Of a stretch of 64,000 bases of DNA, positions 1 to 64,000 are shown piece by piece. The first letter of the stretch is position 1; every line of letters begins with the position of its first letter. This stretch comes from Elusimicrobiota bacterium. GTDB lineage: Bacteria > Elusimicrobiota > Elusimicrobia > F11. Below the pieces are notes generated by a model that was not told the origin of the DNA, ran no database searches, and saw nothing but the letters and a program-made list of their open reading frames with translations. The DNA lies in assembly GCA_044221725.1 (NCBI GenBank), contig JBGAON010000004.1:128001-192000 (forward strand). The letters run 5' to 3'. A program made the position numbers and the translations under genes.

Positions 1-1
1 T

Positions 2-436
2 GTTGGTGAGGGATCGGAGCGAAAACGTTTCGAGAAACTTCGGGATGATCTTAATCTCGGGACTGCTGTGGAGTTTCTTGGTCAGGTTCACGGTGCACAA
101 AATCATCTTGCGGCCGCGGCGATTTTCGTTATGCCGTCGCGTACGGAGGGAATTCCCAACGCGCTATTAGAGGCGATGGCGATGGGATTGCCCGTGATCG
201 CGTCCGATTGCAACGGTTGCAAAGCCGTGGTTGAAAACGACGTCAACGGTCTGTTGTTTCCATCCGAAAATGCTAAAGCTTTGTCCGAACGTCTCATTCG
301 TTTGGTGGAGAACACGGCGGAACGTGAACGGTTGGCCAAGCGCGCTTCGGAAATTGTGGATCGGCTGGATCCGCCGGTTATTTGGGACGCATGGGAAAAA
401 GTTTTCTCGGATGTTAAAAAGGGAGGCACGATTTGA
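2..436 (+). CDS. Glycosyltransferase family 4 (5'-truncated by window)
   Basis: Frame open from base 2; GT-B motif PSRTEGIPNALLEAMAMGLPVIAS. Confidence 0.9.
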   Translation, partial: VGEGSERKRFEKLRDDLNLGTAVEFLGQVHGAQNHLAAAAIFVMPSRTEGIPNALLEAMAMGLPVIASDCNGCKAVVENDVNGLLFPSENAKALSERLIRLVENTAERERLAKRASEIVDRLDPPVIWDAWEKVFSDVKKGGTI

Positions 437-1338
437 GCGAGCAATCAATGAATCAGGAACTCGTTAGCGTTGTCATTCCTGTTTATAACGAAGAAGATTG
501 CATCGTTGCGACGATCGAGCAGGTGGAGACGGCGCTGCGCGCATCCGGCCGATCGTTCGAGATTATTGTTGTGGATGATGGGTCCACGGACAAATCCGCA
601 GTGCTCGCGAGCTCAAAGAATGTTCGCGTGGTTCGTCACCGGCGAAATTATGGCGTTGGTGCGGCGCGTAAGACCGGAATCAGTCAGGCAAAGGGTTCGG
701 TCATCGTAACCACCGACGCCGACGGCACTTACCCGAACGACCAAATTCCGCATCTGATCGAACGGTATTACGCAACGGATGCCGATATGGTGGTCGGTGC
801 GCGCATCGGAAAAAATGTTGTTTACGAATGGCCGCACCGCGCGATCCCAAAATTTCTCATCCGAAAGCTTGCAAGCTACTTAACCCAAACGAAAATTCCC
901 GATCTGAATTCAGGGTTGCGCGTGATTAAAAAGGAAGCTGCACTCGAATATTTCTTTCTTTTGCCGGACAGCCACTCCTGGGAAAGCACGATCACAATTG
1001 CATTTCTCTCCAACAAAAAAATCGTTGAGTTCGAGCCGATTGATTACTTCAAACGAAAGGGCGGACGCTCGACGTTTGCTCCAATCAAAGACACGTACAA
1101 CTATTTATCATTGGTGGTACGGACCGTGATGTATTTCAATCCGCTGCGGATTTTTATCCCGCTTAGTTTGGGCGTCATGTTGGCGGGCGGAATCAAAATG
1201 ATCTACGACTGGATCGTTTACCACCGTATCGGCGGTCTCGATGTGATTATTTTTGTGAGTGGAGTCATGGTGGTGCTTCTGGGCTTGCTTGCCGATCTCA
1301 TTGTGACCATAGGTCGACGGTCCGCTCGTCTGGTCTAA
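433..1338 (+). CDS. Glycosyltransferase family 2 (DPM/ArnC-like) with C-terminal TM helices
   Basis: SVVIPVYNEE, VDDGSTD, DADGTY motifs; GGAGG before TTG. Confidence 0.9.
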   Translation: MSEQSMNQELVSVVIPVYNEEDCIVATIEQVETALRASGRSFEIIVVDDGSTDKSAVLASSKNVRVVRHRRNYGVGAARKTGISQAKGSVIVTTDADGTYPNDQIPHLIERYYATDADMVVGARIGKNVVYEWPHRAIPKFLIRKLASYLTQTKIPDLNSGLRVIKKEAALEYFFLLPDSHSWESTITIAFLSNKKIVEFEPIDYFKRKGGRSTFAPIKDTYNYLSLVVRTVMYFNPLRIFIPLSLGVMLAGGIKMIYDWIVYHRIGGLDVIIFVSGVMVVLLGLLADLIVTIGRRSARLV

Positions 1339-1342
1339 CAAA

Positions 1343-2593
1343 ATGAAAACGAAACACGCGCTGCTGATATTTTTATTGGCGCTCGTGATTCGGATCGGTT
1401 ACGTGGTTTTGGATAGCCACGGCGCCGATGAAATTAATCCGCGGTTCGATTCTTTTGGATACCACACCTACGCCGTAAATCTTCTCGACCATCATCGCTT
1501 CGAAACCGATAACGGCTATCGCGCCACACGAATGCCCGGTTATCCAGCATTTTTGGCTCTTGTGTACGCGTTGTTTGGTCGGAGCGTGCTCGCTGTGCAG
1601 CTGATTCAAGCAGCGCTCAGCGCGCTCGCCTGCGTCCTCATTGCTTTTGCCGCTTCGCGTTTTTTGCCGTTCGCCTGGGCTGTTGCGGCCGGAATTGTGG
1701 CGTCCGTTTATTTTGATTTTTTTGCCGGAGTTCCGCGTGTGCTCAGCGAAACGCTCTATATTTTTTTTCTATCGACGTTCTTTTTTGTTTTATTCGAACG
1801 GCCAGCGTACACCCGGGCCCGCATTTTCGTCGCCGGTTGTGTGCTGGGTATGTGCGGAATGATTCGCCCGGAAGCAACATTGTTTGGAGCGCTTGTTGCG
1901 GCAGGACTTGTGTTCTTTCCCGCGCAGCAGAAACGAAGCCTTGCGCTGTTTTTTTGCGCCGGCATCGCGATTTTTGTGGGTGCATGGACGGTTCGAAACC
2001 ACGCAATATTGGGCAAATGGATTCCGAGCACAACACGCGGAGGCGCCAGTGTTTATTGCGGATTCCAACGGCCGTTGACCGAATTGGGGCTGGCATCTGT
2101 CGATACGTTAACCTCTTCTTCTTCCGATGAGATTGAAGACGACCGTCTTTTCTATGCGAAAGCCAGACAAGCGTACAGCCAAGCGTCGTGGCGATTGATC
2201 ATGAAGATTTGGTTGTACGGCGTGGTCATTTTGCTGTACCCGTTTCATCCCTGGTACGACTGGACGTTGGTTTTTTGCTGGCCGTTTTGGTTATCCGGAA
2301 TGTGGTTTTTGTGGCAGCGGAGCGACCGGTTTGGCCTGACGCTGATGGCGTATGTTTTATCGAGCAGCGCCCTTTATATCGTTGTGGGCGGAATTGCCGC
2401 GCGTTACCGTGAACCGTTAGCGCCCGGGCTTGTTTTGTTGGCCGCGGCCGGCGGCTATTTTCTCTTCGAACGATTTGGAAAGAAAATCTTTCAACGGTGG
2501 GCCTGCGCGTGGTTGGCCGTAAACTTGGTGATTTGGATTGGCAATCCGTTTATTCGTCAAACGCTCTTATCGTTAAAAGGACGGATTTGGTGA
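1343..2593 (+). CDS. Polytopic GT-C (PMT/ArnT, GT39-like) membrane glycosyltransferase
   Basis: Multiple TMs; D-x-x-x-Y loop, RMPGYP, LSETLY, IRPE motifs. Confidence 0.75.
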   Translation: MKTKHALLIFLLALVIRIGYVVLDSHGADEINPRFDSFGYHTYAVNLLDHHRFETDNGYRATRMPGYPAFLALVYALFGRSVLAVQLIQAALSALACVLIAFAASRFLPFAWAVAAGIVASVYFDFFAGVPRVLSETLYIFFLSTFFFVLFERPAYTRARIFVAGCVLGMCGMIRPEATLFGALVAAGLVFFPAQQKRSLALFFCAGIAIFVGAWTVRNHAILGKWIPSTTRGGASVYCGFQRPLTELGLASVDTLTSSSSDEIEDDRLFYAKARQAYSQASWRLIMKIWLYGVVILLYPFHPWYDWTLVFCWPFWLSGMWFLWQRSDRFGLTLMAYVLSSSALYIVVGGIAARYREPLAPGLVLLAAAGGYFLFERFGKKIFQRWACAWLAVNLVIWIGNPFIRQTLLSLKGRIW

Positions 2594-3183
2594 ACGCAGC
2601 GAGCGCTTTCAAACAGCACACCGGTCTTTTTAGCCCGTTTGTGGATGGAATGCGGCAAAAGAAAATTGCGGCGGCCGTTCGGCCAGGCGAAAACATTTTG
2701 GATGTGGGTTGTGGCCCCGGTTTGTTGATCGCGTACCTTCCTGAACAATGTCGTTACACCGGCATCGATAGCAATCGTGATACGGTCGAGTTCAATTCCA
2801 AAAATTTTTCTCAGCACAAATTTTATTGCGCGAACGTTTTAATAGACGCGCTTCCGATTTCCGAGCCAAAATTTGATGTTGTGGTACTGGGAGCAATGCT
2901 CGAGCATGTTGATGAAAAGACGTTGTTGCTCAAGAAAGTACGAGAAGTGCTGAAACCGTCCGGCCGGATTCTCGCAACAACTCCCAGCCGTATCGGTGGA
3001 TTTGTACATGAGCTCCTTGCACGGCTCGCGCTACTCAGTCATGAGGCGGCAGAGGAACACAAAGGATTTCTCAACTCCAAGGATATTTGTGCGCTTTCCG
3101 AATCAGCGGCTCTGAATGTGCAGCATTACGAAACGTTTCAGTGCGGACTTAACCAATTTTTCATTCTCACGCCCCGGCAATGA
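2590..3183 (+). CDS. Class I SAM-dependent methyltransferase
   Basis: ILDVGCGPG, LEHV, LKPSGR motifs; GTG start overlaps upstream stop. Confidence 0.85.
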   Translation: MNAASAFKQHTGLFSPFVDGMRQKKIAAAVRPGENILDVGCGPGLLIAYLPEQCRYTGIDSNRDTVEFNSKNFSQHKFYCANVLIDALPISEPKFDVVVLGAMLEHVDEKTLLLKKVREVLKPSGRILATTPSRIGGFVHELLARLALLSHEAAEEHKGFLNSKDICALSESAALNVQHYETFQCGLNQFFILTPRQ

Positions 3184-3191
3184 CGATTAGT

Positions 3192-4379
3192 TTACTTCAG
3201 CTTGAGATAAAGGGAAAGATACTTTTCGGCCGCTTTTTCGATCGAAAATTCCAATGCTTTCGCTCCGGCGTGATCGCCCATGATCTCCAGGATCTTCGGT
3301 TCGTTTAGAATTCGCCGCAAGCAGTTTTCAAGTTCCACCGCAGAATAAGGATCAAACAAAAGCCCTTCGTTTTCATGTTCGATGACGTCCATAATTCCTG
3401 AGACACGCGAAGCAAGAATCATGAGATTTGAAGCCATGGCTTCGAGCAGAGAATTCGAAAGTCCTTCTGTTAACGAAGGCAACACAAACACATCGGCGGA
3501 TTGATACAGCTCGTTAACGTTGGTGCGGGCCGGTAACAGCCTAACGGAATGTTGAAGATTCCATTTTGCGATGAGTCCTGCATAATCGCTTTCGAGCGGG
3601 CCTTTTCCCACGAGATAAAAGAACACATCGTTGCGATCTTTAAAAGCGTTGGACCATGCTTTTAAAAAGTGTTCGAAAACGTCGACTTTAATTTTTTCGT
3701 CGCTGAACCGACCCGTGTAAAGAAACACAAGTCCCGACCATCCCAGTGCTTCACGAAGTGCTTTTCTTTGTTGCGGTTTGGCCGGATGATAAATTTTTGT
3801 TTCAACACCATTTGGCATCAAATGGACAGCGATCGATTCCAATCCAAACCCTTCCAACTCATCGCGTTGCGTCTCACTGAGGATGATGAAATTGGGGTGC
3901 AAGAATCCAAGCGCAAGTAATTTAAGCCGGCCAAAAAGCGAGTGACGTGACACCGCGAGCTCACCGATTTTTTTTCCACCACCGATCAGAACGACAACCT
4001 TTTTCCCAATGAGTTTTCCGGCAAGCGCGGCGGCCACCGCGTGCGACGCCGCCAAATGGACATGAATGATGTCGTAGCGCCGCGGATTTCGAATCAGATG
4101 CCAAAACACCGCCACCATGAAGGTAATCGAATGCCATACGGATGTTCCGCCCCAGCCCAGCCGCGTCACGGGGACGCCCTGGATCTTGTCGTTCTTGGGA
4201 TATCCTTGCAGACGTTCGATGAGCACGTTAACGCGCACGCCGCGTTCTTGCAGGGCTTTCGATAGCACAAGGCATTGTTTCTCGGCGCCACCAATGGAGG
4301 GATAAAACGTTTGGATCACCATGACCACGGACAAGGGGTGAGCGGGCTTTTCAGCGGAGGAAGAACGAGAATTCATCAA
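3192..4379 (-). CDS. Glycosyltransferase family 4
   Basis: GGAEKQ N-term; PSLTEGLSNSLLEAMAS. Confidence 0.9.
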   Translation of the reverse strand: MMNSRSSSAEKPAHPLSVVMVIQTFYPSIGGAEKQCLVLSKALQERGVRVNVLIERLQGYPKNDKIQGVPVTRLGWGGTSVWHSITFMVAVFWHLIRNPRRYDIIHVHLAASHAVAAALAGKLIGKKVVVLIGGGKKIGELAVSRHSLFGRLKLLALGFLHPNFIILSETQRDELEGFGLESIAVHLMPNGVETKIYHPAKPQQRKALREALGWSGLVFLYTGRFSDEKIKVDVFEHFLKAWSNAFKDRNDVFFYLVGKGPLESDYAGLIAKWNLQHSVRLLPARTNVNELYQSADVFVLPSLTEGLSNSLLEAMASNLMILASRVSGIMDVIEHENEGLLFDPYSAVELENCLRRILNEPKILEIMGDHAGAKALEFSIEKAAEKYLSLYLKLK

Positions 4380-4433
4380 AGCGTTGATATACCAAAATTC
4401 ATACGGCGAATACGTTTAAAGTAACATCGCGTC

Positions 4434-5927
4434 GTGCACAGAGAACGTTTCTTTGTTGCTTTCACCGGACTCCTATTCATCTTCGCTGCCATGGCGAATG
4501 GTGCCCACGATTTGTGGGCGTCCACCATTATCTATTTGTGCATCATGTTCCTTACGGCCGCGCTGGTTTTTTATGCGGCGAAGTTTCCTGAAAATGTTTT
4601 AGACCTGTCTGTTGTGCCCGCAATAAGTGGCATTCCGCTCGCCATGTTTTTGTCGTTCCATTTCTCCAGCAATCCGTCCGCGGCTTATTTAAGTCTCATG
4701 GATTGGTTGATGTCGCTTCTTTTGTTCGTGGTTGCGATGAACGTGTTCAAATCGGATAGAGCCGTTGAGACGTTTTTCATGATGATTCTTCCGTGCATGT
4801 ACATAGAGTTTGCCATGGTTTTAAAGCAAATTCCACGCATTGAAGAGGAGAAGTGGGGGACGCTCGTCAATGGGAATTTGTTGGTCGCGTTTGTATTACC
4901 GCTCTTGCTTATATTCATTATGAAAGCCGTTAAAGATTGGACCAGCCACCGCACCCGGGCGTATTATTGGATTTCAGGAACCGCGACAGGCCTCGGCTGC
5001 ATGGTTATGGCGCAGAGTGGAATGGGGTGGATTTGTTTGATGATCGGCCTCGCGTTGTATGCTTTTGAATTTAGAGATACACGGATTTTCAAACCACTAT
5101 TTCGTTATTGGCGCTGGTTCGCATGCGTGGGCAGCGTAACTATTGCTTGGATTATTATCGACAAATTTACGCGGCACTACGATCCCACCGTTTATGCTCA
5201 TCGAGGATCGAACGACCGTTTTTACTGGTGGAAGAGCGCCTATCTCATGTTTCGTGATTATCCGTGGTTTGGGATTGGCATTGGAAATTTCGAAAGTGCG
5301 TACTTGGCTTACAAGGTCGGAGGGAAGGAGAACACCTTGTACGCGCACAGTGTGCCAATTGAGATTTTGGTGGAAAGCGGAATTGTGGGGTTCTCGGCCG
5401 TTACGATTTTCTTGCTGGCATGGCTTAACCGTGTTCGTGTGGCATGGAGCGCTGAAAGACTTCGTCGCGAATTTTTGCCTCCGGTCGTTGCCTTATCGCT
5501 GTTCTATACCGTGAACATTGGACCGGAGTACCTCGTTAATTTGATGATGCTCCTGGTGCTGTTCGCGATTATTATCGCGCCCATGGATTACCAGGCCGTT
5601 AAACCCCGCCTTTCCTGGTTTCTCGTTATTGCTGGCGTTTTTGTGGCCGCGTCGCCCTACGTGCTGTCACCCTTTTTCGCCAGTCGGAATATTGTGGATG
5701 GCGGCACCTACGTTGCTGAAAAGAATTGGGAAAGTGCGCAGAAAAGTTTTGAGACCGCCCTTGCGCTGGACTCCCGCGCGTGGGAACCTTACGCCGGTTT
5801 GGCGCGTATCGCTTTTGAACAACACGCGTTTGCTCAAGCGGTGGCGCTTCAAAAACAGGCAATCGCGCGGAATCGGTTGTTTGTTCCGCTTAAAAAAGAG
5901 TTGGAGATCTACGAACGCTTCTTATGA
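4434..5927 (+). CDS. O-antigen ligase (Wzy_C) family protein with C-terminal TPR
   Basis: TM-rich; R..W..A..MF.DYPWFGIGIGNF and AHS..EILVESGIVG; TPR-like tail. Confidence 0.85.
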   Translation: MHRERFFVAFTGLLFIFAAMANGAHDLWASTIIYLCIMFLTAALVFYAAKFPENVLDLSVVPAISGIPLAMFLSFHFSSNPSAAYLSLMDWLMSLLLFVVAMNVFKSDRAVETFFMMILPCMYIEFAMVLKQIPRIEEEKWGTLVNGNLLVAFVLPLLLIFIMKAVKDWTSHRTRAYYWISGTATGLGCMVMAQSGMGWICLMIGLALYAFEFRDTRIFKPLFRYWRWFACVGSVTIAWIIIDKFTRHYDPTVYAHRGSNDRFYWWKSAYLMFRDYPWFGIGIGNFESAYLAYKVGGKENTLYAHSVPIEILVESGIVGFSAVTIFLLAWLNRVRVAWSAERLRREFLPPVVALSLFYTVNIGPEYLVNLMMLLVLFAIIIAPMDYQAVKPRLSWFLVIAGVFVAASPYVLSPFFASRNIVDGGTYVAEKNWESAQKSFETALALDSRAWEPYAGLARIAFEQHAFAQAVALQKQAIARNRLFVPLKKELEIYERFL

Positions 5928-6535
5928 CGAATCATTTTCTGCGGTGGCTTGGCGTTTCGCTTGATCACGGTTGGTACTTTCTTGGCGGGTTTTTTCAGCG
6001 CTTGTAACGACTCGATTGCTTCGCGCACACCAGGCGATACATCCAAAATCTTTTCGAACGTTGCGATGGCCTTCTCATTGTCCTTCCCAGAGAAATAGCT
6101 GTTTCCCAAGCCCAGAAGAGCAAGCGGGTCGTTTGGTTTCATGCGCAACGCGTCGAGAAAACTTTTTTGGGCGCGGTCGGCGATGCCTTTCGTGAGATAA
6201 ATATTGCCGAGCGCAAGAGCGGAATCGTAGGTGTGATTGGAATTTGCAACGGCTTGTGTGAACGCTTCGGCCGCCTTGTCGGTGTTGCGTAACTGAACGT
6301 AGGATTTCCCGAGCATTTCATAGGCGCGACCTTTTTCTTCGGCGCCATCGCCCTCGCGCCAATCGGTGAGCGCGGTGGTCAGCGTGTCGATCGTATTGAT
6401 GTAATTTTTTTCGTTGAACGATTGCTCGGCTTGCGCGATTCGATCCGAAAAGGGCTTGCGGCATCCGGTGAACCCACCTGTCAGGAGTGCAACGCACGCC
6501 ACCGGCCCGGCCCACCGCGAAATTAATTGTTTCAT
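5909..6535 (-). CDS. TPR-repeat lipoprotein
   Basis: Lipobox-like FTGC; several TPR repeats. Confidence 0.8.
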   Translation of the reverse strand: MKQLISRWAGPVACVALLTGGFTGCRKPFSDRIAQAEQSFNEKNYINTIDTLTTALTDWREGDGAEEKGRAYEMLGKSYVQLRNTDKAAEAFTQAVANSNHTYDSALALGNIYLTKGIADRAQKSFLDALRMKPNDPLALLGLGNSYFSGKDNEKAIATFEKILDVSPGVREAIESLQALKKPAKKVPTVIKRNAKPPQKMIRHKKRS

Positions 6536-6562
6536 TCGGTCCGATTGTAGAATAATCGGCCT

Positions 6563-7687
6563 ATGCAATTGGACAACGCAATTTTGAAAAACGCCGTGTT
6601 CGCGCTCGACCCGACGAACTTCACGCGCAACATTTGGGGCGGAAGTTGGCTTGAGCGCTTGAAAGGAATTCCGGTGTCGCGCGCTCGAATTGGTGAGTCG
6701 TGGGATTTTAGCGGCCGGAAGGAACGGCCCACGTATGTTCGGTTTCCAAACGGGTCCTCTCTTGCGTTAACAGATCTTGTCCAGAAATATCCGAACGAAA
6801 TTTTGGGGCCGCGCATCGTGTCGCGGTTTGGCCCTGTTGTGCCGATCCTTTTGAAATTTATTGATGCCTGTGACAATCTGTCGGTGCAGGTGCATCCCTC
6901 GAACGATCACGCGCCGTCCGAAGAGTTTGGAAAAGCGGAAGCGTGGTACATCCTCGAAAGCGGAAAAAAAGCGGGCGAAGGATATGTCTACGTGGGTTTT
7001 GATCCGAAGAAAGCCGCCGGCTACGCATCCCGGGAAATGTTTGAATCCGCTTTTTTTGACGCGTTAACGCAGGCGCAAGGATACGGCGCGAGTGACAACG
7101 CAAAAATTCGCGAGAAAGCGGCGCGGCTGGTACTTCCTTTTTTAAACAAAATTCGTGTGAGGGCGGGCGACACCTTTGAGCTGCCGCCGGGCACCGTGCA
7201 CGCTATCGGCCGCGGCGTAAGGTTGTTTGAAATACAGCAGGCGAGCGATCTTACCTACCGGTTGTGGGATTGGAACCGACCGTCCGCGGCAGTGGGCCCA
7301 AATGGAAGCCTGCAATTGCGCGAACTTCATTGGAAGAAGGCCCGCGCGGCCTTAAATTTTTCGGCCGAGGAACCCGAAAACTTTCGGCCAGCCCCTGAAC
7401 GCGTGGAGGCCGCTGGAAAAGGAAAATTTTCCGAAAAACAATTGTTACTCGACCGCGAGAAAAAATTTGCGGCGAATCTTATTTCGCTTTCGACGCGCAC
7501 CGCGGAATACCACCTGAAGCCCAGCGGCGTATTTCAGGTCCTCACCGTTGTGAAGGGGGAAATAAAGGTAGGGGGGCTTGTTACCAAGGCAGGCCACTCC
7601 GTGTTGATTCCAGCCTCCTCGTGTGGCGCCCAAGTCCGGGCCACCCGGGCCCCGGCCTATATAATAAGGAGCTACGTTCCGATCTGA
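6563..7687 (+). CDS. manA: Type I phosphomannose isomerase (cupin)
   Basis: IWGG, GESW, LSVQVHP, GKAEAWY, PGTVHAIG, EIQQASDLTYRLWDW. Confidence 0.85.
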   Translation: MQLDNAILKNAVFALDPTNFTRNIWGGSWLERLKGIPVSRARIGESWDFSGRKERPTYVRFPNGSSLALTDLVQKYPNEILGPRIVSRFGPVVPILLKFIDACDNLSVQVHPSNDHAPSEEFGKAEAWYILESGKKAGEGYVYVGFDPKKAAGYASREMFESAFFDALTQAQGYGASDNAKIREKAARLVLPFLNKIRVRAGDTFELPPGTVHAIGRGVRLFEIQQASDLTYRLWDWNRPSAAVGPNGSLQLRELHWKKARAALNFSAEEPENFRPAPERVEAAGKGKFSEKQLLLDREKKFAANLISLSTRTAEYHLKPSGVFQVLTVVKGEIKVGGLVTKAGHSVLIPASSCGAQVRATRAPAYIIRSYVPI

Positions 7688-8523
7688 CGCCGCAGCGATT
7701 GGCCTTTTTGTTTCATCTTGTCGAGGTCGGCCGCATCCACATCGTTTGTCACTGTTAAACTTTGAAGCGTATCGAGAATTTCGAGCGCCTTCTTTTTGTC
7801 TCCGGCGGCAGTCGCAAAATATTCCGCCAAATAATAGTGGTTGAACACGTTGGTCGCATCGATGGCGATTGCTTTGTTCAATTCCTCGAGCGCGCGCTTT
7901 TTGTTGCCGCCCGCGAACCCGGGCACTTTGTAATCGACGATGCCCAGAACGCGGTACCCGGCGCCGCCTTGATAACGATCGTTGATGCGGTTCACCTCTT
8001 CCAATTCTTTCCGGATCGGTTTTACGAGCGCCAAACTTTTTAAAACTCCTTTCACTTCACCGTAGCTGCCATACAAGGCGGCCAACCAAAAATGCGCTTC
8101 GGCCGAATTGGGATCGATCGCGATCGCTTGCTGCTCAAGCTTCATTCCTTTCTCGAACATCGGCAACTTGCTCGATTTGTTCGTGTCATGATCGGCCAAC
8201 CAATGACACGCGCGTCCCGCTTTCCATAGCGCAACGACCGAAGTTTTGTCCCCAGCAAACGCTTGTTCGTAAAGCGCCAACGCTTTATCGGCGCCCGCTG
8301 TGGGAGTTCGCGCGGACCACGCCTGATCGGCCTGAGTGATGAGATCGGCGACTACGGCTGATGACGGGACTCCCTCTCCCTTTAGGGGGAGGGTTGGGGA
8401 GAGGGTCGGAGAGAGGGAAAGCACGAGCGAAAGAAGAAAGGATCGGGTGGTTTCCCTCACCCGGCCTTTGGCCGAGCTCTCCCTAAAGGGAGAGGTAATC
8501 CACTTCGGAGCCAAACCATTCAT
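7672..8523 (-). CDS. Secreted TPR protein (TRAP-T TatT-like)
   Basis: TPR helices (AEAHFWLAALYG, RVLGIVDYKVPG); N-terminus formed from a palindromic repeat. Confidence 0.7.
   Translation of the reverse strand: MNGLAPKWITSPFRESSAKGRVRETTRSFLLSLVLSLSPTLSPTLPLKGEGVPSSAVVADLITQADQAWSARTPTAGADKALALYEQAFAGDKTSVVALWKAGRACHWLADHDTNKSSKLPMFEKGMKLEQQAIAIDPNSAEAHFWLAALYGSYGEVKGVLKSLALVKPIRKELEEVNRINDRYQGGAGYRVLGIVDYKVPGFAGGNKKRALEELNKAIAIDATNVFNHYYLAEYFATAAGDKKKALEILDTLQSLTVTNDVDAADLDKMKQKGQSLRRQIGT
8370..8496. repeat. Paired REP-like palindromic element (CCCTCTCCC...GGGAGAGGG type) inside CDS
   Basis: ccctctccctttagggggagggttggggagaggg and inverted mate ccctcacccgg...ctctccctaaagggagagg. Confidence 0.75.
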
Positions 8524-8526
8524 TTC

Positions 8527-10023
8527 TTAACCCACCACAATCGATTCCGACGTTCGAATAACATCGAGAAATTGGAGCGCCGTTTTCGCTCGCATCAGTT
8601 GTTTGAGAAGCGTTTCGTTCTTCGCGAGCGTGGCGACGCGCGCAAGGATGCGCATTTGTTCGAGCGGCGCCGCCGCCGGCGTTAAAATTAAAAACGTGAG
8701 GCGCACCGGGACTTTGTCCGGGCTGTTAAACGGAAGCGGATGTTTGCTTCGACCGATGGCGACCATTGCGTGCTCCAAGCCGATCACGCGGGCATGGGGG
8801 ACCGCGACGCCGCGTCCAATCGCCGTTGAAAGTTGGCTCTCGCGCAGCATAACGGCCGCTTCGACGGCCCGCATGTCGAGTCCAGGATTAACGGTTTTAA
8901 GTCGCAACAAAAGCGACCGAACCACCTCGAGCGTTGAGGTGGCTTTGAAATCCAAATCGATAACATCCGCGGTCAATAAATTCTGGAACGACCAAGCGTT
9001 CGGAGCGTCGAATTCATCGAGGATCTCGCCGAGAATCTCTTCGACCACATCTTCCAGAGTGATAAGCCCCACCAGTTTGTTGTTTTTTGTGACGGTCACG
9101 ATGTGTTTGCCTTGAGACATCATTGTTTTCAAAAGCGGCTGGAGCGACATCGATTCGTCGACGTTTGCGAGCGGCCGTGCCACCTCTCTTAATTCCGGAA
9201 CGCCAGCGCCTTGGAGCGCCAAGTCTTTTACGTGCACAAAACCAGCGAGTTGATCGAGATCGGGGTTTCCGAGCGGATACCGCGAGAAGTGATATTTCAC
9301 AAGCGTCTGCTCATTTTCATCCCACGTTTTTGCGGTGGACAAAAAAACGATTTTGTCCTTGGGCACCATGGCGTCGCGTGCTTTTAGATCTTCGAAATCG
9401 AATAAATTTTCGATCAACAGCAGTCGATCGAGGGGCAGCAAGCCCTTCTCTTGAGACATGCCAAGAAGCACGCGCACCTCTTCTTCGGTAAAAACCTCTT
9501 TGTGTTCCCCCACAGGCCGGAAGCCAATGAGCCGCGCCACGAACTTCGAGCTTTTCGCCATGAACATAATGGGGAAGCGTAGCGCTTTGTAAAACGCCGA
9601 CAGCGGAAGCGCGACCCACAACGCGAGCCGCTCGGCTTGCTGAATGGCCACGTAGCGCGGAACCAGTTCCGCAAACACAATTTGGATGTAGATCACCAAG
9701 CTAAATGAAATAAATGTCGTGAGAGGGTACGAATACGGGCGGAGCAACGCGGGCCACGCCCAGTTGCGATTCACAAATTCCGCAACGGCGGGTTCGCCGG
9801 CCCATCCGAGGGCGAGCGTGGAAATCGTCACGCCGATTTGAATGGCCGATAAATAATTATCGAGGTTGTCCATCATCGATAAAACAATGCTCGCGCGCGT
9901 GCGGCCTTCGCTGCGCATCACCTCGAGGCGCGGTCGATTCGCTTTCACGAGCGAGAATTCGGCGAGAACGAAGAAGATATTGCAGGCCAGAAAGCACAGC
10001 GCGGCTAGGAAATGAAGTGTCAC
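8527..10023 (-). CDS. CNNM/HlyC-CorC family transporter (DUF21 + CBS pair) fused to PTS EIIA domain
   Basis: FFVLAEFS, QIGVT, ELVPR, SRYP, GLITLEDVVEEILGEI; C-term RE..LSTAIGRGVAVPHAR. Confidence 0.9.
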   Translation of the reverse strand: MTLHFLAALCFLACNIFFVLAEFSLVKANRPRLEVMRSEGRTRASIVLSMMDNLDNYLSAIQIGVTISTLALGWAGEPAVAEFVNRNWAWPALLRPYSYPLTTFISFSLVIYIQIVFAELVPRYVAIQQAERLALWVALPLSAFYKALRFPIMFMAKSSKFVARLIGFRPVGEHKEVFTEEEVRVLLGMSQEKGLLPLDRLLLIENLFDFEDLKARDAMVPKDKIVFLSTAKTWDENEQTLVKYHFSRYPLGNPDLDQLAGFVHVKDLALQGAGVPELREVARPLANVDESMSLQPLLKTMMSQGKHIVTVTKNNKLVGLITLEDVVEEILGEILDEFDAPNAWSFQNLLTADVIDLDFKATSTLEVVRSLLLRLKTVNPGLDMRAVEAAVMLRESQLSTAIGRGVAVPHARVIGLEHAMVAIGRSKHPLPFNSPDKVPVRLTFLILTPAAAPLEQMRILARVATLAKNETLLKQLMRAKTALQFLDVIRTSESIVVG

Positions 10024-10061
10024 AACAGCAATTTACTGCAGCCCGAGCCCCGGACGCAAGC

Positions 10062-10097
10062 AAAGAAAAACGGCAGCTCCCGTGGGGAGCTGCCGTT
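10062..10097 (-). terminator. Intrinsic terminator
   Basis: Hairpin aacggcagctccc-gtg-gggagctgccgtt followed by U-tract on minus strand. Confidence 0.8.
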
Positions 10098-10118
10098 CGG
10101 ACGGACCTTGGTTATGTT

Positions 10119-10325
10119 TTATTTCGGTTGTTGAGCCGTATTGTTCTCCGCTGATTTGGACTTTTTGTGCTTGTGATGACCTTTGTGCTTTTTTTCGGGT
10201 TTTGAGTCGGACGAGTTCGTTACGGTGCTCCCGGTGCCGGCGCCCGAACTGTTCATGTCATCGGCGCGAACGATATTCGGCAAAACGAAGAGTGCCGTGA
10301 GCAAGAACCATGTTGCTTTGCGCAT
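10119..10325 (-). CDS. Small secreted low-complexity protein (Ser-rich, Lys/His-rich)
   Basis: AGGAG RBS, signal peptide ending VRA, downstream terminator. Confidence 0.7.
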   Translation of the reverse strand: MRKATWFLLTALFVLPNIVRADDMNSSGAGTGSTVTNSSDSKPEKKHKGHHKHKKSKSAENNTAQQPK

Positions 10326-10397
10326 AAGATTTCTCCTGGATGAGACGTTTGTACCTTCTGTTCTCTTATACGCGCTGGCGTCTTATCTCTTCGCGCG

Positions 10398-11372
10398 TTA
10401 TTTCATTGGTTGGAAAATCTCTTCCATAAGTTCGCGCGAGACGTCTCCCATCACCGTGTAGTTGCGATTGCGCAATTTTGTTTTCCACACCGAGCCGTTT
10501 TCGCACATCTCATGCGTCTTGTGACGCTCGAACCGCACGGGGGAAGCGGTTTCGAACACCGATAAAACGCTGAGCCCGTCGGTGTAACGGAAATGATCGA
10601 CGGCTTTTCCGTCAACGGTGAAGTAGTCGGCACTCTCGAATTCAAAGCCGTAAGGAAGTATCGACGGCAGCGTGGTTTCTCGCCCGGTGTTCTTGTGCAA
10701 GTCGTCCCGTGACAAAAAGTCGGGCGAGAACTCGTGATCTTCCGCCGCGGGCGCGTTAATCACGAACAAAGCAACATCAAACGATGGGCTCGTGGTGAAT
10801 TTGTTGTATCGTGACAGCACGACGAAATTCCCGTTCGAGCGAAACCGTTTGCTTTCGAGGATCACGCCGGAATCTTTATCAATCCACAATTTCTGAGTTA
10901 ATTTTCCCGAAGAGAGCGGCGTCATTGTGATAACGAACACCGGGCGTCCGGCGATGCGGTCGGTGCCCAAATAGTCCAAACGGTAATTTTTTTGAAGCAG
11001 CGCCCATTCCTTCTGTGGATCCATTTGTTTCGGCAGTTTTTTTGCGGCTTGTCCGATCAATGTTTTCTTTTGCTTCACGAGTTCCACTTGCTCTTTTTCA
11101 CCATCGCTGATCACGACGCGCGCGATGCTGCCATCGGGCTTGAGAAATTCCCGGCGGTATTTGTTCGGAGGAGAGAAACGAACATGCACTTCTTCGGATT
11201 TTGTTCCCGTTCCGTACCAATGCGTGACGGTCATGAATCCCTCGTACGTAACGGTCGGCGTCGCAAGGCCGCGTTGCAGAATGCGTTGCGCGTCTTCGGA
11301 CTCCTGAGCCGCGACGACACCGAATGTTCCGACAACAAATATAAAAGTGGCTAACTTAATCTTCATCTCCAT
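10398..11372 (-). CDS. RseB/MucB-family periplasmic sigma-E regulator (LolA-like fold)
   Basis: Signal peptide; DRIAGR, LWIDKDSGVIL, YTDGLSVLSVFE; operon context. Confidence 0.8.
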   Translation of the reverse strand: MEMKIKLATFIFVVGTFGVVAAQESEDAQRILQRGLATPTVTYEGFMTVTHWYGTGTKSEEVHVRFSPPNKYRREFLKPDGSIARVVISDGEKEQVELVKQKKTLIGQAAKKLPKQMDPQKEWALLQKNYRLDYLGTDRIAGRPVFVITMTPLSSGKLTQKLWIDKDSGVILESKRFRSNGNFVVLSRYNKFTTSPSFDVALFVINAPAAEDHEFSPDFLSRDDLHKNTGRETTLPSILPYGFEFESADYFTVDGKAVDHFRYTDGLSVLSVFETASPVRFERHKTHEMCENGSVWKTKLRNRNYTVMGDVSRELMEEIFQPMK

Positions 11373-11751
11373 AATAAACCGCCAACTGTCCGCCGAAATT
11401 GGAACCGGCCATATCCGCTGCGGGCACGAGCGTTTCCGCTTGATAACGCGAGTGAGCGGCCGCCAGCGGTTCCATATCAATGAGTTCCGCTTCAGAAACT
11501 TTCCATCTGGCAATCCACGCGCCAGCGAGCAGGGCTCCGAGCGCGAGCGCTCCCACCGGTTTCCAAAGCACCGGCCAAGCAAACCATCTCTGCCAATGTG
11601 AGTCGGTTGGCGTTGGCGCGAATTTTTCGCGCAGAGCGTGCAGGAGCGCCGGCGGGGCCGAGCGGTACGGCACGCGGCTCAACCGGAGCCGCAAATCCTG
11701 ATGTTCTTCATTTAAGTGACGGAATATATTTTCGTCGATATTTTCATTCAT
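11356..11751 (-). CDS. Putative anti-sigma factor (single TM)
   Basis: Overlaps ECF sigma stop; one TM helix. Confidence 0.65.
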   Translation of the reverse strand: MNENIDENIFRHLNEEHQDLRLRLSRVPYRSAPPALLHALREKFAPTPTDSHWQRWFAWPVLWKPVGALALGALLAGAWIARWKVSEAELIDMEPLAAAHSRYQAETLVPAADMAGSNFGGQLAVYYGDED

Positions 11752-12316
11752 TTGCGCTCACCAGTTTTTCTCCCTTATCACCGGTCAGCTTTAAGAGAGC
11801 CTTTTTTAAAAGAGTTCGGCCTTGATGGATCCTTGAGCAGACCGTGCCAATCGGACACTCGAGAATTTTTGCAATATCAATGTAGGACAGGCCTTCGATG
11901 TCGAAAAGTGTCACAGCGGTTCGGTAGTGGAGTGGCAACATGTTTAGTCCCTTCTGCAGCCATCTTTCTTCTTCTGACTTCATCAAGTGATCCAATGGCT
12001 CATGATCACTGCCCGGCAAAATCTCGGCCCACGTTGTTTCGCTGTCGTTCGGCGGTGTCGCGTCCAACGAAAGCTTGTGCTTGTGTTCGTAGCGCCGGAC
12101 CGAGTCGAGAAACACGTTGTGCAAGATGCGGTTTAGCCACGCCTCGAACGGTCGATTCGGATCGTACCGGTCACGATGCTCAAACGCGCGCCGAAACGCT
12201 TCTTGCACCAAATCTTGGGCGTCTTGGTCGTTGCCCGTCAGGCGAAAAGCAAAGTTGTAAGCCTTATCGGCGCAACGTTGCAGCAACGTCTCGTAATCAA
12301 CCTGGCGGTCGTCCAT
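11744..12316 (-). CDS. ECF sigma-70 factor (RpoE/SigW-like)
   Basis: DAQDLVQEAF region 2; GLSY..IA.IL..PIGTV.SRI.. region 4. Confidence 0.95.
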   Translation of the reverse strand: MDDRQVDYETLLQRCADKAYNFAFRLTGNDQDAQDLVQEAFRRAFEHRDRYDPNRPFEAWLNRILHNVFLDSVRRYEHKHKLSLDATPPNDSETTWAEILPGSDHEPLDHLMKSEEERWLQKGLNMLPLHYRTAVTLFDIEGLSYIDIAKILECPIGTVCSRIHQGRTLLKKALLKLTGDKGEKLVSANE

Positions 12317-12347
12317 GGTTCACCAAGAATGGATACGGAGGAGGAGA

Positions 12348-13313
12348 TTAATTCTTCGAACGCAAAGACTCACTGGGAATGATTGAGAATTCGCGCAGTT
12401 CTGCGCTGCGAAGCACACGCACCGTGGCCCCGGTGCCCAGAGCATGGGCGGTGAGCGCTCGGTGGAGAGCATCAACGCTATCGATCGGTTTTGCATTGAA
12501 TTCGACGATCACATCTCCCTGGCGCAAGCCAATCCCAGCGGCGGGGCTGCCCGGTTCAATGTGGATCACAAGAATACCCGATTCGGCAACGAGCGAATGG
12601 TGGCGAACGAGATTCCGTGGCAACGGAACGTTTTGGCCGCCGACGCCCAAATAGCCGCGTCGGATGCGTCCCTCGCGCATCAGCACGCTGGCGATGAACG
12701 CCGCCGTGTGGATGGGAATTGCAAAGCACAATCCCTGGGCTGGCAATATCACGGCGGTGTTCACCCCGATGACTTCGCCGTGCGAATTTACGAGCGGTCC
12801 TCCGGAATTTCCGGGGTTCAGCGCCGCGTCGGTTTGAATAATGTCGTCAATGAGGCGCCCCGAACGTGATCGCATCGACCGGCCGAGCGCGCTCACGACA
12901 CCGGTCGTCACCGTCGTCTGAAAACCGAACGGGTTTCCAATGGCAATCGTTAGCTGACCGGGCCGTAATGTCTTTGAGTTGCCGAACGTCGTTGCTCGAA
13001 ACGCGGGTCCGTGCGCGCGAATGACAGCGGTGTCGGTATCGGGATCGTCACCGACGAGGTCGGCAGAAAATTGGCGGCCATCGGAAAGGCGTATCTCGAT
13101 TTGCTTGGCGCCGTGCACCACGTGACTGTTCGTGATCGCAAATCCATCCGGCGTGAAAAAGAAGCCCGAGCCACTTCCTTTGCCGGGCACCTCGATGTTG
13201 ATGACGGCCGGACTCGTGTTCGCGACCGCTTTGGTGACGGCCTCGGAATACGCGTCCAAGATTGTTTGTTCATGAGAATTGTTGTTCAAATCAAACGCGG
13301 GAATCATCCGCAC
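12348..13313 (-). CDS. Trypsin-like serine protease with PDZ (HtrA/DegP family)
   Basis: ITNSHVV, DTDTAV, QTDAALNPGNSGGPL, PDZ. Confidence 0.95.
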   Translation of the reverse strand: MRMIPAFDLNNNSHEQTILDAYSEAVTKAVANTSPAVINIEVPGKGSGSGFFFTPDGFAITNSHVVHGAKQIEIRLSDGRQFSADLVGDDPDTDTAVIRAHGPAFRATTFGNSKTLRPGQLTIAIGNPFGFQTTVTTGVVSALGRSMRSRSGRLIDDIIQTDAALNPGNSGGPLVNSHGEVIGVNTAVILPAQGLCFAIPIHTAAFIASVLMREGRIRRGYLGVGGQNVPLPRNLVRHHSLVAESGILVIHIEPGSPAAGIGLRQGDVIVEFNAKPIDSVDALHRALTAHALGTGATVRVLRSAELREFSIIPSESLRSKN

Positions 13314-13347
13314 GCTCCTTTGTTGTTATGATCCGTTCGTACCCTAA

Positions 13348-13372
13348 AACCCTATCCTCTGCGAGGAGTTCC
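13348..13372 (-). promoter_or_regulatory. ECF-type promoter for protease/sigma operon
   Basis: Minus strand GGAAC-N16-GGTT upstream of the RBS. Confidence 0.55.
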
Positions 13373-13373
13373 T

Positions 13374-14756
13374 TTGACGTTTCGTCGAACATTCATAACG
13401 AACGGTGCCTGCGCCGTTTTCTTTGTTGGCACCGCTTTGGCGGCGCCGTCCAGCCCCGCTGCCATGCCGGTTTACCGTGAAAGTTTGAAGCAAGCCGAAG
13501 ATGCGGCGCTCGCGCATTCGCCGCGCGTGCAGGCGGCGCGCGCCGAAGCCGAAGCCGCTCACGCGGGCGCAAAAAGCCAATTCGCGACGCTGTGGCCGCG
13601 CCTGAGCTTTGATGCGTCGTACCGACGTGTGAGCGAGGTGCCGAATTTCGCTCCGGTTCCGAACGGACCCGCCATTCGTTTCGGAGACAACAAAAATTAT
13701 TCGTACGGTCCAGCGGTCAACTGGATGATTGAGTCGGGCGGCACTTATTACCGCTGGCAGAGCGCGTTGGCCTTCTGGCGCGCCAAAGAAAGCGAACTGG
13801 ATTTCGCCGAGCGGCAGCTGACGTTGGAGGTGCGGCTCAACTATTTCCAAGTTCAGCTCGGTATTGAACAAATTCGCAATCTCGTCGAGTCGCTGAAACT
13901 TTCCCAAGCGCAGTACCGGGACATTGCCTTGCGTTACCGTGCCGGCGCGTCGAGCCGCTTGGATTCGCTGTCGGCCCATCAGGAAGTGCTGAACCGTCGA
14001 CGACTGTTGCGGCAAGCGCAGGCTGATCTCGCGAACGCGCTTCAAACTTTGTTCACGGTGACCGGTTCGACGCCGCCCGCCGAATTATCGGTGCCGATCG
14101 AAATGGGCCTTGTGAATTCGGTGCCGCCGGAAACAGACGCGCCCACGCTGGCCGTCGCATTGGATCCGCTTGCCACGAGCGAACAAGCGCTTGGCAGAGC
14201 GGCCAAGCAGAGCTTTGATGAGCATCATCCGCAGCTCGTTGCGTTGTCCGAGCAAATCCTCGCGAGTCAAGCGAGCGTGAGCAGTCTCAAGTCGGGGCAT
14301 TATCCGTTTGTGCAATTGAACGCAAAGATTTCGCGGGATTATCCGAACGGACCCGTGCTCGAATCAATTAATCAGAAAACGGTGGGCGTGTTCGCAAGTC
14401 TGCCGATTTTCGAATTCGGACGCGTGTCACAGAATGTCGCCGAACAAAAAAGCTTGACGCTGGCGACCGAACAACGCCGGGCGCAGACGGTTCAAGATTT
14501 GTGGCGCGATTGGCAGCGGGCGCGCGATCAGTGGCTCGGGCTCAATGCTCAGAAGCCGATTTTTGAGGAATCCCTGGTGGAAACGAAAAAAATTCAGTCG
14601 CTTACCTACGAGTCCTACAAAGCAGGCCAAGTTTCGTTTCTCGAGGTGCAAAACACGAATTTGCGTGTGCTGGAGAGCGAAGTGGCTTCGGCGCGGAACG
14701 ATGTGGAATTGTTAATTCAGCTGGCGATCCTCGACAGCCTGTCGGTGAAGGAGTGA
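13374..14756 (+). CDS. TolC family outer-membrane efflux protein
   Basis: Signal peptide; two OEP repeats (RYRAGASSRLD, SYKAGQVSFLE). Confidence 0.9.
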   Translation: MTFRRTFITNGACAVFFVGTALAAPSSPAAMPVYRESLKQAEDAALAHSPRVQAARAEAEAAHAGAKSQFATLWPRLSFDASYRRVSEVPNFAPVPNGPAIRFGDNKNYSYGPAVNWMIESGGTYYRWQSALAFWRAKESELDFAERQLTLEVRLNYFQVQLGIEQIRNLVESLKLSQAQYRDIALRYRAGASSRLDSLSAHQEVLNRRRLLRQAQADLANALQTLFTVTGSTPPAELSVPIEMGLVNSVPPETDAPTLAVALDPLATSEQALGRAAKQSFDEHHPQLVALSEQILASQASVSSLKSGHYPFVQLNAKISRDYPNGPVLESINQKTVGVFASLPIFEFGRVSQNVAEQKSLTLATEQRRAQTVQDLWRDWQRARDQWLGLNAQKPIFEESLVETKKIQSLTYESYKAGQVSFLEVQNTNLRVLESEVASARNDVELLIQLAILDSLSVKE

Positions 14757-15484
14757 ATTCGATGAAAAAGAAGTTGCCCGTCCTTATTATTGTGATCGCG
14801 GCGGTGGCCGTTGGTTGGAAGCTTACGCATCGGTCTGATTTCTCGTACGCCGGAACGATTGAAGCCACCTATGTCGACATATCGCCGCAGTTAACAACAA
14901 CGATTCGCACCGTCGAAGCAAAAGAAGGCGAGATTGTGAAAAGCGGACAGGTGCTGGTTCGATTGACCGGCGACGACATTAAGCTCGCGGCCGACATTGC
15001 GGAAAAAGATTTCCAGCGGGCGGCCAAGCTACACCGGTCCGGGTCCATGCCGCAAGAACAGTTTGATCGATTGCGATTTAAGCGCGATGACGCCGCGCTG
15101 CGCGCCTCGTGGTGCACGATCGCATCGCCGCTCGATGGCACCGTGATTGACCGGTACCATGAGCCGGGCGAACTGGTGAACCCCACGATGAAGCTGTTAA
15201 CGCTCGCCGATCTCACGAACGTTTACGCGTATGTGTATGTGCCGCAGCCGACACTCTCGAAAGTGAAACTCAACATGAACGTCGATGCGGTGATTCCGGA
15301 GTTATCGAACAAAACACTGAAGGGACAAATTGTGCACATCCGTGACGAAGCGGAGTTCACGCCAAAGAATGTGCAGACGCGAGAAGAACGCACGCGGCTC
15401 GTTTACGGAATCAAAGTGGCGTTTGTTAATTCGGATGGAACGCTTAAGCCCGGCATGACCGTTGAGGTCAAATTACCGGAGTAA
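14753..15484 (+). CDS. HlyD family efflux adaptor (YbhG-like)
   Basis: GTIEA, ASPLDG, AEFTPKNVQTREER, LKPGM. Confidence 0.9.
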   Translation: MNSMKKKLPVLIIVIAAVAVGWKLTHRSDFSYAGTIEATYVDISPQLTTTIRTVEAKEGEIVKSGQVLVRLTGDDIKLAADIAEKDFQRAAKLHRSGSMPQEQFDRLRFKRDDAALRASWCTIASPLDGTVIDRYHEPGELVNPTMKLLTLADLTNVYAYVYVPQPTLSKVKLNMNVDAVIPELSNKTLKGQIVHIRDEAEFTPKNVQTREERTRLVYGIKVAFVNSDGTLKPGMTVEVKLPE

Positions 15485-15486
15485 TT

Positions 15487-16209
15487 GTGGAAATCCGGGC
15501 TTCAAATCTCCGCAAACGGTTGGGGCGCACGCAAGCGTTGGACGGTATCACAACGGTGTTCCAACGCGGTCGTTTGCACGGTTTGATCGGTCCCGACGGC
15601 GCGGGCAAAACGACACTCTTGCGCATGCTGATGGGACTTTTAAGGCCCGACGAAGGTCGCATCGATTTCGCTGATAACGACACGCCGGTCCCGTTCGCGC
15701 AGGTTCGGCCGCGCATGGCTTACATGCCGCAGCAACAGAGTTTGTACGCCGACCTTTCCATTTCCGAGCATCTCGATTTTTTCCGCGACTTGTATCAGCT
15801 TCGGGCGAATGTTTATCGAGAAAAGCGTGAGGAATTGCTGCGCATCACTCGGCTCGATAAGTTTGCCGATCGCGCGGCCGGAAAATTGTCGGGTGGCATG
15901 TACAAGAAGCTCGGACTTATGTGCGCCCTGTTGGCCGATCCGTCCATCTTGTTGTTGGATGAACCGACCAACGGCGTCGATCCCATTAGCCGACGCGAAT
16001 TTTGGGAATTGCTGTACCGGTTAAAAGGGCAAAAGATTCTTATTGTGATTGCAACGGCTTACATGGATGAAGCGGAGCGGTGCGACCGTGTCCATTTGTT
16101 GGATAGTGGCCATGTGCTGGCGGCGGGGGAACCGCGGGCTGTTCTCGAAGAACAAGGTGTCCCGAATTTCGAGCAATTGTTTTTGAAACGCGCGGGAGTC
16201 TCCGCATGA
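15487..16209 (+). CDS. ABC transporter ATP-binding protein
   Basis: GPDGAGKTT, LSGGM, LLLDEPT. Confidence 0.95.
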   Translation: MEIRASNLRKRLGRTQALDGITTVFQRGRLHGLIGPDGAGKTTLLRMLMGLLRPDEGRIDFADNDTPVPFAQVRPRMAYMPQQQSLYADLSISEHLDFFRDLYQLRANVYREKREELLRITRLDKFADRAAGKLSGGMYKKLGLMCALLADPSILLLDEPTNGVDPISRREFWELLYRLKGQKILIVIATAYMDEAERCDRVHLLDSGHVLAAGEPRAVLEEQGVPNFEQLFLKRAGVSA

Positions 16210-17129
16210 AGCCGGTTGTTGACGTTTCGAATCTCGTTGTGAAGTTTGGCGATTTTACGGCCGTGAACAAGGTGACGTTTTCCGTTGCGCGCGGTGAAAT
16301 TTTTGGATTTCTGGGCGCGAACGGTGCTGGTAAAACCACGACGATCCGCGTGCTGTGCGGACTGTTAATCCCCACGTCGGGAAATGTGCACATCGCCGGA
16401 TTGGAATTCACTGACGATGAAACGGCGGCCACAATTAAGAGCCGCGTCGGTTACATGTCGCAAAAATTTACCTTGTACAGCGATCTCACGGTCACGGAAA
16501 ACTTGGAGTTCGCTGCCGCGCTCCGAAAAATGCCGAAACAGCGATTCGAAGCACGACGTGCCGAACTTTTCAAGTTCATCGGCTTTGATCAACCGCCGCA
16601 GACATTGGTGCGCGATCTGCCCGGCGGAATCAAACAGGAATTGTCGCTTGTCACGGCCATGCTGCACGACCCCGACATCATTTTTCTCGACGAACCGACC
16701 GCGGGCGTGTCACCGGTGTCGCGCGCACGTTTTTGGTCGCTCATTAAACGCCTGTCAGGGGAAGGGAAAACGATCTTCGTGACCACGCATTACATGGACG
16801 AAGCCGAACAATGCCACCGCATTGCGCTCATGCGCGCGGGCCAATTGATCGCGCTCGATTCGCCGGAAAATTTGAAAACACAAGCGTACCCGGAACCGTT
16901 GCTCGAGTTATCCCCAGGGCCGCACGTGGATTCTAGGTGGATGAACGACATTGAAACACAAAAGATTGGCGAATTGCAGCCGTACGGTTTGCGTTACCAT
17001 TTGGCGGTCAGCAATGCGCCCGCGTGGGAAAAATTTAAGACGCGCTGGGACCGAGAGTTATCGTCGCGCGCAATCCGGCCGTCGTTGGAAGACGTGTTCA
17101 TTCGGCTCGTGGAAGGAAAAGATCGGTGA
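16206..17129 (+). CDS. ABC transporter ATP-binding protein
   Basis: GANGAGKTT, FLDEPT, TTHYMDEAE. Confidence 0.95.
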   Translation: MKPVVDVSNLVVKFGDFTAVNKVTFSVARGEIFGFLGANGAGKTTTIRVLCGLLIPTSGNVHIAGLEFTDDETAATIKSRVGYMSQKFTLYSDLTVTENLEFAAALRKMPKQRFEARRAELFKFIGFDQPPQTLVRDLPGGIKQELSLVTAMLHDPDIIFLDEPTAGVSPVSRARFWSLIKRLSGEGKTIFVTTHYMDEAEQCHRIALMRAGQLIALDSPENLKTQAYPEPLLELSPGPHVDSRWMNDIETQKIGELQPYGLRYHLAVSNAPAWEKFKTRWDRELSSRAIRPSLEDVFIRLVEGKDR

Positions 17130-18241
17130 TGGATTTCAAATTCGGCCGCGCTCTTTCTATCGCAAAGAAAGAAGTGCGCCACATTTTGCGCGACCCGTTC
17201 ACACTAACAATGGCGCTCAGCATGCCGGTGTTGCTCGTCACATTTTTCGGCTTTATCATCGATTTCGATGTGCGTGACATCCGAATGCTTATGGTGGACC
17301 GTGACCAAACAAAATCATCGCGCGCGCTTCGAGACATTTTTACAAGCTCCCAATTTTTTGATGTGCGTCCCACGCGCGAGAACGTGCGGCCGTTGCGTGT
17401 TCTGGACGAAGAGAAAGCCAAAGCCGTAATGGTGATCGAACCCGAATTCGAGAAACAATTAAAGCGCCATCAGCCGGCGTCCGTGCAAATTGCGCTCGAT
17501 GGTGCCGACAACCAAACGGCCGGCATTATTGGAGGATATTTGGCCTCGATCGAGCGCGCCGCATCCAAGTTGGTTGACCGGCAAATCCCTCCGTCCGTGA
17601 ACATCAAGACACGATTTGTGTTCAACGCCGAGCTCAACAGCCGGTGGTTTATTATTCCGGGCCTGGCTGTTGTGATTGTCGGAATTTTGTCGATTCTGCT
17701 GACGGCGCTCACGGTAGCGCGTGAATGGGAGAACGGCTCCATGGAACTGTTGCTGGCCACGCCGGTGCGTCCGTTTGAAATTATTGTTGGAAAGCTCGCG
17801 CCGTACACGGTGCTCGGACTCGCCGCCATTTTGTTCGTGTACGTGGCCGCTCGCATTGGGTTTGGTGTTCCGTTTCGCGGCAGCCACTGGCTCTTTTTGT
17901 TCGGATGCGTCATTTTTCTCGGAACGGCGCTCGCGCAAGGGCTCGTTATTTCGGTTGTGACGCGTCAACAACAATTGGCGATGCAAATGGCCAACATGAC
18001 GGGGATGCTGCCGTCTTTGATGCTGTCGGGTTTTATTTTTCCCATAGAAAGCATGCCCGTATTTTTTCAACGCTTGACGGCGGCTCTGGCTCCTCGTTGG
18101 TTTATGGAAATCAGTCGCGGGATTTTTTTGAAGGGGGCGGACGCCATTGATCTCATCGTGCCGATTGGAGCGTTGCTGCTGATAAACATGGTGCTGTTAA
18201 CGCTGGCCGCACGGAAATTCAAAACGGATTTGGAACCATGA
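17126..18241 (+). CDS. ABC-2 permease (YbhS-like)
   Basis: KE...ILRD, VAREWENGSMELLL, LSGFIFPIESMP. Confidence 0.9.
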   Translation: MMDFKFGRALSIAKKEVRHILRDPFTLTMALSMPVLLVTFFGFIIDFDVRDIRMLMVDRDQTKSSRALRDIFTSSQFFDVRPTRENVRPLRVLDEEKAKAVMVIEPEFEKQLKRHQPASVQIALDGADNQTAGIIGGYLASIERAASKLVDRQIPPSVNIKTRFVFNAELNSRWFIIPGLAVVIVGILSILLTALTVAREWENGSMELLLATPVRPFEIIVGKLAPYTVLGLAAILFVYVAARIGFGVPFRGSHWLFLFGCVIFLGTALAQGLVISVVTRQQQLAMQMANMTGMLPSLMLSGFIFPIESMPVFFQRLTAALAPRWFMEISRGIFLKGADAIDLIVPIGALLLINMVLLTLAARKFKTDLEP

Positions 18242-19356
18242 GAAATGCCACGCTCAGGGGCTTCTTAAAAAAAGAAATGGCTCAGGCCATTCGCGATCCC
18301 CGCATGCGAATTGTTCTTTTCGCTGTCCCGGTGATCCAGATGACACTTTTTGGCCTCGCTCTGTCCAATGAGGTGCGCAACATCAAATTAAAATTTGTGC
18401 GCCAACCGGCTGATTCGATTGCCGAAAAGTTGGAACAACGCTGTCTTGCTTCGGGTTGGTTTGTGCCGGCGCAGGATAAGACAGTCGGAAGTCTCAACGA
18501 CGATCAGGCTCTTCGACTATTGCGCTCCGGTCGTGCGCACGCAATTCTCATTGCTCCGCCCGAAGGGTTTACGCGATCGATCGAAGATGGTCGCGGTGAG
18601 ATTCAATTGCTTGTGGACGCATCCAACGCGGTGCGCGGCCGGTCGATCGAATTCTATGTGCAAGCCGTCATGGCCCAGGTGCTCAAAGAAGAAGGCCGTT
18701 TTAACGCCGTGCCCCCCGTCGAATTTAAAGTGCGCATGCTTTACAACCCGTCGATGCGCACGGCCATCTTTCTTGTGCCGGGCGTTATGTGCATGATGAT
18801 TTGTTTGATTACGATCGTGCTCACAAGCATGTCGATTGCGCGCGAAAAAGAAATGGGAACGCTCGAGACGCTGATTTCGTCGCCCGCAAAAATCTGGGAA
18901 ATAATTCTCGGGAAAACCTTGCCATACGTCATTATTGGCATGATCGACGTGCCGCTGGTTCTTGGCGTAGCGATGCTGGGGTTCGGAGTCCCCATGCGGG
19001 GGAATTATTTCGAACTTGCGCTTTCGGCGTTCGTGTTTGTGTGCGCTTCCGTCAGTTTGGGCACGCTGATTTCAACGTTCGCGAAGAATCAGCAGCAAGC
19101 GATGATGGGCGGTTTCTTGATTTTGTTTCCAGCCATTCAACTGTCCGGCATTATGTATCCGCTCGACAACATTCCGCCGTTGATCAAATGGGTTCCGTAT
19201 CTGAACCCGCTAAAATATTTCGCCATTTTGATTCGCAACATCATGCTGAAAGGCGGTGACCCAGCGGTCGTCTGGCCGAACATGCTAGCAATGGTGTTGC
19301 TCGCTGTTGTGACCATTACGATAAGCTTTAAACGCTTTCGTCACACGCTCAATTAA
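18238..19356 (+). CDS. ABC-2 permease (YbhR-like)
   Basis: IAREKEMGTLETL, LSGIMYPLDNIP, NPLKYF. Confidence 0.9.
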   Translation: MRNATLRGFLKKEMAQAIRDPRMRIVLFAVPVIQMTLFGLALSNEVRNIKLKFVRQPADSIAEKLEQRCLASGWFVPAQDKTVGSLNDDQALRLLRSGRAHAILIAPPEGFTRSIEDGRGEIQLLVDASNAVRGRSIEFYVQAVMAQVLKEEGRFNAVPPVEFKVRMLYNPSMRTAIFLVPGVMCMMICLITIVLTSMSIAREKEMGTLETLISSPAKIWEIILGKTLPYVIIGMIDVPLVLGVAMLGFGVPMRGNYFELALSAFVFVCASVSLGTLISTFAKNQQQAMMGGFLILFPAIQLSGIMYPLDNIPPLIKWVPYLNPLKYFAILIRNIMLKGGDPAVVWPNMLAMVLLAVVTITISFKRFRHTLN

Positions 19357-19372
19357 TGCGAGAGTCCACTCG

Positions 19373-20980
19373 ATGAACAACGAAATGAAACCAAGTGAAC
19401 GGGTGGCGCTGCGTGTCTTGCTCGGCGTTTTCCTGCTGCTGCTTTTCGTTGAATTGCCCGGTTCGCATTTGTTCGACCCCGACGAAGCGCGTTACGCCGA
19501 AATCCCACGCGAGATGCTCGCTTCCGGAAATTTCTTAAAGATGGAACTGAATGGTAGCGATTATTTGGAGAAGCCGCCGCTGTTGTATTGGGCGAACGCG
19601 CTTTCGATGAAGGCGCTCGGCGAAACGCCCTTCGCCGCGCGGTTGCCGGTTCGGTTGGCGTGCACGGGAACGGTTCTTCTACTGATTTGCGCGGAGGGTC
19701 TGTGGCCAGCGCTTCTGTACATTTCGTGTTTGTTGCCATTTGCGCTAGGGCGCATCAATATCATCGATGGGCTCGTCAGCTTCTTTATCACCGCGGCGTT
19801 TTTTTCATTGCGCTCGTTATTGCGGGCCGAATCTTTGCAAAAGACGCGGCGCCAAGCGCTACTTCTCGGAACATCGGTTGCGTTCGGTGTGCTCGCGAAA
19901 GGACTTATTGCAATCGTTCTGCCAGGTTTGGTTTTTGCTGCGTGGGTAGCGATCACGAAACAATGGAGTGCTTTGCGTAAGGTGCTGGTTGGCTGGGCGC
20001 CGATTATTTTCTTTGCTTTGGTCGTCCCCGTGGTTCTGTTATTGGAAACGAACAATCCGGGTTTTTTTCACTTCTTTGTTGTGCGTGAACATTTTCAACG
20101 CTACTTGTCTGACATTCACGAGCGTACGCAACCGTGGTGGTTCTTTGTGCCGGTCGTGATGCTCGGACTGCTTCCGTGGCCCATGCTGATCATCGCGAAC
20201 ATTCGTTCGGCGTTTCGAAAGGGATGGCGCGACCTGCGCACGCAATCCGATTTGTTGTTTCTCGGTTTGTGGGCGGTCGTGCCGTTTTGTTTCTTTTCGT
20301 TGTCGCATTCGAAGCTGATCCCGTACATTTTGCCGATCTTTGTGCCGCTTTCCATTCTCATGGCGCGGCCGATTCTTTCGGCGGATTCCCTTTCAAACGC
20401 GGCGTGGAAATATCAGGCGATCTTCTTTTCGTTGATAGGAATTGGCGGCTTTTTCGCGGCGCGGCACGCCTCCGCCGTCGTGCGCCTCGACCTGTTCGGG
20501 CCCGTGGCTATGCTCAGTGGAATCTTTGTCGCGGCCGGATGGGTTGGGTACATGATGGCGCGGCGTTCCACCGTGCAAGCGTGCCTAACTCAAACGGCGT
20601 TGTGGAGCGTTTCGGTCGGTGTTTTGGTCGGTGTCGTTCCGAAGCTCGCGCACGATTATTCCGACCACGCTTTGGCCGTCGCCGCGAAAGAAGCGGGCAC
20701 CCCACGCATTTTTATGGTCCGAGATTATTCACAAAATTTTCCGTGGGTTCTGCAACGACCGGTACCGGTTGTTGGATTCAAAGGAGAATTGGCATCCAAT
20801 GGCGAGCTTGATCCAAAGCTATTTTGGAGCGAATCTGATTTCTGGAGATTGTGGCAAGGGCCGGAGAAAGTGGTGGTAGTAACACGCGGCCGAGATATTT
20901 CCGAATTTGCAACGCCGACGGGTTTGCCCGTGCGGTTGGCATCAAATCGGCGTCGGACCGTGCTACTCAATCACAATTAA
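19373..20980 (+). CDS. ArnT/GT39 family lipid-carrier-dependent glycosyltransferase
   Basis: DEARYAEIPREML, EKPPLLYW, ARLP, LAKG, SKLIPYILP. Confidence 0.9.
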   Translation: MNNEMKPSERVALRVLLGVFLLLLFVELPGSHLFDPDEARYAEIPREMLASGNFLKMELNGSDYLEKPPLLYWANALSMKALGETPFAARLPVRLACTGTVLLLICAEGLWPALLYISCLLPFALGRINIIDGLVSFFITAAFFSLRSLLRAESLQKTRRQALLLGTSVAFGVLAKGLIAIVLPGLVFAAWVAITKQWSALRKVLVGWAPIIFFALVVPVVLLLETNNPGFFHFFVVREHFQRYLSDIHERTQPWWFFVPVVMLGLLPWPMLIIANIRSAFRKGWRDLRTQSDLLFLGLWAVVPFCFFSLSHSKLIPYILPIFVPLSILMARPILSADSLSNAAWKYQAIFFSLIGIGGFFAARHASAVVRLDLFGPVAMLSGIFVAAGWVGYMMARRSTVQACLTQTALWSVSVGVLVGVVPKLAHDYSDHALAVAAKEAGTPRIFMVRDYSQNFPWVLQRPVPVVGFKGELASNGELDPKLFWSESDFWRLWQGPEKVVVVTRGRDISEFATPTGLPVRLASNRRRTVLLNHN

Positions 20981-21043
20981 CAAGAATTCGGTCCGAAAAT
21001 ATGAAAGGATTGCCCCTCAATTTCTAGAAGGAGACTTATCATC

Positions 21044-21202
21044 ATGGATCGAGGACGCGACAAACAAAAAGCCGGACAAAAAAGCACGAAAGGAAACCGC
21101 TACACGCGCGAAGAACGCCACCGTCTTGGAATATCGGCCACGGCCCGCGCCGCAGCCCGCCGCACCGCCAAGCTCGCCGCGAAGCAAAGAAAGCCCGCTT
21201 AA
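21044..21202 (+). CDS. Small basic protein, 52 aa (below ORF-track cutoff)
   Basis: GAAGGAG RBS; MDRGRDKQKAGQKSTKGNRYTREERHRLGISATARAAARRTAKLAAKQRKPA fills the intergenic gap. Confidence 0.55.
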   Translation: MDRGRDKQKAGQKSTKGNRYTREERHRLGISATARAAARRTAKLAAKQRKPA

Positions 21203-21206
21203 TTTC

Positions 21207-21896
21207 TTAGCGACGCTTTCCGGTCAGACGAATCAACATGAGAAACATGTTGATGAAGTCGAGGTACAGCGTCAGCGCGCCCATAATCGCCGCTTTGGTG
21301 GCGGTTTCTTCGTCCATGCCGACCATCGTCATTGCTTTGATTTTCTGCGTGTCGTAAGCGGTAAGCCCCACAAAAACGAACAATCCGACGTACGTCGTGA
21401 TCCACATCAGCGCGCTGCTGTTCAGAAAAATGTTCACAACCGATGCGAGAATAATTCCAATGAGCAACATGAAACAGATGTTGCCGATGCTCGTCAGGTC
21501 GCGTTTCGTCACGTAGCCGTAGAAGCTCATGGCCGCGAACGTGGCGGCGGTCAGAAAGAACGTGGAAGCGATGGACCCGTTCGTGTAGATCATGAAGATC
21601 ACCGACAACGTGGCGCCGTTAAACGCAGAATATATAAGGAAGGCCATGGTGGCGGCGCCGGCCGTCATGTTTCTTACCCAGCCGCTCAAGCCAATGACGA
21701 GCGCAAACTCTCCGAGAATCAGTCCGTAAAACAAAATGCGGTTGGACAATAAAAAGCCGAGAAACGTGGGGTTGGTTCCAATGGTGCCTGCGACCCAGCC
21801 GGTGAGCGCGAGGCCCAGCGACATCCAGCCGTAAACTTTCGTTATGAAGCTGCGCGTTTCGACGACGTCGGTCGGCAGCGATAGATTTGATTCCAT
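21207..21896 (-). CDS. Bax inhibitor-1/YccA family membrane protein
   Basis: KVYGWM, TKRDL, AYDTQKIK, ALTLYLDFINMFL. Confidence 0.95.
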   Translation of the reverse strand: MESNLSLPTDVVETRSFITKVYGWMSLGLALTGWVAGTIGTNPTFLGFLLSNRILFYGLILGEFALVIGLSGWVRNMTAGAATMAFLIYSAFNGATLSVIFMIYTNGSIASTFFLTAATFAAMSFYGYVTKRDLTSIGNICFMLLIGIILASVVNIFLNSSALMWITTYVGLFVFVGLTAYDTQKIKAMTMVGMDEETATKAAIMGALTLYLDFINMFLMLIRLTGKRR

Positions 21897-21946
21897 GGTT
21901 CTTCCTCCTTCGGGAACAAAGAAGCTATAACATACTTAATTATTTC

Positions 21947-22756
21947 ATGAGAAAATCAACGACGAAGACCCCGACATTATTCGTTTCCCACGGATCTCCG
22001 ATGATCGCTATCGAAGAGGATGCGTTTACGGCGGCGCTTGGCGCGTGGGCAAAACAAATATCCAAACCTTCCGCGCTGGTTGTGATGTCCGCGCACTGGG
22101 AAGCCGCGGGCCCGTTGCGCGTGAACACCGGGGCGGCGCCCGGAATGATCCACGATTTTGGTGGATTCCCTGATGCGTTGTACGAGATTAATTACCCGGC
22201 CCCTGGTAACCCGGAGCTGGCCCAAAGAATTGTTCGGATGTTGTCTGATGAAAAAATTCCGGTTGTGACCGAACCCAAGCGTGGATTTGACCACGGGGTA
22301 TGGACGCCGCTCCGGCGCGTTTTTCCCGATGCCAGTATTCCGCTCGTGCAGATCAGTTTGCCAATGCCTCGTAGGCCCCGTGAAATCCTTCGGATGGGGA
22401 AAGCTCTCGCGCCACTTCGCGATGAGGGGGGCATGCTCATTGGAACCGGCGGCGTCGTTCACAACTTGAGGTTAATTCGGATGGGCGCCAAAGATGCGCC
22501 GGTGGACCCGTGGGCCAAAAAGTTTGACGAGTGGGTCAAAGAACACTTGGAAACCAACGATGTGGAAACGCTTGCGAATTATCAGCGGCTTGGTCCGCAC
22601 GCGGATCTCGCGGCGCCCACCCCGGAGCATTTCGATCCACTGTTTTTTCCGCTCGGAGCGGCGGCGGGCGAGCCAATAACATTCGTTTACGAAGGTTTTC
22701 ATTACGGCAACCTTTCCATGCGAACCTTTGCGCTCGGCGAAGCTGCCCTTCCCTAA
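21947..22756 (+). CDS. DODA-type extradiol dioxygenase (LigB/YgiD family)
   Basis: FVSHGSP, SAHWE, HDFGGFP, DHGVW, VHNL, PTPEHF. Confidence 0.9.
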   Translation: MRKSTTKTPTLFVSHGSPMIAIEEDAFTAALGAWAKQISKPSALVVMSAHWEAAGPLRVNTGAAPGMIHDFGGFPDALYEINYPAPGNPELAQRIVRMLSDEKIPVVTEPKRGFDHGVWTPLRRVFPDASIPLVQISLPMPRRPREILRMGKALAPLRDEGGMLIGTGGVVHNLRLIRMGAKDAPVDPWAKKFDEWVKEHLETNDVETLANYQRLGPHADLAAPTPEHFDPLFFPLGAAAGEPITFVYEGFHYGNLSMRTFALGEAALP

Positions 22757-22769
22757 ATTTTAATCATCC

Positions 22770-22794
22770 CCAACTTCTTCGTTCACCATTCGTA
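22770..22794 (+). promoter_or_regulatory. ECF-type promoter
   Basis: CCAAC-N16-CGTA upstream of DUF4142 gene. Confidence 0.55.
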
Positions 22795-22828
22795 GATATT
22801 ACGCCAACTATCCCAGGGAGGAATATCT

Positions 22829-23353
22829 ATGAGGTTTCAAAGTTCAATGCTTGTTGTTGCCGTGATGGCCATGCCGATTTGGGCCGCCACGGATTCGGAT
22901 GCCGCACGAAAAATGGAGTCGCAAGTGCTCAACGATCTTCATCGATCAAACCAGATGGAGATGGCCATGGGCCAAATGGCAAAGGACCAAGGTTACACGC
23001 AGCGCGTCCGGCAGTACGGTGAACAATTGATCAACGATCACGAGGAAGCCGATAAGCGGACTCAGGATGTTGCGAATCAACAGAACATCACGCTCGCCGA
23101 AACGAACCAAGGTCACCCCGCCAACACGCACAAACTCAGCTCGTTGAAAGGCATCGAGTTTGACCGCGCGTTCGCGAAAGCGATGCTTGAAGACCACAAC
23201 AAAGATGTGAAAAAACTCGAAGACGCTCAAAAGAAGCTCACCGATTCACCGGTCAAAGATCTGGTTGATCAAGTGTTGCCCGTGTTGCGCGACCATCAAC
23301 GGACGGCCAACGACCTCACACTCGAGCTAAAAAAGAACAGCAACCCCAGCTAA
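22829..23353 (+). CDS. DUF4142 secreted protein
   Basis: GGAGG RBS, signal peptide, E...G..A, DH, FDRAF...MLEDH. Confidence 0.85.
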   Translation: MRFQSSMLVVAVMAMPIWAATDSDAARKMESQVLNDLHRSNQMEMAMGQMAKDQGYTQRVRQYGEQLINDHEEADKRTQDVANQQNITLAETNQGHPANTHKLSSLKGIEFDRAFAKAMLEDHNKDVKKLEDAQKKLTDSPVKDLVDQVLPVLRDHQRTANDLTLELKKNSNPS

Positions 23354-23408
23354 AAGTATCTCATCGCTCTTTTTTGGAGGGGAGGCGACGCTTTAACTAC
23401 AATGAATT

Positions 23409-24746
23409 ATGGCCGAGTCGCTTCCCTTCCCAAAAAAGACAAATTGGACGTTCGTTCTCCGCGCGCTTAAATACCGAAACTATCGGCTTTTCTTTAGCGG
23501 ACAAATTGTTTCGCTGATCGGCACATGGATGACGATGACGGCGAGCAGTTGGCTCGTTTACCGGCTGACCCAATCGACCTGGATGCTGGGTGTGGTCGGG
23601 TTTGCGGGTCAATTCCCTTCCTTTATTTTTGCGCCGTACGCGGGCGTTGTGGTGGACCGTTGGAACCGTCACCGGCTACTGATCCTGACGCAAGCCTGCT
23701 CGATGTTGCAGTCGTTCATGCTCGCATTTTTCACGTTGAACGGAACCGTTACGATTCCTCTGATCATTATGCTGAACGTGGTAAACGGAATCATTAACGC
23801 ATTCGATGTGCCTTGCCGTCAGGCATTTGTGGTGTCGATGATCGAGGATAAAAACGATTTGGGAAACGCCATTGCACTCAATTCGTCAATGTTTAATATG
23901 GCGCGGTTACTGGGTCCTTCTATTGCTGGACTCGTGATCGCGGCGTGGAATGAGGGATGGTGCTTTTTCATTGACGGTGCCAGTTTCTTGGCGGTCATCG
24001 GTGTTTTGTTTGCGATGCGCGTGCCACCTCACAAAGCACGGCCGGCCAATGATGCAAGCGCGTACAAGCAATTCCGGCAAGGTTTTTCTTACGCGTATGG
24101 TTTTACGCCGATCCGTTCCATCATTCTTTTGCTTGCGCTCGTCAGTTTTGTCGGCGTGCCCTATGGAATTCTTATGCCGGTCTTCGCGGCGAAGATTCTG
24201 GGAGGCGGTGCCCACACGCTTGGTTTTCTTATGACCGCCTCCGGGTGCGGCGCGCTCGTTGCGGCAATTTGGCTTGCCTCGCGCAAATCGGTGTTGGGGC
24301 TCGGCCGCGCAATTCCGATCGCAACCGCGATTTTCGGTTTTGGCCTGATTCTCTTTTCGTTGTCGCGCACATTGTGGATCTCGCTTGCGCTGCTCTTTGT
24401 CACGGGCTTTGGTTTCATGGTGCAAATGGCGTCCAGCAACACGATTCTTCAAACGATTGTGGATGACGACAAACGCGGCCGCGTTATGAGCCTGTTTCTG
24501 ATGGCGCTGCTCGGCACATCACCGTTTGGAAGTTTGTTTGCGGGTAGCCTTGCGGCGCGGCTCGGAGCTCCGCACACGTTGTTTATCGGCGGTGTGTGTT
24601 GCCTTGTGGGCGCCGCTTGGTTTGCTTCGCATTTACCGCAAATCCGGGAAGCGGTGCGGCCCATTTACCGTCGCATGGGAATCCTTCCACAGATTACGAC
24701 CGGCCTCAAGAATGCGGCCGCGTTAACGATTCCGGAGCGGGACTAA
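23409..24746 (+). CDS. MFS transporter (MFS_3-like)
   Basis: RNYRLFF.GQ.VS.IGTWM; NAIALNS..FN.AR; RGRVMS. Confidence 0.9.
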   Translation: MAESLPFPKKTNWTFVLRALKYRNYRLFFSGQIVSLIGTWMTMTASSWLVYRLTQSTWMLGVVGFAGQFPSFIFAPYAGVVVDRWNRHRLLILTQACSMLQSFMLAFFTLNGTVTIPLIIMLNVVNGIINAFDVPCRQAFVVSMIEDKNDLGNAIALNSSMFNMARLLGPSIAGLVIAAWNEGWCFFIDGASFLAVIGVLFAMRVPPHKARPANDASAYKQFRQGFSYAYGFTPIRSIILLLALVSFVGVPYGILMPVFAAKILGGGAHTLGFLMTASGCGALVAAIWLASRKSVLGLGRAIPIATAIFGFGLILFSLSRTLWISLALLFVTGFGFMVQMASSNTILQTIVDDDKRGRVMSLFLMALLGTSPFGSLFAGSLAARLGAPHTLFIGGVCCLVGAAWFASHLPQIREAVRPIYRRMGILPQITTGLKNAAALTIPERD

Positions 24747-25025
24747 TTATTTTTTGAGTCGACGCCCTGCCTCGTGGGGTGTGATGGTTCCCTCTCGCAG
24801 TTCCTTTTTCGTTTCTTCATCGAGCTCGGGATGGTCGCTGATGAACGGCTCCACGTTGCTCTGTTCGGTTTTCTGTTCGAGACGCTCTTGGTGCTCTTGA
24901 TTGGGATCGCTGCGAATGTGCGGCGTTTTAATTTGGACGCAGCTCGGTCCAAGGGTAAGCAAAATCGTCGTTCCCGCGAAGGCGGGAATCCAGACATTTC
25001 TGGGGAAATCGGGACGCGGCTTCAT
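24747..25025 (-). CDS. Small putative lipoprotein
   Basis: Hydrophobic stretch then GPSC; N-terminus overlaps palindromic repeat. Confidence 0.55.
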   Translation of the reverse strand: MKPRPDFPRNVWIPAFAGTTILLTLGPSCVQIKTPHIRSDPNQEHQERLEQKTEQSNVEPFISDHPELDEETKKELREGTITPHEAGRRLKK

Positions 25026-25057
25026 GTGTCCGGGCTCCCGCCTTCGCAGGGCTGCGA
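24966..25057. repeat. Paired REP-like element (TTCCCGCGAAGGCGGGAATCC type; dRS3/RPE-like)
   Basis: cgtcgttcccgcgaaggcgggaatccaga plus degenerate inverted mate tccgggctcccgccttcgcagggctgcg. Confidence 0.75.
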
Positions 25058-25059
25058 AC

Positions 25060-25926
25060 TTAGTTTGAGTCCCGCTTTAGGGGCATCACGCCGGCGAGTT
25101 CGCCGATCACGTTCACGAGTTCCGCGTTGGTTGGCACCACGATCTTTGCGTTGTCTTCGAGCGACGCTTGAACGGTCTCCAATTTCTTCAGCATCTGGGC
25201 GTTGCCGACAAAATATTTGTTGGCCGCTTCGTTCACCAATCGGATCGCTTCGGCTTCGCCTTCCGCTTGCAGAATGCGTGCCTGCCGAACCCCTTCCGCT
25301 TCTTTGATTGCTGCCCGCTTCTTTCCGTCGGCCGCGGTTTCCGCCGCGGTGGCAAAGTCAACAGCGGCGAGTTTTTCGTTCTCGGCTTTTACAATCTTGT
25401 TCATGGTTTCCTGCACGTCTTTGGGGGGATCAATTTCTTTGAGTTCGGCGCGAACAATATCAATACCCCAGCTCTGCGTTTCGTGCAGCAACACTTTCAA
25501 AAGCTCTTCGTTAATTTTTCCGCGTTCGCTGTTCGCGGATTTGAGCGTGAGCGTGCCGATGATGTTGCGCAGCGTGGTGCGCGCGAGGTTCACAATCTGA
25601 AGCGTTACGTTGTTCACGTTGTACTGCGAATATTTCACGCTCTGTTCATCACTTTTGATACGGAAGTATATTTGCGCGTCGACGACCGCGTTTAAGTTGT
25701 CGTTCGTGATGATTTCTTGCGGTTGTGCGCCGATCATTTGTTCGGTTACATTCACTTGATACAGACTATCCATGAACGGAACAATCCAATGAAAGCCGGG
25801 CTCCGCAAACGCGTGATATTTTCCAAGTCGCTCAATGAGTCCACGGTGGGTGGGCCGAACAATCCGCACACCCAAAACAAAGAGCACCACAACCAAAATA
25901 ATTGATCCCGAAAAAATTTCAAACAT
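25060..25926 (-). CDS. SPFH/band 7 (QmcA-like) protein
   Basis: ERLGKY, QEIITNDN, TTLRNIIG, AEGEAEAI. Confidence 0.92.
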   Translation of the reverse strand: MFEIFSGSIILVVVLFVLGVRIVRPTHRGLIERLGKYHAFAEPGFHWIVPFMDSLYQVNVTEQMIGAQPQEIITNDNLNAVVDAQIYFRIKSDEQSVKYSQYNVNNVTLQIVNLARTTLRNIIGTLTLKSANSERGKINEELLKVLLHETQSWGIDIVRAELKEIDPPKDVQETMNKIVKAENEKLAAVDFATAAETAADGKKRAAIKEAEGVRQARILQAEGEAEAIRLVNEAANKYFVGNAQMLKKLETVQASLEDNAKIVVPTNAELVNVIGELAGVMPLKRDSN

Positions 25927-25938
25927 TGTCTTTCTCCC

Positions 25939-27723
25939 CTATTTTTCGTTTGAGCCGTACAGCAATGTGCCTTCGACACTAGCAAGACTTAATGTGTCGG
26001 ATGATCCGCGGGAGTTGCGTGCACCGTTTATAGCCTGAAATATCACTTTGATGCGTTTCTGTTGCCCCTCATGCGACAACGTCATCAACGCACGAGGAAC
26101 ATTCCAGCGATCATCCTCATAGCTTTTACGAATGTTCTCAATTACCGGCAAGGTCGGGAATGTGATGGCCGGGTCGTTCTCTTTTTGGACGGTCATTTGT
26201 GAAAAATCCTTCGCAACGGTGATTTTGAAGTTTGGGAGCCCGCTGACCGCGGAACCGCTGGCAAAAAACAAATCACCACGGTTGTTGTCTTTAATCATTT
26301 GAAAATGCACGGACCAATCGTATCCCTTCACTTCTTCAATTTTCCTGAATTCCGCATTCCAATAAAATGGCGCATTTTCCGTTTCTCTTTTCCACGGATT
26401 CACGTATCTCAGTCCCAACATCTCCATAATGTCGGCACTCGACTTTTCGGTAATGGATTCCGAAAACAAAGGTTGGATTGTTTTATAGCCATGCATGCGC
26501 TGGAGATAATCCAACGCGCCGCTAATATTCTTTTCTTGTTCGAAACTCGCGCCTTTCGCTTTGGACACGGTTTTGCCGTTAAAAGCACCGACGTCTCGCA
26601 GCAACGATTCCAAACGGCTTTTCTGCCAATGCCGCGATATATTGAAGGCGCTCCACGGTCCAACCGCTGTTAAAAAACATAGCACGCAAAGCGTTGCTGG
26701 GATAATCCGAATGTTCCGGTTCCGTGTCCACGTAAACCAACTCGCAACGAACATCAGCCAGCCGGCGATAACGAAGAGAAAATAGCGGCGCTCGGTCAGC
26801 CCGTACGCATCGGTCCTTTTCCAAACCGCCCACACCAAAAGAACAATAAGGGGGAAGAGCGCGATGTAAAAATATTTTGAAAATCGCTGCACCCAACGAT
26901 GATCAGCGGAATCCTGCAACGGATGTATCAACAACAGAGAAAAAATGCCGAGAATTGCAGCACTGGAGACGAGGTAGCCAATGGTCCCTTTCGGCCAATC
27001 GCGCAAGCCAATAATTTTTCCCATGTAAAGGTACAGAATGACGAAATAAAGAGTGACGAGCGGCAGCAACACGTATTGCGTGAAAACACGAATCTCGTTC
27101 GGATAGCGCGTGTCCGTATCCAGTGTGTCGATGTCGTCGGGAACGCCAGAAAGAAAAAACCACGTGTTAAAAACGAACGAAAGGAACAGAAACAAATCGG
27201 AATAGACCTTCGCATTTATTTTTACATTCAATAGCGAGTCGATGGCCCAAAGCGCAATCGCCAAGCCGGCGCAAAGCGTACCGGTGTAAATCGCGGACAT
27301 AATAAACCGCACAAAGAGCAAGCGGTTGAATTGCCAAAAGCCTTGAGTGGTGCCGCGTCCAATAAACGGAGCGAATGCCACAAACAAATGAAAGCCCGCG
27401 TTAAATTGGCAGAAGCGGATCCAATAGAGCGTTGTATAGGAAGAGTTGTAAGACCGTTCAAACGCTAACAGGAATGCCGTGCAAAGAATAAGTCCGAGCA
27501 TGCGGATTATTCTCTTTTTGTCATCGTGCGACTCCGCCAGCATCGCGATTGAGAAAGAAAGAGGGATTCCCAGGCTCAGCGTTTGCAAATACACCATGAG
27601 CACGTCGTGCGGGGCTGGCCAGTGGTTTATCGTGATCGCAATTGCCGCGCAACCGGTGGCGATAAGTAACGTTTCGGGGAACCGCAGAAATGTTTCTTTG
27701 GCACGGTCCAAAATGAATTTCAT
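25939..27723 (-). CDS. DUF4153 membrane protein
   Basis: RFP N-term, YVLLPL..LY..ILY.Y, R...YGLTERRY, GPWSA. Confidence 0.8.
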   Translation of the reverse strand: MKFILDRAKETFLRFPETLLIATGCAAIAITINHWPAPHDVLMVYLQTLSLGIPLSFSIAMLAESHDDKKRIIRMLGLILCTAFLLAFERSYNSSYTTLYWIRFCQFNAGFHLFVAFAPFIGRGTTQGFWQFNRLLFVRFIMSAIYTGTLCAGLAIALWAIDSLLNVKINAKVYSDLFLFLSFVFNTWFFLSGVPDDIDTLDTDTRYPNEIRVFTQYVLLPLVTLYFVILYLYMGKIIGLRDWPKGTIGYLVSSAAILGIFSLLLIHPLQDSADHRWVQRFSKYFYIALFPLIVLLVWAVWKRTDAYGLTERRYFLFVIAGWLMFVASWFTWTRNRNIRIIPATLCVLCFLTAVGPWSAFNISRHWQKSRLESLLRDVGAFNGKTVSKAKGASFEQEKNISGALDYLQRMHGYKTIQPLFSESITEKSSADIMEMLGLRYVNPWKRETENAPFYWNAEFRKIEEVKGYDWSVHFQMIKDNNRGDLFFASGSAVSGLPNFKITVAKDFSQMTVQKENDPAITFPTLPVIENIRKSYEDDRWNVPRALMTLSHEGQQKRIKVIFQAINGARNSRGSSDTLSLASVEGTLLYGSNEK

Positions 27724-27842
27724 CGAGGGAAGCCGGAGCAACATGGAAAGAGTATTTAACAAAAGCACCGCTGCTTCAAGCGTTAAAAGTTTATTTATTA
27801 TGATCGGCCGATCTGAATAATTAGGAGGAACCCGCCCAAGCC

Positions 27843-28961
27843 GTGCTTCCGCCAAGCAGATCGTCAAATCGCCTTTTGTCTTTGGACGTTTTCCGTGGTC
27901 TCACTATTGTGGGCATGCTAATTGTGAACAGCCCCGGCAATGGCACCGCGTTCGCGCCGCTCGAGCACGCCGAATGGAACGGCTGGACGCCAACCGATCT
28001 CGTTTTTCCGTTCTTCCTATTCATTGTTGGTGTTTCGCTCGTGCTATCGTTTTCGAAGCGTCGCCAGGACGGTTTCGTTCAAACCGATCTCGTTGTCCAA
28101 ATCGCAAAACGCACGGGCATTATTTTCTTGTTCGGTTTGTTGCTGAATGGTTTTCCATATAACCATCTGGGGTCCATTCGCATTCCCGGCGTGTTGCAGC
28201 GTATTTCTATTTGTTACTTTTTTGCTTCGCTCGCGTATTTGTATTTTCGCCCGCGAACGTTGATTGCGCTCACGGCCGCGTTGTTAATGGGATATTGGTG
28301 GACGATGACGAACATCCCGGTGCCGGGTTTTGGTGTTGGCGTTTTAACCAAAGAAGGAAATCTCGCGGCGTACATCGACCGCTTGGTTTTTGCCGGACAT
28401 ATGTACACGCCGGAGTACGATCCCGAAGGACTTTTCAGCACTCTGCCGGCCATCGCCACAACGTTGATTGGTGTTCTAACCGGATGTTCGTTGATTCGAC
28501 CGGACACGATGGGCAAAAAAACGTTTGGAATGTTTTCGTGCGGATTGATTCTAGTGGGCGCCGGCTTGCTTACGGATTTGTTTTTCCCGATCAATAAAGC
28601 GTTGTGGACGAGTTCCTACGTGTTGTTCACGGCCGGCGCGGCGTTGATTGTGTTCGCATGTTTGTACGGTTTCATTGAGATTGAAGGTTTGCGCCGCGGA
28701 ACGATGTTTTTCGAGGTGTTTGGCGTGAACGCGCTATTTGCGTATGTGACGCCGCTCTTTCTTCTGAAAACGCTAAATCGCATCCCAATCGCGATGCCGG
28801 ACGGCTCGTCTGGAAACGCGCGTTTGTTTTTCACTCATTACGCGTTTGAGATATGGACAACGCCTATGATGGCGTCTTTATTGTTTGCGCTGTTTCACTT
28901 GTTTCTGTGGTTTTTTGTATTGCGCCTTCTGTATCAAAAACGCCTGTTCATTAAGATCTGA
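27843..28961 (+). CDS. Heparan-alpha-glucosaminide N-acetyltransferase-like (NagX) membrane acyltransferase
   Basis: RLLSLDVFRG, HAEWNG.TPTDLVFPFFLF, DPEGL, PINKALWT. Confidence 0.9.
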   Translation: MLPPSRSSNRLLSLDVFRGLTIVGMLIVNSPGNGTAFAPLEHAEWNGWTPTDLVFPFFLFIVGVSLVLSFSKRRQDGFVQTDLVVQIAKRTGIIFLFGLLLNGFPYNHLGSIRIPGVLQRISICYFFASLAYLYFRPRTLIALTAALLMGYWWTMTNIPVPGFGVGVLTKEGNLAAYIDRLVFAGHMYTPEYDPEGLFSTLPAIATTLIGVLTGCSLIRPDTMGKKTFGMFSCGLILVGAGLLTDLFFPINKALWTSSYVLFTAGAALIVFACLYGFIEIEGLRRGTMFFEVFGVNALFAYVTPLFLLKTLNRIPIAMPDGSSGNARLFFTHYAFEIWTTPMMASLLFALFHLFLWFFVLRLLYQKRLFIKI

Positions 28962-28969
28962 GCGCGGCC

Positions 28970-29746
28970 CTAGGCCGGAATAGAAAACTCAGCCCACACA
29001 ACCGTGTGGTCGGACGGCGTGTCCGCCTTGCGCGGCGCCAAATCCACTTCGATTGCCGTACACGCTTTCGCTAAGTCGGGCGTCGCAAGAATATGATCGA
29101 TGCGCCATCCTTTGTTGCGCGCGAACGATTGCGAAAAAAAATCCCAAAAGGTGTACGACACGACGTCCGGATATTTGAATCGAAACACATCGACGAAGCG
29201 GCCGTGAACCGTCTCTTGGTACGCCTGACGCGCGGCTTCATGAAAGCACGGGTGGTTTTTGTTCGGGCCCGGGTTCGCCAAGTCAATCGGCTCAGGAGCA
29301 ATATTCAAATCACCAAGCCACACGGTTGGCCGTTTGTTTTTCAAATGCGCATCGAAATACGTGCGCAGTCGCTCAAACCACTTCAATTTGTATTGGTACT
29401 TGGGCGAATCGATCTTGTAACCCTGTGGAACATAGCTGTTGATGACCTGCACGCCGCCCACAAAGGTTTGCAGCAATCGAAAATCTTCGGAATCCGGCCC
29501 GTCCTGAAAACCATAAACGATCTGATCCGGCTTTTGTTTCGTGAGCGTCGCGACACCGTTGTACGCTTTCATGCCACGAAACGCGACATGGTAGCCGAGG
29601 TCTTGTAGCGGCTGAAGCGGAAATTCTTCGTCGACAACTTTCGTTTCCTGCAGGCACATCACGTCCGGATTATTCGCTTTTATCCAGTCGATCACGATCG
29701 GCATACGTTTCCGGATAGAGTTGCAGTTGTAGGTAGCAATTTTCAT
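28970..29746 (-). CDS. xth: Exodeoxyribonuclease III
   Basis: ATYNCNS, CLQETK, GDLN, GWRIDHIL, SDH. Confidence 0.93.
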   Translation of the reverse strand: MKIATYNCNSIRKRMPIVIDWIKANNPDVMCLQETKVVDEEFPLQPLQDLGYHVAFRGMKAYNGVATLTKQKPDQIVYGFQDGPDSEDFRLLQTFVGGVQVINSYVPQGYKIDSPKYQYKLKWFERLRTYFDAHLKNKRPTVWLGDLNIAPEPIDLANPGPNKNHPCFHEAARQAYQETVHGRFVDVFRFKYPDVVSYTFWDFFSQSFARNKGWRIDHILATPDLAKACTAIEVDLAPRKADTPSDHTVVWAEFSIPA

Positions 29747-29840
29747 AAGGAGCGGATTCTAGCAAGGTGCCGGCGAGCATCGGCAAAATCGCCAAGCGGT
29801 TTTGAAAACGGCGTAACGCGGTCTTACCTCGAAACCCTAA

Positions 29841-30383
29841 CTAGCGAGGATTGCCGAAGTCCGCACGGATGTTTTCCATTTCTTGCGTTAATTCGGCAAT
29901 TTGGTTGGAGAGAACGTCGTTTTTCTTTCGCAGCGCCGCCACCGTTTTATCGGAGTCGGCGTCAATCATGTCGATGCGTTTCTGGTGACGTCCACCTTCG
30001 TACGCGGTGGTCATCCAGGTGTCAACAATGGTTAGCAGTTGATCTTCGGGAATCATCCGTTCGCCCAGCGATAGCACGTTCGCGTTGTTGTGCGCGCGTG
30101 CGTATTCGGCCGATTTCACGTTCCAGCAGAGAGTGCAGCGCACCCCGGGAACACGGTTGGCGACGATCGCTTCTCCGTTCCCCGATCCACCAAGAACAAT
30201 ACCGCGTTCAAACTCGCCGCGGCTCACGGCTTCGGCGACGGGACGGATGAACAAAGGATAATCGGTCGACTCGGTGGAATGCGTACCGTAATCTTTTACG
30301 TCGTGTCCCTGAGCGTCCAGATGTTTTTTAATGATTTCTTTGTAGCGATACCCGGCGTGATCCGAGCCAATAGCAATTTTCAT
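29841..30383 (-). CDS. rpiB: Ribose-5-phosphate isomerase B with C-terminal coiled-coil extension
   Basis: GSDHAG, DYP, GGSGNG, HNNANVL, GGRH..R. Confidence 0.92.
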   Translation of the reverse strand: MKIAIGSDHAGYRYKEIIKKHLDAQGHDVKDYGTHSTESTDYPLFIRPVAEAVSRGEFERGIVLGGSGNGEAIVANRVPGVRCTLCWNVKSAEYARAHNNANVLSLGERMIPEDQLLTIVDTWMTTAYEGGRHQKRIDMIDADSDKTVAALRKKNDVLSNQIAELTQEMENIRADFGNPR

Positions 30384-30420
30384 GGTTGGCATTGTATCGA
30401 ATTCGGCGGATTGGCAGAAA

Positions 30421-31662
30421 TTAGCGTTGGAATTCGGTATAGGAGCTGCCCATCGTCCAGGGGCCCGAACCGCAAGCGATGACGTTGTATTTTTCAATGC
30501 GGATTGTGGTCGATGTGGGCATTGTGATCAGCATCGAATATCCAACGAACGCCGGTTGTCCAACGGGATCATAGAAGGTGTCGTAACAATAGACCTGGCC
30601 ATCGGCCGACACTTGTCCGAAATCTCGGTTGTGCGTGCCGCTGGTAAGCGGATCGAACGGAAAAAATCGTGAGCTGGCTCCGGTCACGGACGTACCGATT
30701 GAGATAACTTGGCGCGGGTTATAAACATTGTCTTTGATAAGAGACAAGTGGGGATCTTCGGGGCTATCGGGTGCGCCGATCTTGTACCAATCTCCAAACG
30801 CCGTGCCGGTAACGTCGTAAAGAATTTCGCCGCAGAGCGGTATGGCGGTTCGTTGGTGGCCACCGTCAAACTGCCCCAGATGAGGTTCGAGCACGTTTTT
30901 TATCGTGGCTGCGAAGTAGTCGATTGGGCAAACGGTGAACGCTTGATTCGAGTAATGGCGCGACGGAGCCGAAAACGTGAGCGGCGTGCGCCGATAATCA
31001 TACGAACCGAAATCGAGCGCGGCCGCGGTTCCTCCGGCGGTTCCGATCACGTCGCCCGCGGACACGATGATATTCGTGGTGGCGTCGCACCGATGAAACA
31101 GATTTCCGCCCGTTGAATAATCCATGCAATGTTGATCGGACGAATTGAGCGCTGTCAGAATCGGCGCACTCAAAGACTTCACGTGTCCAAAATACGACTT
31201 CAATTCACGGCATGCGAAAAATTCCATTCCATAATCGATGGTCGCCGGATTGCCATTGACATAGGAAGAAGAGATGGCCGTGATGTGCATATCGCCGGGA
31301 GCGAGCAGGTTCGTGACCACGCGCGGACCCGTCGGCGCGGAGGAAACGATCGGTGCGATGTAGAAATAGATGTGATCCGATGGAAACGTGTGGCCCGGCG
31401 GGTTCACGTGCCCCAAAGGATCGATGGCTTGAATATCCGCGAGCGCGATTGGAGAAACGGAATACGGCGTGTCGGTGCAAGGCGGCAACAAATTCGCAAC
31501 GCTATCGCCGGTGCTGTTTAGACGATCGATCTCTGTTGCTTTCGCGATAACGGCGCTGCCCGTGTGCGCCGCCGCATTTCCGAGCCCCATTTTGAGACCG
31601 CCGGCGAAGCCGGACGGCCTCCAAACAAGCACCAGTAGTCCTGCGAAAATGATTTTTTTCAT
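30421..31662 (-). CDS. Secreted hypothetical protein, possible divergent M23-like fold
   Basis: Signal peptide; HTFPSDHIYF, APGD, YFGHV, VSAGDVIG. Confidence 0.6.
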   Translation of the reverse strand: MKKIIFAGLLVLVWRPSGFAGGLKMGLGNAAAHTGSAVIAKATEIDRLNSTGDSVANLLPPCTDTPYSVSPIALADIQAIDPLGHVNPPGHTFPSDHIYFYIAPIVSSAPTGPRVVTNLLAPGDMHITAISSSYVNGNPATIDYGMEFFACRELKSYFGHVKSLSAPILTALNSSDQHCMDYSTGGNLFHRCDATTNIIVSAGDVIGTAGGTAAALDFGSYDYRRTPLTFSAPSRHYSNQAFTVCPIDYFAATIKNVLEPHLGQFDGGHQRTAIPLCGEILYDVTGTAFGDWYKIGAPDSPEDPHLSLIKDNVYNPRQVISIGTSVTGASSRFFPFDPLTSGTHNRDFGQVSADGQVYCYDTFYDPVGQPAFVGYSMLITMPTSTTIRIEKYNVIACGSGPWTMGSSYTEFQR

Positions 31663-31663
31663 A

Positions 31664-32155
31664 TCAAAAGAAAAAGATAAGCGCCGCATCGCCAACAAGA
31701 TCCACTTCTGTTTTGTCGGCGTGGGTGCGTTTTTCCTTAAGCTGAATGAAATATGGCCCGGCATCGACGTTGAGAACAAAATGCGTTGATAGCTTCGTGC
31801 CAAGCCCAAAGAAAGCTCCAGCAGAAATTCCATCGGCCGAATAGTTGGTGTTTTTCTGTTTTGTGCCGATTGCCGCCGCCTCCAGTCCGCAAAACGGTAG
31901 GAACCGATTCGCTGTCGGAAAAAGCCGATAGGTACGCAATCCGACAATCGATGAGGTTGTTTCCACATTCTCATTGGAATGGTCGGACCCGAATTGGGCT
32001 CGCGTTTCGAACATCCATTTTGGAGTGACACGCCAGTCTATTTGGGCACCCCCATAATTAATGCCGATTCCAAAATGTCGAATATCTTGCGAATAAAGGG
32101 GGCACCCCCCTAAAAGAAGTGTGGCCAAAAAAAGCCGGCGGACGTGTGTGTTCAT
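31664..32155 (-). CDS. Small outer-membrane beta-barrel protein
   Basis: Signal peptide, amphipathic strands, terminal Phe. Confidence 0.65.
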   Translation of the reverse strand: MNTHVRRLFLATLLLGGCPLYSQDIRHFGIGINYGGAQIDWRVTPKWMFETRAQFGSDHSNENVETTSSIVGLRTYRLFPTANRFLPFCGLEAAAIGTKQKNTNYSADGISAGAFFGLGTKLSTHFVLNVDAGPYFIQLKEKRTHADKTEVDLVGDAALIFFF

Positions 32156-32276
32156 CGTAATCCTGCGAGAAGGATAACAGGAAACCGGTGCCGCCGCTGC
32201 GGCGAAATTCAACTAACGAGAGGTGGTGTGTTTACTTAAAGTATGGGCCGTGATGCCGAGAGGATGGGCGCGCGCC

Positions 32277-32732
32277 TCATTTTGCTGTCGCTGAGTTCGG
32301 AATGTACTGCGTGTCTTTAAGACGATACGCGTCGGACTCAATAAAGGGATACGTTATTTCCCGAGGGTCGTCGCCTTTGCCGGTGTTGTAATGAAGCGTA
32401 CCGACGAGCGGGTGTTTTGCGTCGGGGAACGGAAGATCTTCAAATTTCACAATGCCGTTCGCATCGGTGAGAAGGGTCTTGGGTTCGCTTTTCCCTTTGA
32501 CATAAGCGTCCACGCTGAAGCCTTCGGCCGGCGATTGGTTCGAGCGCAGCAATTTAAAGAAGAACTTGTAGTTGTTGCTATCGCGGGGTCCCGTGGTTGG
32601 TACGGCGGCGGCGAGAGCATTCAAATCGGTGACGGCGGTTGATTGCGCGGCGGGTGAGGAAGATTTCTTCTGGCAAGCGGAAAGCGGTAAAAGAAAAAAT
32701 CCAGCCAGGAGTGCCCAGTTTTTAAGTGTCAT
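32277..32732 (-). CDS. Lipoprotein
   Basis: AGGAG RBS; lipobox LSAC. Confidence 0.75.
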   Translation of the reverse strand: MTLKNWALLAGFFLLPLSACQKKSSSPAAQSTAVTDLNALAAAVPTTGPRDSNNYKFFFKLLRSNQSPAEGFSVDAYVKGKSEPKTLLTDANGIVKFEDLPFPDAKHPLVGTLHYNTGKGDDPREITYPFIESDAYRLKDTQYIPNSATAK

Positions 32733-32782
32733 GTGAATCTCCTTATGATGAAAGCAGTTCGCCCATTACAGCAAATAACGGA

Positions 32783-34768
32783 TTACTCGTTTACGGAGTA
32801 GAAGTCGATAAAGAGAGGCCGATCGTTGAGCTTCCAACGTTGCGGCAGGTTCGCAATTTTCTCGGCCAGTTCGTGCTCGTTGCCGTTCGCCAAATTCGTT
32901 TTTTGGGCCAACGCCAACCATCGTTGGGCTTCTTCGGGATTGTTTCGTGTCGAGTAAAGCGTGGCGAGATTAGCGGCGCCGTTCGGCGAATCGGGTTGCA
33001 GTTCGATTGTTTTCTTAAAAATATTTTCGGCCGCCTCCAACTTGTCGGCAATGAAATAAAGCGCGCCTAGCAAATTCATTGCGGAGGGCAACGTGGGATC
33101 TTTTTTTAACGCAAGCGATGTTTTTGAAAAAGCGGCCTCGTATTTGTTTTCTTTGGCCAGGCGTCCTGCCTCAATAAATAGTTCGTACGCTTCCAAAAAT
33201 CTGGGGTCGGGTGAAATAGCGTACACCCGCGCCGTGCCGGAAGGCCCGATGAAGACGGTCGGGAAGCGGTTCGGATAGTTTTCCGCCCACCGCCGGTACC
33301 GGTTCCACACAAGATTCAGATTTTCCGTTCCATCGATCGTGGAGGCGGTCGCCGTTCCCTTCCGCAACAAAATATAGTCGTAGCCTCGGCTCAGCAACAC
33401 GTATTTCATCATGTCGACGCTGGTGACGTTGAGAAGAGGTCCAGCGGCCCGATTCGAATAGAGATCGACGCTCGGAGCGACGTTGCTGACCACTCTTGCC
33501 TGCGGATCGGTGTTCTGCCGAACCCATTCAAGGGAAAACCACGGTGGGGCGTTTAGCGGGTTCGGAACATACAGTGCTTTGTAGACCACATGGGCGTTTT
33601 CGAAAAGGGATGCGACCAGCACAACACCAAGCAAGGCGCGTCCCCACGAAAATCGAAAGAACGCGCACACGGTGGCGATGCAGAGAAACGGTAAAATCGG
33701 AACCGCGTAACGCGCGTCTGGAATGTGCCAAAAAACATGGACCGCAAAAAACAAAAAAGTGAACGTCGCAAAATTACCGACGACGATGCGATGGGCTCGG
33801 TGGTGGTTCCACAGGCGATGGGTAGCCAAAACCATGGTGAACACAAACGCAAGCAATAGAATCGGCGCGAGAGCCTTTTGAGCAACAGGGCTCAAGTATT
33901 GAAGCGAACTCCACGACGTAAATACTGTCGCCTGGAACCACTGGTAGGTGAATGTGAAGGCCGGTGATATGTTGTGCGACCAAAAATGCAAGAGATTTAG
34001 GATGTCGCTCCCGTACTCCGTTCGCGAAATCGTGCGATGGTGAAACCAGAGATAGAGGAAAATGGCCCAACCCGCCATTGGCAGACAAAATGCACCAAGC
34101 AACCGGCGGTTCGTTTTCGATAATACGAGCACCGCGATGGTGCCGATAGCAATGAGTATGCCGTCAGGGTGAAGCGTGCCGGCCCATCCGACCACAAATC
34201 CCAGCAGCAGCGCCGTTTTGCGCGAAGGATTACGGATAAGTTCATGCAGAAGATGGGAACTGGTGATCGCCGCAAACGCAAAGTAAGTTGCCGGCATCAC
34301 AATGCCGGAAAATCGAACGACGAGAGGATTCAGCGCATAAAGTGCGGATATCAACAAGGCTTTCTCGCTGTTCAGCCACGCACGGAGCCATTTCGCGAGG
34401 AAAAAAACCGACAGAAGCGTTGCGGCCACGGAAACCCATTCCAAATAAAACCAGCGCGGCGCGATGATTTTTGTGAAGGGCGCGAGCAGCAGCGGTAATC
34501 CGGGCATCGGATAGTCCGGTTTGATTTCCAGTAACGGGTGCCGAACAATTGTGTTCCAAAAATCTTTGGATGTAAGAACGTACAACGCGTCGTCGTTATA
34601 GATGCCGGTACGAAATTCAGAGTTAAGAACCGCGTACAGCACCCCCGCAACAGAGAGAATGCTCATCAACAAAGATTGAAAGTGGCGATCAGCAAAAGAA
34701 TGTTTTGCGATCGGCTTGCTGACGCTGGTGCGGCCGCGCGCCACAGACTTGTTTGCCAGGTGTTTCAT
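32783..34768 (-). CDS. GT-C-like polytopic membrane protein with C-terminal TPR
   Basis: NDDALY loop, PG.P.LL, RYAVP, TPR tail. Confidence 0.7.
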   Translation of the reverse strand: MKHLANKSVARGRTSVSKPIAKHSFADRHFQSLLMSILSVAGVLYAVLNSEFRTGIYNDDALYVLTSKDFWNTIVRHPLLEIKPDYPMPGLPLLLAPFTKIIAPRWFYLEWVSVAATLLSVFFLAKWLRAWLNSEKALLISALYALNPLVVRFSGIVMPATYFAFAAITSSHLLHELIRNPSRKTALLLGFVVGWAGTLHPDGILIAIGTIAVLVLSKTNRRLLGAFCLPMAGWAIFLYLWFHHRTISRTEYGSDILNLLHFWSHNISPAFTFTYQWFQATVFTSWSSLQYLSPVAQKALAPILLLAFVFTMVLATHRLWNHHRAHRIVVGNFATFTFLFFAVHVFWHIPDARYAVPILPFLCIATVCAFFRFSWGRALLGVVLVASLFENAHVVYKALYVPNPLNAPPWFSLEWVRQNTDPQARVVSNVAPSVDLYSNRAAGPLLNVTSVDMMKYVLLSRGYDYILLRKGTATASTIDGTENLNLVWNRYRRWAENYPNRFPTVFIGPSGTARVYAISPDPRFLEAYELFIEAGRLAKENKYEAAFSKTSLALKKDPTLPSAMNLLGALYFIADKLEAAENIFKKTIELQPDSPNGAANLATLYSTRNNPEEAQRWLALAQKTNLANGNEHELAEKIANLPQRWKLNDRPLFIDFYSVNE

Positions 34769-34844
34769 GGATACCTCAAAAAAATTTGATGTGCCGTCCG
34801 CGAAGCGAACGGTCTTTGCGTAAAGGATGAAGGGAACGCTGAGG

Positions 34845-35222
34845 TTAGGCGAAGAAAGGCGGGGCGCGGTCGCCTATCGGGCGTGCGATCGCTTGTGGCG
34901 TGCGAACATGCTGGCGAAACAAAACGGTTCGAATGAAGCTTAATCGCGGTTTCAACAAAATATTATTGCCATTGCGGGGCAGCGCATGAGCGTAATCTTT
35001 TCTCGGTGCGCAGGCGTTGCAGCGATGGATTTTCGTTAGAGGACGGACGATGTGAGGGTGATGGGCGGCCGAGTGTTTCGCGAGGCGATGCAATTGCCGG
35101 CCGTATTCAATGTGCTGAAAGAAGAATCGCCGGCCGGGGACTTGGTGAACGGGCACACTGAGACAGAGGAGAACCGACACAACGAATTTTGCCAAGCTCG
35201 AGGAGTGCCGTGACATGCGCAA
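34845..35222 (-). CDS. Hypothetical His/Arg-rich protein
   Basis: N-terminal hydrophobic segment; ends RAPP; fills gap. Confidence 0.35.
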   Translation of the reverse strand: MRMSRHSSSLAKFVVSVLLCLSVPVHQVPGRRFFFQHIEYGRQLHRLAKHSAAHHPHIVRPLTKIHRCNACAPRKDYAHALPRNGNNILLKPRLSFIRTVLFRQHVRTPQAIARPIGDRAPPFFA

Positions 35223-35254
35223 AAAGTAGCAAATGCGCGCGCAAAAATCCGGCG

Positions 35255-35279
35255 GGAACTTTCAATAACCCAAAATGTA
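35255..35279 (+). promoter_or_regulatory. ECF-type promoter
   Basis: GGAAC-N16-TGTA. Confidence 0.5.
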
Positions 35280-35313
35280 ACATGAAAAACAAACCCATCA
35301 AAAAGGAGACGAT

Positions 35314-36414
35314 ATGTCCTCGAAAGATCTTTTCTCGCCAGTAAAAGTTGGCCCGTATGAATTAAGAAATCGCATTGTCATGGCGCCCATGACGCGCTGC
35401 CGCGCCATTGAAGGCAATGTCCCCAATCCGATCGCGGCCACCTATTATCAGCAGCGCGCCACGGCTGGGCTCATCATTACCGAAGCCACGCAAGTTGCTC
35501 CGGAAGGGCAAGGATACGTGAGCACGCCCGGGATCCATTCGGCCGCACAAACCGAGGGCTGGAAAAAGATCACAAAAGCCGTTCACGATGTTGGTGGCCG
35601 CATTTACTTGCAGTTGTGGCATGTGGGCCGCATTTCTCATTCTCTTTATCAGCCCGGCCATGCGTTACCTGTCGCGCCGTCGGCCATTCCCATGAGCGGA
35701 AATGTCTACACCCCCGAAGGGATGAGGCCGTACGAGACGCCGCGCGCCCTTGATATTGCGGAAATTCCCGGAATCGTTGAGAAATTCCGACTGGGCGCAA
35801 AAAATGCATTGGACGCCGGATTTGACGGTGTTGAGATTCACGGCGCGAACGGTTATTTGATCGATCAATTTTTGCAGGATGGCACCAACAAACGAACCGA
35901 TAGCTATGGCGGGCCCATTGAAAATCGAGCACGTTTTCTGCTCGACGTCACGAATGCGGTGTTAAGCGTTTGGGGCGCCGAACGCGTGGGAATTCGGTTG
36001 TCGCCGAACGGCACGTTCCACGACATGAAAGATTCCGATCCAGAAAAAACATTTTCCTATGTGATTCGGGAACTAAACAAATTGAAACTCGGCTATTTGC
36101 ATTTGCGCACCGGAACCGCTGTTGAAATTCGGCATGGTCGAGCCGCAGTTCCGATGCAAACGTTCCGTCCGCTTTTTTCGAACCCCATCATTTTGAACGA
36201 TCAATTCAATCGCGCAAAAGCCGATGCGGCGATCGCGAGCGGTTTGGCCGATCTTGTGGCATTTGGCGCCGTTTATATTTCCAATCCTGATCTGGTTGAA
36301 CGGTTTCGCATCGGGGCGCCAATCACGCCACCCGACTCATCCACCTTCTACACCGGGGGTGAGAAAGGGTACACGGATTATCCGACGCTGGCGGAGGCAG
36401 CGGCAAGAAAATAA
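35314..36414 (+). CDS. Old yellow enzyme family alkene reductase (NemA-like)
   Basis: NRIVMAPMTR, QLWHVGR, EIHGANGYLIDQF, GYTDYP. Confidence 0.95.
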   Translation: MSSKDLFSPVKVGPYELRNRIVMAPMTRCRAIEGNVPNPIAATYYQQRATAGLIITEATQVAPEGQGYVSTPGIHSAAQTEGWKKITKAVHDVGGRIYLQLWHVGRISHSLYQPGHALPVAPSAIPMSGNVYTPEGMRPYETPRALDIAEIPGIVEKFRLGAKNALDAGFDGVEIHGANGYLIDQFLQDGTNKRTDSYGGPIENRARFLLDVTNAVLSVWGAERVGIRLSPNGTFHDMKDSDPEKTFSYVIRELNKLKLGYLHLRTGTAVEIRHGRAAVPMQTFRPLFSNPIILNDQFNRAKADAAIASGLADLVAFGAVYISNPDLVERFRIGAPITPPDSSTFYTGGEKGYTDYPTLAEAAARK

Positions 36415-36482
36415 CCAGTTCTCCTATAGAACCAGAAGCCTCCTTCAGTCGTACTTTTTAACACAGACTCAAGGAGGTTTTT

Positions 36483-37490
36483 ATGAAACGTTCCCGCGTA
36501 CTAATGTTGGCTGGCTTGGCCGGACTTTATTTGGCTCTCAGAAACAAAAAGAAAAAGTGGGACAACTTTTTCCGCCGCGTGGTTCTTATTTTTGGTGGAT
36601 CGCGAGGCCTTGGACTTGAATTGGCTCGGCAGTTGCTGGACGATGGCGCGTTCGTGGCCATTTGCGCGCGGGACGCGCAGGAACTTGCGTACGCTCGCGA
36701 AGCCGCTGGTTTCTATAGTGGGAACCTCGCAACATTCCAGGGCGATGTTACCTCCGCGGCCGATATTCAGCGCGTGATCGATGCGGTCGTTGATCAATTC
36801 GGTCGCATTGACGTGTTGATCAACAACGCAGGCTTGATGCAAGTTGGTCCCCTGCAAACGATGAACATAGCGGAATTCGACCGCGCCATGAACACCAACT
36901 TTTGGGGCGCCGTGCACGCTTGCTTAAAGGCCTTGCCGATTTTGCAACGTCAGAACGAAGGGCGCATTGTGAACATTGCTTCTATCGGCGGCGTGGTCAA
37001 TCCTCCCCACCTGGTTCCTTATAACGCAAGCAAAGCGGCGCTGATCGGTTTTTCAGAAAGTTTGAGTGCGGAAGTTTCTGGCGATATTTGCGTGACCACC
37101 GTTTTCCCCGGTCTCATGCGAACCGGAAGTCCGCTGAACGCGGAATTCAAAGGCAATGCCGATGCGGAGTTCCTTTGGTTCGGAACAACCGACATGTTGC
37201 CGGGTTTCTCGATCCGTGTGCAAAGCGCCGCACGAAAGATTTTAAACGCGTGTCGGAGAGGTGATCGCGAGCTTACGTTCACGGTTCCTGCGAAGATCGG
37301 GGCGGTCATGCACGCACTTTTCCCAAACACCACCGTTAATTTGTTTGGAATTGTAAATCGGCTGTTGCCAAAATCAACGCGCCCGTGGTCCAAGCGCGGA
37401 AGCGAAACGCAGGGGATAGCCAACCAAGTGCTTAAGCGTCAACTCGAAGTGGTCGGCACGCAACAGAATCAATCGAGCGGCTTAGCCTAA
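36483..37490 (+). CDS. SDR family oxidoreductase
   Basis: GGSRGLG, NNAG, YNASK. Confidence 0.92.
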   Translation: MKRSRVLMLAGLAGLYLALRNKKKKWDNFFRRVVLIFGGSRGLGLELARQLLDDGAFVAICARDAQELAYAREAAGFYSGNLATFQGDVTSAADIQRVIDAVVDQFGRIDVLINNAGLMQVGPLQTMNIAEFDRAMNTNFWGAVHACLKALPILQRQNEGRIVNIASIGGVVNPPHLVPYNASKAALIGFSESLSAEVSGDICVTTVFPGLMRTGSPLNAEFKGNADAEFLWFGTTDMLPGFSIRVQSAARKILNACRRGDRELTFTVPAKIGAVMHALFPNTTVNLFGIVNRLLPKSTRPWSKRGSETQGIANQVLKRQLEVVGTQQNQSSGLA

Positions 37491-37568
37491 GGTAACACGC
37501 GGAAATCGCACCGCACTGTTTGTCCGCCCGTTCGTACTTAATGAGGAAAATCTAAGGAGGTACGAACG

Positions 37569-37949
37569 ATGATATGGAAAAGGAAGAAACTTAGAGAGCT
37601 TCTGGCAGTGATGACGGCCTCGCTGGTGTTTGCACTGGCCACGAATCGCGCGGAAGCGATGTTGGCTCCCGCACAACTGCCAACAACAACGGCGCGGCGA
37701 GCTGCTGACACGCAGACCATTCAGACATTCCTGGAACAGAAAGAAGTGGCTCAGCATCTCGCGGAAATGAAACTGAATTCGGCTGAAATTGAAGCGCGGC
37801 TCAGTAACTTGTCGGATCAAGAGCTTCACCAGGTGGTCACAAGGATTGATCGTGAGTATCCGGCCGGTGACGCGGGCAGTGTTGCGGTGACCGTTCTTGT
37901 CATCGGCATCCTGGCGCTGCTGTTCGTTTACCTTTTAAGACGCGTCTGA
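37569..37949 (+). CDS. PA2779-family protein
   Basis: Signal peptide, R...LSD.EL, PAG then C-terminal TM; paired with C39-like gene. Confidence 0.8.
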   Translation: MIWKRKKLRELLAVMTASLVFALATNRAEAMLAPAQLPTTTARRAADTQTIQTFLEQKEVAQHLAEMKLNSAEIEARLSNLSDQELHQVVTRIDREYPAGDAGSVAVTVLVIGILALLFVYLLRRV

Positions 37950-37966
37950 GTTCCGGGACCCCTGGC

Positions 37967-38935
37967 ATGACATTTCGCCGAATCCCGTTGCCGATCGCGA
38001 TCGGCCTGTGGCTTGTTGGTTGTGCGCCGTTTCGCAAGCGCGGACTGGTGCCCGGCGAACACACCGCGCAGCGCGTCCATTTATCGGCCGTTCCGTTTTA
38101 TCCAAACACCTCTAATCAGTGCGGTCCGGCCTCGTTAGCGACTCTGCTCGCGTATTGGAACAAGCCCGTGGTAATCGCCGACTTGAGGAACGAGGTGTTT
38201 ATAAAAAAATTGGGCGGAACCCTTCCGATGGACATGCGGCCGGCGCTCGCGCGGCGACAGCTTGAAGCGCGAGTTATTTCCGGCTCGTTTGATGCCGTTC
38301 GCGAGGAGCTCCGAAACGGACGGCCGGTGATCGCTTATCTGAATTTCGGAACAAAATCGCACCCGATTGGTCACTTTGTGGTGATCATTGGTTTCGACGA
38401 CGAACGGCGGGGTTTTTGGATCCATTCAGGTGGCGCCCAAAACAAATTCGCCTCGTATCGTCGTTTTAACCGTGGATGGAGTGACACGGACCATTGGATG
38501 CTCACGGCTCAACCGTCCGACAGTGTCGTTGAGGTTCGGCCTGCCGGTATAAAAGGCTTCCAGCTCCATCTCTTTTTGTCGGCGGACGAACATTTCCAAT
38601 TGGGAAACATTTACGAGAAAAAAGGACAATCTGACGCGGCACGTGATCAATACGACAGGGCGCTGCAACGGAACAAACATTTTGATGCGGCGCTCATGGC
38701 GCTCGGAAACCTCGCGTTTGAAAATCGAAATTACCATGCTGCCGAGAAATATTATCGCCGGGTTTTGCGACGGAACCCAAACCATGGCGGTGCCAACAAC
38801 AACCTCGCGATGGTCTATCTTGCTGAAAAAAGAAAATTGTGGGACGCCAAGCGCTTCGCGACGAAAGCACTGTCGACGGAATACAAGGCCTACGCTGAAA
38901 ATACGCTCGCGCAGCTAAGCACGCTCGAGCCCTAG
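37967..38935 (+). CDS. PA2778-family C39-like cysteine peptidase lipoprotein with TPR
   Basis: Lipobox LVGC; VPFYP, QCGPASLA, HFVVIIGFD; TPRs. Confidence 0.85.
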   Translation: MTFRRIPLPIAIGLWLVGCAPFRKRGLVPGEHTAQRVHLSAVPFYPNTSNQCGPASLATLLAYWNKPVVIADLRNEVFIKKLGGTLPMDMRPALARRQLEARVISGSFDAVREELRNGRPVIAYLNFGTKSHPIGHFVVIIGFDDERRGFWIHSGGAQNKFASYRRFNRGWSDTDHWMLTAQPSDSVVEVRPAGIKGFQLHLFLSADEHFQLGNIYEKKGQSDAARDQYDRALQRNKHFDAALMALGNLAFENRNYHAAEKYYRRVLRRNPNHGGANNNLAMVYLAEKRKLWDAKRFATKALSTEYKAYAENTLAQLSTLEP

Positions 38936-39007
38936 TCGCCGCGCGAGCGCGTTTTAGAAGGTTGCTCCCTTACGCGCGGCTTTATGCCGGAGACCACGTT
39001 GAAACAA

Positions 39008-39814
39008 TTACGCGACGGATTCGGCGCTATAGCGCGCGATAAGACCGGTTCGCACCGCGTATTTGTAGGTGCGCACAAACGTCGCATACGCGAGCAAAAG
39101 ATAAATCAGATCCAGTCCAACGGCCATCCACAGTTGGCTCGCGTGCGCGTGGTATCCTGCGATGATCGAGCGCATGCCCTGAAAAATATAAGAAGGCGGT
39201 AACAAACGCCCGATGATTTGCATCCATTCCGGTAAAACTGACAGTGGATAGAAGACGCCGACGAACGGCGACAGAGGCGCTGGAATTGGCCAAATAAACC
39301 ATTCGGATGCGGGCCCGAGTCGCAAAACGATGGCGGTGGCAAAAATGCCCAGCGCGATACCGAACACGAACAGGTTCAGCAGAAACGGAATCATCAGTAA
39401 TCCATACGGCAAAAACGACAACCCAAACGCAGCACTGGCGAGCGCGACCATCGCGACCAACCCGACCGCGCTCGAGACAACACTCGAACCGATGAGCCCG
39501 AGAATGTATTCGCTGATCGTAAGCGGCGTCGCGAAATAATTCAGGAAATTACGCGACCAAACGTCTTCAAAAAAAGTTGTGGTCACGCCCTGCATCACAC
39601 GAATAAAAAAATCCCACAACAAAACCGCACCCAGCAACGACGGAACGAAGTTGTGTTCGCCGAGCGTCAACGTGTTCATATACGTGGTCATAAAGCCCCA
39701 CAGAATAATATCGACGGCAACCCATGAGAACAGAGGCACCACCCGCGAAATACTGCCGCGCATTAAGTAGAACTGCCGCAACATCACCGCGCCAACCCGA
39801 TTTAACGAAATCAT
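39008..39814 (-). CDS. ABC-2 permease
   Basis: EDVWSRNFLN.FATPL, FYPLSVLP.W. Confidence 0.88.
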   Translation of the reverse strand: MISLNRVGAVMLRQFYLMRGSISRVVPLFSWVAVDIILWGFMTTYMNTLTLGEHNFVPSLLGAVLLWDFFIRVMQGVTTTFFEDVWSRNFLNYFATPLTISEYILGLIGSSVVSSAVGLVAMVALASAAFGLSFLPYGLLMIPFLLNLFVFGIALGIFATAIVLRLGPASEWFIWPIPAPLSPFVGVFYPLSVLPEWMQIIGRLLPPSYIFQGMRSIIAGYHAHASQLWMAVGLDLIYLLLAYATFVRTYKYAVRTGLIARYSAESVA

Positions 39815-40539
39815 TTTTCGCTCCGTGCCACCGCAATAAATAATTCCTCCATGGTCTTTACTCCGCGTTGAGCCGGCAATTCTTTTGGATTCCCTTCGAG
39901 CAGAATTTTTCCGTGGGATAGAATCAGCACGCGGTCGCAGACGTCTTCCACTTCGTACATGTTGTGGGATGTCCAAAGGATTCCCGTCGAACATTTTTTT
40001 GCGATGTCGCTGATCTGAACGCGCAGCTCAGCCGCGATCGCCGGGTCGAGCGAAGCGGTTGGTTCATCAAGCAATAACAATCGCGGCCGATTTAAAAAAG
40101 CTTTCGCGAGGCTGACCCGCGTTTGTTCGCCGGACGACAACAAACCGCATTTGATCTTTCGAAAACGCGCGAGAGAAAATTGTTCCATTAGTTCCTCAAT
40201 ACGTTCGCGGAGGCGCGGCACGTTGTAAAGAAGACCAAACACGTGCAGGTTCTCGGCCACTGTTAGATTTCCGGGGAGCGGTGCGTACACGGCCGCAAAA
40301 TTCGTGGACTCGAGCGCTTGGCGGTGATGCGTGCGAATATTGAATCCCTCGATTTGAATTTCGCCGCTCGTCGGGGCGAGCACGCCAAGAACCATGTTGA
40401 TCGTGGTTGTTTTGCCGGCGCCGTTTGGACCCAGCAAGCCCACAATTTCATGTTCGTTTACATGAAACGAGACGCCTCCAACCGCCACCGTCGAACCGTA
40501 TTCTTTCCGAAGGTTTGAAACCGATAGTACCGCTGACAT
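39811..40539 (-). CDS. ABC transporter ATP-binding protein
   Basis: GPNGAGKTT, LSSGE, LDEPT. Confidence 0.93.
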   Translation of the reverse strand: MSAVLSVSNLRKEYGSTVAVGGVSFHVNEHEIVGLLGPNGAGKTTTINMVLGVLAPTSGEIQIEGFNIRTHHRQALESTNFAAVYAPLPGNLTVAENLHVFGLLYNVPRLRERIEELMEQFSLARFRKIKCGLLSSGEQTRVSLAKAFLNRPRLLLLDEPTASLDPAIAAELRVQISDIAKKCSTGILWTSHNMYEVEDVCDRVLILSHGKILLEGNPKELPAQRGVKTMEELFIAVARSEK

Positions 40540-40574
40540 GTGCGTGTCATGATACAAAGCCAAACAAATTTTGA

Positions 40575-40895
40575 TTACACGTCGAACTCTTGCCTCGATT
40601 TCGGTTCAATCTGTTCGAGTTCGGCCAGTTCGTCGTTTTGACGGTCTCCTTCGCCTTCTTGGTTTGTGGGACCACGCCCGCTTTGCACGCCTTGCGGATT
40701 TTTGATGTCGGCCACCGGATCGGTGTCCGGTTGGCCGGTTTCCATCGCCGTGAAAGCCGCGGACGAGGACGGCCATTTGGTCTCGGCCGCCGGGATTTCC
40801 CAGGTTTCTTGCATGCCAATCGGCAGCGATTCGGATTTGAGATTCGTCATGTGCTTCGCGGATTTTTTCTTATGGGTTTTTGTTCGATTTTTCAT
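40575..40895 (-). CDS. Small hydrophilic hypothetical protein
   Basis: AGGAGG RBS and ECF-type promoter. Confidence 0.6.
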   Translation of the reverse strand: MKNRTKTHKKKSAKHMTNLKSESLPIGMQETWEIPAAETKWPSSSAAFTAMETGQPDTDPVADIKNPQGVQSGRGPTNQEGEGDRQNDELAELEQIEPKSRQEFDV

Positions 40896-40922
40896 TTGTT
40901 CCTCCTTCGTTCTTACTCTATT

Positions 40923-40977
40923 TACGGCGTCGATAGCCGGAGGTTCTTAGGTCAAACGGAACACGGAATTATTCGTA
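40923..40977. promoter_or_regulatory. Back-to-back ECF-type promoters
   Basis: Minus AGAAC-N16-CGTA (40923-40947); plus CAAAC-N16-CGTA (40953-40977). Confidence 0.6.
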
Positions 40978-41019
40978 ATGGAGGAATAGAGTGTTCAGCC
41001 TTTAAAAGAGGAGGATCTC

Positions 41020-41331
41020 ATGGAGGACTTAAATAAGACGAAGGGAAATTGGTCGCGCAAACAAACCCGTTTTCCGGAAGAACCGCTCTCAAAACAGCGT
41101 GCGCAGCCGTACGAGGGAGATGACCAAAAGCCCGCCATGGAAGATGGGGCGGGCAACGAAGTGAACCCCAATCTGGAGCCGGATCGAAACACGCCGTTGG
41201 CCGACGTAAAAGAACGATCCATTCCTTACGATGAGATCGGTAAAACGGACGCCGAAATTCGCAAAAGACGCGGAACCGCTCAGCAAGAGCCGGGCCCCAA
41301 TCCCGGAGCCACCCCGACCGACGGTTCGTAG
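41020..41331 (+). CDS. Small hydrophilic, likely disordered hypothetical protein
   Basis: GAGGAGG RBS and ECF-type promoter. Confidence 0.65.
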   Translation: MEDLNKTKGNWSRKQTRFPEEPLSKQRAQPYEGDDQKPAMEDGAGNEVNPNLEPDRNTPLADVKERSIPYDEIGKTDAEIRKRRGTAQQEPGPNPGATPTDGS

Positions 41332-41378
41332 CCGTTCGATCGCCGGATCGATACTCTCCGATCGCCTTGCCGGAAAGT

Positions 41379-41912
41379 CTAAATTTGCAGCTTTGGTCGA
41401 GCGAATAGCTCGCGCGCCACCGGTGTGAACGGATGCTCTTTCCTGCCACTCGTTGTGATGTGAATGACGGTCCATCCTTCTGATTTAAGGCGATCCGAAA
41501 TCAAACCGCGGTGGCAGCGCCACCACACCGCTTCGGAACACATGTACGCCGTTGGTTTTTCTCTCGCCAATTCTTTCAACTCTTCGAGCGCATTTGAAAA
41601 TTCTGGACCATCCATGTAATCGGCGTAGCCACGGAACGCGGCGTTTCGCCATTCGGAGTGTTTCGAATCGGGTTTTGGTTTGCGGCGCCCGCCGAGCGCG
41701 GGCATCCATTTGTAATCGATCCCGCTGTTGGGAAGCGCGCGCTCCATCGCTTCGCGACCGACGTGCGGATACCGCCGCGAACCGGGGAAGCTGCGTACGT
41801 CAACCAATGTCTGGATGCCGTTGGACTTGAGCATCGCCACAAACGTTTCCCACGTCAATGTGGAATGTCCGACAGTAAAAATGGTCTGCGATTCGGTTTT
41901 CGTAGCATCCAT
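41379..41912 (-). CDS. DUF488 family protein
   Basis: IFTVGHST, DVRSFP.SR, LGGRR, MCSE...WRCHR. Confidence 0.9.
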   Translation of the reverse strand: MDATKTESQTIFTVGHSTLTWETFVAMLKSNGIQTLVDVRSFPGSRRYPHVGREAMERALPNSGIDYKWMPALGGRRKPKPDSKHSEWRNAAFRGYADYMDGPEFSNALEELKELAREKPTAYMCSEAVWWRCHRGLISDRLKSEGWTVIHITTSGRKEHPFTPVARELFARPKLQI

Positions 41913-41943
41913 AAAAATATTCTATCAGCGGAGCGCGGGCAGC

Positions 41944-42278
41944 GTTTCTGTCATTCGTGCTAAAAAGTTTCGGTGGCGCTTATGTTCCCGTTGTCTTATT
42001 CATGGCGAAGGCGCTCAAGTTAACGAAGGGAACGCTCAAATATCATTTCACTGACAAGGTGGGCGGAGGAAAACACAAACGCGGTTTCTGCGCCGACGGC
42101 GGTTCCCGCATCACCGGCGCGGAAGGCGAACAACCAGGACGGTTCGTCGCCGTCGCCGCGTCGAGCCTTGATGACCCATAATCTTCGAACCCCGCACGAC
42201 ATTTTTGTTTCCCACGCGGAACCGTGGGACTTCATGAATCCCAAACTGCCGAAGCATAACGAATTCCCGCCAAAATAG
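41944..42278 (+). pseudogene. Degraded GFA/CENP-V family gene
   Basis: Fragments FCHSC / GGAY..., RGFCADGGSRI...SSLDDP* / DIFVSHAEPWD in different frames with an internal stop; no start. Confidence 0.65.
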
Positions 42279-42307
42279 TTTTTGTCCACGCGCGACCACG
42301 CATTCAT

Positions 42308-42483
42308 GTCGCATATCATTGCTGCATTCCCTTCCGATTTCACCGCGTTTCCGTCGCATATCATTTCCTCGAAAATCGAATCAGCAGCATTCTCAAGACT
42401 TTTCACAAATTTGTCATTGAATATTTAGCGCACTACCACCATTCTAGCTTCATGCCAAAATTGACGTATAAGATATGTTAGGC
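42308..42483 (+). promoter_or_regulatory. Candidate integron attI region
   Basis: Core GTTAGGC at 42477 with no upstream RYYYAAC/attC hairpin; 13-bp direct repeats gtcgcatatcatt at 42308 and 42353; AT-rich. Confidence 0.55.
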
Positions 42484-42488
42484 GTCTG

Positions 42489-43136
42489 GTGATGGAGCGA
42501 AAAATGGTCAAAGTCGTTCGAGTCGCGATCGTAGGCTTTTTTTCTTTATCGGCATCGGTGATCTTTTGTTACGAGTTTCGTCCGCCGCAAGGAAAGCATG
42601 TCCAGGCGCCGATCGCCCACCCTATCGAAAGTCTTGAGCCGAAGAATCTGGAACCTGAGTCAGGGATTCGAAAAATTAATTTCGAGCAGTTTCTCATCGA
42701 CTCCGAAGGGTTGCAGGGGTTACCGGCAAAGTTTGGTGAAGATCCGGATAAAGTCTCTCCAATCAAAGGACTCAATGTCGAATATGCGGATCTAACCGGG
42801 GACGGAGAGGAAGAAGCAGTCGTTGAGGCGACCACTATTGCAATGGGAAATGGCGGGGCGGACATCGTCAGAATTTTCACCTTGGACAAGAAGAATGTTC
42901 CTGCCGAGCTAAAAGTCGACAACTCTGGGTTTAAGGGGAATCTATTTGAAGGCCAACATCACTCCACCCCTCGCCTCGGAATTAAGAATGGAAAGTTGAC
43001 ATGTTGGTATCCGATGTATGGGGTGAACGAAAAGAAACCCAAAGCCGGTTGGACCCGAAATATAATCTACAGATGGAGCGGCAGTCAATTTGTAATAGAT
43101 CAGGTCAATGATGTTCCACCATCAGAAAACAAATAA
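42489..43136 (+). CDS. Cassette-encoded secreted hypothetical protein
   Basis: Signal-like N-term; DLTGDGEEEAVV motif; bounded by core site and attC. Confidence 0.75.
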   Translation: MMERKMVKVVRVAIVGFFSLSASVIFCYEFRPPQGKHVQAPIAHPIESLEPKNLEPESGIRKINFEQFLIDSEGLQGLPAKFGEDPDKVSPIKGLNVEYADLTGDGEEEAVVEATTIAMGNGGADIVRIFTLDKKNVPAELKVDNSGFKGNLFEGQHHSTPRLGIKNGKLTCWYPMYGVNEKKPKAGWTRNIIYRWSGSQFVIDQVNDVPPSENK

Positions 43137-43144
43137 GCGAAGAC

Positions 43145-43211
43145 GCCTAACCAGCGGCTGCACCCGACTCGCCCCGCCAGCGGGCTCGCGGGTGAGCCTT
43201 ATACGTTAGCC
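43145..43211 (+). repeat. attC site (family A)
   Basis: gcctaac...cggctgcacccgactcgccccgccagcgggctcgcgggtgagcc...gttagcc. Confidence 0.9.
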
Positions 43212-43736
43212 GCCTTTGGGTTGCTCCAGCGCACCAGAGGCAAAACCAATTGGTTTTTTTCTTTTTGAAAAAGGAACCACGAGTTTTCTGATTGCTTTGA
43301 ATACGAGCTTGAACTGTTTATCGAACTTGGCCTCAAGCTCGTCGATACGTTGAACAAGGCGTTCGTTTGAAAAGATGACTTCGCGGAGTCGCACAAACGC
43401 CCGCACAATTGAAATGTTAACGGCGACTGCCCGTGGACTGTGAAGAACGCTAGCAAGCATGGCCACTCCTTGTTCGGTAAAGGCGTAGGGCAAATGACCG
43501 CCAAGGCTTTGACGGGAAGGTATCACAGAATGTGATACCAGAAAATCCACTTCTTTATCGGTTAGCTGAAACATGAAGTCGGTGGGAAAGCGTACTTGAT
43601 TTCGTTTCACTTGCTGCCTAAGCGCAATGGGTTTCACTTGGTACAACTTGGCAAGATCACGGTCCAACATAACGGGAACACCACGAATGACAAGAATGCA
43701 TTGCTGCACGTTTTCTAATGGAATTATCGAGTGCAC
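43206..43736 (-). CDS. ORF6N (KilA-N-like) DNA-binding protein, inverted cassette
   Basis: IRG..VMLD.DLA.LY, V.RN..RFP.DFMFQL, PYAFTEQGVAML..VL.S, KPIGF. Confidence 0.92.
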   Translation of the reverse strand: MHSIIPLENVQQCILVIRGVPVMLDRDLAKLYQVKPIALRQQVKRNQVRFPTDFMFQLTDKEVDFLVSHSVIPSRQSLGGHLPYAFTEQGVAMLASVLHSPRAVAVNISIVRAFVRLREVIFSNERLVQRIDELEAKFDKQFKLVFKAIRKLVVPFSKRKKPIGFASGALEQPKGG

Positions 43737-43806
43737 GGCACTATCCTTAGCTTTTGCGGAGGGAAGCAGATTTGAGGGGCTCAGATCCTACAAAATCATG
43801 GCAGGC

Positions 43807-43820
43807 GGCTAACAAATCGT
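43807..43820 (+). repeat. Left half of attC (family B), interrupted by IS
   Basis: ggctaacaaatcgt matches start of attC at 46534 and 47411. Confidence 0.75.
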
Positions 43821-44185
43821 CAGACCGGGGAAAAAGTCCAATTGAAATGAAGCCGCAGTCATCCCGAATGGGAGCGATCGGAATTTTTCTCGAACTTACC
43901 GCTAACTTACTGCCGCTACCAGTCTCTGAACTCCCAGAATGTTAATCGCTCGCCTCAAGTTGTAACTGAAAACAGACAACGCCATCTCTCCACGCACGTT
44001 TGGCAGTCCTCTCATTAAGAAGTAACCGTGATCCCACCAGCGTTTGAGCGTCCCGAACGGATGTTCGACAATTTCTCGACGGCGCTTCATGATGTCCGGC
44101 CATGCTTTCACTCTCTCGCGCATGCGATCAAGAACATCTTCGTGAATCCAACGAGTAATGCGCCGTTGGTCCCCGCGTGTACATT
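43821..44185 (-). mobile_element. IS1182-family remnant (3' end of transposase and right end)
   Basis: RR..VEHPFGTLK...FLMRGL..V.GE..L....YNLRR; end cagaccggggaaaaag abuts half attC. Confidence 0.8.
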
Positions 44186-44259
44186 TGACCTTCCCCCTGA
44201 AAACTGTCGCGATTGCAGCTTGAGTCTCCGGGTGCTAGAAAGCACGAAAGGAGATGAAC

Positions 44260-44526
44260 ATGACGAGGAAGCGATACACCGAAGAGCAGATCATTGCGGT
44301 GCTGAAGGAAGGCCAGGCGGGAGTTAAACCGGCAGAACTGTGCCGGAAGCACGGGATGAGCGAGCAAACCTATTACGCCTGGAAATCAAAGTACGGCGGC
44401 CTGGAAGTGAGCGATTTGAGGCGGCTGAAAGCGTTGGAAGACGAAAACCGAAAGCTGAAACATCTCGTGGCGGACCTGACGCTGGACGTCCGCGCGTTAA
44501 AGGCGATTAACGAAAAAAACTGGTAA
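44260..44526 (+). CDS. IS3 transposase OrfA (HTH)
   Basis: RYTEEQII..L, ELCRKHG.SE.TYY.WK.KYGG. Confidence 0.92.
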   Translation: MTRKRYTEEQIIAVLKEGQAGVKPAELCRKHGMSEQTYYAWKSKYGGLEVSDLRRLKALEDENRKLKHLVADLTLDVRALKAINEKNW

Positions 44527-44549
44527 AGCCCAAGGCGAAGAGAAAGGCG

Positions 44550-45365
44550 GTGGAGTTCGCCGCTGAGAGCTTTGGGCTGAGCTTAAGACGAGCTTGTCGG
44601 CTGGTGGACATGTGGTTGTCATCGTATCGATATTTACCTAGGCCGACGAACGATGAGACGCTTCGCAACCGAATGAAAGAGCTGGCGGAACAACGGCGGC
44701 GTTTTGGGTGTCCGCGATTACACGTGATGCTCAAGCGCGAGAATCTGGTGGTCAATCACAAACGGACGGAGCGGATTTATCGAGAGGAGAAGCTGTCGCT
44801 TCGTCTGAAGAAACGGAAGCGGCGGCCCGCGGCAGCGCGGATTGAACTGCCGAAACCGGAGCGGCCGAACCAGCGGTGGTCGATGGACTTCGTGCACGAC
44901 GCGTTGTGGTCGGGACGAAAGTTTCGAGCATTAACGATTGTGGATGATTGCTCGCGGGAATGTCCGGCGATTGAAGTGGACACATCGATCGGTGGTAAGC
45001 GTGTTTGTCGTGTTCTGGACCGGTTGGCTGAGATGCGCGGTTTACCGGAAGTGATCACGATGGACAACGGGCCGGAATTCATCGGCAAAGCGTTGGATCA
45101 ATGGGCATATGAGAAAGGCGTGAAGCTGCACTTCATTCAGCCTGGCAAGCCCACACAGAATGCTTACGTGGAAAGCTTCAACGGGAAGTTTCGGGACGAA
45201 TGCTTAAACGACAACTGGTTCACGACAATGCAGCAGGCGAAAAGTATCATTGAAACATGGCGGCGAGATTACAACGAAGCACGGCCTCACAGCTCGTTGG
45301 GCGATCTTTCACCCAGCGAATTCTTGAAGAAAATCGAAGTTAAAAATACGGAAAGACTCCAGTAG
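44550..45365 (+). CDS. IS3 transposase OrfB (DDE), probably expressed by -1 frameshift
   Basis: WSMDF, DNGPEF, PGKPTQNAYVESFNG; AAAAAAAC at 44513-44520. Confidence 0.93.
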   Translation: MEFAAESFGLSLRRACRLVDMWLSSYRYLPRPTNDETLRNRMKELAEQRRRFGCPRLHVMLKRENLVVNHKRTERIYREEKLSLRLKKRKRRPAAARIELPKPERPNQRWSMDFVHDALWSGRKFRALTIVDDCSRECPAIEVDTSIGGKRVCRVLDRLAEMRGLPEVITMDNGPEFIGKALDQWAYEKGVKLHFIQPGKPTQNAYVESFNGKFRDECLNDNWFTTMQQAKSIIETWRRDYNEARPHSSLGDLSPSEFLKKIEVKNTERLQ

Positions 45366-45518
45366 GCTTTGTGACAGAAGACGGGGGAAGGTCAGCGAGT
45401 CTTTTTTTTCTGGCCTGATTTTCTCGAGCTTTCCTTCTATCCTTCCTTTATACGACCGCCTCTTCGGCGGTCATTATGCCTAGGCATCTTATCACTCGAA
45501 ACATTTGGAGGGTAAAAA

Positions 45519-45914
45519 TTGAGAAGAAACGCCATTTTTCTTTACGTGTCTGTATGTTGCCTTCCTTTCTCTGTATCGGCCGCCGAGAAAAAAATCACCA
45601 CTCAATATGAAATGACCCAGAACTCTTGCCGCGAATTCAAAGAAGTAGATCTGGAACTGACTCAAGTTTATAACCAGGTTATTGAAAATAATAAAACGCA
45701 AGAAGTCTTCATCCGGAATTTAAAAAAGGCCGAAAACTCGTGGATCAAATACCGCGATTCTCATCTATCCTCAGTTTATTCCGACCCCGCAGAGAACTAC
45801 GGTTCTGTTCACCCCATGTGTGTTTGCCTGCTTAAAACAGAAATGACGAAATCCCGCATTTCAGAACTCAAGAGATTTCTAGAAGTTACTGAAGGGGATG
45901 TTTGTGGTTATTGA
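45519..45914 (+). CDS. LprI/DUF1311 lysozyme-inhibitor-like secreted protein (cassette)
   Basis: GGAGG RBS; TQ.EM..C, D.EL..VY, L..AE..WI.YRD, C...T..RI.EL. Confidence 0.85.
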   Translation: MRRNAIFLYVSVCCLPFSVSAAEKKITTQYEMTQNSCREFKEVDLELTQVYNQVIENNKTQEVFIRNLKKAENSWIKYRDSHLSSVYSDPAENYGSVHPMCVCLLKTEMTKSRISELKRFLEVTEGDVCGY

Positions 45915-45922
45915 CCGTGGAG

Positions 45923-45991
45923 GCTGAACTAGCGGCTGCAGCCGACTCACCCCGCTAGCGCGGGGTTCGCGGCTGAGCTTCTACGTTATGC
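45923..45991 (+). repeat. attC site (family A)
   Basis: gctgaac...cggctgcagccgactcaccccgctagcgcggggttcgcggctgagc...gttatgc. Confidence 0.85.
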
Positions 45992-46234
45992 CGCAAAGCG
46001 ATGAAGTAATTCTGAAACAAGTGATTGATACGGAACGTGTAATTTTTTGGCTTTATCTTGAATACTTTTTAGGTCATGGCGGTTAATACGAATGCTTAAC
46101 ACGGCATCCTTCTTTCGTCGTTCTATGGCACTAGCGATTTCTGATAGCTCGACTTTGGAGACGGGTTTAAACTCACCTCGAACCAAGGCATTCTCAAGCG
46201 CTCTTTCGTCCTTCCCTAATTTCATTCTTCTCAT
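45986..46234 (-). CDS. BrnA/CopG-like (RHH) antitoxin
   Basis: KD..LSIRI...DL..I..KA....VPYQSL...LLH. Confidence 0.85.
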   Translation of the reverse strand: MRRMKLGKDERALENALVRGEFKPVSKVELSEIASAIERRKKDAVLSIRINRHDLKSIQDKAKKLHVPYQSLVSELLHRFAA

Positions 46235-46491
46235 TAGATTTCACCTTTCTTCCACATCCGCGTATATTTTCGGCTGGGAAATATTGTTTTCAGAAATAAT
46301 TCACCTTCTGCTTCGACGTAAGGAACAACCCAAATATAGGCGCCGTATTCGAATAGAAGTAATTTCTGATTTGGTCGTTGGGGATGCTGGAGCGCTGTAA
46401 TGAGCCGAGCGCGAATAATCTCTTCGAAGGAAACGCCGCGCTCCGATTTAAGCTTTTCGCTCTTCTCCAGATCCCAACGGACGTGTTTCAT
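46234..46491 (-). CDS. BrnT-like toxin
   Basis: WD.EK...LK.ERGVSFEEI, VVPYV, FLKTIFPSRK. Confidence 0.88.
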   Translation of the reverse strand: MKHVRWDLEKSEKLKSERGVSFEEIIRARLITALQHPQRPNQKLLLFEYGAYIWVVPYVEAEGELFLKTIFPSRKYTRMWKKGEI

Positions 46492-46498
46492 TCATAAA

Positions 46499-46521
46499 GC
46501 GTATTACAAATGTACATACGC
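46499..46521 (-). promoter_or_regulatory. TA promoter with palindromic operator
   Basis: gcgtat...atacgc inverted repeat overlapping TTGCTG-N17-TACGCT on minus strand. Confidence 0.6.
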
Positions 46522-46533
46522 AGCAATGTTGCG

Positions 46534-46594
46534 GCATAACAAATCGTTGCAGCGGCCGCCACACAGCGGCGCCGCTGAACTTTAGACGTTAGGC
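46534..46594 (+). repeat. attC site (family B)
   Basis: gcataacaaatcgttgcagcggccgccacacagcggcgccgctgaactttagacgttaggc. Confidence 0.9.
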
Positions 46595-47122
46595 ACATTT
46601 GAATCCTATCTGTCTTGGCCGCTTAGGAGGTAAAGCCATTAAACTTCGGATTGCTTCAAAGATCTCTCGCATCTGCAAGTCGTGGTTTTCAACTTTCTTC
46701 TCTAGTTGGTCAATTTTCTTGGCGAGCTCCTTATGGGACGCAATTAATTCTCGAAGGCGAACAAATGCCCGCATGATTTCCACGTTTACTTTTATGGCGC
46801 GCTGGCTGTTCAATACCCCGGATAACATAGCCACTCCTTCCTGTGTAAAAACCTTAGGTAAATACTTCGCGTGTTGCCCACGCTTTAAGGTTCCAAATTG
46901 GAACCTTAAAGAACGGTATTCGTCCTTCGTTAACTCAAACATAAAGTCGGATGGGAATCTGCGAGCGTTGCGCTTTACAGCCTTATTTAGGTTCTTCGTT
47001 GCTACGCCATACAGCATGGCAAGGTCCGCATCCACCATTACTCTGTGACCTCGCACAAAAATAATAAGGGTGGCGAGTCTGTCGAATGTAGCCGGCACAG
47101 GAGTTAATTGATGAAAAAGCAA
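46589..47122 (-). CDS. Second ORF6N DNA-binding protein, inverted; start uncertain
   Basis: VRG.RVM.D.DLA.LYGV.T..LN.AVKRN..RFP.DFMF.L, FTQEGVAML, RQIGF. Confidence 0.9.
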   Translation of the reverse strand: MLFHQLTPVPATFDRLATLIIFVRGHRVMVDADLAMLYGVATKNLNKAVKRNARRFPSDFMFELTKDEYRSLRFQFGTLKRGQHAKYLPKVFTQEGVAMLSGVLNSQRAIKVNVEIMRAFVRLRELIASHKELAKKIDQLEKKVENHDLQMREIFEAIRSLMALPPKRPRQIGFKCA

Positions 47123-47404
47123 TTTGCAATGATCTTCACTATGGTCGTGGCGCTCGTGGGCTGCGGAAACAGAGACTTGAGGGGCACATTTAAAAAATCC
47201 TCGGACGGAAAAACATATTTAGCGATTGTTGACGACAATGGCGGTCAGTGTGGGCCGTTAAAAGTAGATGGAAAAATTTGGCCCTATAAACCAGATGAAT
47301 CGGGTCCCATTGCCGCTGGTAAGCACACGGTCGAGTGCGGCACGACCATTGACATCATCGTTCCCGATGGGGTTGTCTATAAGTTCGATTATTGGGGGCC
47401 ATAA
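47111..47404 (+). CDS. Small lipoprotein (cassette)
   Basis: AGGAG RBS; lipobox LVGC. Confidence 0.75.
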   Translation: MKKQFAMIFTMVVALVGCGNRDLRGTFKKSSDGKTYLAIVDDNGGQCGPLKVDGKIWPYKPDESGPIAAGKHTVECGTTIDIIVPDGVVYKFDYWGP

Positions 47405-47410
47405 TACGCC

Positions 47411-47471
47411 AGCTAACAAATCATCGCAGCGGATGCCACAAAGCGGTGCCGCTGAACTGTATAAGTTAGGC
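47411..47471 (+). repeat. attC site (family B)
   Basis: agctaacaaatcatcgcagcggatgccacaaagcggtgccgctgaactgtataagttaggc. Confidence 0.9.
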
Positions 47472-47485
47472 GTTTTGGAGGAAAC

Positions 47486-47869
47486 GTGACTGAAAAAGAA
47501 ATAGAAAATACACGCCAAAAGAAAGCGAGATATGTTTGGGCTTTTTTTGCTTCCCTTCTCCTACGCGTATGTCAAGAAATCAATAACCTCGTTTTCAACG
47601 ATTCGAAGACGGGCCAAGCTGTTATCAGCACGATTGGCATCCTTGTGGCCCTATTCACGTTTGTGGCTACGTGGCAGTTCTGTCGAGCACTTAAAGTAAA
47701 TAAGTTTGGTTCTTTTTTGAACGCGATGTTCTCTCCGTTCATATTCGTTCTTCAGGCAATTTTTCTTTTGCAGTTTTATGTCAAACGCACAGGTATCAAA
47801 CTCACATTTTTACTGGCCGACAAAATTGAGAACGCCCAACCGGCGGCTGCATCCGACTCGCCGCGCTAG
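47486..47869 (+). CDS. Small membrane protein (cassette)
   Basis: GGAGG RBS; about 3 hydrophobic segments; stop lies within attC. Confidence 0.7.
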   Translation: MTEKEIENTRQKKARYVWAFFASLLLRVCQEINNLVFNDSKTGQAVISTIGILVALFTFVATWQFCRALKVNKFGSFLNAMFSPFIFVLQAIFLLQFYVKRTGIKLTFLLADKIENAQPAAASDSPR

Positions 47870-47903
47870 CGCGGCGCTCGCGGGTGAACTTGAAGTGATT
47901 GGC
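47834..47903 (+). repeat. Terminal attC (family A) with mutated core (GAT for GTT)
   Basis: gcccaac...cggctgcatccgactcgccgcgctagcgcggcgctcgcgggtgaac...gattggc. Confidence 0.8.
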
Positions 47904-47997
47904 TTCACCTGCCTGTTCCGACAATTAATTTAAAAATCCGCTGATCTTAAACGCATTCCACTCTAAACTCCCTTAGAAGGTTTCTTTAGGAGGGAGT

Positions 47998-48819
47998 ATG
48001 AAAGACGCCGTCGCGCATCAAACCGACCGATCCGGATCACCGGTTCTGTATTTGGTCCTGCTGACAATTGGTGTTGTTTTAATTTTTATGGGGGTGGCTT
48101 CTCTTGGCGGCTCTATGTTGGCCGACCATCTGTCTGGGAAAAAGCTTCCGAACGGAATGGATTGTTTCGTTGTGCCGATCGTGTTTGGTCTTTTGCCGAG
48201 CATTCTTATTGCGCGGTCGCTAACACATCTGCATTCGCGTATTCGGTTTCACGGATTGGCCGTTGTTGCCGTTACATTTTTGTTTTTTATTGGGAGTCTC
48301 GCGTCAACCGCAATGGTGACTTACAACTATTTTGTGCAGGCCGAGATGGCCATCGACCAAGCGTTGACCAATGTGGAGAACGCGTATCAGAAACGTTTCA
48401 ACGTGATTAAAAATTTAAACGCTGCATCAAAACGGTACCAGGAACATGAACGGAGCACGATCAAAGACATCGTTGACGCACGGAAAGCCGCGGTCGATGC
48501 GAAAGTTTCTGCGGATAAGATCCAAGCGCTCGATAAATTCGATGCCACGGTAAAGAGCTTGTTTGTGAATATTGAAGCGTACCCGAATTTAAAAGCCGAT
48601 CAGTTGGTGCTTGAGCTCATGAAGAACATTACCTCTACCGAAAATGACCTCTTGAAGGAAAAAACGGAATACAACAACCGTGTTATCGAATTCAACAAGA
48701 GCATTCGTCTCCTTCCTTACATGCTTGTCGCGCGACTCAGCGGTTTTCAGCAAAAAACTTTGATCCACAGAGAAAACGACACCGATATTTACAACGCGCG
48801 CAGTTTGTTAAAAGATTAA
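47998..48819 (+). CDS. LemA family protein with extra N-terminal TMs
   Basis: YN, V...YQKR..VI.NL, EAYP.LKA, EN......YN..V..FN. Confidence 0.88.
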   Translation: MKDAVAHQTDRSGSPVLYLVLLTIGVVLIFMGVASLGGSMLADHLSGKKLPNGMDCFVVPIVFGLLPSILIARSLTHLHSRIRFHGLAVVAVTFLFFIGSLASTAMVTYNYFVQAEMAIDQALTNVENAYQKRFNVIKNLNAASKRYQEHERSTIKDIVDARKAAVDAKVSADKIQALDKFDATVKSLFVNIEAYPNLKADQLVLELMKNITSTENDLLKEKTEYNNRVIEFNKSIRLLPYMLVARLSGFQQKTLIHRENDTDIYNARSLLKD

Positions 48820-48828
48820 TTGGTGATT

Positions 48829-49323
48829 TCACTTGTTTGAGACAAGTCCTGGATCGGAAAGGAAAGAAACCTTAAGAATTTTTGTTCGAACGGTCGCTTC
48901 CGGGCCGTCCCACGTCACCGTGTCGCCCGGCTTCGCGCCGAGCATTGCGATTACGATTGGTGCGGACCATGCGAGGGAATTTTTTCCAGTGCGCGCTTCG
49001 TCTTCGCCGACAATTTGAAACGTTTGTTGTTCGCCGGTTTCGGTTTCGATTGTGACTGTTGCCCCAAATCGAATTTCGTCGCCCGATCCGAGCGGCACAA
49101 CCGTGGCGCTGTTAATTCGTGCTTCAAGATAGCGCAAATCACGGTCGATAAGTTTTGCATCGCCGCCAGCCTTTTGAATTTTCGCTTTGTCCGCAGCGAG
49201 TTTGTGCACGTCGGCTTTTAACAGATCGAGCCCGCGCTGCGTAACATAATTCGGCCCCGCCGGCACCGGCCGTTCGAGAATGTCGTCCCCAGCATCATCT
49301 TCCTTCGTAAACGCGCGACTCAT
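48829..49323 (-). CDS. GreA/GreB family short-form factor
   Basis: MSRAF.KE.D, NYVT.RG, FGATV, FQIVGEDEA, W.AP...A.LG. Confidence 0.85.
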   Translation of the reverse strand: MSRAFTKEDDAGDDILERPVPAGPNYVTQRGLDLLKADVHKLAADKAKIQKAGGDAKLIDRDLRYLEARINSATVVPLGSGDEIRFGATVTIETETGEQQTFQIVGEDEARTGKNSLAWSAPIVIAMLGAKPGDTVTWDGPEATVRTKILKVSFLSDPGLVSNK

Positions 49324-49430
49324 TTCATTCTTTGTATTACTAGGAACTGAACCCTTTTTGGGTCTTTTGTTTTTTCGATCATTTCTGGAATGGCAACGTA
49401 TTCTTTTTCGTAATGCCGCCGGCCGGCAGT

Positions 49431-49850
49431 TTAAGAATTGCTGGGGTTGGAAAGAAGAACGTACGTGGTGAGTTCGTTGGCCGAAATGACCAATTGGCCA
49501 TCTTTTAAAGACATTGAAACCGGCTGCCACGTGCCGTTGATGAATGCGTAGGCGATCGGATGTTCAATCGTGTTGTCGCAGGAAAACCGAATTGTGATCG
49601 GAGCTGTTGGCGTGAGATCATTTTCGGCTGCGCTTAGCTTAACTACCGAGAGGCAACTCGTGACCGGCGTGCCCACGGGCGGAACATTGTAGATGCGCGA
49701 TTGCGCGGGTTCGGGGAGCCACTCTTGTCCCAAAAGAATATTGAGGCGGGTGCCAGCCGGCAGTGCTCCGTCGGGCACGATCACGGAGGGATCGGCCTGA
49801 ACCACCGTCGGAGAAGATAAAAGTAACGCGCCCAATATTGTTCTACGCAT
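49431..49850 (-). CDS. Secreted hypothetical protein
   Basis: Signal peptide ending VQA; beta-rich. Confidence 0.6.
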   Translation of the reverse strand: MRRTILGALLLSSPTVVQADPSVIVPDGALPAGTRLNILLGQEWLPEPAQSRIYNVPPVGTPVTSCLSVVKLSAAENDLTPTAPITIRFSCDNTIEHPIAYAFINGTWQPVSMSLKDGQLVISANELTTYVLLSNPSNS

Positions 49851-49951
49851 GACACGTAGTTACGAAATATGACCGGGGTTGGTCCACAGAAGAAACGCGG
49901 AAAATTCGGCGAAGAACATTTCGTCGAAAACGATGCGCTATGACGGGGTTT

Positions 49952-50293
49952 TTAGAAAAGCTCTTCCACTTTTTCGGGCGGGCGCGCCACGACGGCGCTA
50001 TTGTCATGAATGACGATGGGGCGCTGCAAAAGGATCGGGTGGTTGGCCATCGCGCGCAGCACATCGTCGGAAAACTTCGATGCAAGTTGCAGCTCGGCGT
50101 AGATCGGCTCTTTTGTGCGGACCATCTCAGGCGCGCGGTCGCCCAACAGTTTCCAAATATTTTTGAGTTCCGCCAGCGTGGGTGGCGTTTTCAAATATTC
50201 AACAATACGCGGCTCAATTTTTTTCTTTTTAAGAATCTCGAGCGTGTTGCGGCACGTTCCGCATTTCGGGTTGTAGTAAATGGTCCAGCTCAT
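49952..50293 (-). CDS. ArsC family reductase
   Basis: IYYNPKCGTCR, EYLK.PP, P.LLQRPI, ARPPE. Confidence 0.9.
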   Translation of the reverse strand: MSWTIYYNPKCGTCRNTLEILKKKKIEPRIVEYLKTPPTLAELKNIWKLLGDRAPEMVRTKEPIYAELQLASKFSDDVLRAMANHPILLQRPIVIHDNSAVVARPPEKVEELF

Positions 50294-50347
50294 GACAGTG
50301 ATTCTATCACGGAGCAAACGATTGCGGGTTCGACACGTAAAAAATCT

Positions 50348-50617
50348 ATGGGATTTCTTATCGCAGTGATTTTCGTAACGGTCGCCAGCGTGGGCGCCGC
50401 GAAGCACGACGGAATTTTAAAGAAAGGCAGCGATACCACGTATCGAGATACCGTTGCCTTCGAAAAACGCGCCGCCGAAGAAAGCCTCGAGCGTATTCGC
50501 GACATCGAGAAAAGGAAAGGCTGGAAATCCTCGTTGGCAAATGTTTACAGTTTACGATACACTGTAAACTGTAAACATGAAGACCAGCACGCGAGATCAA
50601 ATTTTGAAGACGGTTGA
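50348..50617 (+). CDS. Hypothetical signal-peptide ORF, possibly truncated
   Basis: Hydrophobic N-term; 3' end runs through the operator into next gene. Confidence 0.3.
   Translation: MGFLIAVIFVTVASVGAAKHDGILKKGSDTTYRDTVAFEKRAAEESLERIRDIEKRKGWKSSLANVYSLRYTVNCKHEDQHARSNFEDG
50534..50578 (+). promoter_or_regulatory. Promoter with perfect palindromic operator
   Basis: atgtttacagtttac-gatacact-gtaaactgtaaacat (15-bp arms); TTGGCA-N18-TACACT. Confidence 0.8.
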
Positions 50618-51350
50618 AAGAAATGGCAAGGTCCGACCGGTGGAGTTGGCGGCGTCTTTAAATCTCTCGCGGCAGATCATCCATCGCTATCTTAAACAGC
50701 TCGTAGCTCAACAGATGCTTGAAGTTCGAGGGTCCATGCCCGTTACTCATTATGTATTGGCTGGGACGCCCGATTTGAATGATGTTATTGCTTGGTTAAA
50801 AAAGCGACCTATGACAACGAACCCGCCGACGGTGTGTGAATCGAGAGAAGTTTTCGCCGCGAGGTTGCCGCGGTTGGTTGGGCTGGTTAAAAGCGGTCTG
50901 TCTCCCGCAGAATTGCCACTCGTTATTTCATCTGTTGGGGAAATTGGTAACAATTCATTCGATCACAATATCGGGCAGTGGCAGGATGTGCCTGGCTGCT
51001 GGTTTGAATATCAGGTCACTGGTTCGTATTGCTGGTTATGGGTGGCGGATCGTGGCCAAGGTATTTTTCAATCTCTGGCTAGGGTGCATCGTAATTTAAA
51101 GAACGATCAAGCCGCTCTAAAAGCGGCATTCGAAACAATCATTTCTGGTCGCGCGCCAGAGAAACGCGGCAATGGACTTAAATACGTCCGAGAAAATATT
51201 TTGTCGACGAAAGGTGGTGGGCTTGCCTGCTTGTCAGGCACGGGCCACGTGAACTATGGTGACGAAGGAAAAGCTTGCTTGGATTACCTAACGAAAAATC
51301 TGATGGAAGTGAAGGGAACGATCACTCTCGTGGCATGGAGACGCAAATGA
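50577..51350 (+). CDS. Winged-HTH + HATPase_c (anti-sigma kinase-like) fusion
   Basis: ELAASLNLSRQ.IHRYL HTH; E..NN..DH, VADRGQGI, RGNGL boxes. Confidence 0.82.
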   Translation: MKTSTRDQILKTVERNGKVRPVELAASLNLSRQIIHRYLKQLVAQQMLEVRGSMPVTHYVLAGTPDLNDVIAWLKKRPMTTNPPTVCESREVFAARLPRLVGLVKSGLSPAELPLVISSVGEIGNNSFDHNIGQWQDVPGCWFEYQVTGSYCWLWVADRGQGIFQSLARVHRNLKNDQAALKAAFETIISGRAPEKRGNGLKYVRENILSTKGGGLACLSGTGHVNYGDEGKACLDYLTKNLMEVKGTITLVAWRRK

Positions 51351-51631
51351 AAATCGAAGTGAAAAAGTTTGGCGAAATTCTTACGTCGCGACCGGCAGGT
51401 CACGAAGCGGGATTATCGATTAAGGCGTACTTCAAACCGAAGGCGGGCGAACGTCTCGAGCTTGATTTTCGTGGCGTGTTGGCGGTGGGTCCATCGTGGT
51501 TGGATGAAGTTCTCACTATTCTACGTGAAGAATACGGAAAAAACCGTGTGCGATGCTTACCTTCTGAAAATGCTTCCGTTATTGAATCTCTGAAAATTAT
51601 CAATAAGCAGTCCAAAAAAACAGCTAAGTAA
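51347..51631 (+). CDS. STAS-like DUF4325 protein
   Basis: FG.IL.SR..G, LDF.GV..VGPSWLDE; ATGA-coupled. Confidence 0.85.
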   Translation: MKIEVKKFGEILTSRPAGHEAGLSIKAYFKPKAGERLELDFRGVLAVGPSWLDEVLTILREEYGKNRVRCLPSENASVIESLKIINKQSKKTAK

Positions 51632-51679
51632 ATCTTTCGACGTTTCACGGCTCCGTTCGTAAATAGTGAAGAGGCATTT

Positions 51680-51892
51680 ATGAACCGAGTTCCCGTCCAT
51701 TCATCCGCCATCCGCAGTATGGGTTACGATAGGCAGCATCGTGTGCTTGAAATCCGATACGTGGGCGGTGTTCTGTATCGCTATTACGAGGTGCCGCCAA
51801 TTGTCAACGACGCGTTGCGCGCGGCGTCATCGAAAGGTCAGTTTGTGAATGGCGTTGTGAAACCGTTCTTTCGATTCGAGAAGGTTCCGTAG
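51680..51892 (+). CDS. KTSC domain protein
   Basis: V.SS.I.SMGYD....LEI.Y..G..Y.Y..VP......L..A.SKG.F.N. Confidence 0.92.
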   Translation: MNRVPVHSSAIRSMGYDRQHRVLEIRYVGGVLYRYYEVPPIVNDALRAASSKGQFVNGVVKPFFRFEKVP

Positions 51893-51899
51893 CGGAGAC

Positions 51900-52997
51900 T
51901 TAAGGTAAAAATTTGCTGGGTTTTTTTAATTTTGTGGGCAGATACTTTTCGATGACGTGATTCAAACCGTGCTTTGCGAACGCCTGTTGTTCGACGCGGA
52001 CGCCCATCGCGAGCATTTGCTCGATCGCGTTTTTCCATGGTTTGTGGAATTTAATGAAGGGGTCGTTTTTGAGCGCGTCTTTGGCGCGTTTGATGTCCAC
52101 TTCTTCGAGCGGGTGCGTAGCGTCTTTTAATTTGTAATCGATGATATCTTGTGGCGTGACGCCCAAGTACGTCGCTTGTGGCACACAGAAAAATTGATTT
52201 AAGTGTGCATTGTTGCCGGATCCTACTTTAAGCGTGCGATAAATGTTTGTGATGCCGTACGGATCGCCATCCACGAACGCATAGACCGGCAATTTTTTAT
52301 CGTCGGCCAGGCGGCGGATGAAACGGCGGCACGCACGCGTGGGCACGCCGCCCATCGAGATTAAAATGCAATTGGCTGTCGTGTAGTAGTTGTGTTTCAC
52401 AAGCCGCTGAAACATGCCAGCCGTTTCAATCGCGAGAATAAACTTCGCGCTCGTTTCAAACTTCAAGTCTTCGCACGCGGTTGGAATCGAATAAGAACCG
52501 GTGCCAAATTTTGTGCAGTCGATGCGGATTTCTTTTCCGGAATCGGGATCGGTATCGATCACAATGAGCTTGCCGGCCACGTCGCCGCCTTTCTCTTCGG
52601 GAATAAACCCCATTTTTTCGCGGTTCAATCGGAAGTGCGCTTCAATATCGTCCATGATCGTGTCGGACTCGGGCTGTTCGTGAAAGCGCGCCTCGCCCCA
52701 ATTTTTGGACACGTAGTACGCCTCTCTCTTTGTCGCCATGTCGTCTTTCTTAACGATCTCGTGTGATAGGGCCATCATGCGAATGGTTTGCGCAAACGTT
52801 TTAACCGTGTTGTACGTGAGCGTACGTTCTTTCACGCGGTCGCCGATTTCGAAATAGCCTTTTTTCTTGTCGTACGTCACGTTTTCGAGGCTGCGCAGCG
52901 GGAAATCCATGGAGGGCGCGTGTTTCTTAAGAACTTCGTTATAAATTTTATCGGCGGCTTCGCGGATCAGTTTGTCGGCGTTATTTTTCATGGTCAA
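51900..52997 (-). CDS. top6A: DNA topoisomerase VI subunit A (Spo11-like)
   Basis: TKREAYY catalytic Tyr, F..Q.ESD, IETAGMFQRL, GVPTRACRRF, DGDPYG toprim. Confidence 0.93.
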   Translation of the reverse strand: MTMKNNADKLIREAADKIYNEVLKKHAPSMDFPLRSLENVTYDKKKGYFEIGDRVKERTLTYNTVKTFAQTIRMMALSHEIVKKDDMATKREAYYVSKNWGEARFHEQPESDTIMDDIEAHFRLNREKMGFIPEEKGGDVAGKLIVIDTDPDSGKEIRIDCTKFGTGSYSIPTACEDLKFETSAKFILAIETAGMFQRLVKHNYYTTANCILISMGGVPTRACRRFIRRLADDKKLPVYAFVDGDPYGITNIYRTLKVGSGNNAHLNQFFCVPQATYLGVTPQDIIDYKLKDATHPLEEVDIKRAKDALKNDPFIKFHKPWKNAIEQMLAMGVRVEQQAFAKHGLNHVIEKYLPTKLKKPSKFLP

Positions 52998-54743
52998 TTA
53001 GTTCAGAGATGTTTTGTCCTTTTCAAGGATGTCGGTCAATAGCGTGAGTACGCGCTTCTCTTCTTTTTCTTTGAAGCCCAAAATTTCGCGCAAACCGATG
53101 CCGATGTGCGGCAAGTATGACTTGATGTAATCTTTTTTGCGTTTCGCTTCGGCTTCGCGGTAACCGCGGCGAAGATAAGCATCCAAGCGGCGTCCGCACT
53201 CTTGGAGTGCCAAGCGAATTTCCTTTGTGATCTCCGGATAGGACGCCACTGCTTCTTTTGATTCGGAGGTGAACGGAACCCACACGCTTGCCATGTGAAC
53301 AGCGATCAAAAGCGGCCCTGTCGGCAGTGCACCCTTCGATTGATCGACTCCATAATTCTTCCACGCGGTAGTAAGAACACTTTTTGCGATGGCACACGCC
53401 GACTGTTGATAGAGAAGCGGTACGCGATTGGCGAATCGCATCACCTCGGCCAATTCTTCTTTCGGAAGCTCACCGCCATAAGCGAGCGCCACTTCAATCT
53501 GAAAGGGATTGCCGCGGTACACCGACGGTGGTCGCGTTTGCGACGTGTAAAAATCGGCATTGATGTTTTTCTTGATGCCTTGCAACAAATTATTTTCGCC
53601 GATGGGGGACAAGCAATTCGTTGGCGGGTTCATGAGCTTCGTGGCACCGATTGCTTTATGCAACTTGTCCGCTTCGTTATGAGCGATGTCGCCCGGTTTC
53701 GCGTTCGGGTCGATGCCCGCGGCCTTAAGAATGCTGTTCGCCACATTGGTCGACACGCGCGCGAAGTCGCGCGCGAGCATGGTCTTTACCGAGCGTGCGG
53801 CCGTGCTTTTCAGCATCTTCATGAGGATGCCAAGCTCAACACCGTGCGGATGTGGTTTGATTTCTTTCGGTTGAATCGGAAGCGCACGGCTGGCTGGTTT
53901 GTAATGTTCTTTGGTTCCATCCGGTCCCTTGTAAATCAGTTCAATGTGCGGGTTCGCGAGCGCGGTTTGGCGAATGTAGTCTTCGACGGAATGGCGGCCT
54001 TTCTGAAATTTAGCTTCGAGCTCAATCGAAACCTTCGTTCCGTGGGGTCGGTCCCATTTCACGACGTCATCTTTAATAACAGTGGGCTGATTCTTCGCAG
54101 TGTCGATTTGAATTTCAAAATAGTGCGCGGGCTTCTTCGCCGAAATGCGCGAGGTGATGCGCGTGGGGGAACCGGTCGTGAGTTGACCGTACATGCCGGC
54201 CGCCGAGATGCCGATGCCCTGTTGACCGCGGCTTTGTTTCATCGAATGGAATTTCGATCCGTAAAGCAACTTTCCGAAGATTCGCGGGATTTGTTCTTTC
54301 ACAACACCCGGTCCGTTGTCGGCCACTGTCACGACGAAACGGTCGCCGCCTTCCAGTTGTTTGATCCCAACGAGAATTTCGGGAGAAATCTTCGCTTCTT
54401 CGCAAGCGTCCAAACTGTTGTCGACCGCTTCGCGAACCGTGGTGAGCAATGCTTTCTTCGCGTTGTCGAAACCGAGCAGATGCCGGTTCTTTAAGAAAAA
54501 TTCGCTAACCGAAATGTCGCGCTGCTTCGCGGCCATTTTGTCGGCTTCGGTTTTTCCTGCTTGCGGGGTCGCTTTGGGTTTTTGTTCCGTTTCCTTTTCC
54601 GTCATCCTGGCGTGCTTTAAGCCAGGATCCATTTTGGCTGTGGATGAACGTGGGCCCTGGATAGAGGCATTCCCGGGCGACGATTTCTTGCCGGCTTGCT
54701 TGCTCTTCGCAGCTGTCTTAATTGGTTTGGGTTTCTTCTTCAA
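52998..54743 (-). CDS. top6B: DNA topoisomerase VI subunit B
   Basis: ISVSEFF..N...LGF, EAVDNSLDACEE, DNGPG, QSRGQQGIG, RFANRVPLLY, VPFTSESKE. Confidence 0.95.
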   Translation of the reverse strand: MKKKPKPIKTAAKSKQAGKKSSPGNASIQGPRSSTAKMDPGLKHARMTEKETEQKPKATPQAGKTEADKMAAKQRDISVSEFFLKNRHLLGFDNAKKALLTTVREAVDNSLDACEEAKISPEILVGIKQLEGGDRFVVTVADNGPGVVKEQIPRIFGKLLYGSKFHSMKQSRGQQGIGISAAGMYGQLTTGSPTRITSRISAKKPAHYFEIQIDTAKNQPTVIKDDVVKWDRPHGTKVSIELEAKFQKGRHSVEDYIRQTALANPHIELIYKGPDGTKEHYKPASRALPIQPKEIKPHPHGVELGILMKMLKSTAARSVKTMLARDFARVSTNVANSILKAAGIDPNAKPGDIAHNEADKLHKAIGATKLMNPPTNCLSPIGENNLLQGIKKNINADFYTSQTRPPSVYRGNPFQIEVALAYGGELPKEELAEVMRFANRVPLLYQQSACAIAKSVLTTAWKNYGVDQSKGALPTGPLLIAVHMASVWVPFTSESKEAVASYPEITKEIRLALQECGRRLDAYLRRGYREAEAKRKKDYIKSYLPHIGIGLREILGFKEKEEKRVLTLLTDILEKDKTSLN

Positions 54744-54789
54744 TGCGGGGGATAATGCCGAATTTGTAGTTGGGCGTCAAAAAAACCCT

Positions 54790-54814
54790 GGAACCTCGAC
54801 AATAAATTCACGTA
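54790..54814 (+). promoter_or_regulatory. ECF-type promoter
   Basis: GGAAC-N16-CGTA. Confidence 0.6.
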
Positions 54815-54820
54815 TTATTT

Positions 54821-55033
54821 CTCAACAGGAGGTGATGCGTATGAAACATGACAGTATCGTATACCAGGTGGTCTCCGCCTAACAGCGAACGTCTCGGGTA
54901 TCTCACTTTGAGGATCATTCGCATTCTGAACCTCTTCAGGAGACGCGGCCGATAAATGTTGCACCGGCGTACCTTCGGCCGGACCCCGCTGAATTAAAAA
55001 AGCCCGCGCTGTTAAACCCAGCGCGGGCTTTTT
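54821..55033 (+). ncRNA. Candidate structured small RNA with 13-aa ORF (MKHDSIVYQVVSA, 54841-54882)
   Basis: Own promoter, AGGAGGTGA SD, nested stems after the stop, strong terminator. Confidence 0.55.
54996..55033. terminator. Bidirectional intrinsic terminator
   Basis: aaaaaagcccgcgctg-ttaaacc-cagcgcgggcttttt. Confidence 0.88.
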
Positions 55034-55051
55034 CATATAGGATTTATCGAT

Positions 55052-55309
55052 TTATTCACCGTGTACGATTAGGAAGAGTTGATACTGAATGTCTTCGAGC
55101 TCATTATCAACTTCGGTGCAATCGATACCATTTCTCAAACAACTTTCAAGCAGATCTTCGTAATACAATTCAAGCGCTTTTAGTCGGAGCACATCGGCAA
55201 GCGGGCCCACGGCGGGTGCCGGCCGTGGAACCGGATTGTCTGGAAGCACTTGAGTCCCGTCCATTCCCGCATAAACACCTTTTGGCATCGTGCATAAACC
55301 CACGATCAA
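55052..55309 (-). CDS. Small hypothetical protein; start uncertain
   Basis: Plausible helical acidic C-term; followed by terminator. Confidence 0.45.
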   Translation of the reverse strand: MIVGLCTMPKGVYAGMDGTQVLPDNPVPRPAPAVGPLADVLRLKALELYYEDLLESCLRNGIDCTEVDNELEDIQYQLFLIVHGE

Positions 55310-55422
55310 TGAAACTATTACGTAAAAAGTTATTAATCAACTTACTCGCTAACTAAAATGCAACGGGTCTGCCGTCGTGATTGTTTGGCCATGAAATACG
55401 ACGTGTTTTAAGGATGCCCACG

Positions 55423-57270
55423 TTAAGGTGGATTATTCCCAAGGGAAATTGGTTCGAAGTAGATTTGCGGGGCGGAGCGCGTCCACCAACTGCCGGTGGC
55501 GCGCTTTTCGGCGAGGGTTGAAAAGCGGTATTCGTATATGACGGCGCGCACGTAATGGGGCGGTTCTTTTGGGAAAGGGTTCGTGGCTAGCAGATTGAGC
55601 GCCGGTTCGGATCCCTGCATAATGCGCACGGCGAGATTCATGAGCCACGGGTTTTCTTGGTAGGTGCCGAGCGCCGCGAACCACATTTGCCAGTCGAGTC
55701 TTGGTTGGTGCGGTGCCACAAACGCCGGACGGTGTCCAAGGGAGCCGGGTTTGTATTTAAATTCGTACGGTAACCAGGTTTGCGCATCGTTGGATCCTTC
55801 GAGAACAATTTCGTTGCGCGTCGTTGTCATCACCGCGAAAAGACCATAACCATTAACGAAATTGCACCGGTTCATTTCCATCGCCCATCGTCCCACGGTT
55901 GCCGGGTAATGTTTTCCGGGGTTAAAGTGAAGGGGACAAATCAGAGAGTTGAGAACCAGCACGAACACGACGATGGGGACGAGCACAAAGGAGGGCCAAT
56001 TCCGAGCGGGAGGTTGGGGATCGCTCGCATCCGCCACCCATGATTTGGCGTCATCCGACCAAAACGAGTCGTCCAGCAACAGAACACACAGCGCCATCGT
56101 CAATAAATTAAAGAACGCGTAATTCCCGGTTAGCGCGATAAGAATTTGAAGACCAACTTCGGCGTAAAACGCCACGTAGCGGAATCGCCGGGGAAGGAAA
56201 ATAAAGAACGGAACAATGAGCTCGCACGCCAACACAAGGAGTGTCGAGAACTTTTGAAATACGACAGGAAGATGGTGCGCAAAATATCCGATCCACGTTG
56301 GAAGCGGTTGCGTTTGGTAGTGATAGGTGAGTGCGGTGAGGTCGCGCCACGCCGCGTCACCACGCTCGATCTTGAGCAAGCCCGACATGAAAAGAAGCTT
56401 GAATAAAAGGAGTTGCAACAAAAACACGGGCCATGCGTGGGGGGCATGCGCACGTTGCGAACGGATAGAAACGGACATCGGCGCGAGGAAAATGGCGAGA
56501 AATCCGGTTTCGAGCAACAGAAGGTCCCACTGAAAACTTAAGAAGGGTGTGCCGAGCGTGACGAAAGATAGATAAATCGCCCACGCGGTCGCGAGCGCGA
56601 TCGTCGAGAAAAAGCCGCTAATAATAAGGATGGACGCCGCTACGCCAACGCCGCACGCCACATGAAGAGCTGTGTCCGAAACCGAAAACCAAAATAATGT
56701 TGGCAAGCCGAAATAAACTTTCCCGAAACGCTCGGAGACCAGCTGAAGTTGCGCGGCAAAAGGCGTGATGCCCCGAGAGCCAAACAGACCATCCACTTGC
56801 ACCCAGAGCGACACAAACGCAGCGAGATAAATAAACCCGAGCGCGCGCAAAAAAATCCACCGCGCCATCAAATAGGTCGGTGGATTTATTTCGCCGCCCC
56901 ACGCGAGACGTGTGAGTTTTGAAAAAAACGGACGGTTGCGTGCCACACGCCTATAGAACCATTCGCAAACGTGTTTCATAAGAGGAACGCGCTCGTATAT
57001 CCACAGTGGCCAGCCAAACCGTTTGGCTGTTGCGAGCGCACGGAAAGCCGCTTCGGCGCCCGCGACGTGCGTCCCGTCGGGGAGGATCAGCTGAACAGCT
57101 TTTGTGAAGGCGTCGAGGGGGATCTCAGGAAATTTTTCGCCTTCTATTTGATACGGGCTATAAGTAACTGCGTCACCGGTCCGCCGGCGCCAACGCAAGA
57201 CCCAGTATCGGCAGAAATGGCAATCGCCATCAAATATCAGGAGAGGCTTGGCCGGTGGATTTTTTATCAC
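55423..57270 (-). CDS. Lipase maturation factor family protein with N-terminal DCC (DUF393) domain
   Basis: FDGDCHFC; FLR.LG.IYL.AF, FQWD.LLLE.GF, HYQTQPLP, PHQPRLDWQMWF. Confidence 0.92.
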   Translation of the reverse strand: MIKNPPAKPLLIFDGDCHFCRYWVLRWRRRTGDAVTYSPYQIEGEKFPEIPLDAFTKAVQLILPDGTHVAGAEAAFRALATAKRFGWPLWIYERVPLMKHVCEWFYRRVARNRPFFSKLTRLAWGGEINPPTYLMARWIFLRALGFIYLAAFVSLWVQVDGLFGSRGITPFAAQLQLVSERFGKVYFGLPTLFWFSVSDTALHVACGVGVAASILIISGFFSTIALATAWAIYLSFVTLGTPFLSFQWDLLLLETGFLAIFLAPMSVSIRSQRAHAPHAWPVFLLQLLLFKLLFMSGLLKIERGDAAWRDLTALTYHYQTQPLPTWIGYFAHHLPVVFQKFSTLLVLACELIVPFFIFLPRRFRYVAFYAEVGLQILIALTGNYAFFNLLTMALCVLLLDDSFWSDDAKSWVADASDPQPPARNWPSFVLVPIVVFVLVLNSLICPLHFNPGKHYPATVGRWAMEMNRCNFVNGYGLFAVMTTTRNEIVLEGSNDAQTWLPYEFKYKPGSLGHRPAFVAPHQPRLDWQMWFAALGTYQENPWLMNLAVRIMQGSEPALNLLATNPFPKEPPHYVRAVIYEYRFSTLAEKRATGSWWTRSAPQIYFEPISLGNNPP

Positions 57271-57292
57271 GGGCGGGATCGTGGCGCCCAGT

Positions 57293-58303
57293 TTAGAACT
57301 TCAGTTGAAACAGCGGTTTGCTCGGTTCGCGGCGAGCGAGCTCATCAACTCGGTATTGTGCCGGCACACGCTCCCAGTCGGAATACACCTGGCCGTTAAC
57401 CCAGTAGCGTTGGCCCGGAGCGTTCGGTTCGTCGCCGTCGTAAAAAATGGAGTATTCGTTCGACGGAGGCGCGGTGCCGATGTGGCGCGTGCGTGGAATC
57501 AGCTCCATTTTGCCGTCGCCATCAACATCAGCGCGAATCCAATCCATTTGCAACATTTGGTTGTACGTGCCATCGCTGAGCATTTGTTTCAGCTCAGCAT
57601 TGAAGTCTGTAAGAATTTTCGTCGCGTTCGGAACGTTCTTCCTCAGCGCAAAATAAAGCAGGCGTCGAACCAGTGGCGTCCGGCCGATTTCAAGCTTCGC
57701 TTTCGTTTCGCCGCCTTGGTTCTTGAGCAGATACTGAAGCAGCAGGTCGTCAATGAGAATGTAGTCGAGTTCACCCCGCATCATTTTGTCGAGATTCGTC
57801 TGTTGGTCGGCGCCCGCAACGAACTGCGTATCTTTCGCTTTTTTCATTTCTTCGCCGTACGAATACCCGGTCACAATGCCCACGCGTTTTCCTTTGAGTT
57901 CGGTAAGGCTTTTCGCGCGAACGTCGCTGCCGCGCTTTCCGACCAGCACCAGGCGGTTTTCCAACAAAGGCGCTGAATATTCCAGGTAGGTTTCGCGGTC
58001 CGTATCACGCCACAACGCGGGGCTTCCATCAAAATTTCCGTCTTTGATTTGTTGGGTGAGCGTTCCGTCGGTGACGATCGTGACAGTTTCAAAAACCCGA
58101 ATCCGCCGCAGGGCTTCGTTAACAAGGTCGATGACAATTCGCGGCTCTCCGGCCTTGCCGGTGAAGGGTGGCCACGGTGTCGAACCGAGCTTCAGTGTGG
58201 TGTTGGCCGCGAAGCTTTGAACACAAACAGCGATCGTCGCTGCGAAGCAAAATATTCGTCTCAAGAAACCTCCCGCATTGCCATAAAATTTCTCCTGCGC
58301 CAT
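57293..58303 (-). CDS. Family 3 substrate-binding protein with C-terminal extension
   Basis: WPPF, LKGKRVG...GYSY, L..M..DGTY; orphan gene. Confidence 0.82.
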   Translation of the reverse strand: MAQEKFYGNAGGFLRRIFCFAATIAVCVQSFAANTTLKLGSTPWPPFTGKAGEPRIVIDLVNEALRRIRVFETVTIVTDGTLTQQIKDGNFDGSPALWRDTDRETYLEYSAPLLENRLVLVGKRGSDVRAKSLTELKGKRVGIVTGYSYGEEMKKAKDTQFVAGADQQTNLDKMMRGELDYILIDDLLLQYLLKNQGGETKAKLEIGRTPLVRRLLYFALRKNVPNATKILTDFNAELKQMLSDGTYNQMLQMDWIRADVDGDGKMELIPRTRHIGTAPPSNEYSIFYDGDEPNAPGQRYWVNGQVYSDWERVPAQYRVDELARREPSKPLFQLKF

Positions 58304-58324
58304 TATATCAGCGGCGGCGCAAAC

Positions 58325-58365
58325 AAAAAAAAGGAGGCCGGCCCCTTGCGGGGGCTCGGCCTCCT
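58325..58365 (-). terminator. Intrinsic terminator after hsp20
   Basis: aggaggccggcccc-ttgc-ggggctcggcctcct with U-tract on minus strand. Confidence 0.85.
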
Positions 58366-58381
58366 CGTTTTGCAACGAGAC

Positions 58382-58861
58382 TTAGTTTTCTTTGACGTTA
58401 ATCGCGATTTGTTTTGGCTTCGCTTCTTCTTTTTTTGGAAGCGTTAACGTCAACACGCCGTTTTTGTACGAGGCGTCGACTTTCGTCGAATCCACGGTGG
58501 TCGGCAACGTGACCGCACGGTAGAAACTTCCGTACGACCGTTCGGTGCGCAGCACGCCATCTTCGTCGGATTTTTCCTCACGCTTCTTTTCGCCTTTGAT
58601 CACGAGCGTGTTGCCGTCGACCGAGACGTTCAGGTCTTTGCGGTCGATGCCCGGCACTTCGGTGGTGATCTTGAGGCCGTCTTTTGTATCAGCGATATCC
58701 ATTGCCGGCACAAGCGCGACACCGTCCGATCCCTCCGGAAGTTCTCCGTTCCATCGGCCCAACGAGAAATTAAAGAGCTTGTTCATTTCGTTCTGAAGCG
58801 CCTCCATTTCTCGGAAGGGAGCCCACGTATTTCGTTGCGATTTCCACGGTATGATGTTCAT
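58382..58861 (-). CDS. Hsp20/alpha-crystallin small heat-shock protein
   Basis: P.MDI, PGI, ERSYGSF.R.V.LP, A.YKNGVL.LTLPK. Confidence 0.95.
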   Translation of the reverse strand: MNIIPWKSQRNTWAPFREMEALQNEMNKLFNFSLGRWNGELPEGSDGVALVPAMDIADTKDGLKITTEVPGIDRKDLNVSVDGNTLVIKGEKKREEKSDEDGVLRTERSYGSFYRAVTLPTTVDSTKVDASYKNGVLTLTLPKKEEAKPKQIAINVKEN

Positions 58862-58923
58862 ACTCTTTTCCTCCTTTTTTGGCGCTCGCCTTTCGCGAGC
58901 GCTAATTTTTCAGCAAAAAAAAT

Positions 58924-59220
58924 CTACGACCGATGCCCCGCGCGCGTTTCTTGTTGAATTTCGAGCACGACGCGCAGATGCCCAATAGTAACCCTCCGTT
59001 TTTGCATGAGGTTCCAAACATGGTTGAGTCGATTCAAATCTTGTTTCGAATAAAGCCGATCGGCGCCACGCTTCCGAATGGGGCGCACGATTCCTTCGGT
59101 GTCCAGTTCTTTAACCACCCACAGCGGAATTTTAATCAGCCGACACACGACCCCGGTCGGGAACACCGGTTCATCCATTTCGATTTCTACATCATCCAAT
59201 GTCAGGCCTTTATTCCACAT
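58924..59220 (-). CDS. MerR-family regulator (HspR-like)
   Basis: DEPVF..GVV, EGIV.P.R....RLYS..DL; upstream of hsp20. Confidence 0.75.
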   Translation of the reverse strand: MWNKGLTLDDVEIEMDEPVFPTGVVCRLIKIPLWVVKELDTEGIVRPIRKRGADRLYSKQDLNRLNHVWNLMQKRRVTIGHLRVVLEIQQETRAGHRS

Positions 59221-59242
59221 AGGTTTCTTTCCTTGTGGCCGC

Positions 59243-59271
59243 AGTATAACCGTAACAGGTCACGTTGTCAA
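59243..59271 (-). promoter_or_regulatory. Near-consensus sigma70 promoter with dyad in spacer
   Basis: TTGACA-N17-TATACT; cgtgac-ct-gttacg imperfect palindrome. Confidence 0.8.
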
Positions 59272-59402
59272 CGATAAAAATACATAAATACTCCCATTAT
59301 AGGAGTAACGCCGCAGATCGACCGCTCGATTTATCGATGAATTTAACTTCGTCGTATTCGAAGCAGCGATCCATGAAGTATTGTTATTTCATGGCACGTT
59401 TC

Positions 59403-59780
59403 TTATTTCTTCTCGAAATCGGTGAGGTCAAAGATTTGGCGGATTTCGATGATATCGCCGGGTTCGGCCGGGCATTTTTGCGCCCACTTCACGAGCTCTT
59501 CTTTGGATTTTGCTTCGACCATCCAATAGCCGCCGAGCACTTCATTCGCTTCAATAAATGGACCATCGGTTACCGTCGGTTTCCCGGTTTTTTTATCGAA
59601 CGACACGCGCGCTCCAGCGCTGAGCGGCTTAAGGCCATTCAACGATTCAATTTTGACGGATTTGCCCATCTCTTCATTAAAGCGCCCCATTGGCTCGATA
59701 TCCTCTAATTTTGGCGCGAAATTAGGGTCCACTTTTTTTCCTTGGTAAACACTTGGAATCATCAACATCATGAATTTCAT
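59403..59780 (-). CDS. YciI family protein
   Basis: GL.P...GARV.F, VTDGPF.E..EVLGGYW, W...CP, IEIRQ. Confidence 0.9.
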   Translation of the reverse strand: MKFMMLMIPSVYQGKKVDPNFAPKLEDIEPMGRFNEEMGKSVKIESLNGLKPLSAGARVSFDKKTGKPTVTDGPFIEANEVLGGYWMVEAKSKEELVKWAQKCPAEPGDIIEIRQIFDLTDFEKK

Positions 59781-59965
59781 ATCTGTTCTCCTTTCATTTT
59801 ATTACCACTCTATTACGAACGCATCTTTCAATAGTCGTTTGGCGAGGCCTAATTTCGATAGACAAAAAATTATTTTTGAGTTCTCTTTGGCCAGCACGCG
59901 TGGAGATTCACGGCGGTAGATTTCATCGATGTTGGTTGGATCGGTGCGGGATGGTCTGTCGTTTG

Positions 59966-62900
59966 TTACCAAACGACGCCGATTTTTAGACGCTCACGAA
60001 CGCCAGACTTGGACTTCAAATCGCCGAAGTAAATACCGTTTGCCACACGCTCGCCATTGTCATTTCGCCCGTCCCACTTTGGTTCTTTAAGAGTTGCAAC
60101 TTTTACTCCGGTGCGGGTGTAGATGGCCGCGCTGTCGATATCGATGTTCTCAAAAAGAACGTACGGATCGTTTGGACCTTTTGGATTTGGAACCGCGCGC
60201 ACGTGCCCGTCCGTCCCTCCCGCCAAGTTCTGCGTGGTCACAACATGAGGATAAGACGGGGAAACGCTCGGAAGATAATTTGTATCTCCCGCGTAACTTG
60301 CATTTAAAGAATGAGCGCCTGGCGTAAGATCTTGCACCGTGATCGTAGCGGCGCCGTTCAAAATCGCACTTGTTCCCAACACACGGCTTCCATCTTTGAA
60401 CGTCACAAGCCCCGTGGCCGGTTGTGTTACAGCGGCGTTCAGCGTAACAACGGCCCTATATTGCGATGGGTTCGGATTGGATGTCAGTGTGATCAAGCTT
60501 GGTGACCGACCCACGGATCCGGTCAACACAATATTTTCCGGGCCGGTTGTTGTGTAGGGCCCCTGGCCGTAGACGTACACGCGAAACGTGATCGGAGATT
60601 TTGATGCTTGCAGTTCTTTTGCTGAGAGGAGGCTTGTTGTCGCCGTCAGGTTTGGCGACGGCGATGCCGCTGCAAAATCAAAAACAAGATCTGGAGCGGT
60701 CGTGTTAAACGGAGCTCCCTCCACACTATGCGCGACAACCGCGTATCCTTTTCCGTCCTGAGCATAAGCGCGCATGGTTAAACTTGAGATCGATACCGGA
60801 ACATTATTTTGCGGACCCACCGAAAATTCCACATACCGAGCGTTTGCGACGGCTCCAGCTAACGTTGCATCGTACAGGTTTCTATCGGGCGTTGAGGCGT
60901 ACCGTCCGACGCCGAGAACATCCGTTCCGGGTTGCAATCCCGAGCCGCGGCTCAATAAGCCGGGAGCGATCGTCGGCGAATAGACGGAGGGGGATACGTT
61001 TTCAATTCCTAAAGTCACGTATCCCGACAAATCCCACTGAACGAGAATCCCATCATCACCGGGATCGAGACAATTGACGGACCGTGTGTTCGATGGAAGA
61101 CTTTCTGCTTTGTCGTTATAGGCCGTGACGGTAAACATGTAAATTTTCCCGGACGACAGCCCGCTAACACTACGCGAGAGATTCGGGCCACAGTCGGTCA
61201 CCACAATTTTGTCGTCCACGACCATTCGAAGATGATATCCCGTTGCTCCACTGACGTTTGTCCACGAGAGGTTAAATGAAGATCCGGACTGCGTAATGTC
61301 GTTAAGATAAGGGGACGCGGGAGCGTCCGGCATCGAGGCGATCATCGAGACGATTTGAAAACCATTCGGTGAAAGTCCTCGGATGCGGACAGTGTGAAGA
61401 CCGGCGGTAAGCATTGTGGTGCCGGCCAGCGAATCGATTTCCGCAAGCGGAGACTTTGTGATGAGCAAGTGGCTACCGTCCACCGAGAGTTCCGCCGATC
61501 CTCCGGCGCCGCGCGTATTTAATGTGAGCGTGTAAGTACCCGTGCGCGGAACAATGATGTTCCAAGAAATCCATCCGCCGGGTTGAGAAATTCCTCCGGA
61601 TCCAGCGCCCGACGACGTTGTGGAGTTGCCAAACGAAAGCGCGGATGGAATCAAATGGCCGTTCGTGGGCGCCGGCGGTAAAGAGTCAAAGCTCTGGTCG
61701 ATGCCTTGTGTAATCGGATAGCGCGAAATGTCGAGGAGTCCCTGATTCGCCGTGAAGTCCGCCCAACTTGGCCACTGGGCGTAGGTTCCGAGCACGGTCA
61801 CTTCTCCGCCGGCGCGGGAGAACATATCAAGCGAACGCGATTGCGCGTCGGCGGCTCGTGCATCGTTGTATTTCACGGCCGTTTGCAATGGAGATCCGCC
61901 ATCGTCGCCCCCAAGAGACCAACCTCCTTCGTAGGTCAGTGTTTCAAGTCCATAGCTCTTTGCCCAGCTCACTTCCGTATTAATCATGTTCTGATAATTG
62001 AGGCCGGCCGGCTGGCCGGCGGCTTCGCCGCCGCCCGGAATTCCACCTGCGAAAATCGCGTCGGCACTGGTGATGCGCACTTCGCCGATGTAAACGGTTT
62101 GACCGGTGAGCGACGGATTTCCAAGGTTGCCTTGGCCTCGAATCGTAATTGTGTGCGTGGACCCAGGAGTTGCCTGGAATGTTTTCGTCGCGTAATAATC
62201 GGACCACGTCCAAGCGACAATCCGCGACCGCCAAGGAACGTTCGAATCGTAGGCCGGGGGCGTGTATCCATCCCCTTGGCTGTAACTGCGCGAGGTAATG
62301 TCCGTGTTGTCATCGAGATAAACGCGAACATTTTCCATCTGGCCCGCATGGTTTAGCGCTTTGAAGCTCACCGCATACACATTCGATGTTTGATTTGCAG
62401 GAATGGTAAAGCTGGCCTTAATCTCTCCGCGATCTTTTAGATACGCGTATTGCGGACCCCAAGTGATGCCGGCGTTCCACGGGGCATCTTTTCCGCCAAC
62501 GACCGCGTCATCGTCGTAAGGCGCCGGCATTCCTGCCGGCGGGTTGATCGGGTTGCTCAATCGAAAAATTCCGGCGGCGCTCGTCCCGTCGGTAGGGACT
62601 TTAAAACTCCAAACCGGATTTGAAGGCGACGCATTGAAGCCGGCGGAGACTGTTGTGGCATTGAACGTGGGATCCCGAAGGATAGTTGTGAGCCCGTTTC
62701 CGTTTGCGGCGCCGTAATACGTCGCGCCGCCTCCTCCCCAAAAAAAATGGTTGATGGGATATGGTGTCGATACGTGCTGTGTGCCATCCGCATTATTGAA
62801 ATAATGCTCCATGAAATCGAACGGTGGGATAATTGTGCCGGTGTTTGTGTATTGCCATTCAACCAGCGGTCGAACCGTTGACATCATTTTGTCGTCGCCA

Positions 62901-64000
62901 TACACCGCACGGAAAGTGTCTGAATGGTCTTTTGTGCGGAGCGCCACAAAACGGAGACGCCACGTGTTTATGCTGTCGTACGCACCGCGATCTTTCTTCC
63001 CGATGCCTCCGCCGCTAATCGAATAACTGTTCGCATCACCGCGAGGCAAGTCTTTGAAAACGTATGTTCCAGCGCCGTTCGCGGTTCCGGTCTTGTTGAT
63101 GGTTGCACCGTCGATTGATTTCCCCGAAAGCGTCAGAGTGCTTCCCGGGGTTGCTCCCTCGACGGAGACTTGAACCGTTAATGGTTGGTTGTCATAGTTA
63201 ATCGCCTGATAGGTGCTGTCCTTCGCATCAACATGTTCAGCCACGAGCGAATTGATACCTTGCCAATCGATCCAGAAAGGGTTGCCCCAGTTCCACAATT
63301 CATTTGCAATTTCGAAATACACACGCAAGTTCGAATTCAATGGGGGGAAAACCGGGTTCGTTTGTGGGCTTGTGTAGGGATTTACACCGTCCGAACCGTA
63401 ACGCAAAAGGTTTGCCAATTTTGAAGTGTAATCATTGGACGCGTCGGTCGGAATAGACAACATAATATCGCGTCCGGTTTCATTTGCGGCCATCACTTTA
63501 TATTCCCAGCTGGGCCCGTTCGGTTGCGCAATCGCTTGTGGATTGTTGGAGTCCCAGTTCCACGAAAGCGGTGTTCCGTCGCTGGTGGTAAGTCTACCGT
63601 TGCTCATTTTTCCAGAGCTCTGATTGAAAAATGTCGGCAGCGTGCGATCGGCCCATTCGTGTTCGAGATTCGCCACCAACTGGTAACGCAGAGTCGTGAA
63701 ATGACTCAACGCGTTTCGTTGATGCGACGTGAAGATCGTATCTTCGCCGTAAGTCGCCGTCGAATCGGGAGCGATGGGTCGCATTAATTTCAGATCCGTA
63801 AGGCCGCCCGGTCCCGTGGGTTGACCGTCTCGATGAGAATTCACGAATCGGATCGCACTCGCATTGACGTTCTTATCCACCGTTTGGAAAGAGCCGGTCG
63901 TGGTGTTGTTGCTCGAATTGTAAGAATACGCCAGCGACGCTCCGTTCAGATTTCCGGACAATGACACGTTCGCTTTTCCCTTGAATGAGAAACGAATCGT
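59966..64000 (-). CDS. Large secreted modular protein (GH-like core, CBM-like, FN3, Big_3 Ig, FlgD/T9SS-like C-term); 5' end outside window
   Basis: Frame open to window edge; YFEIANELWN, YEGG; FN3 LSW...TAYN..ES..S; VTFKDG...LG...H.L.ASY.GD.NY; PNP...WDGRNDNGERVANGIYF. Confidence 0.8.
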   Translation of the reverse strand, partial: TIRFSFKGKANVSLSGNLNGASLAYSYNSSNNTTTGSFQTVDKNVNASAIRFVNSHRDGQPTGPGGLTDLKLMRPIAPDSTATYGEDTIFTSHQRNALSHFTTLRYQLVANLEHEWADRTLPTFFNQSSGKMSNGRLTTSDGTPLSWNWDSNNPQAIAQPNGPSWEYKVMAANETGRDIMLSIPTDASNDYTSKLANLLRYGSDGVNPYTSPQTNPVFPPLNSNLRVYFEIANELWNWGNPFWIDWQGINSLVAEHVDAKDSTYQAINYDNQPLTVQVSVEGATPGSTLTLSGKSIDGATINKTGTANGAGTYVFKDLPRGDANSYSISGGGIGKKDRGAYDSINTWRLRFVALRTKDHSDTFRAVYGDDKMMSTVRPLVEWQYTNTGTIIPPFDFMEHYFNNADGTQHVSTPYPINHFFWGGGGATYYGAANGNGLTTILRDPTFNATTVSAGFNASPSNPVWSFKVPTDGTSAAGIFRLSNPINPPAGMPAPYDDDAVVGGKDAPWNAGITWGPQYAYLKDRGEIKASFTIPANQTSNVYAVSFKALNHAGQMENVRVYLDDNTDITSRSYSQGDGYTPPAYDSNVPWRSRIVAWTWSDYYATKTFQATPGSTHTITIRGQGNLGNPSLTGQTVYIGEVRITSADAIFAGGIPGGGEAAGQPAGLNYQNMINTEVSWAKSYGLETLTYEGGWSLGGDDGGSPLQTAVKYNDARAADAQSRSLDMFSRAGGEVTVLGTYAQWPSWADFTANQGLLDISRYPITQGIDQSFDSLPPAPTNGHLIPSALSFGNSTTSSGAGSGGISQPGGWISWNIIVPRTGTYTLTLNTRGAGGSAELSVDGSHLLITKSPLAEIDSLAGTTMLTAGLHTVRIRGLSPNGFQIVSMIASMPDAPASPYLNDITQSGSSFNLSWTNVSGATGYHLRMVVDDKIVVTDCGPNLSRSVSGLSSGKIYMFTVTAYNDKAESLPSNTRSVNCLDPGDDGILVQWDLSGYVTLGIENVSPSVYSPTIAPGLLSRGSGLQPGTDVLGVGRYASTPDRNLYDATLAGAVANARYVEFSVGPQNNVPVSISSLTMRAYAQDGKGYAVVAHSVEGAPFNTTAPDLVFDFAAASPSPNLTATTSLLSAKELQASKSPITFRVYVYGQGPYTTTGPENIVLTGSVGRSPSLITLTSNPNPSQYRAVVTLNAAVTQPATGLVTFKDGSRVLGTSAILNGAATITVQDLTPGAHSLNASYAGDTNYLPSVSPSYPHVVTTQNLAGGTDGHVRAVPNPKGPNDPYVLFENIDIDSAAIYTRTGVKVATLKEPKWDGRNDNGERVANGIYFGDLKSKSGVRERLKIGVVW

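Follow-up and report, generated by a model that had tools for sequence, protein, structure and literature searches.

The 64,000-nt stretch of DNA analysed here (the window; C1:128001–192000 of G000, a 2.82-Mb genome that is 94% complete) carries a genuine, rare and uncatalogued small RNA with a likely stress promoter. The predicted primary transcript of ~211 nt (54823–55033, + strand, with an inferred start) comprises a 10-nt Shine-Dalgarno sequence (SD), a 13-codon open reading frame (ORF), a folded 3′ domain and a terminator. The one relative has retained the RNA but not the tiny peptide, so that it is probably the RNA that counts, as judged from the comparison of the two sequences.

Genomic setting and transcription

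The RNA gene lies between a divergent topoisomerase VI B gene (− strand, ending at 54743; the topoisomerase VI A and B genes span 51900–54743) and a convergent orphan ORF of 85 aa (55052–55309, − strand), which is outside the RNA and could share its terminator. The orphan ORF has no homologue in 11 family genomes or in the protein database. The terminator (54996–55033) is intrinsic and bidirectional, with the hairpin GCCCGCGCTG (55002–55011/55019–55028) preceded by A6 and followed by T5; a pattern scan missed it, probably because the A/T flanks extend the stem. As the original prediction had it, no gene follows on this strand: within the window, no long gene lies downstream of the RNA on the + strand.

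Transcription of the element, which had been predicted from the DNA, is consistent with unstranded RNA contigs that cover it in two runs. Runs containing this DNA come mostly from bioreactor, wastewater and sludge samples, and seven RNA runs contained part of 54300–55500. Four of these (X7, X17, X18 and X19), picked by study before the positions were known, were aligned to 51500–59000, while X10, X15 and X20 were left out. The sole piece of at least 99% identity in these 7.5 kb was 54840–54988 in X18 and 54836–54989 in X19; these are contigs of depth 2 and 6.6 that carry no strand, end or level, may reflect DNA carry-over and perhaps derive from one campaign. Of random 150-nt pieces drawn from the 1.2-kb query, ~6% lie entirely within the RNA, and two out of three then gives P near 0.01 by hand estimate. 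Both contigs stop near 54989, which hints weakly at trimming of the 3′ end. X17 yielded 55068–55260 only, which is outside the RNA and within the orphan ORF; contigs of this kind cannot turn non-coverage into absence. X7 gave four pieces of at least 99% identity in the 7.5 kb, with depth over the RNA, and also a variant contig with 1-nt deletions at 54883 and 54926, both in variable segments, which probably represents a third homologue.

A homologue in an unrelated context

A metagenome search with a pattern made of the SD and the first four codons returned at least 120 loci, and among the matches listed one homologue was found, L146, the head of which was thus partly chosen by the pattern; further homologues may exist. 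L146 is 76% identical over 173 nt (E 3e-24), with 32/39 identities in the head, 11/25 in P1–P2, 42/56 in P3–P5, 27/36 in P6 and 14/15 at the 3′ end. The similarity begins at the SD and stops 5 nt past the CGCTG motif, directly after which an unrelated terminator follows; the SD, the AUG and the core helices are all kept. The neighbours of L146 are a divergent DoxX gene and a downstream, same-strand radical SAM/SPASM gene, and the only other nucleotide match between its 3 kb and this genome is a 22-nt word. Eight of 11 family genomes encode proteins 65–78% identical to the radical SAM enzyme, and G000 has none, which suggests that the L146 organism belongs to the same family and is not a close relative.

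The two copies thus lie in unrelated contexts with terminators of their own, which upholds the view that the element stands alone and is not an attenuator. In particular, the window holds no same-strand regulated operon, the L146 neighbour is unlinked to the RNA elsewhere (in none of 8 relatives does the RNA precede the radical SAM gene), and there are no conserved control codons, the Ile and Val codons being replaced in L146.

The distribution of the RNA is patchy, as it was not found in the other genomes searched. The best non-self blastn matches in 41 relatives were terminator hairpins or chance words (six loci inspected), with no homologue among them. None was found in 401 phylum genomes, ahead of topoVIB in 6 of 8 relatives, or among the 44 rows (30 loci inspected) that an SD and ATG pattern gave in 12 family genomes. 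Model R1 detected no homologue in 150 genomes, nor, in a search of 12 family genomes at E 10, in the 11 besides G000. When two patterns were run over 393 class genomes, none of the 392 others held a homologue, and two other matches were not homologous. A genome collection gave 0 matches in one search and 24 in another, none of them real; four patterns found no homologue in a viral collection, plasmids and phages gave no match, and no mobile gene adjoins either copy. The known extent of the RNA is two sequences and one variant known from a contig alone, in one family of uncultured bacteria.

The small ORF and predicted ribosome loading

The extended SD of the original prediction is confirmed. 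The 10 nt of AGGAGGTGAT (54827–54836) are complementary to this genome's 16S tail, with a predicted duplex energy of ~−20 kcal/mol; only 10 sites of at least 10 nt occur genome-wide, this one being the sole such site on contig C1, and the sequence is identical in L146. The predicted 13-aa ORF is likewise present (54841–54882, 13 aa and TAA, with the ATG at 54841). Its start is conserved; its length and most of its residues are not. The L146 ORF has 27 codons, and of the first 14 codons compared, seven are identical in all three bases, six change the residue, the stop is replaced and 0 are synonymous-only. Seven of 13 residues are therefore identical, and four of these seven codons were imposed by the search pattern, which left their wobble bases free. 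Since the ORF measures 13 codons in one copy and 27 in the other and shows no synonymous-only change, the peptide is not what is conserved, and the peptide-coding function first proposed finds no support, given the six non-synonymous changes and the moved stop. Selection appears to act on the RNA sequence and not on the peptide.

The alternative proposal, ribosome binding, is plausible from the layout of the RNA. In single-sequence minimum free energy (MFE) structures the SD is paired with the body in both RNAs, with differing partners. Internal anti-SD sites are not unusual relative to shuffled bodies (P 0.40 and 0.12, sum of three), and opening the region from the SD to 12 nt past the AUG costs 9.2 and 4.7 kcal/mol versus means of 11.0 and 8.1 with shuffled bodies, 79% and 97% of which cost as much or more to open at the head. 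For these reasons we read the 5′ head as open to ribosomes. A switch that sequesters the SD, which the MFE structures and a 7-bp pairing between the SD and the P5 loop kept in both RNAs had suggested, was rejected as not above shuffles. A type I toxin-antitoxin locus was also rejected: neither copy encodes a peptide of transmembrane length, anti-SD sites are not above chance and there is no antisense toxin gene here.

Several other small ORFs were noted along the way. An ORF of 9–10 aa that encodes MGPKSPCGC or a close variant, with synonymous changes among the copies, has a strong SD before it and a terminator-like hairpin after it; it occurs in G000 (C3 ~613508–613550, + strand, L273), directly after a peroxiredoxin-like gene (AhpC/TSA, judged by eye), and in 6 of 11 family genomes (L044, L047, L051, L057, L060 and L063). 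This peptide, conserved unlike the 13-aa ORF of the RNA, is a possible redox micro-peptide. In G000, two paralogous ORFs of 48 aa, each with a hydrophobic stretch at the C-terminus, lie behind AGGAGGTG (C2, − strand; C3:77439, + strand), and a similar 45-aa ORF is found in G002 (L067); they may encode small membrane proteins or peptides resembling type I toxins. The same-genus genome G002 also has a strong-SD micro-ORF of 6 aa (L061:1501), with no match to model R1.

Fold of the 3′ domain

The folded 3′ domain (54865–54991) is built on an outer helix that uses the invariant CGCTG at 54987–54991, the 5′ partner of which is 54883–54887 or 54865–54873 here. Inside it, arm P3 (54890–54945; 54890–54895/54940–54945) shows one C-G to U-A change and encloses hairpin P4 (54896–54920), which has three one-sided changes, and the weak hairpin P5 with the invariant CTCTTCAGGA (54932–54941). 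Arm P6 (54948–54979) has one A-U to G-C and two one-sided changes; its internal loop, UAA/ACCU, is conserved, and its apical loop varies. The multibranch fold of the original prediction stands in part: cgtctc/gagacg and tctc/gagg are kept in L146 and ctgaa/ttcag retains 3 of 5 pairs, whereas the ccgg/ccgg helix falls away, as the MFE structure and L146 use GGCCGA/TCGGCC instead, and cagcg at 54883–54887 is unaligned, the partner of this CGCTG in L146 being a CAGCG that lies 18 nt farther upstream.

The whole unit folds with a z-score of −4.35, terminator included, and the body alone with −2.24 (4 of 200 shuffles as good) or, for a second cut, −1.87. A 39-pair structure fitted to both RNAs holds at every pair, with two double and seven single pair-keeping changes, values that 133 of 500 shuffles also reach. 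In a fairer test, the structure was predicted from one sequence and scored on the other against random substitution. Here the core helices have fewer broken pairs than expected (3/30 versus 6.7, P 0.046; 2/24 versus 5.6, P 0.041), while the whole structure gives P 0.09 and 0.21 and pair-keeping changes are no more numerous than under the null. The support for structural conservation, which includes two compensatory changes, is thus modest.

A likely stress promoter

The promoter first proposed, GGAAC-N16-CGTA, is present (54790–54814, + strand; GGAAC at 54790–54794, CGTA at 54811–54814, 16-nt spacer) and is of the ECF type, a motif class that is enriched in this genome. [GC]AAC-N16-CGTA occurs at 33 intergenic sites, compared with 4–17 for spacers of 10–15 and 17–25; the exact GGAAC-N16-CGTA is neither depleted nor enriched genome-wide (19 versus 20.8), and an apparent depletion of GGAAC-N16/17-CGT[AT] was due to the CGTT form. 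We listed the ORFs behind 32 of the intergenic sites and one extra site, 33 in total, and found an ORF behind 29. Nine of the 33 have a start codon 8–9 nt after CGTA, that is, they are leaderless, and by this measure the inferred transcription start of the RNA falls at 54823–54824, 3–4 nt before the SD. Many of the 33 sites lie at C5:31000–69000 of G000, and many members of the regulon are leaderless. The topoVIB gene and the radical SAM gene of several relatives also appear leaderless, with a −10-like hexamer ~7–10 nt before the start (L036–L038, L210–L217).

From the ORFs behind the motif 20 were selected for Pfam, of which 18 matched, including Ku, LigD, BON, Fe/Mn SOD, two hemerythrins and DUF4142, and further a UDG-family protein, an alpha-amylase/CBM48 protein and OmpA. 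Two ECF sigma factor genes are themselves preceded by GAAC-N16-CGTA. We take this gene set (Ku, LigD, BON, SOD and others) to have the make-up of a general-stress regulon. The RNA carries [GC]AAC-N16-CGTA at the right distance from its predicted 5′ end for a member of this ECF general-stress regulon, and since ~12 of the 33 intergenic sites are expected by chance, its membership is likely and not certain. L146 lacks the ECF motif and has a CATAAT hexamer 8 nt before the SD, where the G000 copy has TATTAT. Stress induction is thus predicted from a stress-type promoter in this genome, and it is not conserved between the two copies. In G001, G004 and G025, matches resembling the promoter proved to be coding sequence.

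Known families and partner proteins

The original prediction could place the RNA in no known family, and Rfam 15 agrees, with 0 matches at the gathering threshold in the window; at E up to 10 there were only sub-threshold, mostly terminator-driven matches here, and L146 likewise stayed sub-threshold. A tmRNA piece is ruled out, as ARAGORN found none in the window and the genome's tmRNA is on C3. The RF00013 threshold for 6S RNA was not reached, and the fold is not a long rod with a central bubble; neither this genome nor any of 12 family genomes gave a 6S match, with a model of low sensitivity that recovered it in only 5 of 14 control genomes. A decoy of the CsrB/RsmZ type was rejected, there being no CsrA in the genome and only two GGA motifs common to both RNAs. 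SRP RNA and RNase P RNA were rejected as identities, their protein partners not being found and a HARP-type protein being present. In this genome, RNase P RNA, rnpA, SRP RNA and the Ffh M-domain were not found, and a PIN_5 (HARP-type) gene lies at C3:177577–178176; SRP may be truly missing, or its apparent lack may stem from the 94% completeness.

RNase E/G is present, while Hfq, CsrA and RNase J were not found in this 94% complete genome. With Hfq, CsrA, 6S and RNase J all missing from what was found, any sRNA here would work without the usual helpers, and with no RNase J a roadblock to a 5′ exonuclease does not apply. When five segments were scanned for targets among 2188 predicted start regions, purH ranked first for the CU-rich segment: both RNAs keep a 15-bp pairing across its SD. 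Relative to shuffled alignments this pairing is not significant (P 0.36 with 300 and 0.70 with 395). The literature covered, which comprised few subscription papers and left aside supplements as a possible place of motif lists from ncRNA screens, holds no description of such an RNA, and the searches found no regulatory RNA reported from the Elusimicrobiota phylum.

Discussion

We tentatively favour the possibility that the element is a stress sRNA in which the 5′ head loads ribosomes and the folded 3′ domain is the effector. A stress sigma factor would start the RNA just ahead (3–4 nt) of the 10-nt SD, and the 3′ domain would fold on itself, leaving the SD and AUG fairly open for efficient ribosome loading. 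The selected trait would be the act of translation and not its product. Bound ribosomes would shield the 5′ end, and a ribosome at the stop codon would, in both homologues, mask or unwind the outer helix together with the 5′ side of P3, thereby freeing the invariant CU-rich CUCUUCAGGA. Either this segment or the conserved P6 loop would act as effector, most probably through Hfq-independent pairing to SD regions in other mRNAs; this last step is the weakest, no target having passed a test.

The main rival, which we hold to be unlikely, is that an abundant stress RNA acts as a ribosome decoy, its 10-bp SD duplex and in-frame AUG holding 30S/70S initiation complexes so that translation is damped globally, while the compact 3′ domain acts as a stabiliser or as a roadblock 25 nt downstream of the AUG. 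Such a decoy would account for an SD that is among the strongest of the genome, at the very 5′ end and predicted to be open, for the conservation of the head at the nucleotide level, wobble positions included, for the stress promoter and for an RNA that was detectable where flanking mRNAs were not, and it has a precedent in SprF1, as described in PMC8938821; however, the invariant sequence deep in the body is left unexplained, and a patchy occurrence is odd for a global translation brake. Rather more doubtful is an mRNA mimic that parks ribosomes: under general stress, the 10-bp SD duplex and AUG of a stable RNA would capture ribosomes, and the conserved multibranch domain at the mRNA entry side would hold them in or just after initiation. 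If true, this would make the RNA a counterpart of protein hibernation factors. We consider it quite unlikely that the element encodes a functional micro-peptide (N-terminal MKHD..YQ), as an mRNA or as a classical dual-function RNA, with its structure serving as a 3′ UTR that stabilises it. The initiation region is optimal and the residue identities noted above (7/13) fit this idea, but 4/7 of them were imposed by the search pattern, no change is synonymous, the lengths differ (13 versus 27 aa), and conservation is as high in the 3′ domain as in the ORF.

A protein-binding RNA, either one that binds RNA polymerase in the manner of 6S or Ms1 or a decoy for a translational repressor of SD-like sequence, is improbable: the failure to find 6S in this genome or in 12/12 family genomes, the conserved P6 internal loop and an RNA that is stable and apparently abundant speak for it, yet the fold is multibranched and not a rod with a central bubble, close relatives lack the RNA, CsrA is missing, and the SD and AUG would have no explanation. 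We give as little credence to a cis-acting leader (attenuator or riboswitch-like) whose downstream gene was lost or changed, or to a mobile-element remnant. The radical SAM/SPASM gene on the same strand after the RNA in L146 and the leader-peptide-like anatomy, with three Val and one Ile in the last nine codons, would suit a leader, but that gene is absent from G000 and without the RNA upstream in 8/8 relatives, the terminators are unrelated and no same-strand gene follows here; a remnant is opposed by the lack of plasmid or phage matches and of a mobile gene next to either copy. Least likely is a functionless piece of intergenic DNA, recently transferred or drifting beside the terminator of the convergent ORF. 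Rarity, modest fold z-scores and the fact that RNA libraries can contain DNA would all be compatible with it, but conservation sets in sharply at the SD and breaks off sharply right ahead of the terminators, and independent promoters and terminators, pair-keeping changes and RNA contigs argue otherwise.

Dual-function RNAs such as SgrS/SgrT, Spot 42/SpfP, AzuCR and SR1, as covered in a review (PMC12612679), share with the stress sRNA favoured here a stand-alone RNA of ~200 nt, a short 5′ ORF, a conserved non-coding part, an intrinsic terminator and a regulated promoter. In contrast to them, the element has no sequence likeness, its peptide is not conserved, no Hfq was found in the genome and no target passed a test. 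A stand-alone sRNA with a short ORF behind an SD is what we observe; we do not class it as a dual-function RNA despite this layout, because the two sequences show no selection on the peptide. With SprF1 of Staphylococcus aureus, a ribosome-associated ncRNA (PMC8938821), the RNA shares a purine-rich 5′ end, stress-linked expression and possible competition at initiation, and by analogy it may work in a similar way. Unlike SprF1, an antisense antitoxin of a type I pair, it has a full SD, AUG and ORF and no antisense toxin gene, and its ribosome binding is a prediction. The rnTrpL/peTrpL system of Sinorhizobium meliloti (PMC7968998, 10.1101/606483) offers a ~14-codon ORF, a terminator-ended RNA and possible translation-dependent action in trans; it derives from the trpE(G) attenuator with its control codons, whereas here there is no controlled operon and there are no conserved control codons.

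A strong SD can also act as a stabiliser, termed STAB-SD. Like the B. subtilis hbs mRNA, for which PMC5737220 describes a strong SD near the 5′ end and protection of the RNA by initiating ribosomes, the RNA could be shielded by the ribosomes it loads; the hbs and STAB-SD cases rest on RNase J1 and RNase Y, and no RNase J was found here.

The reach of these findings is that of two sequences and one variant in one family of uncultured bacteria. Within it, a maximal initiation site is conserved and the peptide is not, which would offer a clean test of whether ribosome loading alone can be the function of a small ORF. Such loading might serve as a switch, a stabiliser or a decoy, and the RNA is short enough for cell-free translation.
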